A stretch of DNA of 62,707 nt, the filler included, from Basidiobolus ranarum (lineage: Eukaryota): the NCBI GenBank assembly GCA_040143965.1. It is 32 parts of 32 records of this genome, joined end to end, with 100 filler letters (N's around TTAATTAATTAA, not from the genome) between each part and the next. Parts side by side here need not be neighbours in the genome. Positions count along the whole stretch, not along the records: positions 39,323 to 41,183 come from JASJQH010004201.1; 31 more parts are not named here. One strand, written 5' to 3'. Below the pieces are notes generated by a model, which did not search any database, was not told where the DNA came from, and saw only the letters and a list, made by a program, of their open reading frames with translations. Of this stretch, positions 1 to 62,707 are shown piece by piece. How positions within the stretch are numbered: the stretch's first letter is position 1; each line of letters opens with the position of its first letter. The translations under genes were made by a program, and so were the position numbers.

Positions 1-693
1 ATTAAAATTTCATCTGATTTGTCCCAAAATGATTCAAAACAAGGCCGGGAGTTCCCCTATCAATCAATGGTTGCTAGTTTAATATATAAAGTGGTTGGAA
101 CATGTCCAGACATTGCTGTGGCAGTGAGAACTGTCATCCAATACCTCAAAAATCCAGGATCTGAGCACAAAACTGCAGTAAAACAAATATTCAGGTATTC
201 AAGGGGAACTGTAGATCTAGTTCTGGAATACTCTGCCACTCCTGATGCCCAAAATTTTGAAGGCTACAGTGATGCAGACTGGGGAAGAGACCTTGACAAT
301 AGGAGATCAACAACTGTATACACTTTTCTCTATGGAAATGGAGCTATAACTTGGAATAGTAAGAAGCAACCAACCATAGGACTTTCTACTACAGAAGCAG
401 AGTATATGGCTGCCTTTGCTACTACAAAAGAAGCTATGTGGCCAAGAAAGTTATATACACACTTAGGATACATGCAAAAACGTGCTATTAGTGTATTTGA
501 AGATCATCAAAGTTGGATTTCATTTGCTAAAAACCCTAAATTTCATGCTAGAACAAAACATATAGATATCAGGCATCATTTTGTTAGAGAAGCGATAGAG
601 AATGATATAATTGTACTTGTCTATTGCCCTACTGAAGAAATTATAGCTGATATCTTAACCAAACCTTTAGCTAAAGCACAATTTGAATTATAA
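1..693 (+). mobile_element. Ty1/Copia pol fragment: RT C-terminus and RNase H
   Basis: YQSMVASLIY, GYSDADWGRDLDNRRSTT, STTEAEY, RTKHIDIRHHFVRE, ADILTKPL motifs. Confidence 0.96.
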
Positions 694-729
694 GATATAA
701 GTTAGGTTTAAGAGAAATACAAACTCAAT

Positions 730-1006
730 TCTGTCATTCAACAACTTGTGTTTATTGCTCTAATTGATAGAAATATCAATTAGATCACTTTACCAATTTT
801 CACTATTTTCTCAAAACTTCTCCAAATCACCTAAAATATTCACCCATTCTTAACAGGCATGTTTGTTGTGATCTAAGCACATCCAATAGTCCTATTTCAT
901 AGTAAACTATAAATAGGACATATTCAATTCAATAAAACTTAAATGTTTAATTCACAAATCCAAATCTTGTCCAAAACCCTTCCAAATCCCCTAAACACTT
1001 TTATCA
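730..1006 (+). repeat. Copia LTR family C (partial)
   Basis: Follows RNase H and ends ...cacttttatca; homologous to 15870-16140 (-) and to 46975-47060 (-), which abuts a PBS and gag. Confidence 0.7.
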
Positions 1007-1871
1007 TTACAGAATATTATAACCAGACTTGTTATGAGAAGGCCCTCCTGAGCCTGTCTTCCTGTGAAGCCACTATTGGGATGGTGAAATATCTTCTCAA
1101 AGTCAGGCAAATTTGAGTCTGTGCCAATGAATTGTTTGTCCATTAGCTGATATGTGTGTCATAGGCAATCTCTGGTAACTTTAAATATCCAGTTTAAAGA
1201 AACTGAAGTTTTTTTTGGTGATTTTTCACAATGGCACAAAGGTTCCTTTGGCAATTAATTTTGTCTTTATGGTGTCATTAGTATATGTCTTAACTTTGGG
1301 AGCACTGGCTTCAACTCTTGATTTTACTGCTTGGATATGCTTCTCCTTTGCTACTATTTGGTTAGGTTCATCTATTAAAAGGATGGTAGGTTGGGGTTTC
1401 ATTTGTTTGCCGGAATATTTAGATGACATCTACAGACTAAGTAAAAGGGTGACTTCTGAGTTGTGCTATGTACTCTGTTTTGGAAGGCAGTTATGCTGGA
1501 TTAATGTACCCATTGCAATTGTATGTTTTTGCATTTCTATACTGCTAGATCATCCTACCAACAAGTCCATATAATCTCTTGATGACTGCATTAGTTACTA
1601 GATGGTGGCAAGAAGTTCTCCAATGCCAGATATTTTTGAGTTCTAAATTAGCTCTGCTTTCTTGACCATACAGTTAGCCCCTCTTTTTATCAATTATTCT
1701 GTGAAATCAAATATGGTATAGAGTTTCTACATGTCTAGCAATTTTGCCTGCCTCAGGATAAATTTAGTTATGTACTTTTTCCCCTGTTAGTTCAAAGAAT
1801 ATTTGGTCTGCCAGAAATTTTAGTATTGGTATAGGGCACTCCAATTCTTCCTTGACAAATATTTCCTTGAG

Positions 1872-1971
1872 NNNNNNNNNNNNNNNNNNNNNNNNNNNNN
1901 NNNNNNNNNNNNNNNTTAATTAATTAANNNNNNNNNNNNNNNNNNNNNNNNNNNNNNNNNNNNNNNNNNNN
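1872..1971. other. Artificial contig-joining spacer (first of 31 identical spacers, about every 1.96 kb)
   Basis: 44 N + TTAATTAATTAA (stops in all six frames) + 44 N; contig lengths fall steadily from 1871 to 1854 bp. Confidence 0.99.
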
Positions 1972-3842
1972 CTGTAAGAGAAGAAAACAATGCAAAACTA
2001 TCTGAAATCAAAGTTTTACTCCAGGTTAAAAAAGAACAAAGTGCCTTTAACATAATTTGTCTTGATGTTAAATACAAATTGCTGATTCAATGTTCAAGAG
2101 CTAAAGCTGCCAAGAATGTATGGAAAGCCTTGGAAGACACCTACAAAACAAGTTCTGCTGCCAACAAGATGCTTCTAGAAAGACAATTCTTTAACTTAAA
2201 GATGAAGCCAGGAGAAGACATTGAATCACTAATTAATAGAGTCACTATTTAAGTGGATGATATGGAATGCTTTGGAGCACCTACTACTGATCAAGATATC
2301 ATAGTCACAGTCCTGAATAGCCTGCCACATGAGCTTCAGTGTCTATTAATGGCTCTAAAATTAAGAACTGAAAATTTGACCTTAAGTTATGTATTTGGCA
2401 GACTTCTGGATGATGATTTATGCAAATCAGGATCCAACCAAAAGAATGAAGAAAATGCTTTAATAGGCTATGGGAAACCTTCCTATAAAGGTCAAAAGCA
2501 CTTTAAAAAAAAAAGTAATACATTCTGTGATTACTGTAAAAGAACTGGCCATTTAAGCAGAGATTGCTTCAAAAGAAAAGCAAAAGAAGAAAAACATACT
2601 AAATCTTGAAATGTGGTTACCACAGAAGATCACTTATTCATATCTGCTCTATCTATGACTACCATCAAGGATTCTCAGGCATGGTATATTGATTTTGGAG
2701 CTTCCTAACATTTCACAAATGAAAAATGTTGGTTTGTGGATTATGAAAAAATCCCAATTAGAAAGGTTTTCATGGGAGATGACCACACTTTGGATGCTGT
2801 TGGAATGGGAACAATTCAAGTCAATTTAACTAGAGCTTCTGAAGAGAAAGTATATACTTTTAAGGATGTACTAAATGTGCCAGATATTGTGAAGACTTTA
2901 ATATCTGTATGCAAAGCCATCTCAGAAGGGCTAAAATTTAATTTTGATAAGTCAGGATTCACCATCACTGGTCAAAATGGGAATTATTTAGCTTTGGGAG
3001 AAAAGGATCTGTACCTATACAAACTTACATATAATCCAAGAGACTTATGTGTAAATACAAGTTATTCCAATCAAGAAATTATTCAATTATGGCATAAGAG
3101 ATTTGGCCAAGTTGGATTTGATTTTTTGAGTAAAATTATCAAAAATCACCTAATTTCTGGAATTCAAATTAACCCCCCAACCAAAATGAAAATTTGTGAG
3201 GGTTGTATATAAGGAAGACAAGCCAGGCAACTATACAAGAGCTTTGGCTTAATCAAATCTGTCAAAAAATTGGCTCTAATTCATTCAAATTTGTGGGGAC
3301 TAATGCAAAATTTATCTTTAGTTTAAAAAAGATATTTAATGACATTTATTGATGATTATACAAGATACACTTGGGTCTACTTTATGGAAAGAAAAGAAGA
3401 AGCTCTCACTATCTTTAGAGATTTTAAAGCACTTGTGGAGACTGTAACTGGAACTAAAATCAAAAAAATACATACTGATAATGGTGGAGAATATGCTTTA
3501 ACACTTTTTAAGCACTTTTGCATACCTTTTAGGCAGAATCTGTTGCTACAGCTGTATACCTGAAGAATAGGAGCTTTACCAGAAGTTTGTCTAACTCTAC
3601 ACCATATCAAGCTTGGTTTGGAGTTAAACCTGATGTAAAACATTTGAGGATCTTTGGATTTATTGCTTATGTCAAAATTGTGACCAAAAATTGGTCTAAA
3701 TTTGATACAAAAAGTAAGAAATGCATATTTCTGGGTTATTGTACTCAAACTAAGGCCTACAGACTCTATGATACCAATATTTCCAAGTTAATCAAGTCCA
3801 GGGATGCTTTGTTTAATGTAAATGAAAAAATTTTATTGGGAA
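1972..3842 (+). mobile_element. Decayed Ty1/Copia family A gag-pol: gag, CCHC knuckle, protease, pre-integrase, integrase
   Basis: CDYCKRTGHLSRDC knuckle; WYIDFGAS protease; LWHKRFG; TFIDDYTRYTWVY; TDNGGEY; KCIFLGY; many stops and an internal deletion. Confidence 0.95.
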
Positions 3843-4112
3843 NNNNNNNNNNNNNNNNNNNNNNNNNNNNNNNNNNNNNNNNNNNNTTAATTAATTAANN
3901 NNNNNNNNNNNNNNNNNNNNNNNNNNNNNNNNNNNNNNNNNNAACATTTACTTAATTCGGAGATTGCCAATTGTGTGCAAACAGTATATGACTTCAGGTG
4001 TTCAGATCAGTGGTGAAAGCCAAACAATCATTTGGACATGAAGATAGTTTAATAACTAAAGAATTATAAGTCATACAATTGACAAGTGTTTTCCACTTGT
4101 ACCAGGTCTGTG

Positions 4113-5812
4113 CCCTAACAGAAATTTGAGGACTGTTATTGTAGGAAAACTGTCACAATTTTAATCCATTTTGGATTGACCATTTACTTACCATCATAAA
4201 ATTGGCAAGTTTGATTTGATTTTAATCAATTTTTTCAGTTTCAGGACTGAAAATGCAAGATCTTGCAAAATAGTTGCACATGAATGGCTACAATGTCAGC
4301 AACCTTTGGACCAACATATGTGCAAAAAAGGAACTCAAATTTTACACATATACTACTTGAATGCTTATTTGTCACCTTTGCAATTCCTAGTTTCTTTGAT
4401 ATGTTCTCCTGAATATTTTTATAAAGTTATTCATACCCATGGTTTAGCTCATACCCAACACAAGTTTGCATCAATATCTCCATCAAAGCCCACCATTGTA
4501 TTAACGTTGCTGAATCAACATTCTTCCAGTTATCTGGCAGATACCATGCAATATTGTGCCACTCAGTATTAAGTTCTTCCCAGATATCTGCATGGTCAAC
4601 ACCAGACTGAATGTCAACTTGAATGTTCTTCTTCTGAAGCCACTTTCCACATACTTACACTGCATTTTTCCCTTCACACTTTTGAAAACACTACTCAAGT
4701 ACTTTTACTATTTTCATACATCCTTGTAGTGTGACACTACTGAGGGTCCTTGGGAGTGTTTGTACAGCTTTTTGCTTGCCTTTAACTTTGGGACTAATTT
4801 CAAAACTTTGGAAAGTACCAGTTGAGGTTGAAGAACCATGAGTTTTAATTGCTGGTGCCTTAGCTTGTTGAGAGGTACCAGGTGTTGGATAAACTTCCAA
4901 ATTTAGCACTCTTCCAGCTGGTGTACCTGATTCCATGGTGAAATTAAGCTTTGTTGCCTGTATATCTGACTCTGGAAATGTAGATCTTTGTAATGGTGTG
5001 AAGAATTTGGTAAGTGGGACAGTAGAGCCTAAACTCACTGGCTCCTTTGCTCTTCCCTTGGGTCTAATAACTTCCTGCTCCTTGAGTACTTCTTTAGCTG
5101 CTTTTCTATCTTTTCCAAGTCAATAATTATGTAAATATTTGGGATGTTTCATAAATAGGCCTATACCAGCCCAATTGCCATTTGCTTGCAAAAACCCATG
5201 ATAAGCAACATAAAATAAGGGAAGAACCTTCAGAGTAACACCTGGTTTTTGGTTTTTCCACAATTAGCTCAAATCTAGGTGATTATGGGCAAGATTCCAC
5301 ACAGTTTCCAAAATGTTAAACCGCCCATTGTCACAGCAAGTGACAGCAGCTCCAACATTCAGAGTCTTTTGGTTTGCCAGTTTTCCTATGAGATTTCTAC
5401 TTTCATGTGCCCAAGCAATTTTGGGTTGTTGTAAAGCAACTTTGTAGTTTTTACTTATCATTGCATACAAATCATCATGGTGTTCTGCCTGCAATTCCCT
5501 TGTTGTATTTATTCTATCCAAATTTTCTGCATGGGGTTTGTTTAATAGTGAACAAAGTAGCCATTTTGGAAGTTGATGGGCCTGACAGTGTTTCAGTCAA
5601 GCTTTGCTCAACTATTGATTTACTATGTAATTTAGGGACTACAATCTCTTCACTTGCACTATTGCTGGAAAGGAACATATCTAGTAAATTGCTTAATGCT
5701 TGATCATTACTTGTGTTAGTGTCTTGCATTTTAATGCCTTACTAATTGGATATTTGATTTCTGGTCTGCTCATCAATTAAGTACGCTGTTCTTGCTTGTT
5801 TTTTTCCTTTTT
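4113..5812 (-). mobile_element. CMC/CACTA-like transposon end (terminus CCCTAACAGAAAT at 4113) with degenerate accessory ORF reading toward the terminus
   Basis: Same terminus in about 9 copies in the window; ORF pieces 5514-5729, 5264-5521 and 4691-5038 are collinear with 25587-26740 and 33439-34010. Confidence 0.75.
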
Positions 5813-6140
5813 NNNNNNNNNNNNNNNNNNNNNNNNNNNNNNNNNNNNNNNNNNNNTTAATTAATTAANNNNNNNNNNNNNNNNNNNNNNNNNNNNNNNN
5901 NNNNNNNNNNNNAAAGATTTCTCGCGTGTAGTCTCTGAGGAACTCGTAAAATAACGATTACCTGCTGATTGAGTATAACTAGTAGAATTTTTACTATTAA
6001 AAGTACCTACTAGCGTTAAACTGGTTGCATTGGCTCTGGATTATTTCTCACTAAGCAAATATACCATTGGAATGGCTTTCTGGCCAATAATTTATATTAT
6101 ATTTAATCTTCCTCCTTCGGAATGTTACTAGAGTCATAAC

Positions 6141-6487
6141 TGTTGAAATTGGCATGCCTAAGCACCTATATAATTATATATAGCTTAGTACTTAGTAATC
6201 ATATAATTCACTAAGATATTATCACTTATTCTCATATGGAATTTACTTGGAATATTTTTACCAACTTAGAAGCTCTCAAGTATATAAATTTTTCAAACAT
6301 GTGCTAGAAGCCCCAACCTTTGCACACATCTTCCTGGCATCTCCCTTAACACATTTTACATGTTAATTTGTGTACATCCTGATAAAACTGTGAATGTCAA
6401 CTTTCTGCTCAATAAATCAATTACTGAAAACCACTAATTACTCTGATTCTCCAAACCACTTCCAACAGGCTCCCAAATACTTTAACA
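6141..6487 (+). repeat. 5' LTR, Copia family A
   Basis: TGTTGAAA...TTTAACA (TG..CA ends), followed by a degenerate PBS and gag; many further copies in the window. Confidence 0.92.
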
Positions 6488-6518
6488 AATTATAAGCCCC
6501 AAGCTTGCACTCTCTGTA

Positions 6519-7319
6519 ATGTATAATCCTCAAATTTACGGAACTTTTCCTTCTTATGAAAAATTGGATGAAACCAATCTTCAAGTTTGGAAAATTAAAA
6601 TGAAAATGATGCTCCAAGAAAAAGGACTCTGGGACACTGTTATAGGAGAGCAAAGCAATGCAAAACTATCTGAGACCAAAATTTTACTCAAGGTTAAAAA
6701 AGAACATAGTACCTTTAACACAATTTGTCACAATATTAAAGACAAATTGCTAATTCAATGTTCAGGAGCTAAAACTGCCTAAAAGGTATGGGAAGCCTTG
6801 GAAGACACCTACCAAACAAGTTCTGCTGCCAACAACATGTTTCTAAGAAGACAATTCTTTAACTTAAAGATGAAGCCAGGTGAAGACATTAAATCACTTA
6901 TTAATAGAGTTACTATTTTAGTGGATGAAGTGGAATACATTGGAGTACCTACTACTGAGCAAGACATCATAGTAACAGTCCCAGATAGCCTGCCATATGG
7001 GTTTCAGAACCTGGTAGTGGCTCTAGGATCAAGAACTGAAAATTTGACCTTAAATTATGTATTTGGCAGATTTCTGGATGAAGATTTATGCAAATCAGGA
7101 TCCAGCTAAAAGAATGAGGCAGGTCCCTTAATAGGCAATAGGAAACCTTCCTATAAAGGTCACAAGAACTTTAAGAAGAAAAGTAACACATTGTGTGATT
7201 TCTCTGAAAGAACTGGCCATTTAAGCAAAGATTGCTTTAAAAGAATTGCAAAAGAAAAATGTACTGAATCTTGAAATATGGTTACAACAGAAAATCATTT
7301 GTTTATATCTGCTCTATCT
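6519..7319 (+). mobile_element. Copia family A gag (decayed)
   Basis: KLDETNLQVWKIKMKMMLQEKGLW, UBN2-like region and degenerate knuckle; interrupted at 7320 by a CMC insertion. Confidence 0.92.
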
Positions 7320-7781
7320 CCCTAACAGAAATTTGAGGATTGTTATTGTAGGATAACCGTCACAATTTTAATCCATTTGGGATTGACTGTTTAATTACCA
7401 TCATAAAATTGTCAAGTCAGATTTGACTTTAATCAAATTTTTCAGTTTCAGGAGTGAAATTTCAAGATATTGCAAAATAGATGCAAATGATTGGCTAAAA
7501 TCTCAGAGAATTATGGATCAACACATGTGCAAAAAATTTAACTCAAATTTTACACAATTACCACTTGTACGCTAATTTGTCACCTTCAAAATCCCTAGTC
7601 TCTTTGATATATTCTCTTGAATACTTTTATAGAGTTCTTCATACCCAAGGTTTAGCTCATACCCAACGCAAGTTTGTGTCAATATCTCCATCAAAGCCCA
7701 CCATTGTATTGATGCTGCTGAATCAACATTCTTCCAGCTATCTGGTGGATAACCTGCAATATTATGCCACTCTATATTAAG
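7320..7781. mobile_element. CMC element end inserted into Copia
   Basis: CCCTAACAGAAATTTGAGG starts at 7320, cleanly truncating Copia sequence that continues uninterrupted in the copy at about 2655. Confidence 0.8.
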
Positions 7782-7881
7782 NNNNNNNNNNNNNNNNNNN
7801 NNNNNNNNNNNNNNNNNNNNNNNNNTTAATTAATTAANNNNNNNNNNNNNNNNNNNNNNNNNNNNNNNNNNNNNNNNNNNN

Positions 7882-8304
7882 ATAATCAAAGAAGCAATGA
7901 GGTTAGTCCCACCTGTGCCTAGCCTAGGTACACGTGAAAGTACGAAGCTCGTTAAATTTCAAGACAAGCTATTCCCAACTGGAACGAAATTTGCACCACA
8001 TGTATACTCCATGCAAAGATCCAAAAGCTATTGGAGTGACCCCGAAGTATTTAAGCCAGAAAGGTTTTTAGATGAGGATAAATTAGTGTCGTCTAGTTGG
8101 CTAGCCTTTGGTAGTGGCTCTAGACAATGTATTGGCATGAACTTCTCACTAATGGAGCAGCGAGTTTCTTTGTCAATGTTGCTGCGACGATACAGTTGGT
8201 CTCTACCCGAGGACTCAGTTCATACAAATAGGATCTTGAAAATCAGCTCTAGGGGGCTATTAGCTCCAGAAACATCAGAGCTTCGTTTTGAACATTTGAC
8301 TTAG
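7882..8304 (+). CDS. Cytochrome P450, 3' part
   Basis: KEAMR (ExxR), FKPERF, heme motif FGSGSRQCIG; 5' end cut by the contig edge. Confidence 0.97.
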   Translation: MIKEAMRLVPPVPSLGTRESTKLVKFQDKLFPTGTKFAPHVYSMQRSKSYWSDPEVFKPERFLDEDKLVSSSWLAFGSGSRQCIGMNFSLMEQRVSLSMLLRRYSWSLPEDSVHTNRILKISSRGLLAPETSELRFEHLT

Positions 8305-8861
8305 TTTAATAACTTGTTGTAGCCCTTAGTTTCGACACTAAATTATCTCACGTGTAATAACTATTTCACTTACATATTTGATATGTCCAACATTTGAGTT
8401 TATATGCACATGTAATAAGGGTTACTTCATACTGTTGTCATTCCGAGCATTATCATAAAGAAGTTTTAATAGAAGAGAAGACGTGTCACGCTGTATGTCA
8501 TTCAACTCTTTCTGCTCCGCAATCAGCCGTTTGGGCATTGTTTTGAAATTCATTTTGAACTTTATCACTGTGATATTAGGCTTCTTAATGAAACATGATG
8601 TTGAAATAATACTGCGAACAGAATCGTAAGCCATCATGTAAACACAACTTGCTTTCTAATACTAAAATCTTAGCAAATCCTCAGACAATCACATTGGCTC
8701 TGTATCATGACCATGATATTGCTTGGTCTTACTTTTTATGGAATCTGCTACTGGTGACCTGTAAATAGAGGCAAGGCTGAGTTTTAACCTTCAATTTGCC
8801 AACTTCCTCAATATCTCTTGCACCAAATATTTTACTACTTGCGACAGTCGTGCCTTATTTG

Positions 8862-9251
8862 ATGTCAATCCTATTGACATATCCAAGGCTGTTTACAACC
8901 ACTACCATAGCTCTCGTTCCCATTTATCTTATCTACAAGTGGATCCGGCCACCGTCATATTTGAAAGATGTCCCTGGTCTATCACTTATGACTATACTTA
9001 AAAGATTGTTTTCCCAAGAGAGGTTTTCTCTCACATTACGGAATAATTTACAACCGATATTGGAGGAGCAGAAAATGCCAAAGGTAAAGGCACTATGTTA
9101 ACCAGTCAACCCATTGTGAAAACTATCGGACATTCACCTGAGCAGGTTTATTTCGGAACCCAAGGACTCAATCCATACCAACGGAACCTTGAAAACCAGA
9201 TCAAGCGGGCTACTAGTTCCAGACACAACAGAGCTTCGTTTTGAACATTAG
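8862..9251 (+). pseudogene. Internally deleted tandem P450 paralogue
   Basis: Hydrophobic anchor plus RPP..VPG exon, GT donor at 9084, AG at 9144-9145; from about 9159 the sequence aligns to the last ~95 nt of the upstream P450 (cagagcttcgttttgaacatt). Confidence 0.8.
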
Positions 9252-9850
9252 ACTAGGTTTGATAACCTTTTTAGCCCGCTGATTCCTGTATGAATGTACC
9301 AATACTTTCAAACCAGTTACACCTATAAGCCACTTGGATATATATATGCACTAGTAAGAAAATATATCATTAACTCATACAAATACCACTTGTTCGCGCC
9401 GTTTCACTAATAATCATCTTCTACTATAAAAAAAATAGTTGAAGTAGGTAGCAAACCTATCGCAATGAGTATAAAATGATTGATCAGTAGATTATTATAT
9501 GTGTGAAGTGAATCTGCTTGTTGGCTAGATTATGATGTGTGAAGTGAATATTTTGATTGCTTTTTGTACATTGAAATATTTACAATCTATCAATCATGAA
9601 CCAACCATAAACATGGTTGCATTGGGTGAATCTGATGTAGGAAGTGGTAGCATAAACAATCCCCTTGAAGTGCAGACAACAATCTGGTTGGCATCATTTA
9701 CAGAGATGTCATACAGCTTCTCTGGACTGGATTGCTTACAAAAATCGTATNNNNNNNNNNNNNNNNNNNNNNNNNNNNNNNNNNNNNNNNNNNNTTAATT
9801 AATTAANNNNNNNNNNNNNNNNNNNNNNNNNNNNNNNNNNNNNNNNNNNN

Positions 9851-11718
9851 TAGTTAAATTTTGTGTATTTATCATAGATCTTGCCATTTCTATTATAGTC
9901 CAGATAGCTCTTTTGGCAACTCCATTTTGTTGAGTTGAATAGGGGGCAGTAGCTTCTTACTTAATTCCATGAACCTTGCAAAAGTGCTTAAATAGTGTTG
10001 AAGTATACTCTTCATTGATATGAGTACATATTTTCTTGATTTTAGTTCTAGTTTCAGTCTCCACAACTGTTCTAAAATCTCTGAAGATAGAGTTAGCTTC
10101 TTCTTTTCTTTACATAAAGTAGTCCCAAGTGTATCTTGTATAATGATCATTAAATGTCATTGAATATCTTTTTCTGCCTAAAGATAAATTTTGCATAGGT
10201 CCACACAAATCTGAATGAATTGGATCCAATTTTTTTGACCAATTTGATTCAACCAGAGCTTTTGAATGGTTAGCTGGCTTGTTCTCCATATATATGAACC
10301 TCACAAATTTCCATTTTGGTAGGGGGGTTAATTTGAATTCCAGAATTAGGCAATTTTTGATTGTTTTGATCATATAATCTAATCCAATATGACCAAATCT
10401 TGTATGTCAAAAATAAATAGTTTCTTCAATGGAATAACTGATATTACATATAGACCTCTTGGATTTTATGTAAGTTTGTATATGTTCTGATCCTTTTCTC
10501 CCAAAGCTAAATAATTCCCATTTCGATCAGTGCTGGTGCATCCTAATATATCAAAAAGGAATTTTAGTCCTTCTGAGGTGGCCTTGCATACAGAGAATAA
10601 ATTCTTGGCAATATCTGGAACTTGTAGTACATCCTTAAAAGTATATACATTCTCCTCAGAGGCTCCAGTTAAATTGACTTGAATTGTTCCCATTCCAATA
10701 GCATCCAATGTGCAGTCATCTCCCATGAAAACCTTCCTAATTGGGATTTCTTCATAATCCACAAGTTAATATTTTTCATTAGTGAAATGATGGTAGGCTC
10801 CAGAACCAATACACAATGTCTGAGAATCCTTGTTGGTAGTCATAGATAGAGCAAATGTGAACAAGTGATCATATGTGATAACCACATTTCCAGACTCATT
10901 ATATTTTTCTTCTTTGCAATTCTTTTAAAGCTATCTTTGCTTATATGGCCAGTTCTTTTACAGTAATCACAGAATATGTTACTTTTCTTCTTAAAATGCA
11001 TTTGACCTTTATAGGAAGGTTTCCCATAGCCTATTAAAGCATTTTCTTCATTCTTTTGTTTAGATCCTAACTTGTGTAAATCTTCATCCAGAAGTCTGCC
11101 AAATACATAATTTAAGGTCAAATATTCAGTTCTTGATTCTAGAGCCTTTACTAGGCTTTGAAACTTATGTGACAGGCTTTCTGGACTGTAACTATGATAT
11201 CTTGATCAGTGGTAGATACTCCAATGCATTCCATTTCATCCACTAAAATGGTGACTCTATTAATTAGTGATTTAATGCCTTCTCCTAGCTTCATCTTTAA
11301 GTTAACAAATTGTCTTCTTGGAAACATCTTGTTGGCAGCAGAACTTGTTTGGTAGGTGTCTTCCAAGGCTTTCCATACCTTGGCAGTTTTAGCTCTTGAA
11401 CATTAAATTAGCAATTTGTCTTTCACATTAATACAAATTGTATTAAAGGTACCGTGTTCTCTTTTAATCTGGAGTAAACTTTGGTTTCAGATAGTTTTGC
11501 ATTGTTTTTTTCTCTTACAACAGTGTCCTAAAGTCCTTTTTTTGCAGCAGCATTTCATTTTAATTTTCCAAACTTGATAATTGGTCCATCTAATTTTTCA
11601 GAATAGAGAAAAGTTCCATAAATTTGAGAAGTAGACATTACAGAGAGTGCAAGCTTGGGGCTCATAACCTGTTAAAGTACTTGGGAGCCTGTTGGAAGTG
11701 GTTTGGAGAATTAGAGGA
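9851..11718 (-). mobile_element. Decayed Copia family A: LTR 3' end, PBS, gag, protease, integrase
   Basis: LTR end 11670-11718, PBS 11658-11669, CDYCKRTGH knuckle, IHSDLCGPM. Confidence 0.95.
11658..11669 (-). promoter_or_regulatory. Primer-binding site GGTTATGAGCCC complementary to the tRNAiMet anticodon arm
   Basis: Directly abuts the LTR's terminal CA; + strand reads GGGCTCATAACC, the initiator-tRNA anticodon stem-loop. Confidence 0.85.
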
Positions 11719-13786
11719 NNNNNNNNNNNNNNNNNNNNNNNNNNNNNNNNNNNNNNNNNNNNTTAATTAATTAANNNNNNNNNNNNNNNNNNNNNNNNNN
11801 NNNNNNNNNNNNNNNNNNAGAATGGGGACCAAGGCGACTTGGTAAAAACTGCGATTGGGGTCCAAGTCTTGGTAAGTTGGTAGATGGCCCAATGATTACA
11901 AATGTGCACCTTTCTATGTAATATTGACCATATCTGCCCTAATGCTGCACATGGAGATGTTACTAGCTAGAGTCAGGTCAAGAGCTAGGTTAATCGATAG
12001 ACCATCCAACAATGTAACCACCCACCCATCCGATAAACACTTTAATTAGTCTGAAATCATTCCAATCAACTTGTGTTTCATCGCTGCTTTCCCCTTCATA
12101 TGACAAAGAGGCTGTCCCACTTCTCTATAATTATCATTACTAATTTAAGCCCAAAAGCTCCATATTTCCAATGCATTCATTGGCCCAATTTAGAGCTTAG
12201 GAACATTTGTCAACTTTGTAACAATACTTCCTTCATTGGCTAAGGAGGAAAGACAGATAAGCTGCCGAATTTAGATTAGACCTCTAGGCACATGGTCTGT
12301 ATTGTAACCAAGGTCAGCATTTTCAGTGTTTCATTATAAAATTCATTGCTTGTTTGGGCGATCGAGCTAGCTTGTGGTCAAAGGTAAAACTACTCGCAAA
12401 TATACTATCCACGCACTTTTGTGTCGCATGCTGTGGCAATTACCCTGGGTGACGATTGGGATGGTGATTTGAGAAACCAGCCCTAACCCTAAGAATTACA
12501 CAATGCTAGCAGTGCTGCAACTGCATAATGGCTCACATGCACCCAATCACACAGCTACATAGCCCTTGCTATTCTAAGATACCTTAGGTCTCGTCTATCT
12601 AGTGGGGCGGTTGTTTGACCGTATGTTTGATGTATGCAGATAGGATGGTAGTGGTGGTGATGATGTTGACCATGACCATTGCTTGAGCATACAATCAATT
12701 CTGCACCAACTGCTGCACCTGTTCTGACCACATATTCAAACATCCATAAAATACCTAATTACCATGATATGGCTATATTAGGAAGTGTCCATGAATTTTA
12801 ACTTAACTAAGTCTTCCTAACTAAGTAGGATTCCTAATACGCTAGTGGGATTAGTATATTTTCTCGATTTGGGACCAAAGCTTGTCTATATATGCTCATA
12901 TAGGATGATTGCAAGCTAAAATTAGGTTCGTGATACTTGGGTGCTTTTTTGAGATGCTATTTGTATGGCAATCCACTCTGGTTCACCAGATCAGCCCAGG
13001 TATTTTCCTTTCATTTGGCCTTCATTAGGCATTCATATTCAATGATGTTTAGCGCCATGTACGCTTAAAGAATTTTGCCTCATTGTCTCGGATATATTAG
13101 TTTGATTTTATTCTTTATTTTAAGGCTAAGTTAAAACCAGAATCCCATTATTAATGGATCACAGTGCTTCATCTGACAGTTATACAGGACAGTCATTTAT
13201 TACTCCTCTTGTATTTCTCTTCTCCTTCTCGTTTGTTTCTGCTGTATTTTAGTTATCTGTTATCTCTGGTTGCTTCATTCCTTCTTCAATTTACACTATA
13301 TATCGTCACGACAAAAGAAATACTTCTTGTTACACATATTTGCACACCTTGGTTAATTCACTTTAGTTAGGTGTGCAGCTTCGTCCAATTCCTTTTTCTT
13401 CAGTTTGCTTGTAAACATATTTATACTCTTTATATTATAACATCAATTGTGCTTTGTTTTTCTGGTATGTAAAATGGAAAATATTTATTTACTGAGATGT
13501 TAATAGGTATTAATGACGCACTTCGTTAACTCTAAAATAGAAACAACAAAAGTACAATAAGTTTCCATTTATTTTGTGTCTACGCCGAATTATGCCAAAA
13601 GCAAAACTTATGAAGAATACTGTCGATACAACCCCTTAGGCCGGGTAAGCTAAAAAAGTGGCCCAAAATAATATTTCTCATATTTCNNNNNNNNNNNNNN
13701 NNNNNNNNNNNNNNNNNNNNNNNNNNNNNNTTAATTAATTAANNNNNNNNNNNNNNNNNNNNNNNNNNNNNNNNNNNNNNNNNNNN

Positions 13787-14351
13787 GTATGAAGGGAAAA
13801 ATGCAGTGCAAGTATGCATAAAGTGGCTTCAGAAGAAGAACATTCAACTTGACATTCAGTCTGGTATTGACTGTGCAGATATCTGGGAAAACATAATACA
13901 GAGTGGCGCAATATTGCCAGGTAACTACCAATAGCAGGATGAATGTTAACACAGCAATGTTAATATAATGGTGGGCTTTGAAGGAGATATTGATACAAAC
14001 TCATGTTAGATATGAGCTAAACATTGGAATGAAGAACACTATAAAAATACTTGGGAGAGTATATCAAAGAAGCTAGAAATTTTGAAGGTGACAAATTAGA
14101 GTTGAAGTGGTAAATGTGTAAAACTTTGGTTATGGTGTTTGCACATGTGTTGATCCATAGTTCTCTGATATTGTATGCATCATGCACCATCATTTTGCAC
14201 GGTCTTGATATTTCTCTCCTGTAACTGTAAAAATTGCTTGAAAGCAAATCTGACTTGACAATTGTATCATGGGAAGTAAATGGTCAAATTAAAAATGGAT
14301 TAAAATTTTTACTGTTTTCATACAATAACAATCCTTATATTTCTGTTAGGG
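13787..14351. mobile_element. CMC element end (terminus at 14351, ...TTTCTGTTAGGG) inserted in Gypsy pol
   Basis: Homologous to the other CMC end copies. Confidence 0.8.
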
Positions 14352-15654
14352 CCCCTTCATTAGGCTGATATCTGCTCTACATGATAAATGATCAGGTATT
14401 TCTTACTGGCTACCTGGTTAATATGTAATCACAAAATCAAAACTGGCAAGATATATTGACCATATTGCATGATGGCAGTTCAGAACTATGTTTGTACTGA
14501 AATATTGAAGACTCTTATGATCACAATGGACTGTGATTGTGTGCTTTGGTGCATCCAAGTGTTGCTGCCATTGTTCAAATGCAACAATAATTGCTAACAG
14601 TTCCTTGTCATAGATGTCACAGTTGATTACTGCTGCAGAGAACTTTCTTCAGTAAAAGGTAAAAGGGTGCAATAAGTTTTCTTCACCCTACTGTGATAGA
14701 GCTACTCCAACAGCAAAACCAGATGCATTAGTTTCAACAATAATTGGCTTGTCTAGCTTGGATGTGCTGGGATTGGTGCAGAGGTAAAAGCATCCTTTTA
14801 AGTTACAAATGCTTGTTGGCAAGATGAGTTCCAGCCATGTCTGAGTTCTTTCTTGGCAAGGTTTGTTAATGGAGAAGAAATTTTGTAGTAGTTCTTGAAA
14901 GACCATTGGTTGAAATTTGCAAATGCATGGAACAATTGGAAATCCTTCACATTCTTAAGAGTATCCCAAGACTGAACAGATTTAACCTTCTCAGAGTTCA
15001 TAGATATGCCTGATGGGCTGATGTTATGTTCAAAAAGTTCAACTTGAGCTTGGTCAAATTCACATTTCTTGAGTTTAGCAATGGGACCAGATGTTTTCAA
15101 CTTCTCTAGAACTTGGGAAACATTAATACTATGTTCTTCCTGAGAGTTTTGAGAAGACCAAGATATTGTCAAGATAGATTAACACATATTGGTCAAGATA
15201 CTCTATGAAGATATCATTCAGCATGTGCTTGAAGAGTGCAAGGGCATTGGCAAGTCCAAAAGGGATGACATTGTATTCAAAGTGCCCATAGCAAGTTTGA
15301 AAGGCAGGTTTCCATTGGTCTCCTAGTTAGATTCTTACAAGATTGTAACCACCTCTTAAATCAATCTTTGTAAATACTTTGGTTGCAGCAAGCTGATCCA
15401 AGAGTGAGTTGATTAATGGTAAGGGGTGCCAATGTTCAACTGTAATGGTATCTAAGCCTTAATGATGAACACAGAGACAGAGGGATCCATCCTTTTTCTT
15501 AACTAATAAGATTGGAGTGCCTGCGGGAGACTTTGATTGTTGGATATATACCTTTTCAGATTTCCTGCAATATACTCTTTCACAATGCTAAGTACTGGCT
15601 GAATCAGCCCATTGATAGGCCCAAATGGTGTTTATTTTCCTTCTTGTAGATCTA
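14352..15654 (-). mobile_element. Decayed Ty3/Gypsy RT and RNase H
   Basis: [42 protein letters not shown]. Confidence 0.93.
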
Positions 15655-15869
15655 NNNNNNNNNNNNNNNNNNNNNNNNNNNNNNNNNNNNNNNNNNNNTT
15701 AATTAATTAANNNNNNNNNNNNNNNNNNNNNNNNNNNNNNNNNNNNNNNNNNNNATTATAAAAGAGTTCAATTTGCAGTGGATCAGTAAGCTGAGATTAG
15801 AATCATGACAGCTGTTTGGTCTATTTTTTCTCACTGGAAATATATCCCGGATACTTCTGAAGAAAACTT

Positions 15870-16140
15870 GATAAAAGTGCTTTGGGGACTTGGAGGTGTG
15901 TTGGACATGATTTAGATTTGTGAATTAGACTTATGTTTTTTTTGAATTGAACATGTCCTGTTTATAGTGCTAAGTAGTTGAAATTTTTGACAAGTTTAGC
16001 TCATAACAAATATGCCTGTAAGGCATGAGTGAAAATTTGTGATGCTCTGGAGAAGATATTAGAAAATAGGGAAAATTGGTAAATGCGACCTAATTGATAT
16101 TTCTATCAATTATAGCAATACGCAAACATTTTTGGAAGTC
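15870..16140 (-). repeat. Copia LTR family C (degenerate)
   Basis: Reverse-complement homology to 730-1006. Confidence 0.65.
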
Positions 16141-16408
16141 AGAATCAAGTGCCAAGTAATCAGAATAAAAACAAACTTATTGCTGAATAATGAATTTCTA
16201 TATACCCAATTTCAACAATGTTAATATAGTATGCTAAAGCTGCTGTCATTGCATGCTGCAGTAAGCATTGGCTCAATATAAGCATTCAATTGGCTTATTT
16301 AAATATTTGATTGAGGAGTAAGAATATCAACTGTTTGATGTTTCAAATTGCATAACAGGCAAGATGCAAATTGGGATATAAACTTGCCCAGTCAGGCCTT
16401 GTATGCCT

Positions 16409-16603
16409 TACTAAGTTGGATAACTTGCTATAAGCAGGAACAATATTTTCCAAATCTTTGTGTCTAAATGTAGTGGGATGATGGCATATTGTTCCTTATA
16501 ATCTCCAATTGTTTGCTATAGGAACTGGCCAATTTATCAGATGGTAAATGCCAGTTCATACCAGATAGGGTGCCAGCTGCCAGGCTGAGGCTGCATGATG
16601 TTA
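16409..16603 (-). repeat. Repeat also found downstream of the DDE_Tnp_4 transposase, with a candidate terminus TACTAAGTTGG
   Basis: Reverse-complement homology to 54200-54400, 17445-17621 and 37095-37261. Confidence 0.6.
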
Positions 16604-17450
16604 GCAAGGTCTTGTGGTTTGATAGTTTTCCACTGTAGCCAAACATAAACACCTGAATTGAGATCAGGGCTTGACTTTCTGTTCTTGTCAGCAAAGTTCT
16701 TGTGTTGGGATTGAGCATGCTCCAACTCAGATATTAGTTTCTTATGGATGTCCTTAAGGAAAGTGGCATGGTCTGTGGCAGCAGGGCAAGATAGATTGGA
16801 TGGCACGTAAATTGTGAAACAAGAATGGTATCCACAATTTGCAAAGAAAGAAGTTTGTTTTGTTGAGGTATGATAAGAGTTGTTGTAAGCAAATTCAGCA
16901 AGAGGCAAGAGTTGTGACCAATTAATCTGAATATAGTATATATTTCATTGAAAATATTGTTCCAAAACTCCATTGACTCTTTTAGTTTGGCCATCAGATT
17001 GCAGATGGAAGGCAGTGGAGAGATTGGCAGAGATACCCAAGGTATGGAGGAGACTTTTCCTGAATTTGGAAGCAAACTGAGGTCCTTGGTCAGAGATGAT
17101 AGTTTCAGGGAGTTCATGCAGGCAGAAGATGTTTTAAGTTACCAATTCTGCTGTTTCTTTTGCATTGATTCACTTATTGTAGGGCACAAAGTGGGCCATC
17201 TTGGTTAGAAAGTCAACAATTACCAGAATTGAATCATATTTGGAAGACAAGGGTACATCAGTTATGAGATCCAGGGATATGGATTTCCACTGCCAATCAG
17301 GAATTGGAAGTGGCTGCAGGAGGCCATAGGGCTGATGTCTTGGAGTATTTACTTGAGCACAAATAACACAGGTGGAAACATAAGTGTTAACAAATGCAAG
17401 CATTTTGGGCCACCAATAATCCCTGGATGCCAACATATATGAGACTTGTT
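16604..17450 (-). mobile_element. Gypsy integrase (decayed)
   Basis: YWWP..CVIC zinc finger, [37 protein letters not shown]. Confidence 0.93.
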
Positions 17451-17621
17451 CCATCAGACCAGGTCAGATTGTGCCGCTCAATCCAGCCTGCTAGTACACC
17501 ATCTGGCGCAATCTGTCAATTACCATGGCTGGGTCCTATAACACTCAATCGGACACTATAAGGAACAATATGGCACTATCCCACCACAATCCGACACGAT
17601 GAATTTTTTGGAGATATCGTG
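17445..17621 (+). repeat. Copy of the DDE_Tnp_4-associated repeat
   Basis: Highly similar to 37095-37261 (gaccaggtcagattgtgccgctcaatccagcctgctagtacacc). Confidence 0.8.
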
Positions 17622-17721
17622 NNNNNNNNNNNNNNNNNNNNNNNNNNNNNNNNNNNNNNNNNNNNTTAATTAATTAANNNNNNNNNNNNNNNNNNNNNNN
17701 NNNNNNNNNNNNNNNNNNNNN

Positions 17722-18358
17722 GCACTGTCAGTAGTGTCACACTACAAGGATGTACCAAAATAGTCAAAGTGCGTGAGGAGTATTTTCAAAAGTACGAAGG
17801 GAAAAACATAGTGCAAATATGCATAAAGTAGCTTCAGAAGAAGAACATTCAACTTGACGTTCAGTCTGGTTTTGACTGTGAGATATCTGGGAGGAACTCA
17901 ATACAGAGTGGCAAAATACTGCAGGGTATCAACCAGATAGCTGGAAGAATGTTGATTGAGCAACATTAATACAATGGTGGGCTTTAATGGAGATATTGAT
18001 ACAAATATGTGTTAGGTATGAGCTAAACCTTGGGTATGAAGAACTCTATAAAAATATTCATGAGAGTATATCTAAGAGACTAAGGATTTTGAAGGTGACA
18101 AACTAGTGTTCAAGTGGTAATTGTGTAAATTTTGAGTTACATTTTTTGCACATGTGTTGATCTATAGTTCACTGAGATTGTAGCCAATCATGCGCAACTA
18201 TTTTGTGAGATCTTGAAAGTTCACTACTGAAACTGAAAAAATTGATTAAAATCGAATCTAACTTGATGATTTTATGATGGTAAGTAAGTGGTCAATCCCA
18301 AATGGATTAAAATTGTGATGGTTTTCCCACAAGCACAATCCTCAAATTTCTGTTAGGG
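17722..18358 (+). mobile_element. CMC accessory-ORF C-terminus and element end (terminus at 18358)
   Basis: Translates VKVREEYFQKYEGKN..DIWEELNTEW..PDSWKNVD..QWWALMEIL..YELNLGYEELYKNI..KVTN*. Confidence 0.8.
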
Positions 18359-18359
18359 A

Positions 18360-19587
18360 GTAACCTTGGAAGATGTTTCATATATTCCATCATTTACAAC
18401 AAATCTGTTTTCAAGTAGGGCAATTGAAAAGAAAAATTATGATGTCAAATTCAGCCAAGGAAATGCAACAATATACAAGTTCAAGAACTTGACAGTAGCA
18501 ACTGGAATAAGAATTGGGAATGTATATAACCTGGATGTTGCACCAATAACTGAGACTATTTCTAACTTTGCAACAATTACTTCTGGAAACTTGATGACTG
18601 GGCATCAGCACTTGGGTCATCTCAACTATAATAGTGTGAAACTACTATATAAAAATAGCCCATGTATTGGAATGGATCATAAGCACTCAGATATTACTAA
18701 ATGTGAAAGCTGTATTCAAGGGAAAATCACCTGAAAGCCATTTCCAAAAGAAGGAGCTTGCTGAGCCAAAGATTTATTGGATCCTATTGATACAGTCTTA
18801 TGTGGCCCAATGCAAACTCTGACACCAAGTAAGCAATGATATTTACTCATCTTTATTGATGATAAATCTCACTTCACAGTTTCACATCTTCTGTCAAGCA
18901 AAGGAGAAGTGTTTCAATGATTGAAGATATATGAAGCAATGGTCACAAACATAGCAGGAAGAAAAATTGAATACCTGCGCAGTGATAATGGAACTGAATT
19001 TAGCAATGTAGCCATGACTAGCTTTTGTCAGGAAAGGGGAACTCAGCAGGAATTTACTATTCCATATAGTTCAGAACAAATGGAGTTGCAGAAAGGATGA
19101 ATAGGACTTTAGTAGAGAAAGCACATACAATGCTGATTGATTCAGATCTGCCTAAGTCCTATTGGGGTGAAGCTATTTTAACAGCTACATATCTCCAAAA
19201 TAGAAGTCCAACACATAGCAACCAATAATCTAAAACTCCGATTGCAATTGGGACTGGAAACAAGCCTAGTCTGAATCATCTCAGAATTTTGGATCAAAAG
19301 TATATGCTCATATTCCTAAACCTCAGCATAGGAAATTGGACAAAAAGGCAATTAAATGTATCCTATCAGGATATCAGAACAAAGGCTACCATCTCACAAT
19401 TGCTGGCACAAATCAAATTATCAACTCTAGAGATACTGTATTCAATGAAGAAAATCTCAAATCTTCTAATCAAGGGAATTTGATTTTGGCTGAAAATCAA
19501 TTTCTCAATAACTCAAATTCTGAGTTAACAAGTTCTGAAACCAATCCTGAGCTAACGAGTACTGAAACCAACTTGGAAAATGATACA
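18360..19587 (+). mobile_element. Decayed Copia of a different family: protease end, pre-integrase, integrase
   Basis: HQHLGHLN, CESCIQGK, IFIDD, LRSDNGTEF, KCILSGY. Confidence 0.92.
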
Positions 19588-19687
19588 NNNNNNNNNNNNN
19601 NNNNNNNNNNNNNNNNNNNNNNNNNNNNNNNTTAATTAATTAANNNNNNNNNNNNNNNNNNNNNNNNNNNNNNNNNNNNNNNNNNNN

Positions 19688-19843
19688 GATAGCACTGAAA
19701 GCGGGGTTGCTTACGAGGCTGGTGAGTGTCTTGAGGTCAGCATTGGCAACAGTGTTGTCGACCAAGGTTTTCTGAGTATCTTGGGCCACAGTGCTGGCCA
19801 CTAAGAAGAGAGCGACACTGGAAAGGAAGAGTTGAGCTTTCAT
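19688..19843 (-). CDS. Secreted fasciclin-like (FAS1) protein, N-terminal fragment
   Basis: Signal peptide then KTLVDNTVANADLKTLTSLV, typical of a FAS1 domain start; TATA-like tatatatgta upstream. Confidence 0.7.
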
Positions 19844-20613
19844 AATTAAAGTTTAGAGTGATAAAGTAGATGATATTGTCTTGAATTGCGATGAGAAGGG
19901 TACATATATATAGAGATTCTTATGAACATTGATTTCTTGTGCCAGATCGGGCGAACGAAAAATCTTCTATAGGCTTTTGCTCACACTTCTACGATTCCTC
20001 GATTCAGAGTCGTTTGATGGAAATACAGAATTTCTTGTTTTGTGGCAATATGCACATTATTTTAGTACCTTCCAAAATCCGCAAAGATTGCTCAAGCGAT
20101 TTGAGTTAATTTTATCGGAATTTCTGAAGACCTCCACGATCGATGGATAACTAGGTACTAAGTCAAGTAACACAGAATTAAACAATAATCTATAATTTGC
20201 GAATGAAGATCGATCGGGAGTGTGCCAAGTTAGCAGCCTGAAGTCATAAAAAACCACCTTCACAGTAGAAATTTCCATAGAATTTACGTTGACCTTGAGT
20301 GCTCTCGATATCACTCCAAACATTTGTCTCAGATGAATTTGACAACTGGCATTGTTGATGCGGAGATAGCTGTGTAATTTGTCTTGGGTTACAACCACTT
20401 AGTAACCTATATCAGGTAATTTGACACTAATTTAAGGTTAGTGAGGGGTACTTGTTGATGTTGTAAATGATGCTATACCCCCATTGACGCCTATAAACTA
20501 AGCAACTTATAGGGTGGCACTGACCTAAACAGAAGATCATTCTATGAATTCACTGCAGCCTATTCATCTCGATATATGCACCCTAATCAGACTACCTGAT
20601 AGTACATCGTAGG

Positions 20614-20670
20614 ATATTGCACGTTCTATTCAATATTGCATGTTCTATTCAATATTGCACGTTCTATTCA
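20614..20670. repeat. Tandem repeat, 3 x 19 bp (ATATTGCAYGTTCTATTCA)
   Basis: Directly visible; the middle copy has one C>T change at a CpG. Confidence 0.95.
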
Positions 20671-21306
20671 GTATATCCAGTAATCATAAGTAATGGGCAC
20701 TAGAAAATATTATGGGTTTACAATAAATAAAGTGAGACACAATCGATGCCTATCCAGACAACAGCTTATCACACGCCTCTGATTCGTAACATGAATCATT
20801 TTTCCATCTTATTGATAACTAGTGGTCTGACTGTTGGCAGTTTGAGTGTCTGATCTATGAATACTCATTACTGAATGAATTATAGCTGATATCAATATAC
20901 CTAGCATCAAATCCAAAGTGATACGGAAAAGCCATTGGATAGTAATAAGAGAGCATATCCCCTAGAAACTACTGCCTTAATTAAACTTCATGAATATAAC
21001 ATATATCCCCGATTCAACTGTATAAACATATGGTTAACAATGTAAGGAAACTTCATCAGGATTTTTACAAATTCAAATTTGAATACTTTATTATTCGCTC
21101 ATCAGTACACTGGATGTTGAAAGTAAATCAAATAGTGTTTTCTTCTTACCCTCTACAGTAGTTGTATCTCAAAATGTAAACGATCTTTTCAGGAATTATT
21201 TTTCTAAAACTTTATTCCATAAAATTTAGAGGAGTATATGATTGATGAATTAAAATGTTAGCTATATGGCAATTTAAAGAACTTCGCAGTACGTGGTATC
21301 AGCAAT

Positions 21307-21553
21307 TTAGAACGCCAAACTGAACATATATAGCCCTATTATCAATCCACCTAGGCCAAATGAATTTAGAGGGGAAGCTGAAGTCGCTGAGTTATTAGTA
21401 GGTTTGGCTCCATTGGCAGGGCTGGTGGTGTCTGCTTGTTGACCAGGAATTAAGACTCCTTCAACAACATGAACCACTCCATTGCTAGTCAATACATTGG
21501 CAACAACCACCATGACTCCATTGATCGTGCCACTTCCAGCAGTAATCTTGCCA
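21307..21553 (-). CDS. Fasciclin-domain protein C-terminus with probable GPI signal
   Basis: H2 motif ANVLTSNGVVHVVEGVLIP, Ser/Thr/Pro linker, hydrophobic tail. Confidence 0.85.
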
Positions 21554-21653
21554 NNNNNNNNNNNNNNNNNNNNNNNNNNNNNNNNNNNNNNNNNNNNTTA
21601 ATTAATTAANNNNNNNNNNNNNNNNNNNNNNNNNNNNNNNNNNNNNNNNNNNN

Positions 21654-22033
21654 CGGCTTTGATGGAGATATTGACACAAACTTGTGTTGGGTATGAGCCA
21701 AACCTTGGGTATGAAGAGCTCTATAAAAATATTCAGGAGAAAATATCAAAGAGACTAGGGATTTCCAAGGTGACAAGTTAGCATGCAAGTGGTAATTGTG
21801 TAGAATTTGAGTTATGTTTTTCGCACATGTGTTGATCCGTAGTTTGCTGAGATTATAGCCAATCATTTCCAACCATTTTGCAAGATCTTGAAATTTCACT
21901 CCTGAAACGGAAAAAATTGATTAAAAGCAAATCTAACTTGATGATTTTATGATGGTAAGTACACAGTCAATCCCAAATGGATTAAAATTGTGAAGGTTTT
22001 CCTATGATAACAATCCTCAAATTTCTGTTTGGG
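21654..22033. mobile_element. CMC element end inserted in Gypsy RNase H
   Basis: Terminus ...TTTCTGTTTGGG at 22033. Confidence 0.78.
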
Positions 22034-23518
22034 CTTGTGATTACAATAAACTGTGATTTTGTGATTTGCTCCATCCAAGTATTGTCACCATTGTTCAAAT
22101 GCAGCAATAATTGCTAAAAGTTCCTTGTCATAGATGTCATAGTTGATTTCTGCAGCAGAGAACTTTCTTGAGTAAAAGGCAACAGGGTGCAGTAAGTTGT
22201 CATCATCAAACTGTGATAGTACTGCCCCTAGAGCAAAGTTGGATGCATCAGTTTCAACAATAAATGGCTTGTCTAGCTTGGGATGTGCCAGGATTGGTGC
22301 TGAGATAAAAGCACTCTTTAAAGTTACAAATGCTTGTTGGCAAGATGGGTTCCAGTCAAATGGGAGTTCTTTCTTTGTGAGGTTTGTTAATGGAGCAGAT
22401 ATTTTGGAATAGTTCTTGACAAACTGTTGGTAAAAGTTTGCAAATCCAAGGAAAGATTGGACATCTTTCACATTCTTGGGAATATCCCAAGACAGAATAG
22501 ATTCAGCCTTTGTAGGGTCCATGGAAATACCTGATGGGCTGATGTTATATTCAATGAATTCTATCTGAGCCTGATCAAATTCACATTTCTCAAGTTTAAT
22601 ATAGAACCCAGAGGTTTTCAACTTTTCTAGGACTTGGGAAACATGAATGTTATGTTCTGCTTGAGAGCTTGAGAAGATCAAGATATTGTCAAGGTAGATT
22701 ACCACAAATTGGTCAAGATACTCTCTGAAAATATCATTCATCATGTGTTGAAAGACTGCAGGGGCATTAGTAAGTCCAAATGGCATGACATTGTATTCAA
22801 AGTGTCCATAGTGAGTTTGAAAAGCAGTTTTCCATTTGTCTCCATGTTTGATTCTTACAAGATTGTAGGCACCTTTTAGATCAATCTTTATAAACACCTT
22901 GGCTGAGGTAAGCTGATCCTAGAGTGAGTTGATTAATGGCAAGGGGTACCAATTTTTGACTGCAATGCTATTTAGGCCTCAATGATCAACTCAGAGATGA
23001 AGGGATCCATACTTTTTCTTAACAAATAAGATTGGAGAGCCTGCTGAGGACTTTGAATGTTGGATAAATCCTTTCTCCAGATTTTCTGCAATGTACTCCT
23101 TCAGAATGTTGAGTTCTGGCTGGGTCAGCCCATATATAGGCCCAAATGGTGGTTGCTTTCCTTCTTGTAGATCTATAGGGCAATCATATGGGTGGTGAGC
23201 TGGGAGTATATCAGATTTCTTCTTGTCAAAGACATCAGCAAAGGCTTGGTATTTGGGTGGGAGCTTATGAACCATAGGTTTTGTTGGTTTCAGCTCTTCA
23301 GCAATACTGTCAATGGATATTGGCTTTATAGATGTTTTTAGGAGTTGGGCTGGTGATGAGTTGGATACTTTGCAGGTTGGCAAATATGGACTAGGAGGTG
23401 GAGTTTGCTTGAATGTCATAATCTTCTTCTTCCAATTGATTACTGGGTTGTGCTGCATGAGCCATGAGATACCAAGGATGACTGGGTGGTGAGGTGAAGA
23501 AATGATATTAAAGGCTAT
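22034..23518 (-). mobile_element. Gypsy protease end, RT, RNase H
   Basis: [55 protein letters not shown]. Confidence 0.96.
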
Positions 23519-23618
23519 NNNNNNNNNNNNNNNNNNNNNNNNNNNNNNNNNNNNNNNNNNNNTTAATTAATTAANNNNNNNNNNNNNNNNNNNNNNNNNN
23601 NNNNNNNNNNNNNNNNNN

Positions 23619-24108
23619 CAGCAGTCCACTTGACCAATTGGGAGAATGATTCAAGACCACGAAGAGCTCCGTACACACTCCTGGCTTTAATGGTAGCCTT
23701 GCCACCACGAGCTGGGACATCGATAGTGTACGACTCATCGGTATCAAGATTGAGTTTGGTATTGTGGCCACTGACCTGAATACTGAGTCCAGTCAATGTA
23801 GGGTACTTGCCCTTGGGAGCGAGCTGATGAATGGGGACAGAAGTAGTAGGAATGGGGAACACAGTCTTCTCAACTGGGTTAAGGAGGGAACTGAACTCAC
23901 CCTTGGTGAAGATCAACTTCTTGTAGCGGTGAACGGCTCTCTCAAGGATATCAGCACCAGCTGGGGTCTTGATAGAAATGTCGAGTTCGCTTCTGCTCAA
24001 ACGGATGATGTTGTGGCCAACATCCATCTTTGCAGGCAAGGGCCAGACCCAAGCCATTGAAGTGGCAGCCAAGAGAGAGATGGAGGTGAGAATTTTGATG
24101 GCAACCAT
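23619..24108 (-). CDS. Secreted beta-N-acetylhexosaminidase (GH20), N-terminal part
   Basis: Signal peptide, VWPLP, DTDESYTIDVP, ARSVYGALRGLESFSQL. Confidence 0.93.
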
Positions 24109-25259
24109 GATATTATTGTCTTGCAGCTTCCAGAGTTTGATGTCGATTTGTATCTGATGGATTGGGTTTAAATATCTCTAGTCAGTATTCAAGATTTTCT
24201 TGGACTAGGTATTTGTCACGTATGACCAAATATCTGCAATCAATGGAAGCTTTCTATAGCAACCATACTTAAGAAATTGTGGTTGTCGTCGGACTTATCA
24301 AAGCTGTATATTTCCGGATGTCAGATTCCTGAAATTGAATTAAGAACTCATTCATGGTATATTACATTAGTCAATACCTAATAGTGAAGTAATGAAAGTG
24401 GCGAATGTAACGTGAACATATATCAGTTTTTCGAATAACCATAGTAATGTTTAGAAGGCCACTGTTATAAATATAATTGGCTTGTACCAACTAATTTACA
24501 CTTGTACTCACCATTATTTGTTGTAATCGTCCTCAATTCATCCTATAAACTATAATGTTTTCCACAGCCTGTCTGCTTTCTAATTAATGAACTATAGAAC
24601 AGTCTGTTTCACAAAAGTTTCACCACTAAACCAGCTTTGCGAAGGCCTGTCGAGGATTTTCGACGTGTCATAGCTAGCCTGAACGGGCTCTGACCTACAA
24701 TGGACAATACTTGTGCCTACCTCTAGTTAGGTGGTTAGCGCGAGTATATCGGTGCAGGCTTTTGAGCCATTATTATATTTATATTCTTCTACCTTTAATG
24801 AATTCAAGCTCAACATTCTCTTTTTTGGACACACAGCTGTTTTTGGGTATATCTCAATATTAAACATGAGAAATGTGCATATAGAGAAAATATGACAAAT
24901 ACGCTCCAATGGGCTACACAGTTTTTATTTCAGAGGTTCAGGCTATTTCGGTATTCATTGTGTTGCCTAAGTGATCAAATCGGTTTTATTTCAGATACGA
25001 TTAAATTCACTCCAAACCCGGTATAGAGTATTACGAAGTATGCTTGACCTGGTAATTAGAGCATGCCATAATTATGGTCTATACCGAGTTATGGATTATG
25101 GATAGAATCAAGATTTTTTATCGATGTTTCAGTATTTTCTGATTTGCAATGACTATTATTTTCTTTCGCTAACAATCAAGAATTCAATTTTATTAAAAAA
25201 GCCAAATTAAAGTTATCACGAAAAATTATACTTATTTAACAGTGGTTGAGGTTGAATAT

Positions 25260-25483
25260 CTAGCAATTACGTGGGTTACGAGCACACCACAATGGTTGTA
25301 AAGGTACAGCACCAATACCACGATCAACTAAACGTGCTCTTTGCTCATTAATACGAGGGAATACATCACCAGTCTTGCGAATAGTACCATCAGCTAGTTT
25401 GATGTCAGACCACAACACCTCGGCAGCTGCTGAACCACGGGGCCACAAGACACTATCAATGTTGATACCGTCAATCTGTTCAG
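25260..25483 (-). CDS. GH20 hexosaminidase C-terminus (upstream tandem paralogue)
   Basis: EQID..NIDSVLWPRGSAAAEVLWS..RARLVDRGIGAVPLQPLWC..NP..C. Confidence 0.93.
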
Positions 25484-25583
25484 NNNNNNNNNNNNNNNNN
25501 NNNNNNNNNNNNNNNNNNNNNNNNNNNTTAATTAATTAANNNNNNNNNNNNNNNNNNNNNNNNNNNNNNNNNNNNNNNNNNNN

Positions 25584-26988
25584 CATATGGGATTTCAATC
25601 AATCCCACACCATACATATGAACATCACTGTGACAATCTAGCAGAGCAGAATATGTGTTGGACCATTAAGTCTACACAACAACCTGAAATTGCTTGGGCA
25701 CATGAAAGTAGTAACAACAAAGAAAAACCAGCAAACCAAAAGACTCTGAATGTCAGAGTTGCCATCACTTGCTCAGATGATGAGTGATTTAACACTTTTG
25801 ATACTGTGCTGAATCTTGCCCAAAATCTTCTTGATTTGAGCCAGTTGTGGAAAAGCCAAAAACCAGGCATTACTCTGAAGATTCTTGACTTATTTCATGT
25901 GGCTTATCCTGGGTTTTTGCAAGCAAATGGCAATTGGGCTAGTTTAGGACTATTCATAAAACATATCAAAAATGAACAAAATCATTCACTTGGAAAAGAA
26001 AGAAAAACAGCTAAAGAAGTACTAAAGGACCAGGAGGTTAGAAAACCCAAGGGAAAAGCCGGGTGGCCAGTGAGTTTAGGCTCTACTATCCTACTTACTG
26101 AATTCCTCACATCATTACAAAGATCTCCATTTGCCAAGTAGGATATACTTGCAAAGAGGCTTAATTTTACCATGGAACCAGGTATACTGGTTGGAAGAGT
26201 GCTAAATTTGGGAGTTTAATCAACACCTGGCATCTCTCAACAAGCTAAAACACTAGTAAGTAAAACTCATGGCTCTCCAACATCAACTGGTACTTTTCAA
26301 TGTGCTCAAATTGGCCCCAAACTTACAGGCAAGCAAAAAGCCACATAAATACCACCAAGCACCCTCAGTAGTGTAACACTACAAAAATCAATTAAATAGT
26401 AATAGTGCTTGAGGAGAATTTTTAACAGTATGAAGGGCTGCATGCAGTGCAAGTATGCAAAAGGTGAAGAAGAGCATTCAACTTGACATTCAGTTTGGTG
26501 TTGAACATGCAAATATCTGGGAAGAACTTAATACAGAGCAGTACAATATTGCAGGGTATTTGCCAGATAGCTGAAAGAATGTTGATTCCACAATCTTGAG
26601 AAAATGGTGAGCTTTGATGGTGATATTGATACAAACTTGTGTTGGATACGAGCTAAACCTTGGGTAGGAAGAACTCTATAAAAATATTCAGGAAAATGTT
26701 TAAAAGAAACTAGCATTTTCAAATGTGACATATTAGCATTCAAGTGGTAAATGTGCAAGATTTATGTTACATTTTTTGCACATGTACTGATCCGTAGGTA
26801 CCTAAGATTGTAGCCAATCATGTGCAACTATTTGTAAGATCTAGAAATTTCACTCCTGAAACTGAAAAATTTGTATAAAATCAAATCTAACTTGACAATT
26901 TTATGACAGTTAGTAAACAGTCAAACCAAAATGAATCAACATTGTGATGGTTTTCCTACAATAACAATCCTCAAATTTATGTAAGGAG
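25584..26988 (+). mobile_element. CMC accessory ORF (degenerate) and element end
   Basis: Collinear with the reverse complement of 4113-5500; degenerate terminus near 26988. Confidence 0.78.
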
Positions 26989-27547
26989 CCACCCAAATAC
27001 CACTAAGCAATCTAAGTGATGCCACACTACAAAGATGTAATAATGAGTAACAGTGCTTGCAGAGTATTCTCATAGGACATGAGGTAGAATGCAGGGCAAG
27101 TATTTACTCAGTGGCTCCGCAAGAAGAATATTTAATTTGACATGCATTCTGGTCCTGCCCATGCAGATATTGGGAAAGGGCTTCATACAGAGTAACACAA
27201 TATTGCAGGATATTTACTATATAGCTGGAAGAATGCTGATTCAGCAACATTAATGAAGTGGCGGGATTTACAGAGATACTGATAGAGACTCATTTTTGTT
27301 ATAAGCTGAACCTTGAGTATAGAGTATATTATAAAAATATTCAGAAGAAAATAACAAAGAAACCAAAGATACCATAGGTGACGTGTCTCTAACAAAAAAG
27401 AAATTGATGCAATCTGGCTTGGATCCACCCTTCTGGTGTCCCAATCANNNNNNNNNNNNNNNNNNNNNNNNNNNNNNNNNNNNNNNNNNNNTTAATTAAT
27501 TAANNNNNNNNNNNNNNNNNNNNNNNNNNNNNNNNNNNNNNNNNNNN

Positions 27548-27674
27548 AACTCCCAGAATGTATAGCAAGGGCCTATAATCTCTAAGCATTGTAAAAGATG
27601 CAGCAGGGAATGTATTGAATACTGGCATAGATTCAGTCTATCTTCTTTAAACCTGTAATAAAGTTTTTCATATC
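27548..27674 (-). mobile_element. CACTA transposase fragment
   Basis: RYEKLYYRFKEDRLNLC..IHSLLHL..CLEIIGPCYTFWEF. Confidence 0.85.
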
Positions 27675-29160
27675 TGTTAAAGTATTTGGAAGCCTGTTGG
27701 AAGTGGTTTGGAGAATTACAGAAATTGGTGGTTTTCACTTATTGATTTATTGAGTTGAAAGTTGACATTTATAGTTTTGTCAAGATGTAAACATGCTAAC
27801 ATGTAGAATGTGTTAAGGAAGGTCCCAGAAACATGTGTACAAAGTTTGGGGCTTCTAGCACAAGTTTGAAATATCTATATATCTGACAACTTCTAAGTTG
27901 ATAATAATATTTAAGTACATTCCAATTGTGAATAATTCACACTATCTTAGTGAATTATAAGATAACAAAGTACTAAGTTAAATATGAATATATAGGTGCT
28001 TAGGCAGTGCTAATTTCAACACTCTCCCTCAACTAAATAGTCATATAAACTAATCCCAATAAAGGTTTAAATTTCTCAAATTACTGTCTAGCTAATGGTT
28101 TGGTTAATATATCAGTGATCATATCTTCTGTAGAACAAGAAGTTTAGTCAATAAACTAATTCTCAATAGTCTCTCCTATGAAGTGATGTTTAATATCTAT
28201 ATGTTTGCTTCTATTATGATATGTGGGATTTCTAGCTAATTTGATACAACTTTGATTATGTTGAAATATTGTAGTTGGTGAATATTGAGAATAACACAAG
28301 TCTGTTTAGAGTTTTCATAGCCATATTGCTTCTTTTGTTGCTTCACAGGCAGCCATATATTCAGCTTCTGTTGTTGGAAGTCCTATGATAGGTTGTTTCT
28401 TTGAATTTCAAGAAATAGCTCCATCACAGCAAAGAAATAAGTATCCTGTTGTAGATTTCCTGTCTTCAATATCTCTTCCCCAATTGACATCTGAATATCC
28501 CACCAGACCAATGTTTGATCCAGAATATGTGTATTTTAAGCATAGATCCACAGTACCTTTCAAATATCTGAAAACTCACTCAAGCGCTATGATTTGATCA
28601 GATCCATAATTCTGAAGATATTGGTACATAACTCCCACATAATATGCAATATATGACCATTTTCCAGCCACGATATACATCAAACTACCAAGCATAGATT
28701 GATAAGGAAATTTCTAGCTTTTATTTCAATCCAAAAACATCTGATTTCAGCTATTTTTGGTGAAGTTAAGATTTGTCTCCATTGGGATAGATACTGGACC
28801 ACATTCTTCCTTTTTAAACTTCTTTAGTATATCTATGATATACTTAGACTGGCTTAAAGTTATTGTTTTGGTAGTTCTATCTATCTGAATTTGGACTCAA
28901 AGATGATATGTCAGTTTACCAAGATCAGTCATTTTGAAATTGGCAGATCAGCGGGATTTGGTTTTCTGCAAAGTCTTCAAGTCATTTGTTGATATCATAA
29001 GGTCATTGACATATAAGGCTAATAAGACTGGGTTTGTATTATCTGGCCTGAAGTAGAGACTACAGTCAGCATTAATCTTTTGGAATTTGAGCATTTCCAA
29101 AAAAGCATCTATCTTGCTATTTGAAGTTCTTGGAGATTGTTTTAGCCATAAAGTGTTTTC
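27675..29160 (-). mobile_element. Copia RT/RNase H, polypurine tract and 3' LTR (family A, LTR 27675-28021)
   Basis: LYVNDL, MTDLG, PTTEAEYMAA, KHIDIKHHF; PPT gttgagggagag next to the LTR's TGTTG. Confidence 0.92.
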
Positions 29161-29163
29161 AGT

Positions 29164-29411
29164 ATTGGGAAAATATGGGCTGTTTGAAGGAACTTTAGAA
29201 AAGTGGAGTTGTGAATAGCTTTGTGAGATAATTGCTTATTGTCCAGAAATAAAGCATTTATACTTTTTGGTGGAAATATGGAAAACTAACACTGAGGTTG
29301 TGTTCAGAACATCTGTGGGAGTAAGATAAGCTATCTTTGGGGCAATTTGGACAAGTTTGAAATTTCCAATATGGAATTGCTAATTCTCACATTATTCACA
29401 TATATATATAT
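29164..29411 (-). repeat. Copia LTR family B (partial)
   Basis: tattgggaaaatatgggctgttt..., homologous to 37697-38074, 33135-33337, 35209-35299, 52323-52840 and 53032-53142. Confidence 0.85.
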
Positions 29412-29580
29412 NNNNNNNNNNNNNNNNNNNNNNNNNNNNNNNNNNNNNNNNNNNNTTAATTAATTAANNNNNNNNNNNNNNNNNNNNNNNNNNNNNNNNN
29501 NNNNNNNNNNNATAAGTGAAAACCACCAATTCCTCTAATTCTCCAAACCACTTCCAACAGGCTTCCAAATACTTTAACAA

Positions 29581-30381
29581 TTAAAGCATTCTATTCATTT
29601 TTTGGTTGGATCCCAATTTGTATAAATTTTCATCCAGAAATCTGCCAAATACATATTTTAAGGTCAAATTTTCAGTTCTTGATTCTAGAGCCATTACTAG
29701 GCTCTGAAACTTGGGTGGCAGGCTAATCAGGACTATAACTATGCTATCTTGATCAATGGTAGGTACTCCAATGCATTCCATTTCATTCTCTAAAAAGTGA
29801 CTCTAGTAATTAGTGATGTATTGTCTTTCCCTGGCTTCTTCATTAAGTTAAAGAATTGTCTTCTTGGAAACATTTTGTTGGCAGCAGAACTTGTTTGGTA
29901 GGTATCTTCCAAGGCTTTCCATACCTTCTTGGCAGTTTTAGCTCTTGAACATGACTTGGCAACTTGTCTTTAACATTAACACAAATTGTGTTAAAGGCAC
30001 TTTTTTCTTTTTTAAACTAGAGTAAAACTTTGGTTTCAGATTATTTTGCATTGTTTTCTTCTCCTACAACAGTGTCCCAAAGTCCCTTTTCTTCTAGTGG
30101 CATTTTCACTTTTATTTTCCAAACTTGCTAATTGGTTCCATCCAACTTCTCAGAAGAGGTAAAAGTTCCATAAATTTGAGAGTCAGACATTACAGAGAGT
30201 GCAAGCTTGGGGCTTCTAGCTCAAGTTTGAAATATCTATATATATAAGATCTTCTAGTTTGTATAAATATTATAAGTAAACTCCATTTGAGAGTAGTGAG
30301 TAATATCTTAGTTCAATACAAGTTCACTAAACACTAAGCTATATATGACTATATAGGTGTCTAGATAATGTTTAACTCAAC
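29581..30381 (-). mobile_element. Copia A gag fragment with truncated 5' LTR, next to an oppositely oriented LTR end (29512-29579)
   Basis: Homologous to 6141-7110; PBS and LTR 3' half deleted at a tggggct microhomology near 30208. Confidence 0.85.
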
Positions 30382-30510
30382 AGAAATAATTATAAAGTTG
30401 TTATTGGTTCCAAGATGGTTGGCTTGAGCTATCATTTGATGAACATTGGCTTTCTTCTTGTAGGATTTTAGTCATAATGCCCAGGTTTGTGACAGTGATG
30501 AAATAGAAAT

Positions 30511-30750
30511 TGCTAAAGTATTTGGAGCCTGTTGGAAGTGGTAAGGAGAACTGGAGAGATTGCTAGTTTTTGCTTATTGATTTATTGAGTTGAAAGATGA
30601 CTTTCATAAAGTTTGAACAATATATATATCTGAGAACTTCAAAGTAAATTTCTCTTGATAATAATGAGTAATATCTTTGTGAAATATAGGATAACTAAAT
30701 ACTAAGCTATGCATGATTATATAGGTGTTTAGGTAATGCTAATTTCAACA
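30511..30750 (-). repeat. Internally deleted solo LTR A with GAAAT target-site duplication
   Basis: gaaat at 30506-30510 and 30751-30755. Confidence 0.85.
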
Positions 30751-31789
30751 GAAATTCAGTTTGCTTATCAGAGTTCCTTGCCCCAACAGAGTGTTTGTTT
30801 TTATAGAAGGCACTCTCGATCTTGTATTCAGTCACACTTACTAACAGTTTCTTCTCTTCATGGATGGACTTAGAGGTAACATAGGACCCAGTAAGCAGCA
30901 CCTCATCAACGTTTTCCATAGATGTAATAGTCACAGAATACCTTAACGGTCAAGAAATGAACAATATACTAATAAAGTCAATTGTAGCAACAGTGCTTCC
31001 TATAGCAGCCAGCTCCATACGAGATAAGCAACTCTTTTGTGATAGGTTTACTTTAGATGGACTATGATGACAGGAAACTTCATATTGATACTTAGGCTAA
31101 AGTTGGAGCTAGGAGAAATGCATACAAATCTGCCAGTCAAGTATTTGATCGTGTGTTATGGGATAGGAAAATGAATGATTCACCTTAAACTTGGATTTAA
31201 TTAACGTGAAACCACTAATAAAGCTCTACTGCTAGATTTTCAATTCAAAGAGTGATTAGTTGACAGGGGAACGTAAACATGCCATTTGATTGCGGCTAAG
31301 GATCACGTAGTAGAGCTAGTACAATATCAATAGAACGTCCATAAGGATTGGATGACTGAGATTAGAGTATGTACNNNNNNNNNNNNNNNNNNNNNNNNNN
31401 NNNNNNNNNNNNNNNNNNTTAATTAATTAANNNNNNNNNNNNNNNNNNNNNNNNNNNNNNNNNNNNNNNNNNNNCTTCAATTAAGTCCTCTGCTCTTGCT
31501 GGCTTTTGTCCTTTCATGCCAGCAGGGTTTGCTTTGAAGCCAATTTTGATTTAGATTTTGAACGTTTTTGAATGACATTGAAATTTTCAGGTGGCAAACT
31601 CAGTATCATGAAATTGCTTAGAAACAGCTTATAATAAACCTGAATTGCCATCCATTACCAGAGATATCTTGTAAATCCCCTGATGACTCATCTGTGACAC
31701 CATATCAGAATCAGCTGATGATAGTGATGGGCTATGTCAAAAATACCACCCTTACATAGGAGGAGTTTTTTTTCTATAATGTTCTTCTC

Positions 31790-33134
31790 ATGCTGCAGCA
31801 CAAAAGTTTAAAGAAGACCTGCTATTCTTGTCACAAATTCTTTTGCAATGAAAGCTGGAGGCTTCATAGAAAAAATAATCACAAGCACAGTCACTTTACA
31901 AAGCCACCAGCTGCACAAAGCCTGGTGTATAACAACAGTAATATGGGTGCTAAGTTGACTTTAGTTTTGCCCATTGAGTCCACTGACTGTACTTTGCCTC
32001 AAAGTTTTGCTAACACTGCCAAAAGTCAAGATTCCACAGAGTTACCACAGTTATATGACCAGAATGATGTAGGTAGGAATGTAACTTTGGTCAAACCAGT
32101 AAGTCCAGACAACTTTGAGGACTTGCTGCAAGATGTTGAACTTGGTTATTCCAGTACTGATAGTCTTATATCAGAAGTTGAAGAAGATGCTGATTGTTTT
32201 GTTAGGGACTCTTTGTTATTGGCAAACATGAGTCCACTCATAATACTTACTGTAAAGGAAGCAGCTTTAATTATTGAGGAGTGGAGAGTTCAATCAAAGC
32301 TTAGCAACCAGGTGTTTATTGATTTTCTTACACTTTTACCACAGTTGATTGGCAGCTGTTGCTTGCCACAGTCCTGGTACAAGTGGAAAACACTTGTCAA
32401 CTGTATGGCTTATAATCCTACAGTAATTAAACTACCTTCATGTCCAAATGGTTGTTTAGCTTTCACCAGTGATCTGAAAAACCTGAAGTGATGTACTGTT
32501 TGCACACAATTGGCAATCACTGAACCAGGTAAATATTGTTCATATTTGGCTTACATATTGTTGATTCCCTGTCTTAAAGTTTTGATGAAATCATCCAAAT
32601 ATAGATGATTGATCAAATATCAAAGTGCTCACCATAAAGCTGATGCTGTTACTAATATACTTGATGGATATCACTACCAGAATCTGAACAGTCAAGGTTT
32701 CTTTGAGAACACATAGGATCATGCATTTGCATTGGCTCTGGATGGTTTGTTGCTAAACAGATAAACTATTGGAAAGGCTTGCTGGCCAAGAATTTTAATT
32801 AACTCAAATCTTCCTCCTTCTGAATGGTATAAGAGTGATAATATTGTGACACTATCCATCATATCTGGACCTAAATCTCCAGTCCTTATAGATAGCTTCT
32901 TGAAGCCTTTGATTGCAGAATTTATATGGTTATCTAATGGGGTTCAGATGGGTGATTATTTTATTAAAGCCAATATCATTTTATGTATTGGTTACACTCC
33001 TGCCATTAGTAAGCTTGGAGGTTTTTGCAGGCACCTTACACTATCTTGCTGTAGATTTTGTCAAATCAATGGAGTCCACTCAATCAGGCATATGCATTAC
33101 TACTATCCAAATACAAAACTAAACTCCATGACTT
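31790..33134 (+). mobile_element. CACTA/EnSpm (CMC) transposase pseudogene, Transposase_21-like
   Basis: N-terminal C2H2-like motif, CPNGCLAF, DGYHY, ALALDG, WP.ILINSNLPP, IISGPKSP..DSFLKPL, CIGYTPAISKLGGF..CRFC; cut by LTR B at 33135. Confidence 0.9.
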
Positions 33135-33437
33135 TATTAGGAAAATATGGGCTGTTTGGAGGAACTTTAGAAAAGTGGAATTGTGAATAGCTTTGTGATA
33201 TAATTGTTTATTTTCCAGAAATAAACCATTTATACTTTTTGGTGGAAATACAGAAAACTAACACTGGGGTTGTGTTCAGAACATCTGTGGGAGTAAAATG
33301 AGCTATCTTTGGGGCAATTTGGACAAGTTTGAAATTTNNNNNNNNNNNNNNNNNNNNNNNNNNNNNNNNNNNNNNNNNNNNTTAATTAATTAANNNNNNN
33401 NNNNNNNNNNNNNNNNNNNNNNNNNNNNNNNNNNNNN

Positions 33438-34252
33438 CATGGAACAAGGTACACCAGTCAGAGGAGTGCTAAATTTGGAAGTTTATCCAACACCTGGAAC
33501 CTCTCAGCAAGCCAAAACACCAGCAAATAAACCTCACTGCTCTCCAACCTTCACTGGTACTTATCAAAGTGTTGAAATTAGCCCCAAACTTAAACACAAG
33601 CAAAAGGCTGCACAAACACTGCAAAGCACCCTCAGTCATGTAATACAACAAGGACATATGAAAAAAGTCAAAGTGCTTGAGGAGTAAATTCAAAATTATG
33701 AAGGGAAAAATGCAATGCACAAATGCAGAAAGTGGCATCAGAAGAAGAATATTCAACTTGACATTCAGTTTGGTGTTGACCATGTAAATATCTATGAAGA
33801 ACTTAATACAGAGTGGCACAATATTGCAAGGTATCTGCCAGATAGCTGGAAGAATGTTGATTCAGCAATATTGATACAATGGTAGGCTTGGATGAAGATA
33901 TTGATATAAACTCAGGTTGGGTATGAGCTGAACCTTGGGTATGAAGAACTTTATAAAAATATTCAGCAGAATAAATCAAAGAAAGTAGGAATTTCAATGG
34001 TGACAAATTAGCATTCATATGGTAAATATGTAAAATTTGAGTTACGTCTTTTGCACATGTGTTGATCCATAGTTCTCTGATATTTTAGCCAATCATCTGC
34101 ATCTATTTTGCAAAATCTTGAAAGTTCACTCCTGAAACTGAAAAATTGATTAAAATCAAATCTAACTTGATGATTTTATTATGGCAAGTAAACAGTCAAT
34201 CCCAAATGGATTAAAATTGCAATGGTTTTTCTACAATCACAATCCTCAAATT
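33438..34252 (+). mobile_element. CMC accessory-ORF C-terminus and truncated end
   Basis: Homologous to 17722-18358. Confidence 0.78.
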
Positions 34253-34254
34253 AC

Positions 34255-34515
34255 TTTGCACTTTTTATATGACAACATTTCAATACTACTTACTCAGCTC
34301 TATAGTGGAGAATTCAATTTGAAGGAGCAATTGGAGATATGATCAAAGTTTGAATCAATTGGGAAAATAATTGAAAACATCAAGTTACCATCATATTTTA
34401 CCGGAACTCCATCAATATCCACTCATCTAGGTTTTTGTCCTAATGCAAAGACTGGCAGTATTGGATTTGTAAATATACAGAGTGGAATGGTGAAAAGATA
34501 CCTGACTGATAGGTA
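34255..34515 (+). mobile_element. CACTA transposase internal fragment
   Basis: Aligns with 62200-62460 (gacaacatt..aatactacttactcagct; ccatcaatatccactcatctag). Confidence 0.8.
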
Positions 34516-35208
34516 TGTTAAATTAAATGGCAGTCTGTTGGTAGTCATTTGGAGAATTAGAGCAGTTGGTAGTTTCAACTATTTGCTTTAGTGAGTACAA
34601 AGTTGACCTTTATAGTTTTGTCAATATGTAAACAAGCCAATCTGTAGAATATGTTAAGGATGGTCACAGGAGTATGTGTGCAAAGTTTGGGGCTTGTAGC
34701 ACAAGTTTAAAAAATCATGTATCTGAGAACTCTGAAGTTAATAACAAATTTCTAAGTAAATTCTGACTGAGAAAAATAGATAAAATCTTAGTGAATTATA
34801 AGATAACTCAGTACTAAGCTATATATCACTATATAGGTGTTTAGGCAAATTTAATTTTCAACACTCTCTCTCAACAAAATAGTTTTATAAGCTAATCCTG
34901 ATAAGCTCTAAATTTCTCAAATTTCTGTCTAGCTAATGGTTTAGTTAATATATCAGCATTTATGCCTTCTGTAGAGCAGTAAGTGAAGTCAATAAACTTA
35001 TTTTCTATAGTCTCTCTAATGAAGTGATGCTCAATATCTACATGCTTGCTTCTATTATGAAATGTTGGATTTTTAGTTAATTGGATACAACTTTGATTAT
35101 CTTGAAATTTTGTAGTTGGTGAATTTTGAGCATAACCCAAATCTGTTGAGAGTTTTCTTAACCAGATTCCTTCTTTTGTTGCTTCAGAGGCAGCCATGTA
35201 CTCAGCTT
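34516..35208 (-). mobile_element. Copia RNase H and 3' LTR A (LTR 34516-34863)
   Basis: DNQSCI, RSKHVDIEHHF, ADILTKPL; purine tract before the LTR. Confidence 0.92.
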
Positions 35209-35399
35209 TATTGGGAAAATATGGGCTGTTTGGAGGAACTTTAGAAAAGTGGAGTTGTGAATAGCTTTGTGAGATAATTATTTATTGACCAGAAATTAAN
35301 NNNNNNNNNNNNNNNNNNNNNNNNNNNNNNNNNNNNNNNNNNNTTAATTAATTAANNNNNNNNNNNNNNNNNNNNNNNNNNNNNNNNNNNNNNNNNNNN

Positions 35400-35945
35400 A
35401 GTTACAATAAGGAGCTGGACAAGGACTGGAAACAACAACAAGAGGCTAGAAGGCAGGAGAGTACTTGGGTGTAGACCACTAGACAAGTGAAGATGCAACT
35501 GGACAGGGAAGATACTTTGGCAAGAAACTTGATTGATAACTGGCATTGATCAGACTGGGGTCTGATCAAGGAATACATGGGGCTTATATAGATATTGCAG
35601 GGTGAAACATAATATACTGAATAGGGAATAAACTGTGGCAGGTTCAAGTGTTGGGGTGTTGGGGACTATAAGGACCAATATAAAGAGTGATGATGTAGGG
35701 ATGATGTAAGGATGACAAGATGACCTCGCATGGAAGGTCTTGGCAGAAATAGACCATGTGTGGGTTGACATGATTGGTTAGGTTTCATGGAATGTTCCAA
35801 AGAACATCACTTCCATATAAGGTAACCTGGATGAACTAACACAAGATTGCCAAGAAGGGATGGCACAGCAGATATCATGTGATGATCTAATAATAGGAGA
35901 GTTACATTTGCAGTGGAGTAGTGTGCCAAGATCAGAATCATGACA
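35400..35945 (-). repeat. Gypsy (chromovirus) LTR abutting the DDE transposase
   Basis: Reverse complement starts TGTCATGA and matches 46187-46715. Confidence 0.88.
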
Positions 35946-36751
35946 CTATGTTTGAGAAATACTGTGGCTTTTATACTCCAATATGTATCAGAAAGAAGCT
36001 AGTCAATTTGATTTGTTACTACAAAAACTATAGACCAATCAGATTTCAGTGCAATATCAATGGTAGCAAAAGTGGGAGAAGCTTCCATACCAGGCTTCAA
36101 GTAAGTGAGAATTATCTAACTTCAGTGATGAATGATGTTGAAGGTGCCTGCAACAAAAGATTCAGATACTTTGATTTCTTTCCATTTCCTGGAGTATTTC
36201 CTGTCTGAGTTCATATAAGAAGTATTCTTGATACATTTCCTGTGAGCAATAACGGGCCCAAAAGCAACCAAAAGCTATTGTATTCTGGCAAGTACAAAGC
36301 TCACTGTGTAAAGTTCCAGGCTTTAACTGATTTGGCAGAAAACATCTTTGAGTTTAGTAGGCCACATCCAGGAAGACACCATGACAAAACGCTTTGGATT
36401 GACAGGCATGCACCATTTGTAAGATATGAGAAGATTACGGCTGATTTAGCATTGGTTAGGGCAGGATGCAGAAGGCTACAATGTATTACAGCCAACAAGA
36501 GGCCCAGAGGAGAGAAACTCACAGTGAGGCAAAAGCTTTATAATGACATTTTTTCCCATTTTAGAGTCAGAGTGGAACATAGCCTTGGTTTCCTAAAGAG
36601 ATATAGCATTGTAGCAGGAAAGTAAAGAGGAATATCATTTTGTGGGCCTCAATCAAAGTTAGGCAAACTAGTCAAAATCTTGATTAATTCTCAATACATT
36701 CATACTCAGAGATATCCATTGAGAGCTCTAGACTTAAGACACTATGAATAG
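35946..36751 (+). mobile_element. DDE_Tnp_4-type transposase pseudogene (IS5/ISL2EU/PIF-Harbinger-like)
   Basis: ILDTFP, YSGKYKAHCVKFQ, PGRHHD, ADLA, KRPRGEKLT..YN...RVRVEHSLGFLKRY; two in-frame stops. Confidence 0.85.
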
Positions 36752-37696
36752 AGCTTTCATTATCTTTTAATTGTGCAATAATGTCTAAAAGTACTTTTCC
36801 CTAATATACTACATAAGTAAAACTACTGTCTCTGAAATGATAAATAACATTGTGCCAGATAGTGCCAAATTGTGCCAATTGGTGCTGGTGCACTTTTTAG
36901 CTGGCCTGATCAGGCTCAATAAAATGGAACAAGTCTAGGGTAAATACCAGATATTGGTGATACTTAGTGATGGCTATAATAAACTGGTGAATATACTGTA
37001 GCTGTGAGGGCATGATGGTATATGAATGGTGGCTTGAACAGACAGGAATTACTATAACAAAGCCTTCTACCTGAACCACATCCATTTTAATAGACTTGTT
37101 CCATTGGACCAGGTCAGATTGTGCCGCTCAATCCAGCCTGCTAGTACACCATCAGGCATGATCAGTCAATTACCATGGCTGGGTGCTATAACACTCAATC
37201 AGACACTATAAGGAACAATATGGCACTATCCCACCACAATTGGACACAATGATTTTATTGGNNNNNNNNNNNNNNNNNNNNNNNNNNNNNNNNNNNNNNN
37301 NNNNNTTAATTAATTAANNNNNNNNNNNNNNNNNNNNNNNNNNNNNNNNNNNNNNNNNNNNACAATAACTTTAAACCAGTCAAAGTATATCCTAGATATA
37401 CTAAATAAGTTTAAAATGGAAGAATGTAATCCAATATCTACCCCAATGGAGACAAATCTTAACTTGACCAAAAATGGCTCAAATCAGATGTTCTTGGATT
37501 CAAATAAAAGCCAGAAATTTCCTTATCAATCTATGGTTGGTAGTTTGATGTATATCATGGTTGGAACACAGCCAGATATTGCATATTCTGTGGGAGTTAT
37601 GTGCCAATATCTTCAAAATTATAGATCTGATCAAATCATAGCAGTTAAGTGGATTTTCAGATATTTGAAAGGTACTGTGGATCTATGATTAAAATA

Positions 37697-38074
37697 TGTT
37701 GGGAAAATATGGGCTGTTTGGAGGAACCTTAGAAAAGTGGAGTTGTGAATAGCTTTGTGAGATAATTATTCAATGTCCAGAAATAAAGCATTGATACATT
37801 ATGATGAAAATACAGAAAACTAACACTGGGATTGTGTTCAGAGCATCTGTGGGAGTAAAATGTGCTATCTTTGGGGCAATTTGGACAAGTTCAAAATTTC
37901 CAATATGGAATTGCTAATTCTCAAATTATTCAGATATATATATAATATATGTTCCAATTTTCAGCTAAGTGATATTTGACTAAGGAATGTTAGCTAACTT
38001 ATATGGGATATATGAAATAGTTAGGTGTATAAAGATAGAGATAACAAAAATGATAAATACAATAAACATCAACA
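37697..38074 (-). repeat. Solo LTR family B with AAATA target-site duplication
   Basis: TGTTG...CAACA; aaata at 37692-37696 and 38075-38079. Confidence 0.93.
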
Positions 38075-38216
38075 AAATACCTAAATTCTGGATCAAACTT
38101 TAATATGATGGGATAATCAGATGCAAATTGGGGAAAAGATATTGAAGGCCGGAGATCTACAACAGGATACATATTTCTTTGCTGTAATGGAGCAATTTCT
38201 TGCAAATCAAAGAAAC

Positions 38217-38565
38217 TGTTAAAGTATTTTGGAAGCCTGTTGGAAGTGGTTTGGAGGATTAGAGGAATTGGTGGTTTTTCACTAATTGATTTATTGAGTT
38301 GAGAGTTGACATTTATAGTTTTGTCAAGATGTAAACAAGCTAACATGTAGAATATGTTAAGGAAGGTCCCTGGAACATTTGTGCAAAGTTTGGGGCTTCT
38401 AGCACAAGTTTGAAAAATCTATATATCTGAGAACTTGAAGTTGGTAAACATATTTTAAGTAATTTCCAATTGAAAGTAATGGATAATATCTTAGTGGATT
38501 ACAAGATAACTAAGTGCTAAACTATATATGACTATATAGGTGTTCAGGCAAAGCTAATTTCAACA
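38217..38565 (-). repeat. Solo LTR family A with GAAAC target-site duplication
   Basis: gaaac at 38212-38216 and 38566-38570. Confidence 0.95.
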
Positions 38566-40719
38566 GAAACACCTACCATAGCACTTTCAACAACAGAAGC
38601 TGAATACATGGCTGCCGGTGAAGCAACAAAAGAAGAAATATGGTTGAGAAAACTCTTAATGGATTTGGGTTATTCTCAAAATTCACCAATGACAATATTT
38701 CAAAAAAATCAAAGTTGCATCAAATTAGCTAAAAATCCCACATTTCAAAATAGAAGCAAACATATAGATATTGAGCATCACTTCATTAGAGAGACTATTG
38801 AGAATAGGTTTATTGACTTAACTTATTTTTCTACACAGGACATGTTTGCTGATATATTTGTTTAAGTATTTGGGAGCTTGTTGGAATTGGCTTGAAGAAT
38901 TTGAGGAATTGGTGGTTCTCACTTATTGATTTATTGAGTAGAAAGTTGACATTTATAGTTTTGTCAAGATGTAAGCAAACTAACATGTGGAATGTGTTAA
39001 GGAAGGTCTCCAGAACACATGTGCAAAGTGTGGGCTTCTAGCACAAGTTTGAAAAATCTATATATCTGAGAACTTCTGAGTTGGTAAAATATTTCAAGTA
39101 ATTTTTAATTGAGAATAATTGATAATATCTTAGTGAGTTATCTTTTGAATCCAAGAATGTCTGATTTGAGCCATTTTTGGTCAAGTTAAGCAACAAAAAG
39201 TAATCATTCCTACCATTACACCNNNNNNNNNNNNNNNNNNNNNNNNNNNNNNNNNNNNNNNNNNNNTTAATTAATTAANNNNNNNNNNNNNNNNNNNNNN
39301 NNNNNNNNNNNNNNNNNNNNNNTAATCTGATTTCTGAAGCTTATTACTAGATGCCCGTTGATGGAGCACAGCTATATATATTGCGTTTTATTTTCAGCTC
39401 AGACGCCTAAACGTTTGTATATCAGGCTTTTAATTCGGTCCTAATTGAGTTTTTCAGTGACACTAAATGGTAACCATAGCGTGACTGTTTCTACTATCGT
39501 CAATAAAAACACGGCTTCTTCCACGGCAAGCTTGGCTATATTATTTCTATCTTCTGATCTTCATCCACCGATAACCCTTTGGTAAGGAATCGAAGCAACA
39601 CCATTGGCCACTTACTTGATGTTAATGTTCGTAATACGAGACTGTTGTAAACAGCAGTCACATAGTATCGTGATCTGATTAGTCATTCTACCGAAGCTGG
39701 TGGGTATTTCGTCCTTGTGACGTCATAACATTACTACTGTAATCTCAACTAGTGTCTACAGTCTAAGGATAGCGAAGATGCGAGATACTCACGGTGCTCT
39801 GAGACTCCTTACCATTGACGTTACACATTTTAACGGGCTCTTGAGTTACACTTACCTTGGTACATTGTGGTTGATAATCATCATGACAAAGGTTTATACA
39901 TTCACTGGTTGCCCGATTCACCGATTGCATGGACATTTCAGAATTAGGCAATTCCCAGGGGAAGTATGAAAGCAGTCAACTGTCAGCAAATCAGAAAGCT
40001 TCAGCAGATGGTCGGATTGCACCCGAATTTCCTACGAGCTTGGCATTGACACTGCCCGTACAAAACAACTTTGTAGCGAACAATGCAGAATATATTTACT
40101 TATTTCACGGCATTTCCGGATCAAGAGGTTAGTTGCAATCAGCTAAGGACAGTTTAGGCTATATCTATGTATGCCAGGCTGATAATCCTTTCCCATCAAC
40201 CTTTATAATACGTGTAACTACTGGAATGTAAGGCCTCAGGGTAGGATTCAAGTGGACTATCGATTTAATGATAGATCGGCAGAATACAATACAACTAAAA
40301 ATCTAACAAGCAACTGGTACCAGTAAATGGTTAGAGTTATTCTCAGGAAACAAGTAATTAGATGATAAACTAAGAGACAAATACGCATGAGGTCTAGCAA
40401 TTCGAACCATTCAAGGTGCTACATATTGCCAAGAACGTAGACCAGGGACTTCATTATATCGTAATAACAAGAATTAGTATTTGCAACATATCATTACTTT
40501 TTACTATTTGTCGTCGATAAATATCTCTCCTCACCGGTTCCCAATATGTTAACATTTTCGAACCCTTGTCAGTAAGTTGAAGGTTTTTTAACTCTTGCCC
40601 CATTGACATGTTCCTTTATCATAGCAATGATGACATACTGGTAGACCAAGCTTAATGGTATAGTTAAAAATGTTTAATTTCTTGGTTATATCAGGTATAC
40701 CCCCAATAAATGAGTTCAA

Positions 40720-41183
40720 AAGAGTACCGCCAAAAGTCCCAACAGTCTCGGTCATGGCATCCATACATTTTTGGTTTTTGCACCTAAATAGATGACAATC
40801 AGCTTCGTTTTTTTTTTCGGCTTGCATATAAAAAGCTTTTACCTTAAAAGCCCATGGCATGTTACAGTGGGTTTCTTTTCTCTTTTAAAAGGTCTCGGGT
40901 TCTGTACTTCTTTGAATATTTCAAGCTCGCCGTTTCCACAGACAGGACACAAACTAGAAGTTTTGAAGCCTTCTTTGCTAGCATTCTTCTCATTCTAATG
41001 CCTCTAATGGGCTCGTGAAACTTCACATTTCCGACAGTCCAGTTGCCGATTATCATCACAGCATCATCGCCAAACTTTTTCTGAAGATTCCTGGCTAGTC
41101 GTTTGTCTGATTGCTGTCGATTTATAAAGCTTGAAAGTTTCATTTTTCGGAATGGCAGCAAATTACTTTCTCGGTTTTCTGCA
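40720..41183 (-). pseudogene. Fanzor (eukaryotic TnpB-derived RNA-guided nuclease, likely Fanzor1) C-terminal remnant with a spliceosomal intron
   Basis: Reconstruction: LPFRKMKLSSFINRQQSDKRLARNLQKKFGDDAVMIIGNW..KFHEPIRGIRMRRMLA / EGFKTSSLCPVCGNGELEIFKEVQNPRPF..TCHGLLR [59-nt GT-AG intron 40784-40842] CKNQKC; matches my recollection of fungal Fanzor RuvC-II/Zn-ribbon motifs. Confidence 0.85.
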
Positions 41184-41283
41184 NNNNNNNNNNNNNNNNN
41201 NNNNNNNNNNNNNNNNNNNNNNNNNNNTTAATTAATTAANNNNNNNNNNNNNNNNNNNNNNNNNNNNNNNNNNNNNNNNNNNN

Positions 41284-41983
41284 CAAGAGAAAGTCAAAGG
41301 ATATATCGAGAGTTACCATGCTCATCAATACCGCCAAGTAAGATGAAGGTATAGTAAGGGAAAAAGCGCTTGGAGTAAAGAATAATAGAGACCATTTGGG
41401 CGATAGCACCAATAGACATCTCTTTATCGTGAGCATGTTTGTACCACTGAAAATATTTAAAAAAGTTAATATTTAGAGTAAACAAGTCAAATATGATATA
41501 CTCCGCTATACCTCAATTCTTTGCTTTATTCTCTTAACCAAGGCGAGACCGTCAGCGTGAAAGCCGTTAGTAGCGATGACTACCTTGTTAGTGCTAAATT
41601 GAATGAAGTTAAAGTGTAATAAATGCAAGTATGGAAATCTCAAGGTTTCTGGTTAGAAAATAGAAAGGATACATTTGGTAGGCTTTAGGTACATAGCGAG
41701 AGTTGATCGTGTATCCCTCACTTTGACGAGTATCTGCAGCGATAACACAATAGTCCTTGCCAGCTATAGCCAAACTGGTTCTGTTTTTGGAAAAAGTCAA
41801 GGAGTTAATAGGGATTTTTCAAAATTCTCACATAGTGAAGAAAATACGGTCAAAGAAATTTCAGTTCATAAAAGTGTGTACGTACCCTCCATTATCGGTG
41901 TATGGGGAATATTTATGCTCTATAGGAGCTTGAAGTGGATTGGAGATTGGATGGTTTAAAGGATGGCCGTTGATGTATGACAT
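41284..41983 (-). CDS. PRE7: 20S proteasome subunit beta-6 (PRE7/PSMB1), 5' exons; 3' end cut by the contig edge
   Basis: ATG at 41983; spliced reading YSPYTDNGG/TSLAIAGKDYCVIAADTRQSEGY../NGFHADG../WYKHAHDKEMS..LYSKRFFPYY..GGIDE with canonical GT-AG introns. Confidence 0.96.
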
Positions 41984-43243
41984 TGTTGGTTTGGATCAAG
42001 TATTTTCTGGAATTAGATTCAACTTCGAAAGTGCCTCAGTAGTGGTTAAAGTTGTAGCAAAACTCTAGGAAATGAAAAAGGGTTTTGTTGGAAAAGAACT
42101 CAGCCCATACACGCAATCGCTCTCAATTTCTTATCAACCGCATTCGCAAGAAATATTGGCTACGTAATCAACTTTTTTATTCTACTTAGTGAGTTTATGT
42201 TAATCAAGGATTTATCCGGGATTTGATATCTCCCATTGCTCGAAACGAATTAGGCCTTCGAATTGTAACTAAATCATCACAAGAATTCTTACATATAAAG
42301 AGGGCACTAGCCAAGTAATGTAAAGCGACGTAATAGAGAATGGTCCTTTTTTGAAATAAGTACCATTGTTAGTACTATATACTCATTGAACAATATATAC
42401 AATATTGTTTTGTTTCTGCTTCAATATCTTACAAAATATACTCGGTTATCTCAAAAGGATAATTGCTGCGGAGATACCACGTTAAAGAGCAAACAAAAAA
42501 GTATGTGTGGTCTGCTTAATTTACGGTTTAGCAATATGGATTGTGATTACCTTATTACACGTCAAAGCTTCTTTCATTTGAACAGACAGAAGGAAGCACA
42601 ACGTCGAGAAAAATTTCTCGAGTGTAGCCACTCTAGTGACCTCTGTCAAGTAATTGACTAGCTTTACCTCTATTTTTTTAGTAGAAAATGTGGGAGGAAA
42701 GGAATATATGACATATGTAGAAGGAAGCTTTAAAATTCGGTATTTGAACATTATAGTTATTTTAACTCTCTTTGTAATATTGAATTTACCAACTAATTCA
42801 ATATATACCAGCAATCAAAATGCGCACAGTAAAGGTATTTTTTAGAAGTTGTTACTTGTCAATAGAAATCAAGAAATAAATTCAGTTTTAAGCTGAAAGT
42901 GGCCTCAAGATATAAAGTAGTTGACGAAATATTATGGAAGACGATCAGATTTGAGGAGCCAAGTTCATATCCAACCTAGATAGCACTCATTGATAACTCA
43001 AAGAGAGGACAGGTTAAGGCTTTTCGTGCAGTATCTCCCAAGCAGGAATTGCTTTGGATCCCAACCCAAATTTCCGGGAGTGCCTCCAAGTTAAAGCTAA
43101 AATTGCCTTCTAAGAGTTTACAGATTGATCATTTGCAGTGATGNNNNNNNNNNNNNNNNNNNNNNNNNNNNNNNNNNNNNNNNNNNNTTAATTAATTAAN
43201 NNNNNNNNNNNNNNNNNNNNNNNNNNNNNNNNNNNNNNNNNNN

Positions 43244-43433
43244 CACATCAGCAACTGGGTCAAATAGTATCCCAACACCATCGTCACAATGCCCTCCACC
43301 GAGTAAAGGGGCAGGTTCTCCTACTGTATTGCCATCTGGAAATCCCGGTGGTTCCTGGACTACTTCGTGGAGTAGCTCCTGGTCGACATCCAGAACTTCA
43401 TCGCGTAACCCTAAAGCAACTGGTGTACAATAA
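43244..43433 (+). CDS. C-terminus of a Ser/Thr/Pro-rich protein
   Basis: TSATGSNSIPTPSSQCPPPSKGAGSP..SWTTSWSSSWSTSR..GVQ*, open from the contig edge. Confidence 0.55.
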
Positions 43434-44864
43434 CTGTGAGGCATAAATACATCTGTCTTGTTATAGTATTACCTTTATAGCGCGACTGGTCTTTAATGAA
43501 ATCGATATGGTTGAATCAATAAAGAATTGATTGCTTATAAATATGACTTTTTGAAGATAACTGCTTTCATTACCCGGCTATAGTGTAATTAGTTATTCCA
43601 AGAGTAAGCTCTAATCAAATTGAATGCAAAAATAAAAGAATATATTAAATACTGTACAGACGAGTACGCTTCGAGCTTCAAAAATTTAGATATCTATGTA
43701 ATAAGGATTAAGAGCTATACTATAAATCACTGAAATAACAGTAATGTGGTATGTGCTATGTGGTAGTTTCACTCTATTGCCATTTCTGATCAAGATAGAA
43801 TATATCGCTCTATTTTTGGGCACTAACATTACGACGTCAACAATAAAAACTATTGCAACTTGAGTTTCCTGAAAGTCCGCAATGGCTAATATAGTGTTGG
43901 GAATACTGTCGTATTGACACACTAATAGTAGCATAATAAAGATCTAAATAGAACCAGTGTTATCAGAGCCCTCATCAATATTACAATAAAATAGGGGATA
44001 AGTTCTAATTGCGGCAAATGAAAATTCAAACCCAATAGTCGGAATCGATCACATCCTTTAATGTAAGGATTGCAAATAATCAAAGGATTATCTTCTAAAG
44101 ATATATTCATCTCATCTCATCTTACCCATACAATTTCAACCTTAAATTAATGTATCGCCGTGCCTAACACTCAAAAGAAGGATAGCCATTCAAGATCACT
44201 TCATCTGGCTTACACTTAATAAACCTGCAGAATACTAGTTTTTGACCAGATTTTAACATTGAATTAGTTACGGTGAAAAAGTAATGGAGATAGTATATCA
44301 TTTATGAAAGCCTTGAATGTGTATACTTGCCACCATCTTGTTATTTTCCCATACTATTCTAATAAGATATAGATGATTAGTAATGCCTTATCTGTTGAGG
44401 GAAGTGCGAATTAATTTGCTTAGCTCTTTAAGATGTACTGACTGAAGATCTTCCTATCCGAGTATTCCAATAACCAAGAAAAGATGGCTTGCTCAGTCAG
44501 ATAGGTGATGATATTCATGAAATCATTGATTTGCAGTGTCATTAAAACTCTTGAATAGGCCAACAGAATATCTTGAGAATTAGCCATGATTGTTACTGAC
44601 TCGCTATGGTAACGTTACCTCTAGTACTTCTATTTTTATATGAAATTTGATTGGGATCGAGCCTTGGTAGACAGCAAATGAAAATACTTGGAATATCTTG
44701 ATGTTTATGCAGAGTGAGATATTAGACACTTACCAATCAGAATACAATTGCCAAGGTATTTTGTCATAATTACTTTCAAAAGTTGACCACATTGTCATAT
44801 CTTTCGCCATATAAGAATACCAAGAATACCCAATGATACTAACAAAATACACTCAAGCGAAATC

Positions 44865-45102
44865 ATGGTTTCTTCAACTTTCCTTATCACTTTTGTCTCA
44901 ATGATTGTTGCCGGCAATGGGATGGCTGTTCCTCCTTCTTCCAACGCTAGTACAATGGCTACAAGTACTACCGGAATCGAGTCGATTGCTGCCACTCCAA
45001 CTAGTCAGATAGTTACACCAGCTCTATCATCAGATACCGCTCCGCTGCAGACAATCACGGCGGCATCTAGCTCAATTAGCAGCATTGGTTCTTCTAGCAT
45101 CG
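44865..45102 (+). CDS. Secreted Ser/Thr-rich (mucin or cell-wall-like) protein, N-terminus
   Basis: Signal peptide MVSSTFLITFVSMIVAGNGMA followed by an S/T/A-rich tract; TATA-like motif upstream. Confidence 0.75.
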
Positions 45103-45202
45103 NNNNNNNNNNNNNNNNNNNNNNNNNNNNNNNNNNNNNNNNNNNNTTAATTAATTAANNNNNNNNNNNNNNNNNNNNNNNNNNNNNNNNNNNNNNNNNN
45201 NN

Positions 45203-46715
45203 CAGCAGTGGAAATTCATATCCCTGGATTTCATAACTGATCTACCCTTGTCTGCCAAATATGATTCAATTCTGGTAATTGTTGACCATCTAAAAAAGAT
45301 GGCCCACTTTGTGCCCAGCTGGGTATCTCTTCCAATCTCTCCACTGCCTTCCATCCCCAATCCAATGGCCAAACAGAAAGAGTCAATCAAGTTTTGGAAC
45401 AATATTTGCAATGCACTATCAACTATCATCAGGATGATTGGACACAACTCTTGCCTCTTGCTGAATTTGCTTACAACAACTCTTATCATACCTCAACTAA
45501 GTAAACTCCTTTCTTTGCAAATTATGGATTCCATCCTTGTTTCACAATTCACCCACTATCCAATCTACCTTGCCCTGCTGCCTCAGACCATGCCACTTTC
45601 CTTAAGGATATCCGTGAACAATTAATATCTGAGTTGGAGCATGCTCAATCCCAATAAAAGAACTTTGCTGATATGAAAAGAAAGCCAAGCCCAGATCTCA
45701 AGCCAGGAGATTATGTTTGGCTCCTCCGGAAAAATATCAAAACCACTAGACCTTGTGATAAACTTAATCATGAAAGACTAGGGCCTTTTGAGATTATTAA
45801 GCAAATTAATTCAGTAGCCTTCCACCTGGAACTCCCAGCCCATTTCAAGGTCCACAATGTATTCCATGTGGCTTTCTTAGAGCCACATGACAGAAATACC
45901 TTCCAGGGCCAATCCATTGACCCACCCCCAGCAATCCAAGTTGAAGAACACCCTGAATATGAAGTTGGCAAAATTCTAGATTCCAGAATTTGTCAACATA
46001 AACTGCAATATTTAGTGCACTGGAAGTGATACTCAACAAATAATCAATCATGGGAGCCAGCAACAAATCTTTCAGCCAGCAACAAATCTTTTCAATTCCA
46101 AGGAACTTTGCCAGGAGTTTCATGAAGCCTACTCACAAAAACCTGGCCCTATGATGTCTAGAAGCCATCACTAAAGAAGGGGATACTCTCATGCTTCTGA
46201 TCTTGGCACACTGATCCACTTCAAATAGAACTCTTCTATTATTAGAATATGAAATCATATCTGCTGTGCCATCCCTTCTTGGCAATCTGGTGTCAGTTCA
46301 TCCAGATTACCTTATATGGAAGTCATGTTCATTGGAACATTCCATGAAACCTAACCAATCATGTCATTCCACACATAGTAGATTTCTGCCAGGACCTTCC
46401 ATGGAAAGTCACCTGATCATCCTTACATCATCTCTCTTTGTATTGGTCCTTGTAGTCCCTAACACCCCAACTCTCAAACTTGCCACAGTATATTTCCTAT
46501 TCAGTATATTATGTTTCACTTGCAATATCTATATAAGCACCATGTATTCCTTGATCAGACCTCAGTTGGTTCAATGCCAGTTATCAATAAAGATTCTTGC
46601 CAATGTATCTTCCTTGTCCATTCTTGTATTGTCTTGTGGTCTACACCCAAGTACTCTCCTGCCTTCTTGCCTCTTGTCATTATTACCGGTCCTTGTCCAG
46701 TTCCTTATTGTGACA
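45203..46715 (+). mobile_element. Gypsy chromovirus 3' end: integrase, chromodomain, PPT, 3' LTR (46187-46715)
   Basis: LGPFEI, HNVFHV, EYEVGKILDSR..LQYLVHWK..SWEP chromodomain; PPT aaagaagggg; LTR ends TGTGACA. Confidence 0.94.
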
Positions 46716-47060
46716 GAATCTCTGAGATGTAGACAAAGTGTAGAGAGTGCTTTCCTCTGCTTCTTGTGCAAGGCAAGGATAGCTTCTGGTGGTCCCATGG
46801 GCTCTATTTCTTCTCCTGTAACAAATCCCCAATGGTTTTTCTCTTCTAACACCATTTGCATCTTGAACTTCCAATGGTGAAAGTCTTCACCATCTAACTT
46901 CTCTGTGGATGCAAAAAATGTTGGTAATAGTACTGGTAGACATTCATTTAACAGCTAGCTTGGGGCTGATAACCTGATAAAAGTGTTCAGGGGATTATGA
47001 AGTGTTTTGGACAAGATTAAGATTTGTGAATTAGACACTTAAGTTTTATTAATTTGTATT
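46716..47060 (-). mobile_element. Copia family C 5' end: LTR, PBS, gag start
   Basis: LTR end, then ggttatcagcccc PBS, then EKLDGEDFHHWKFKMQMVLEEKNHWGFV. Confidence 0.88.
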
Positions 47061-47774
47061 NNNNNNNNNNNNNNNNNNNNNNNNNNNNNNNNNNNNNNNN
47101 NNNNTTAATTAATTAANNNNNNNNNNNNNNNNNNNNNNNNNNNNNNNNNNNNNNNNNNNNTGTACATGTAACCTGCAGCGCCCACGTTATGGCACCCGTT
47201 CCCAAATTACACTAAAACAATCCCCCCCCCCCCCCCAAAAAAAAAAGAATGCAATAACCTTTGGATGTAATAATCTGATGATAATCCAATGGAATTAGTT
47301 AGTGAATACCTTCGGAATGATGTTCCATATCCTGGGGTTTTGTTCAGGGGAGATGTAATCAGCCCCAGCTGATTAGCGTTTGCATCCGTAGTTAAAACAT
47401 GTTGGAGGGTTATGACTAATATAGGATATATTTTAACAGCTGTGTGTACTGGGTTTGATGTGAGTAATTCATCAAAGGTACACTGGTGAATGAATGTACT
47501 GTATGCTTTATAATAGGCTCGACAACGGTCATACTTCACTTTATGACCCCACCAACATAAATCTTTGCCCCAAAATATATGAAAGAGTTAGAATATTGAT
47601 TATTTCAATTGCACCCATATTCATGATGTTATAAAAAGAAAATTTCGATGAAATAGATGAATGTATGCATTTGGCAAGCGCAGTGCTAACCGAAACCAGT
47701 GATGGTATATGTAAGCATGCAGTCAAAGGAATAGTCGCACTTTTAGTTTTCTTTGCCGGGTAAATTGAAGTAGT

Positions 47775-48085
47775 TGTTGAAATTAGCATAGCCTAAATAT
47801 CTATATAATCATATATAGCTTAGTATTTAGTTTTTCACATTGAACCAAGATATTCTCAAGAGGAATTTACTTGGAACACTTTGGATTTTTCAAACTTGTC
47901 CTAGAGACCGCAAATTTTGCCCACATGTTCCTAGGACCTTCCTTAACACATTCTACACCTTTGTCTGCTTACATCTCGACAAAACTATGAATACCAACTT
48001 TCCACTCAATAAATCAACAAGTGAAGACCATCAGTTCTTCTACTTCTTCAAACTACTTCCAACAAACTATCAAAATACTTCAACA
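47775..48085 (+). repeat. LTR family A copy
   Basis: TGTTGAAATT...TCAACA. Confidence 0.88.
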
Positions 48086-48385
48086 GTAACTACACTAATC
48101 CCTATAAAAAATATGGGGATGAATACCATAATAAAACCAGAGGAAATACAAGCTGAGGCCTAGGAATACCAGCAGAAAATCAGAGGAAAATTCAAATTTT
48201 GGATTGACCATGACAGAATTAGTGTAATCCAATTGCATGAAATCCAAATTGTAATAATTTTCTTAGGGAATATAACTCTTACCCATTTCAGTTTTGCTCT
48301 GGAGGGTAGAAGGTATTAAACACAGAATATTTATTTATACACACATTGAGAGCTAGCATAAATCCTTTTACATGTCCCTAGTGGA

Positions 48386-48714
48386 TATTAAAGTATTTGG
48401 GAGCCTGTTGGAAGTGGTTTGGAGAATTAGAGAAATTGGTGGTTTTCACTTATTGATTTATTGAGTAGAGAGTTGAAGTTTATAGTTTTGTCAAGATGTA
48501 AACCAACTAACATCTAGAATGTATTAAGGAAGGTCCCAGAAATATGTGTGCAAAGTTTGGGGCTTCTAGCACAAGTTTGAAAAATCTATATATCTGAGAA
48601 CTTCTAAGTAAATTCCTTATGAGAATAATGGATAATATCTTAGTTCTATATAAGATAACTAAGTACTAAGCTATATATGACTATATAAGTGCTTAAGCAA
48701 AGCTAATTTCAACA
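48386..48714 (-). repeat. LTR family A copy (opposite orientation)
   Basis: Reverse-complement homology to 6141-6487. Confidence 0.9.
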
Positions 48715-49470
48715 ATAGCATCAATAATATAAGCTTTGTAATTCAACCTTCTAATAAAATATTACATAAATTGACTATTGGTTTTAATTTCAAAGTTGCT
48801 GTTGGAGGATCTTGACATAATGGGGTAGACTTTGAGTATTAGAAGCAACTTATGATAGTGTGTTTTAGTTAGTTTATTCTTAAGAGTATATGGTGACTTA
48901 TATAGCAGAAAAGTAAATCAATTGTTTGAGATATTCAGGAGTTTGTGTAATAAGATATAATAGATAAGTGGGGGTAATAAGACATACTTGTTATATAGAT
49001 ATAGAGATATTCCTATTNNNNNNNNNNNNNNNNNNNNNNNNNNNNNNNNNNNNNNNNNNNNTTAATTAATTAANNNNNNNNNNNNNNNNNNNNNNNNNNN
49101 NNNNNNNNNNNNNNNNNCCTGCCTGTAGACTTCTCTCCTTCCAAGTTCTCCAACCTTGAAAACCCCCACGGCTGGCTTCCCTCTTATTACCCAGCTTTCC
49201 CAAGCTTTCCTGCTAAGGCAAAGGTACCTTCCCCCTTTGGATAATTGCTCCAAGTTCATCCTTTTCAAGACACTACTGGTTGAGTCTGCAGTTGTTTTTG
49301 ATCAAAGGAGCTTCAGTACTTTATCAAGATCACAGGATGTTGATACCAGCATATTCTTTTGTCAAGGTGCCAATCATTTCTTCAACAGAAAGCTGGACAT
49401 TGCATTCTGATTATCATTTCTAGAGAAACTTGTGGTTTTAAAACTTCCCCCTCCTAACATAGTAAGTATT

Positions 49471-50974
49471 ATGTCTACACCAGCCCCTACCATGGAAGAT
49501 ATCATGTGAGCTTTTACTCAGCTTCAGCAAGAAAATCAAGAACTTTGTTCTTCTCTTGCTCAAGTACAGAATCTAGCTCCACCCAACTATCCTGCAAATC
49601 CAATTCCTGAACCCAAGATCTCCTTATTAAATAAGCTTGCTGGCACTTGCCAAAACTATTGTGATTTTATCAACCAAGTAAAACTCATTGTCCAGTTACA
49701 TCCCCATTGCTACTCCTGTGACCAAACAAAAGTAGGCCTAGTGGGAACACTATTATTGGCAACAGCTCTATTTTTACTTGCTCCTTTGATGGAAAGGCAA
49801 TGTCCACTTCATTCATACTTCCTTGCCTTTCTTGCTGAACTCAAAGCTACATTTGGAAATGCATATACAGAAAGAACTACAGCCACTAGGCTCTGTGCAC
49901 TTAAACAAGGGTCAAAGCCTGCATCAACTTATGCTGCAGAATTCTGCCTTTTTGCCTGTAATCTCAATTGGGGAGAATCTGTCCTAATCAATCAATTCCA
50001 ATATGGACTCCAAGAAAATATTAAGGATGTTTTATTCAGTATGGCTGACATAGTGCCCTTGATGGATGCTATTTATCAGGCAGTTAAATGTGACAACCAG
50101 TTGTTTTAAAGACAACAACAAAGAATTATGGCTCCTTTCTTCTCTCCTTCCTCATCTACTTTCAGACCTCCCTTCCATCAAACACAAAATACAGCTCCAG
50201 TAGAGGACCTAATGCAAACTGATTGAACTTGTTTCTGAAAGCTTAGCCCTGAGGAGAAATATTGACAACAACAAGAGAATCTATGCCTGTATTTTGGAGC
50301 TCCTGGACATGTACAAGAACCTGTCCATAAAAGAATCTTGGATTAAAAAGCAACAATATGCAGATGGAAGAGAACTCTTCCAAACCATTGGAAAACTTCA
50401 ATGCCCAGCTGCAATAATGGGCATGGAGTTAGGCCAATCTTCTTCAAAAATCTTTTTTCACAATACATTGAAATCTCTGCAGTCATACCAAATATTAAAG
50501 CTGCCATTACACTCCTGCTACCAAATTACTAGTTAATAAAGACAACTGCACTTCTTGATTCAGGTGCTTCCACCTGTTTTATTGACTCTGTATTTGTCAG
50601 ATCTAACTCTATCCCAACAATCAAGAAATCCAGTCCAGTCCTTGTAGAGGTACTTGATAAAAGGCTGCTATCATTGGGTGCTGTCACACATGAGACAACC
50701 ATTATGACACTCATGTTCTCTGCTCATCAAGAAGAAATAGCCTTCAATGTCACTTCTTCACCTCACAACCCTGTCATCCTTGGTGTCTCATGACTCATTC
50801 AGCACAAGGCAGTAATCAACTGGAAGAAGAAAATTTTCACATTCAAACAGCTCCACCTCTTAGTCCGGGCTGCTATCATTGGGTGCTGTAACACATGAGA
50901 CAACCTTTATGACACTCATGTCCACTGCTCATCAAGAAGAAATAGCTTTTAACATCATTTCTTCACCTCACCAC
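49471..50974 (+). mobile_element. Gypsy gag and aspartic protease (decayed)
   Basis: PEPKIS, LKQGSKPASTYAAEF, QFQYGL, degenerate knuckle LCLYFGAPGH, ALLDSGASTCFID. Confidence 0.92.
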
Positions 50975-51074
50975 NNNNNNNNNNNNNNNNNNNNNNNNNN
51001 NNNNNNNNNNNNNNNNNNTTAATTAATTAANNNNNNNNNNNNNNNNNNNNNNNNNNNNNNNNNNNNNNNNNNNN

Positions 51075-52840
51075 AGCTGTGGCAGTATTAACTTGTTCAT
51101 ATATTGGCCTGATATATTGAACTTATACAAGTTATTTTACTTAGCTCCAGAAGCTACGTAATTCCCTTTTTGATTCCTGATTTACAACCATGTTGATCAA
51201 AATTAAATCTATATCTCTCAGATAGACCTTTACTCACCAATAATAAATTTTTTGCTATCCCAGGCACATTAAGCACAATTTTAGTGTCAAATACATGCCC
51301 CAGAGATGCCCCCAAGATCCACTTCAATTTCTCCAACTCCTAGAGCTTCTAGTGGCAAGTCATCTCCTATATAATCCTCCTTGTTTATGTCAGTTTTGAG
51401 TGTCTTAAACCAGTTTTTTATGATTAGAGAAATGTGGAGAGGCTCCAGAATCAATATACCACAACTTACAGTCTTGTTCGGAGGTCACTAATAGGGCAAA
51501 ATAAATGAAATTTCATCTTTGGCTGAAATCTGATTTGCTTGTTCTGACTTCTCATTTTGATGTAATTTCTTGATTTGCAATCTTTTAACTGGTGTCCTGT
51601 ATTGTTACAAGCAGAGCATAAGCCAAATTTCCTTCTTTTGTAACCTTTATACTTGCCATAGCTACATTTTCAGCTCTCAAAAGAGCCACTTCCTCATATT
51701 CTTTTTCCAAATTCTTACTTCTGAGGTGTTGATCCATTAGCCTTGCCATGGCAAACTCCAAAGACAACTTGTCAGATATTGCTTCCAAAGCTGTGGCCAA
51801 GTTTGAATACAATTATGGTAGACTACTTAGAACAATCATAATGACATCTTCTTCCTGTAAAGTTGCACCAATTTTTTCCAGTTGTTTTACCAAAGTTCTC
51901 ACATTTGCAATATGAGTAACCATGCTTTCAGACTTTTCCATTTTTATATCAAAGAATTTTTGTCTGAGAAAGAGTTTATTAGCAAGACTCTTTGCTTCAT
52001 AACACTCTTCCAATATAGTCCAAGCTTGTTGGGAAGTCTTTTCATGTTGAATATTCACAAGATATGAATCCTTCAAAGTTTGACAAATGACATCAAAGAC
52101 CGTCTTGTTTCTTTTCTTGTAAGCTTCCAATAAAGAAGGTTAGAAGGTTCCTTTTCATCTCCAGAGACTACATCCCAATGCTCCCTGTCTTCCAGCACAA
52201 TTTGCATCATGAACTTCCAGAATTGTAATTTTCTCCATCAAGCTTTTCAAAACTTAAGTTAATCAAAGTGGTAGTAGTGGCTTCTGGCATGCTATAAAGG
52301 TTAGAACACAGGGCTCATAATCTATTGGGAAAATACGGGCTATTTGGAGGAGCTTTGGAAAGGAGGAGTTGTGAATAGCTTTTGTGAGATGATTATTTAT
52401 TGTCCAGAAATGAAGCATTTATGCATTTTGGTTGAAATAAAAAAACTAACACTGGGGCTGTGCTCAGAACATCTGTGGGAGTAAAATGAGCTATCTTTGG
52501 GGCAAAAAATATGGGCTGTTTGGAGGGACTTTAGAAAGGTGAAGTTGTCAATAGCTTTGGTGACATAGTTATTGATTGTCCAGAAATAAAGCATCCATAC
52601 ATTTTGGTAGAAATATGGAAAACTAACACAGGGGTTGTCTTGAGAACATCTGTGGGAGTAAAATGAACCATCTTTGGGGCAATTTGGACAAGTTTGAAAT
52701 TTCCAATATTGAATTGCTAATTCTCACATTGTTTGCATATATATATGATATATGTTCTGATTTGCAGTTAAGTGTTATTTGACTAAGTAATCTTAACTCA
52801 CTTATATGTGATATACAAAGCAGTTAGGTGTCAAAAGATT
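51075..52840 (-). mobile_element. Copia family B 5' part: LTR B (with internal duplication), PBS, gag, protease
   Basis: PBS gattatgagccct at 52310-52322; AWTILEECYE..LRQKFF; WYIDSGAS. Confidence 0.9.
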
Positions 52841-54199
52841 GCTAACAAAAATAAGATCAATTTGATCCAGATGGGATCCACCCTCAAAAATAGCAAAACT
52901 TTCAGAGAACCATCACAATGTTGGTGGCTTGNNNNNNNNNNNNNNNNNNNNNNNNNNNNNNNNNNNNNNNNNNNNTTAATTAATTAANNNNNNNNNNNNN
53001 NNNNNNNNNNNNNNNNNNNNNNNNNNNNNNNCCACCAAAATGTATAAATGCTTAATTTCTGGTCAATAAATAATTATCTCACAAAACTATTCACAACTCC
53101 ACTTTTCTAAAGTTCCTCCAAACAGCCCATATTTTCCCAATAAAATATATAGCTGTGATCCCATACCAAAGGAGGCATCATGACACTGATGGTATTGAGG
53201 AACATTGAAGTATATCACAACCTAACTTGGAAAATCAGGATTTCTTTCAGAATATATATGAGCCTGCTTTTGCCTTGGTGCTGTGGTAGCGCAGCATGGC
53301 TACCCACTGGCAGGTTAACTTATTTCCATTCCTAGCCCATATCACTACTATTCCACAATTTCTATTTCATTATCAATATTTGACTTATCTATATTTTCTG
53401 GCCAATCATATCACACCATTAGTACTCTCCCCTAGTATTTGTGATTCTTCAATATCAATTGATTTTCTGGAAATATCAACAGTCTTCTAGAGCATTCCAC
53501 AAGATTCTTGGAATATTTCATGACTGGTTGAAAATGGCCCATTCAAAACTTGATTCTGCTATAATATTCCATTACTTTCTGGACTATTCTACAACCTTGT
53601 GGAACATTGCATGGATTACTAATCTTATGATTTATGATGATATCATATCTCCAGATCCCCACCAACAGAATTTTCTTGATCTTTGCAGGGAATTTAAGTT
53701 AGGGGTCATTTCTACCTTCAGAACATTCTCAACAGGGTGCATATCTTATCAATAAAAATCAACCTGGTTTTTAACTAACAGTTACTACTTGTGCTCAATC
53801 ATTCTTCTCATCACTGCTTACAAGACCTGTGACAAGAAAACTTAAGAGAGACTACTAGCAACAGCTACCAGCTACTGTGCAACCAGAAAGAACTTAACTA
53901 GCTCAAAGGAACTACTGAGAGGTAGGTTTTATATTTCTGATGCTGTATATATTTTCCTTAGTTTTGTCTGCATAAGCAAGCAGCTTTTCTACATCCTTGA
54001 TTGATTCACTGCCAGTGTACCATTGTTCAAGACACTGCTGGTGGAGTTTACAGTTATTTTGGTTTCATAGAATCATTTTACGTGATCATTTTCAAAGGAC
54101 ATTGAAGCAGCTTTTTCTCTTGTCCAACACAGGCATGTTATTCAGCAGAGAGCTAGACATTTCTTTGTTGTTTATCAGGCCTTGGACATTAGACTTGTC

Positions 54200-54400
54200 C
54201 TGTCAGACCATGTCAAATCATGCTGCTTGATCCAGCCGGCTAAGACACTATCTGGCACAATCTATCAGTTACCATGGCTAGCTCCTGTAACACTCAATTG
54301 GACAATGTAAGGAACAATATGTCATCATCCCACTGCAATCAGACACAATGCTTTTTTTGTACATATTGTGCCAGCTTGTACCAAGTTACCCAACTTAGTA
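54200..54400 (+). repeat. DDE_Tnp_4-associated repeat ending ...CCAACTTAGTA
   Basis: Homologous to 37095-37261 and 16409-16603. Confidence 0.65.
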
Positions 54401-54576
54401 TTGCCAAATTAAGATATTTGATAACTGACAATGAAGTTCATCCCCTAGTTTGAAACTTACCAACTGTTAAATATGTACTAATAAACAATTTATACTGTAA
54501 ATTACCCAATCAAATGTATAACCAAGACATTCACATGTTTTTAGGCCAAGCATTTGTCTATCACTCACTCTATATC

Positions 54577-54680
54577 CCCTAACAAAAATAAAATCGATTA
54601 GATCCGGATCAAATCCACCCTCCAAAATAGCAAAACCATCAGAGAACAATCACAATATTGTTGGCTAGCATTCTGCCAGG
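54577..54680 (+). mobile_element. Candidate second CMC terminus (CCCTAACAAAAAT...GATCC...ATCCACCCTC)
   Basis: 12/13 match to CCCTAACAGAAAT; homologous starts at about 52842 and 27388. Confidence 0.55.
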
Positions 54681-54987
54681 GATTTTGATGGTGTGATGGT
54701 GGTTTCTTGATGGTATCTCAATGGTATTCATACATGTTAAAATATTGATCCTCAAGTTTGGCATGCATTAATCAATATACAGCAATTTTTGCAAAAATAT
54801 AATTTTTGAATGGCAAATTACTGGGTTTACTGCTGTAGGAATTTGAATTAATATGCATGCCTTTATTGAGATATTTTAGGCTTTGTCNNNNNNNNNNNNN
54901 NNNNNNNNNNNNNNNNNNNNNNNNNNNNNNNTTAATTAATTAANNNNNNNNNNNNNNNNNNNNNNNNNNNNNNNNNNNNNNNNNNNN

Positions 54988-55499
54988 TTTCACTCCTGAA
55001 ACTGAAAAAATTGATTAAAATCAAATCTAACTTGACATTTTTATGACGGTAAGTAAACAGTCAACCCCAAATGGATTAAAATTGTGACGGTTTTCCTAAA
55101 ATAACAATCCTCAAATTTCTGTTAGGGATGGAGATATTGACACAAACTTGTGTTTGGTATGAGCTAAACCTTGGGTATGAAGAACTCTTTAAAAATATCC
55201 AGGAGAATATATCAAAAAGACTAGAGATTTCAAAGGTGACAAATTAGCATTCAAGTGGTAATTGTGTAAAATTTGAGTTATGTTTCTTGCACATGTGTTG
55301 ATCCATAGTTCTCTGAGATTGTAGCCAATCATGTGCAACTATTTTGCAAGATCTTAAAGTTTCACTCCTGAAACTGAAAAAATTGATTAACATCAAATCC
55401 AACTTGACAATATTATGATGGTAAGTAAAGGGTCAATCCTAAATGGATTAAAATTTTGATGGTTTTCCTACAATAACAGTCCTCAAATTTCTGTTAGGG
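54988..55499. mobile_element. Two nested or tandem CMC ends (termini at 55127 and 55499)
   Basis: ...TTTCTGTTAGGG occurs twice; the first abuts internal CMC sequence, the second abuts Copia RT. Confidence 0.85.
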
Positions 55500-56843
55500 C
55501 ATCCATTGGCTGCCAATTGATTTTCCATCATCAGATAAGTGAGTTAAAATATTAGTTTGATTATCAATCAAAACCTGGTACTCATCAGCCATTGCAAATC
55601 TCCAAAATTTTGAGTGGGGGCCATTCAGGCCCTCTGTTACAGTCTAGGGCTGATGTATTTGAGCTCTGCAGGCATAGGCCCAATTTTGTAACTCATTTAT
55701 GTAGTAATCGGAGCTATATCTGATCTGATTTGATCACCTGTTTTGAGATAAAGGTACTACAACTTCTGGCATTGGATTGGGCACTCCAGTATGTAAACGT
55801 TTGGTTGAAGGGTCTGCAGGAATGCTATTTTCTTTGTTGTTTTGGCTTGAATCAATTTGAATAATTGGATCAGGAGAAAATTTATTTTCATCAGAACTTG
55901 AGTCATTGTGGGTGATTATTCAGCATTCTCATTAAACAAAACATCCCTGGGCTTGATTAACTTGGAAATTTTGGTATCATAGAGTCTGTAGGCCTTAGTT
56001 TGAGTACAATAACCCAGAAATATGCATTTCTTACTTTTTGCATCAAATTTAGACCTCTTTTTGGTCATAATTTTGTTATATGCAATGCATCCAAAGATTC
56101 TCAAATATTTTACATCAGGTTTAACTCCAAACCAAGCTTGATATAGTGTAGAGCTAGACAGACATGTAGTAAAACTCCTATTCTTAAGATATACAGCTGT
56201 AGCAACAGATTCCACCCAAAAGCTATGAGACAAATCTTGTGCATTTATCATAGATCTTGCCATTTGTATCATAATCCTGTTAGCTCTTTCAGCAACTCCA
56301 TTTTGTTGAGGTGAATAGAGGGCAGTAGTTTATTGCTTAATTCCATGAACTTTGCAAAAGTGTTTATATAATGTTGAAGTATATTTTCCACCATTATCAC
56401 TATGTGTTTTTGTGATTTAAGTTCCAGTTTCAGTCTCCAAAAGTGCTTTAAAGTCTCTAAAGATAGACAGTGCTTCTTCTTTGCTTTCCATAAAGGAGAC
56501 CCAAGTGTATCTTGTATAATCATCAATAAATGTTATTAAATACCTTTTTCTACTAAAAACTAATTCTTGAATAGGTGCACACAAATATGAATGAATTATA
56601 TCCAATTTGCTGACAGATTTGATTAAACCAGAGCTCTTGAGTGGTTGTCTGGCTTGCTTTCCATATATATAACCATCAAAAACTTCAATTTTGGTTTGAG
56701 GGTTAATTTGAATTTGAGAAATTAGGCAATTCTTGATCATTTTGCTCAAATAATCAAATTCAATACAGCCAACTCTCTTATGCCATAATTGAATAGTTTC
56801 TTGATTGGAATAACTTATATTTACATATAAACCTCTTCAATCA
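55500..56843 (-). mobile_element. Copia A integrase to the start of RT
   Basis: TFIDDYTRYTW, AVYLKNRS, KCIFLGY, then W.FAMADEY..LIDNQT..KSIGSQW. Confidence 0.93.
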
Positions 56844-57198
56844 NNNNNNNNNNNNNNNNNNNNNNNNNNNNNNNNNNNNNNNNNNNNTTAATTAATTAAN
56901 NNNNNNNNNNNNNNNNNNNNNNNNNNNNNNNNNNNNNNNNNNNGCTTATAAAACCAGCTTCAATCGCCTCTCCTATTCCTTCATCGGAAAGGTCACATGA
57001 ATCCTCAAGCAGTTCACATACTCCAACTTCACAACCCAAGTCTATAAAACCCAGCTATAATCTGAGGAAAAGAATTCTTCTATATCAGACATTTGATCAA
57101 AATTCTTAATGCTAAGAAAAATTTTAAAAAAATATATTAGTTATCATTTAAAAGCGGTTGTGATCGTTTATAGTACATAGTGTGAATTAAATGGTAGA

Positions 57199-57570
57199 TT
57201 AATCAAATATCTTGCTTTCGTTGTTTAATCTACGGGCGGCGGATGCTAAAGATGCTAAGGCTTCGTCAGGTATTTTGTTTCTAACTAAAGGGATGGTATT
57301 TTGTCGTCTGGAAGGTTTAGATTTGGGAGAAGTCAGCACGCCGGAATTATTTAAAGTCATGCCATAGACTTTGTCTATTTTCCCGTCTTTCCAAATGACG
57401 CATCCATCGCGATCTTTAATTTTAAGTATGTTTGCATTTATTATTCTGATGCTAGCGTCAGTGCCTCTACCGATTACGTTTGCGAAATCATAAAATGGGT
57501 CATCAGAAGGTCTAAAATTAGAGGAGTAGTTGGCTTGAATAGAACAAATTTGTGAAGTCATAGTATACAA
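57199..57570 (-). CDS. Hypothetical protein (123 aa), divergent from the 279-aa ORF
   Basis: Uninterrupted CpG-containing ORF between AT-rich spacers; no recognised motif. Confidence 0.5.
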   Translation of the reverse strand: MYTMTSQICSIQANYSSNFRPSDDPFYDFANVIGRGTDASIRIINANILKIKDRDGCVIWKDGKIDKVYGMTLNNSGVLTSPKSKPSRRQNTIPLVRNKIPDEALASLASAARRLNNESKIFD

Positions 57571-57738
57571 GATAAGAAAGAAAGTTTGCTTAATCTATTT
57601 AGAGCCAGTTTGCCATCTCTCACTTTGAAATTTTGGGTAAAAGAGAAATAAAAATATAATACAACAATGAGAATAAAAAAAATCAAATGAGATATATATA
57701 TTTGCGTATTATAAATTTGTGTAAAACGTAAGACCAGG

Positions 57739-58578
57739 ATGGCGAGCGAGTTTGAGAAGTTTGTATATGAGAGCGTGTCTCAAGGGACATGTTTTGTACA
57801 AGAGGAGCCATTTGGTAGGTATTATGTGGACATAGAATATGTGTCGACGAAGTTTCTGGAGTTGGAGATAGGGAAGCTTGATGAGGAATGTTGTTCAGAA
57901 TCGGATAAGATTAGGATGGCATTTAGGATATTAAAGGGTTCGAAACAGGAGTTGGAGAACAGGATGGGTAATATCAAGGAGGGGTGTATAAAGTATATAG
58001 ACCAGATACATCAGGAGAACGGTAAGAGTACGCTTATTTTGCCCCAAGTAAAGAATGGGGGTAAGTCCAAAAAGGCGTTAAAAAAATTTTTGTCTGATGC
58101 CGTGAGCCAGTTAAAGTTCAACATACTATCTGTAAGTAAGGCGTTGCATGTATATGAGATTTTTGTATCAAGGATGAGATATGGTATTGGGGAGATTATG
58201 TCGAGTATAGAGGTCCATTACAACGAGTTTCCGGGGAAGTTTGTGTTGACGACAGAGCCGGATTTCAAACATGAGAGTATAGGGTTTGTTACGAATAATC
58301 TTGAAGTAATTTTAAATGGTACATTGGATACTGTAATTACGGATATAAGCGCGGGGGAGATAAAGTTTATAACGTTGGAAAAGATGATGGAATTATTTGG
58401 GGTTGAGGACAGACAGGGTCTAGTAAAGGTGGCAATAATAGCTGGGACGAGACAGAATGTTGGTTTAGGTGTTTCGTTTTTGGGAAGGTTGTTGGAGCCA
58501 GGGGATGAGCGAGAGGACTTGGAGAGACTCATGGAAGAGAATAATTTCAAGAAGTATTTGTCATGTTATAAGATTTGA
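57739..58578 (+). CDS. Intronless 279-aa protein, tentatively a degenerate FEN1/XPG (PIN + H3TH) family member
   Basis: ATG-to-stop intact; GRYYVD near residue 31, TEPD, GFVTNNLEVILNG, and ITLEKMMELFGVEDRQGLVKVAIIAGTRQNVGLG resembling H3TH. The ORF is solid; the family call is by eye. Confidence 0.65.
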   Translation: MASEFEKFVYESVSQGTCFVQEEPFGRYYVDIEYVSTKFLELEIGKLDEECCSESDKIRMAFRILKGSKQELENRMGNIKEGCIKYIDQIHQENGKSTLILPQVKNGGKSKKALKKFLSDAVSQLKFNILSVSKALHVYEIFVSRMRYGIGEIMSSIEVHYNEFPGKFVLTTEPDFKHESIGFVTNNLEVILNGTLDTVITDISAGEIKFITLEKMMELFGVEDRQGLVKVAIIAGTRQNVGLGVSFLGRLLEPGDEREDLERLMEENNFKKYLSCYKI

Positions 58579-58898
58579 TGAGGCATAGTATAGGGTATAC
58601 CAAAAAGTAACAAAAATATAAATTATATATTTCTGCGAAATAATTGGATCGGAAGATTTTTTAAAAGGGGTTAAGGTGAAGAAGGTAAGGTGGGGGGTTG
58701 GTTTAGAAAGAGTATGTTGAGGTTAAAGTTGTTGTGATTAGATATTATAATAAGTTTGCGAAATAAATTATAAAAAGTTTAATACGAAAAGATTTAAGNN
58801 NNNNNNNNNNNNNNNNNNNNNNNNNNNNNNNNNNNNNNNNNNTTAATTAATTAANNNNNNNNNNNNNNNNNNNNNNNNNNNNNNNNNNNNNNNNNNNN

Positions 58899-59187
58899 AC
58901 CTATTGGTTGGATTTACCCATCCGAAATCTACTCTACTCGTGTCCGTGCCAAGTGTATGAGTATTACTACCGCTTCTAACTGGGCCTTCAACTTCATCAT
59001 TGCTCTTGTCGTTCCACCCTTGATCAACTCTATTAGCTGGGGACTGTATATCATCTTTGGAGCATGCGGTGTCCTTATGTTCCTGTTTGTGTACTTCTTT
59101 GTACCTGAGACTAAAGGAAAGAGTTTGGAACAAATTGATCACATGTTTGGAGGTCGTACCAATATTGACGAGAAAAACAAAGTTTAA
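58899..59187 (+). CDS. MFS sugar porter, C-terminus
   Basis: PIGWIYPSEIY..R.RAK, SNWAFNF, VPETKGKSLEQID. Confidence 0.96.
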
Positions 59188-60711
59188 AAGCACAGTTTAT
59201 GTGTAACTTTTATAAGCACAACCCTTGTAACTACAAATGTATATATTCCCTTTTCCCATTATTAATAAACTTTATCTTATCGAAATATTCAATCAACATA
59301 TGTTATATCATCCATTGTCTAGCGTTCGTGATCAAAGCCAACATTGTTGATACTACAAGTAAAGGTGTAGTTGTGGAAATATTAATTGATAGTTAGATCA
59401 TTCAAATTTATAGAGGCTTTTTGTCATAGTAACCTCTGAGCCAGTGATGAAATGCACATTTTGTTGCGAGAAAGTCAGCTAAACAAATGTTCCCTATTAG
59501 AAGTCAAGAATATTTGTTTATTTGTGGTTGTTGCATCTTCAAAAATAGAGGAACAATTAATGCTAGCTCTCACTGATTTAACATATGATGAACAGTACTA
59601 ATCACCAAATTTATTATGTGGATTTGGAACGAATGAGTAGTGAACTGTTAACCCACTGTAAACGTTAACTTCAAGAGTGGATTAGTATTGTTTCCAAAAG
59701 GCGATGCGGGGTGACTTGAACTTGCGCTTGGCTATCTGAGTCATACCAACGAAAATATTAGCATTCGCTGGGTATCCAATTATGCACGCTAAATATTTAG
59801 CTTTACTTTCTGTAAATAGATTCTACGCAGATTAGGCTAGATATCCCAATAATTATTATGTGGCCTTTAACTATAATGGTAGCTTCGTCAATTATGGAAA
59901 CAGTAAGGCTTAACGGCGAGTCACAAAACATATTATACTTTAGTAATGTCAGTTCAAAAGAGCCCCGTTCTAGAATAGAAATAATACTTCAATTTGGTAT
60001 CAAGGGTATTGGTTACAGTGAGCTTGACTTGATCAATCTGAATATGATTATATTCTAGTACTGCAAAAGTAGTCACTATCTCGGTTCATATAATGCATTC
60101 TTATTCACTACTTTCAATTCTAATGGTTAGCATTAGTTTTAGGCGTGAGAGAATCGAATCTACCGAACCTATTACATTGAAGCTATGTAGCATCTATCCT
60201 TGGGATTTAAGCATGGCCAAACTCCGAGTTGTTATCGAAGTTTCTAATATGAATATTGACTTTACAAGTTATAATTACTCACAAGCCAGGTATAGATATG
60301 GATTTTGAGCTAAAAAGTGTTAGAATCTGGCGCCACCCTAAACATAGACTTCTAGAGTGAGTTTCGATTCCAGATTAGTGGCGCAATAAGAAACCGTTAT
60401 GAAAATTCATTAGGCCGTATTGGAATAGTGAGTACTTAAAATTCTATTTAAAATTACGAACATTCTACACTGGTGAATATCCAAAATTTCCGAATCTAGG
60501 CCTAAATAACCAAGTAAGGTACCGAGGTTTCATAAAATTTCGATATACTTTTGTAGAATTACCAAACCAAGTAGATACCCTGCGGGGAGTAGTGTGCATT
60601 CCATAAATAAAGTTAGGCCTTGAGCCACCATCTAGCCTTCTGAACGGCACGCTATATAAAGCCAAGGTAAGTCTCTACAGAAGATCATAAAACATTTACA
60701 ATTATCATACT

Positions 60712-60753
60712 ATGGGTGTATTAGTATATCTCGCTGCTTCAGCTGCTGCTATC
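60712..60753 (+). CDS. Probable N-terminus of a second tandem sugar porter
   Basis: TATATAAA at 60653-60660; MGVLVYLAASAAAI resembles sugar-porter TM1 before GG.LFGYD; only 14 codons visible. Confidence 0.5.
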
Positions 60754-60853
60754 NNNNNNNNNNNNNNNNNNNNNNNNNNNNNNNNNNNNNNNNNNNNTTA
60801 ATTAATTAANNNNNNNNNNNNNNNNNNNNNNNNNNNNNNNNNNNNNNNNNNNN

Positions 60854-61818
60854 GATATTTTGGAGTAGTTCTTGACAAACCGTCAGTAAAAGTTTGCAAA
60901 TCCAAGGAAAAATTGGACATCCTTCACATTTTTAGGAATATCCCAGGACAGAACAGATTCAACCTTCTTAGGGTCCATGGAGATGCCTGATGGGCGGATG
61001 TTATATCTAAGGAATTCAACTTGTGCTTGATCAAATTCACATTTCTCAAGTTTAACATAGAGCCCAGAGGTTTTCAACATTTCTAGGACTTGGGAAACAT
61101 GAAGATTATGTTCTTGTTGAGAGCTTGAGAAGATCAAGATATCATCAAGGAAGAATACCACAAATTGGTCACGATACTCCCTGAAGATATCATTCATCAT
61201 GTGTTGAAAGACTGCAGGGGCATGGGTAAGTCCAGATGGCATGACATTGTACTCAGAGTGTCCATAGCAAATTCAAAAGGCAGTTTTCCATTGGTCTCCT
61301 GGTTTGATTCTTACAAGATTGTAAGCACCTCTTAGATCAATCCTTGTAAACACCTTGGCTGAAGCAAGCTGATCCAACAGTGAGTTGATTAATGGCAAGA
61401 GGTACCAATTTTTGACTGTAATGCTATTTAGGCCTCAATAATCAACACAGAGATGGAGGGATCCATCCTTTTTCTTAACAAATAAGATTGGAGAGCCTGT
61501 TGGGGACTTTGAATGTTGGATAAATCCTTTCTCCAGATTTTCTGCAATATACTCTTTCAGAATGTTGAGTTCTGGCTGGGTCAGCCCACACATAGGCCAA
61601 AATGGTGGTTGTTTTCATTCTTGTGGATCTATAGGGCAATCATATGGGTGGTGAGCTGTGAGTATATCAGATTTCTTCTTGTCAAGGACATCAGCAAAGG
61701 CTTGGTATTTTGGTGGGAGCTTATGAACCACAGGTTTTGTTGCCTTCAGCTCTTCAGCAATACTGTCAACAGATATTGGCTTTATAGATGTTATTAGGAG
61801 TTGGGCTGGTGATAAGTT
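60854..61818 (-). mobile_element. Gypsy RT fragment
   Basis: [28 protein letters not shown]. Confidence 0.94.
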
Positions 61819-61819
61819 G

Positions 61820-62707
61820 GAGCCTTTGATTGCAGCATAAGAATGATTATCTAATGGGGTTCAGATGGGTGAATATCTTATTAAAGCTAATATCATTGTA
61901 TGTATAGGTGACACTCCTGCCTTCAGCAAACTTGGAGGTTTTTGCATGCACAATGTACTTTCTTGCTGTAGATTTTGTCAAATCCATGGAGTCTACTCTA
62001 TCAGGCATATGCATTACTACTAACCAAATACAAAACTAAACTCCACGATTTACCTTTAAGAGCCTGGTCAGAGTGCAACATGATCACTGATATCAAGTCA
62101 CCAAACAGTCAATGTAACATCAAATATGGTTTTAGTCATAAGCATAAGCTTATATTGCTAAAAAGGATCAGCTGGAGCCTGAGCTTCCCATCAGGCCCCA
62201 TGCATTTACTATTTGACAACATTCCAATACTACTTACTCAGCTATATAGTAGAAAATTCAATATGAATGAGCCATTTAAGATGGGATCAAAGTACAAATT
62301 GATTGGAAGGATGCTGGAGAAAATCTAGATACCATCATATTTTACCAGGACTTCCATCAATATCCACTCATCTAGATGTTTATTCAAATACAAAGACTGC
62401 AAGTATTGGATCTGTATATATTAAAGTGGAATCTTGAAAGGACTTCTGCAAGATATGTTTAGGCTACATTGGGAGTTGTTTGTGGATAATGTTAATATTT
62501 TCTTATTGTATCAACTCACATTGGCTGATCTCAGGCAGATACAGCAACTGTGCAAAGACTTTGTCATTAGATATGAAATACTTTATTACAGGTTTAGAGA
62601 AGATAGACTAAAGCTATGCTGGTAATCAGAACATTCCCTGCTTCATCTTTCACAATGCTTAGAGATTTTAGGCCCTTGCTATACATTCTGGCAGTTCTCA
62701 ATGGAGT
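61820..62707 (+). mobile_element. CACTA/EnSpm transposase fragment (catalytic core and C-terminal region)
   Basis: CIGDTPA..KLGGF..CRFC, PMHLLFDN, RYEILYYR, HSLLHL..LGPCYTFWQFSME. Confidence 0.9.

Follow-up and report, generated by a model that had tools for sequence, protein, structure and literature searches.

A probable inactive C-terminal fragment of a PpFz1-like Fanzor1 gene on a short contig of a Basidiobolus ranarum assembly

The minus strand between positions 40735 and 41182 holds, spread over three reading frames, the C-terminal part of a Fanzor1 gene. We consider it very probable (roughly 0.92) that this fragment is the C-terminal part of an inactive pseudogene derived from a Fanzor1 gene of the clade containing the Parasitella parasitica protein PpFz1. 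Fanzor1 proteins are eukaryotic, TnpB-like, omega-RNA-guided RuvC endonucleases carried by DNA transposons. Besides the Parasitella parasitica Fanzor1, whose structure has been solved, the clade includes numerous copies from Rhizopus, Gilbertella, Helicostylum, and other Mucorales. The split, intron-containing pseudogene was recoverable by careful reading and had been missed by ORF-based annotation.

The window, i.e., the whole stretch of 62,707 bases analyzed, is made up of 32 unrelated contigs of 1854-1871 bp, separated by splitting at the N spacers and sorted by descending length; the N-run map showed 62 runs of exactly 44 N, corresponding to N44-TTAATTAATTAA-N44 joiners. Because unrelated contigs are concatenated, features that seem to span or adjoin across a spacer (e.g., 41184-41283) are artefacts. 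The fragment lies on contig 21, its sole real genomic context, which matched only itself when compared with all 32 contigs using blastn. Its upper edge at 41183 is an assembly break at the contig end and no biological truncation. Since the assembly breaks there, the N-terminal two thirds of the protein (WED, REC, and RuvC-I) are absent from contig 21, and the RuvC-I catalytic Asp would fall upstream of position 41183, outside the contig. The three frames were recovered by tblastn with five family proteins as queries; the same search revealed no Fanzor copy in the other 31 contigs of the window and nothing outside 40735-41182 better than E 0.15.

Transposable-element fragments were observed on other contigs: a reverse transcriptase with RNase H (PF00078, PF17919; 22088-22918, minus strand), a retrotransposon gag (PF03732; 49510-50106, plus strand), a retroviral-type polymerase SH3-like domain (PF25597; 55919-56329, minus strand), and a DDE_Tnp_4 transposase (PF13359; 36209-36622, plus strand). 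Repeats are abundant in this part of the assembly. A host-gene fragment encoding a cytochrome P450 C-terminus (PF00067, E 2.6e-37) was found at 7882-8301 (plus strand) on another contig. Two proteasome-subunit exons (PF00227) separated by introns are located at 41297-41818 (minus strand), also on another contig, and are no neighbours of the Fanzor1 fragment because an N spacer intervenes. Contig 13 carries the N-terminal part of a beta-hexosaminidase (23619-24063, minus strand) whose best matches, in Basidiobolus meristosporus, are 73-79% identical to it; the search listed 9 of 272 candidates at E<=1e-5. Judged by these matches, the assembly looks Basidiobolus-like.

Reference loci for the DNA comparison came from a metagenome scan that returned five loci (L001-L005) from 183 pattern matches. 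L001 encodes, in two exons, the full-length family member P0026 at 99.6-100% identity. Placed against these loci and the family proteins, the features of contig 21 are as follows.

39323 to 41183, no strand assigned: contig 21, 1861 bp, 39.1% G+C.
40977 to 41182, minus strand: exon piece A, the end of the linker and the RuvC-II strand region, LPFRKMKLSSFINRQQ..FGDDAVMIIGNW..HEPIRGIRMRRML-A, its 5' side cut by the contig end.
41045 to 41047, minus strand: Gly codon of I-G-N-W, at the presumed canonical TnpB RuvC-II Glu position, a rearranged site typical of Fanzors.
40976 to 40977, minus strand: 1-nt deletion that leaves an Ala codon with only two bases relative to L001 and L002 and moves the reading from frame A to frame B (DNA alignment, columns 217-225; tblastn frame change).
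40843 to 40976, minus strand: exon piece B, with K-E-G-F-K, T-S-S-L-CPVC, and the TNB (zinc ribbon) domain as far as HGLL and the first two bases of a split Arg codon.
40962 to 40967, minus strand: TTCAAA junction of an in-frame 24-nt deletion, seen as a single 24-column gap relative to L001 and L002.
40938 to 40949, minus strand: first Cys pair of the zinc ribbon, C-P-V-C, aligning with CPKC of PpFz1.
40784 to 40842, minus strand: intron of 59 nt, phase 2, GTAAAA...CTGAT...TTTAG, homologous to the L001 intron at 4038-4096.
40735 to 40783, minus strand: exon piece C, the last base of the Arg codon, CKNQKC (40782-40765), and then MDAMTETVGT, the last homologous stretch.
39323 to 40734, no strand assigned: the downstream 1.4 kb, in which Fanzor homology is undetectable.

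Frame A, read from 41182 to 40977, contains the motifs in the order AENRESNLLPFRKMKLSSFINRQQ..FGDDAVMIIGNW..HEPIRGIRMRRML, and its full translation is AENRESNLLPFRKMKLSSFINRQQSDKRLARNLQKKFGDDAVMIIGNWTVGNVKFHEPIRGIRMRRML. The tetrapeptide I-G-N-W is encoded at 41050-41039, and G-N-W was nearly invariant in an alignment of 14 sequences; the rearranged RuvC-II of Fanzor1 is therefore present in the fragment. From the conserved G-[ND]-W block of this alignment, the Gly of I-G-N-W would be equivalent to the canonical RuvC-II Glu position. In Fanzors, Gly or Pro takes the place of that Glu, with an alternative Glu lying downstream (PMC10530073). The 1-nt shift leads into frame B (40976-40843), which contains (K)EGFKTSSLCPVCGNGELEIFKEVQNPRPFKREKKPTVTCHGLL(R) and has the full translation KEGFKTSSLCPVCGNGELEIFKEVQNPRPFKREKKPTVTCHGLL. 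Piece C continues in a third frame from 40783 as (R)CKNQKCMDAMTETVGT and was aligned by tblastn to residues 476-506 of P0026. Its CKNQKC constitutes the second Cys pair, so that the Fanzor1 zinc ribbon, T-S-S-L-CPVC...C-KNQK-C, is completed across the intron. A first-pass annotation of this DNA had proposed exactly such a four-Cys ribbon, finished by CKNQKC beyond a 59-nt GT-AG intron with a CTGAT site at 40784-40842, and both elements were recovered here.

The intron, read from 40842 to 40784, begins with GT, ends with AG, and carries CTGAT 19 nt before the AG. It has the same position, phase, and length as the intron of L001 (4038-4096): both are 59 nt long and split the same Arg codon after its second base. 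The gapless alignment of the two showed 39 of 59 identical positions, 28 of them among the first 34 nt and 11 among the remaining 25, and scored 24, compared with -3.5 +/- 4.3 (maximum 11) in 500 shuffles. Two relatives, P0026 and P0005, are annotated as spliced at the junction between HGLL-R and CKN, and the models P0002, P0010, and P0036 end at HGLLR or a few residues later, reading into the intron, as expected if the intron was missed by the annotator. Judged by these alignments, the intron on contig 21 is homologous to the annotated, spliced Rhizopus-type intron. Its first 34 nt (28/34) are more conserved than the third codon positions of the flanking exons (54/98), and the intron start of L002 is the same as in the fragment and in L001. 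This 5' conservation may possibly reflect recent common ancestry or constraint on the intron; a bolder reading is that the 5' 34 nt could have been kept for a function of their own.

When piece A was searched against a library of 5.8 billion proteins, 40 proteins at E<=0.01 were found among 50 candidates. The best match, and the sequence closest to the fragment, was P0001 (E 7.8e-24, 86-94% identity), the Basidiobolus ranarum hypothetical protein K7432_005041. It was followed by proteins from Rhizopus microsporus (78-81% identity), Gilbertella persicaria (67-72%), and R. delemar/arrhizus (59-72%); the Rhizopus and Gilbertella proteins matched in the 1e-22 class. An exhaustive HMMER search of 1.84 billion cluster representatives gave 243 matches at E<=1e-3 and 40 at E<=1e-10. 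Among ten further cluster representatives, six were named, and all six came from Mucorales (Helicostylum, Cokeromyces twice, R. microsporus, Pilaira, and R. delemar). Piece B alone matched 19 proteins among 21 candidates, with a best E of 1.8e-12 (P0036); these 19 listed proteins include a model from Coemansia biformis and no Basidiobolus protein. The Coemansia biformis (Kickxellomycotina) model, P0223, is encoded on a 1682-bp contig and is 64% identical to the zinc-ribbon piece; it is either a sporadic non-Mucorales occurrence of the clade or a contaminant.

The gene for P0001 sits on a 22-kb contig of an independent B. ranarum assembly. P0001 shares with the fragment the unusual residues N-W-T-V-G and G-I-R-M-R-R. 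It is a model of 120 aa whose first ~50 residues are unrelated to Fanzor, and it lacks the eight residues E-S-N-L-L-P-F-R that are present in the fragment; P0001 is therefore a different broken copy of the same family. For phylogenetic placement, 213 proteins were considered; 199 of them had a match to piece A, and in 151 of these the match spanned 105 or more residues of the region. The tree had 91 rows: from these 151, the proteins up to P0100 or named, plus eight distant ones, together with the fragment and P0001. The fragment and P0001 formed a clade of their own (SH-aLRT 95), and this pair fell into an unresolved polytomy with Mucorales clades, at a path length of ~0.48 changes per site.

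Three observations hint that the Basidiobolus lineage received its copies (the fragment and P0001) through horizontal transfer of a Fanzor1 transposon from Mucorales and did not inherit them from the ancestor shared by the two fungal phyla. The distance of the copies from the Rhizopus, Gilbertella, and Helicostylum clades is no greater than the distances among these clades; the third codon positions of the fragment are still 55% identical to the Rhizopus-type copy and thus unsaturated; and the intron can still be aligned (39/59). We put this forward tentatively, with less than even confidence. If true, a transposon transfer between Mucorales and Basidiobolus would be the point of wider interest in this finding. 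A full-text literature search for Fanzor together with Basidiobolus returned nothing; the supplementary tables of the 2023 surveys lie outside the text it covers.

The Mucorales affinity of the matches also raises the question of whether contig 21 is host DNA at all or contaminating Mucorales DNA in the assembly. The contig is just 1.86 kb long and carries no host marker, its exons and intron align to a Rhizopus-type locus, and the named relatives are all from Mucorales except P0001 and the one Coemansia model on its 1.7-kb contig. However, by far the closest sequence is P0001, from the 22-kb B. ranarum contig of an independent assembly, with which the fragment forms a separate clade at SH-aLRT 95, and no Mucorales sequence among the matches listed exceeds 82% identity. 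We therefore regard contamination as improbable and treat the fragment as a Fanzor1 pseudogene of a Basidiobolus-like fungus, which thereby becomes one more past host of the PpFz1-type Fanzor1 clade.

The lesions were placed by DNA alignment of the fragment with L001 and L002. A frameshift near 40975, already called in the first-pass annotation, corresponds to one base missing from an Ala codon at 40977/40976 relative to both loci. That annotation had also claimed a loss of about eight codons, including the catalytic Glu, between GFK and TSS, and this loss appeared as one clean, exact 24-nt gap. The lost codons encode V-Y-L-L-D-E-F-(K/R), the last RuvC beta strand with the catalytic Glu just before T-S-S. 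L001 reads V-Y-L-F-D-E-F-R across the gap and other relatives V-Y-L-L-D-E-F-K/R; the site as a whole reads GF[QK]VYLLDEF[RK]TSS in the relatives. The alternative catalytic Glu of Fanzor1 (L-L-D-E-F-K/R-T-S) is thus missing from the fragment, its eight codons being deleted. The position of this Glu in Fanzor1 and the D/E/D triad are given in PMC11423790. At the gap, the fragment has the hexamer TTCAAA, L001 has TTCCAG...TTCCGG, and in P0036 the lost segment is flanked by F-K at either end. The 24-nt deletion may reasonably be attributed to slippage between two short direct repeats, i.e., TTCAAA microhomology; of the earlier proposal of ttcaaa microhomology, the hexamer itself stands and accords with the flanking F-K of P0036, and the mechanism stays at the level of a plausible reading. 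L002 (positions 80-500 of a 1351-bp contig, a metagenome or WGS relative) is also a pseudogene: its HEP region has a 1-nt gap when compared with the fragment and L001, and its homology ends shortly beyond the start of the intron.

The 3' end was examined with a C-terminal family profile built from 49 sequences (84 positions), which matched contig 21 only at profile positions 1-38 of 84, in two frames, to just past CKNQKC. A second profile restricted to RuvC-III (30 positions, consensus RRRLWNRDLAAVLNF...) did not find the RRLWNRD helix in any of the six frames of contig 21; its best score was -3.2 bits, on the plus strand, and 50 shuffled contigs reached 4.4. The first-pass annotation had placed a decayed RuvC-III at 40720-40750, and this claim is not supported, since the family profile detects no such element there and its best score lies on the wrong strand. 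Two candidates, the frame-1 stretch RLLGLLAVLF at ~40750-40720 and a MAFFT placement at ~40700-40670, were suggestive by eye and were rejected for having no profile score. Using blastn, nucleotide homology to L001 was found to stop at position 40752, and overall homology ends abruptly near 40735-40752, after a preceding 410 nt that are ~70% identical to L001 with gaps counted. Such an abrupt loss points to a deletion, rearrangement, or assembly chimera rather than slow decay, and suggests that the 3' loss is a structural break. In the downstream 1.4 kb (39323-40734), no RuvC-III, C-terminal tail, recognisable guide-RNA region, or terminal repeat was found. In the blastn comparison with L001-L005, contig 21 had no similarity to the 3' gene end, guide-RNA region, or TIRs of L001. 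A search of contig 21 against Rfam, whose coverage of Fanzor omega-RNA is uncertain, gave 0 matches at E<=1; direct repeats were absent from the contig, and inverted ones amounted to three short pairs.

Taken as they stand on this one contig, the lesions mean that the copy is dead, as had been proposed, and would be unable to make an active nuclease: the missing base shifts the frame, the 24-nt deletion took the catalytic Glu and its strand, and from a point about eight residues ahead of RuvC-III the whole remainder is missing or replaced. We also considered that the gene might be alive, with assembly artefacts (an indel error, a collapsed repeat, or a chimeric contig) accounting for the shifted frame, the gap of 24 nt, and the lack of RuvC-III. 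The assembly is very fragmented, its contigs measuring ~1.86 kb, and a contig end cuts the fragment off; transposons present in repeated copies are easily assembled into chimeras, and a 1-nt assembly error and a chimeric join near 40750 are each conceivable. This would demand three independent lesions within 250 bp, however, and a typical sequencing error would not leave the clean, in-frame gap of 24 nt seen here with its bounding repeatable hexamer. P0001, the closest relative, was assembled independently and is broken as well, as its 120-aa model without eight residues present in the fragment indicates. A live gene is thus very improbable, and we retain the reading of an inactive pseudogene.

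Over 98 aligned codons, identity to L001 was 73/98, 86/98, and 54/98 at codon positions 1, 2, and 3, respectively; 38 codons were identical, 31 differed synonymously, and 29 differed non-synonymously. This pattern indicates that most of the divergence took place under selection on the protein and that the disabling lesions came comparatively late. The ancestor was, by this reckoning, probably once active, with its divergence mostly under purifying selection. It would have had a rearranged RuvC-II (G-N-W) and the catalytic Glu in L-L-D-E-F-K/R just before T-S, followed by a C-x2-C...C-x4-C TNB ribbon with the conserved 59-nt phase-2 intron and then by RRLWNRD (RuvC-III).

The assignment to Fanzor1, and to its PpFz1-like clade, follows from the homology searches and includes matches to solved structures. 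All 40 listed matches of piece A and all 19 listed matches of piece B belong to the Fanzor1 family, and their motifs line up with those of the fragment. In the PDB, piece A matched PpFz1 (9cf0) with an E of 2.3e-13 at residues 1092-1145 of chain 9cf0_P and piece B with an E of 8e-10 at residues 1165-1206, the numbering being that of the MBP fusion. The full-length relative P0026 matched PpFz1 (9cf0-9cf3) with an E of 1.6e-140 and SpuFz1 (8gkh) with 3e-50. The PDB matches were to these two Fanzor1 proteins only, and a closer homology to Fanzor2 or IS607-type TnpB was not found. Pfam gave nothing significant on the three pieces, the best being PF07282 (Cas12f1-like_TNB) on piece B with an E of 0.15; in a Pfam scan of seven relatives, PF07282 stayed below the gathering score even on full-length proteins, and PF26935.1, an annotation carried by many relatives in the protein library, did not appear. 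No better match to a non-Fanzor zinc-finger family was found in the Pfam, protein-library, PDB, or HMMER searches of the pieces. That the pieces are an unrelated zinc-finger or other coding remnant with a chance likeness to Fanzor, a view to which only the lack of a significant Pfam domain on any of the three lends itself, can practically be dismissed given E values of 1e-9 to 1e-24 for two pieces independently and a collinear order, intron, and motif spacing that are all as in Fanzor1 relatives or solved Fanzor1 proteins.

These results bear out the first-pass proposal of a Fanzor remnant split over three minus-strand frames, whose listed features lie where it had put them; a comparison of the reconstructed peptide with Fanzor and TnpB, which it had called for, gave significant Fanzor1 matches and no unrelated zinc-finger family. 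Its further suggestion of an uncharacterised Fanzor family did not hold: P0026 is closely related to PpFz1, and a catalogue from 2013 already covered Fanzor1 families of Rhizopus and Mucor (PMC3627910). On this comparison, the fragment is a commonplace relic of a known family with published structures and biochemistry. Since the literature describes the Fanzor1 family along with its catalytic layout, introns, and structures, the finding in itself matters little.

L001 also provides an intact, Rhizopus-type element for comparison. Positions 1721-4580 form a transposase-less element of ~2.9 kb with a single two-exon Fanzor1 gene (2356-4361), bounded by TIRs of 135 nt (1721-1855 and 4446-4580) that are 89% complementary. 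No second gene was found between the TIRs, where the Fanzor frame alone reaches 100 aa, and no clear target-site duplication was seen in L001. For some Fanzor1 elements of Rhizopus, Phycomyces, and Mucor, MuDR-like ends are reported by Bao and Jurka (PMC3627910).

Among known systems, PpFz1 (PDB 9cf0-9cf3; Cell 2024, PMC11423790) is the closest solved protein and has the motifs LPFRKMK, G-N-W, T-S-S, C-P-x-C, and HGLLRCKN in common with the fragment. According to that paper, it is active as a DNA endonuclease guided by omega-RNA, and its TAM is 5'-ATN. In contrast, the copy on contig 21 is without the Glu-bearing strand and RuvC-III, is frameshifted, and has its N-terminal domains unassembled; the FRI insertion of PpFz1 is outside view, as contig 21 begins just past the FRI site. 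SpuFz1 (PDB 8gkh) is much more distant, with E values of 2.5e-4 for piece A and 0.067 for piece B. SpuFz1 and bacterial TnpB share with the fragment the RuvC plus TNB architecture and the motif order [TS][TS]-x-x-C4...RD, and the Fanzor motif is given as D-X-[TS][TS]-X-X-C4-X-RD in PMC3627910. The Fanzor1 copies of Rhizopus arrhizus/delemar (P0026 and relatives) have 60-82% amino-acid identity to the fragment on piece A, with collinear exons and the homologous 59-nt intron, and grouped with them are the catalogued Rhizopus Fanzor1 copies, the ROr families of Bao and Jurka (2013; PMC3627910).
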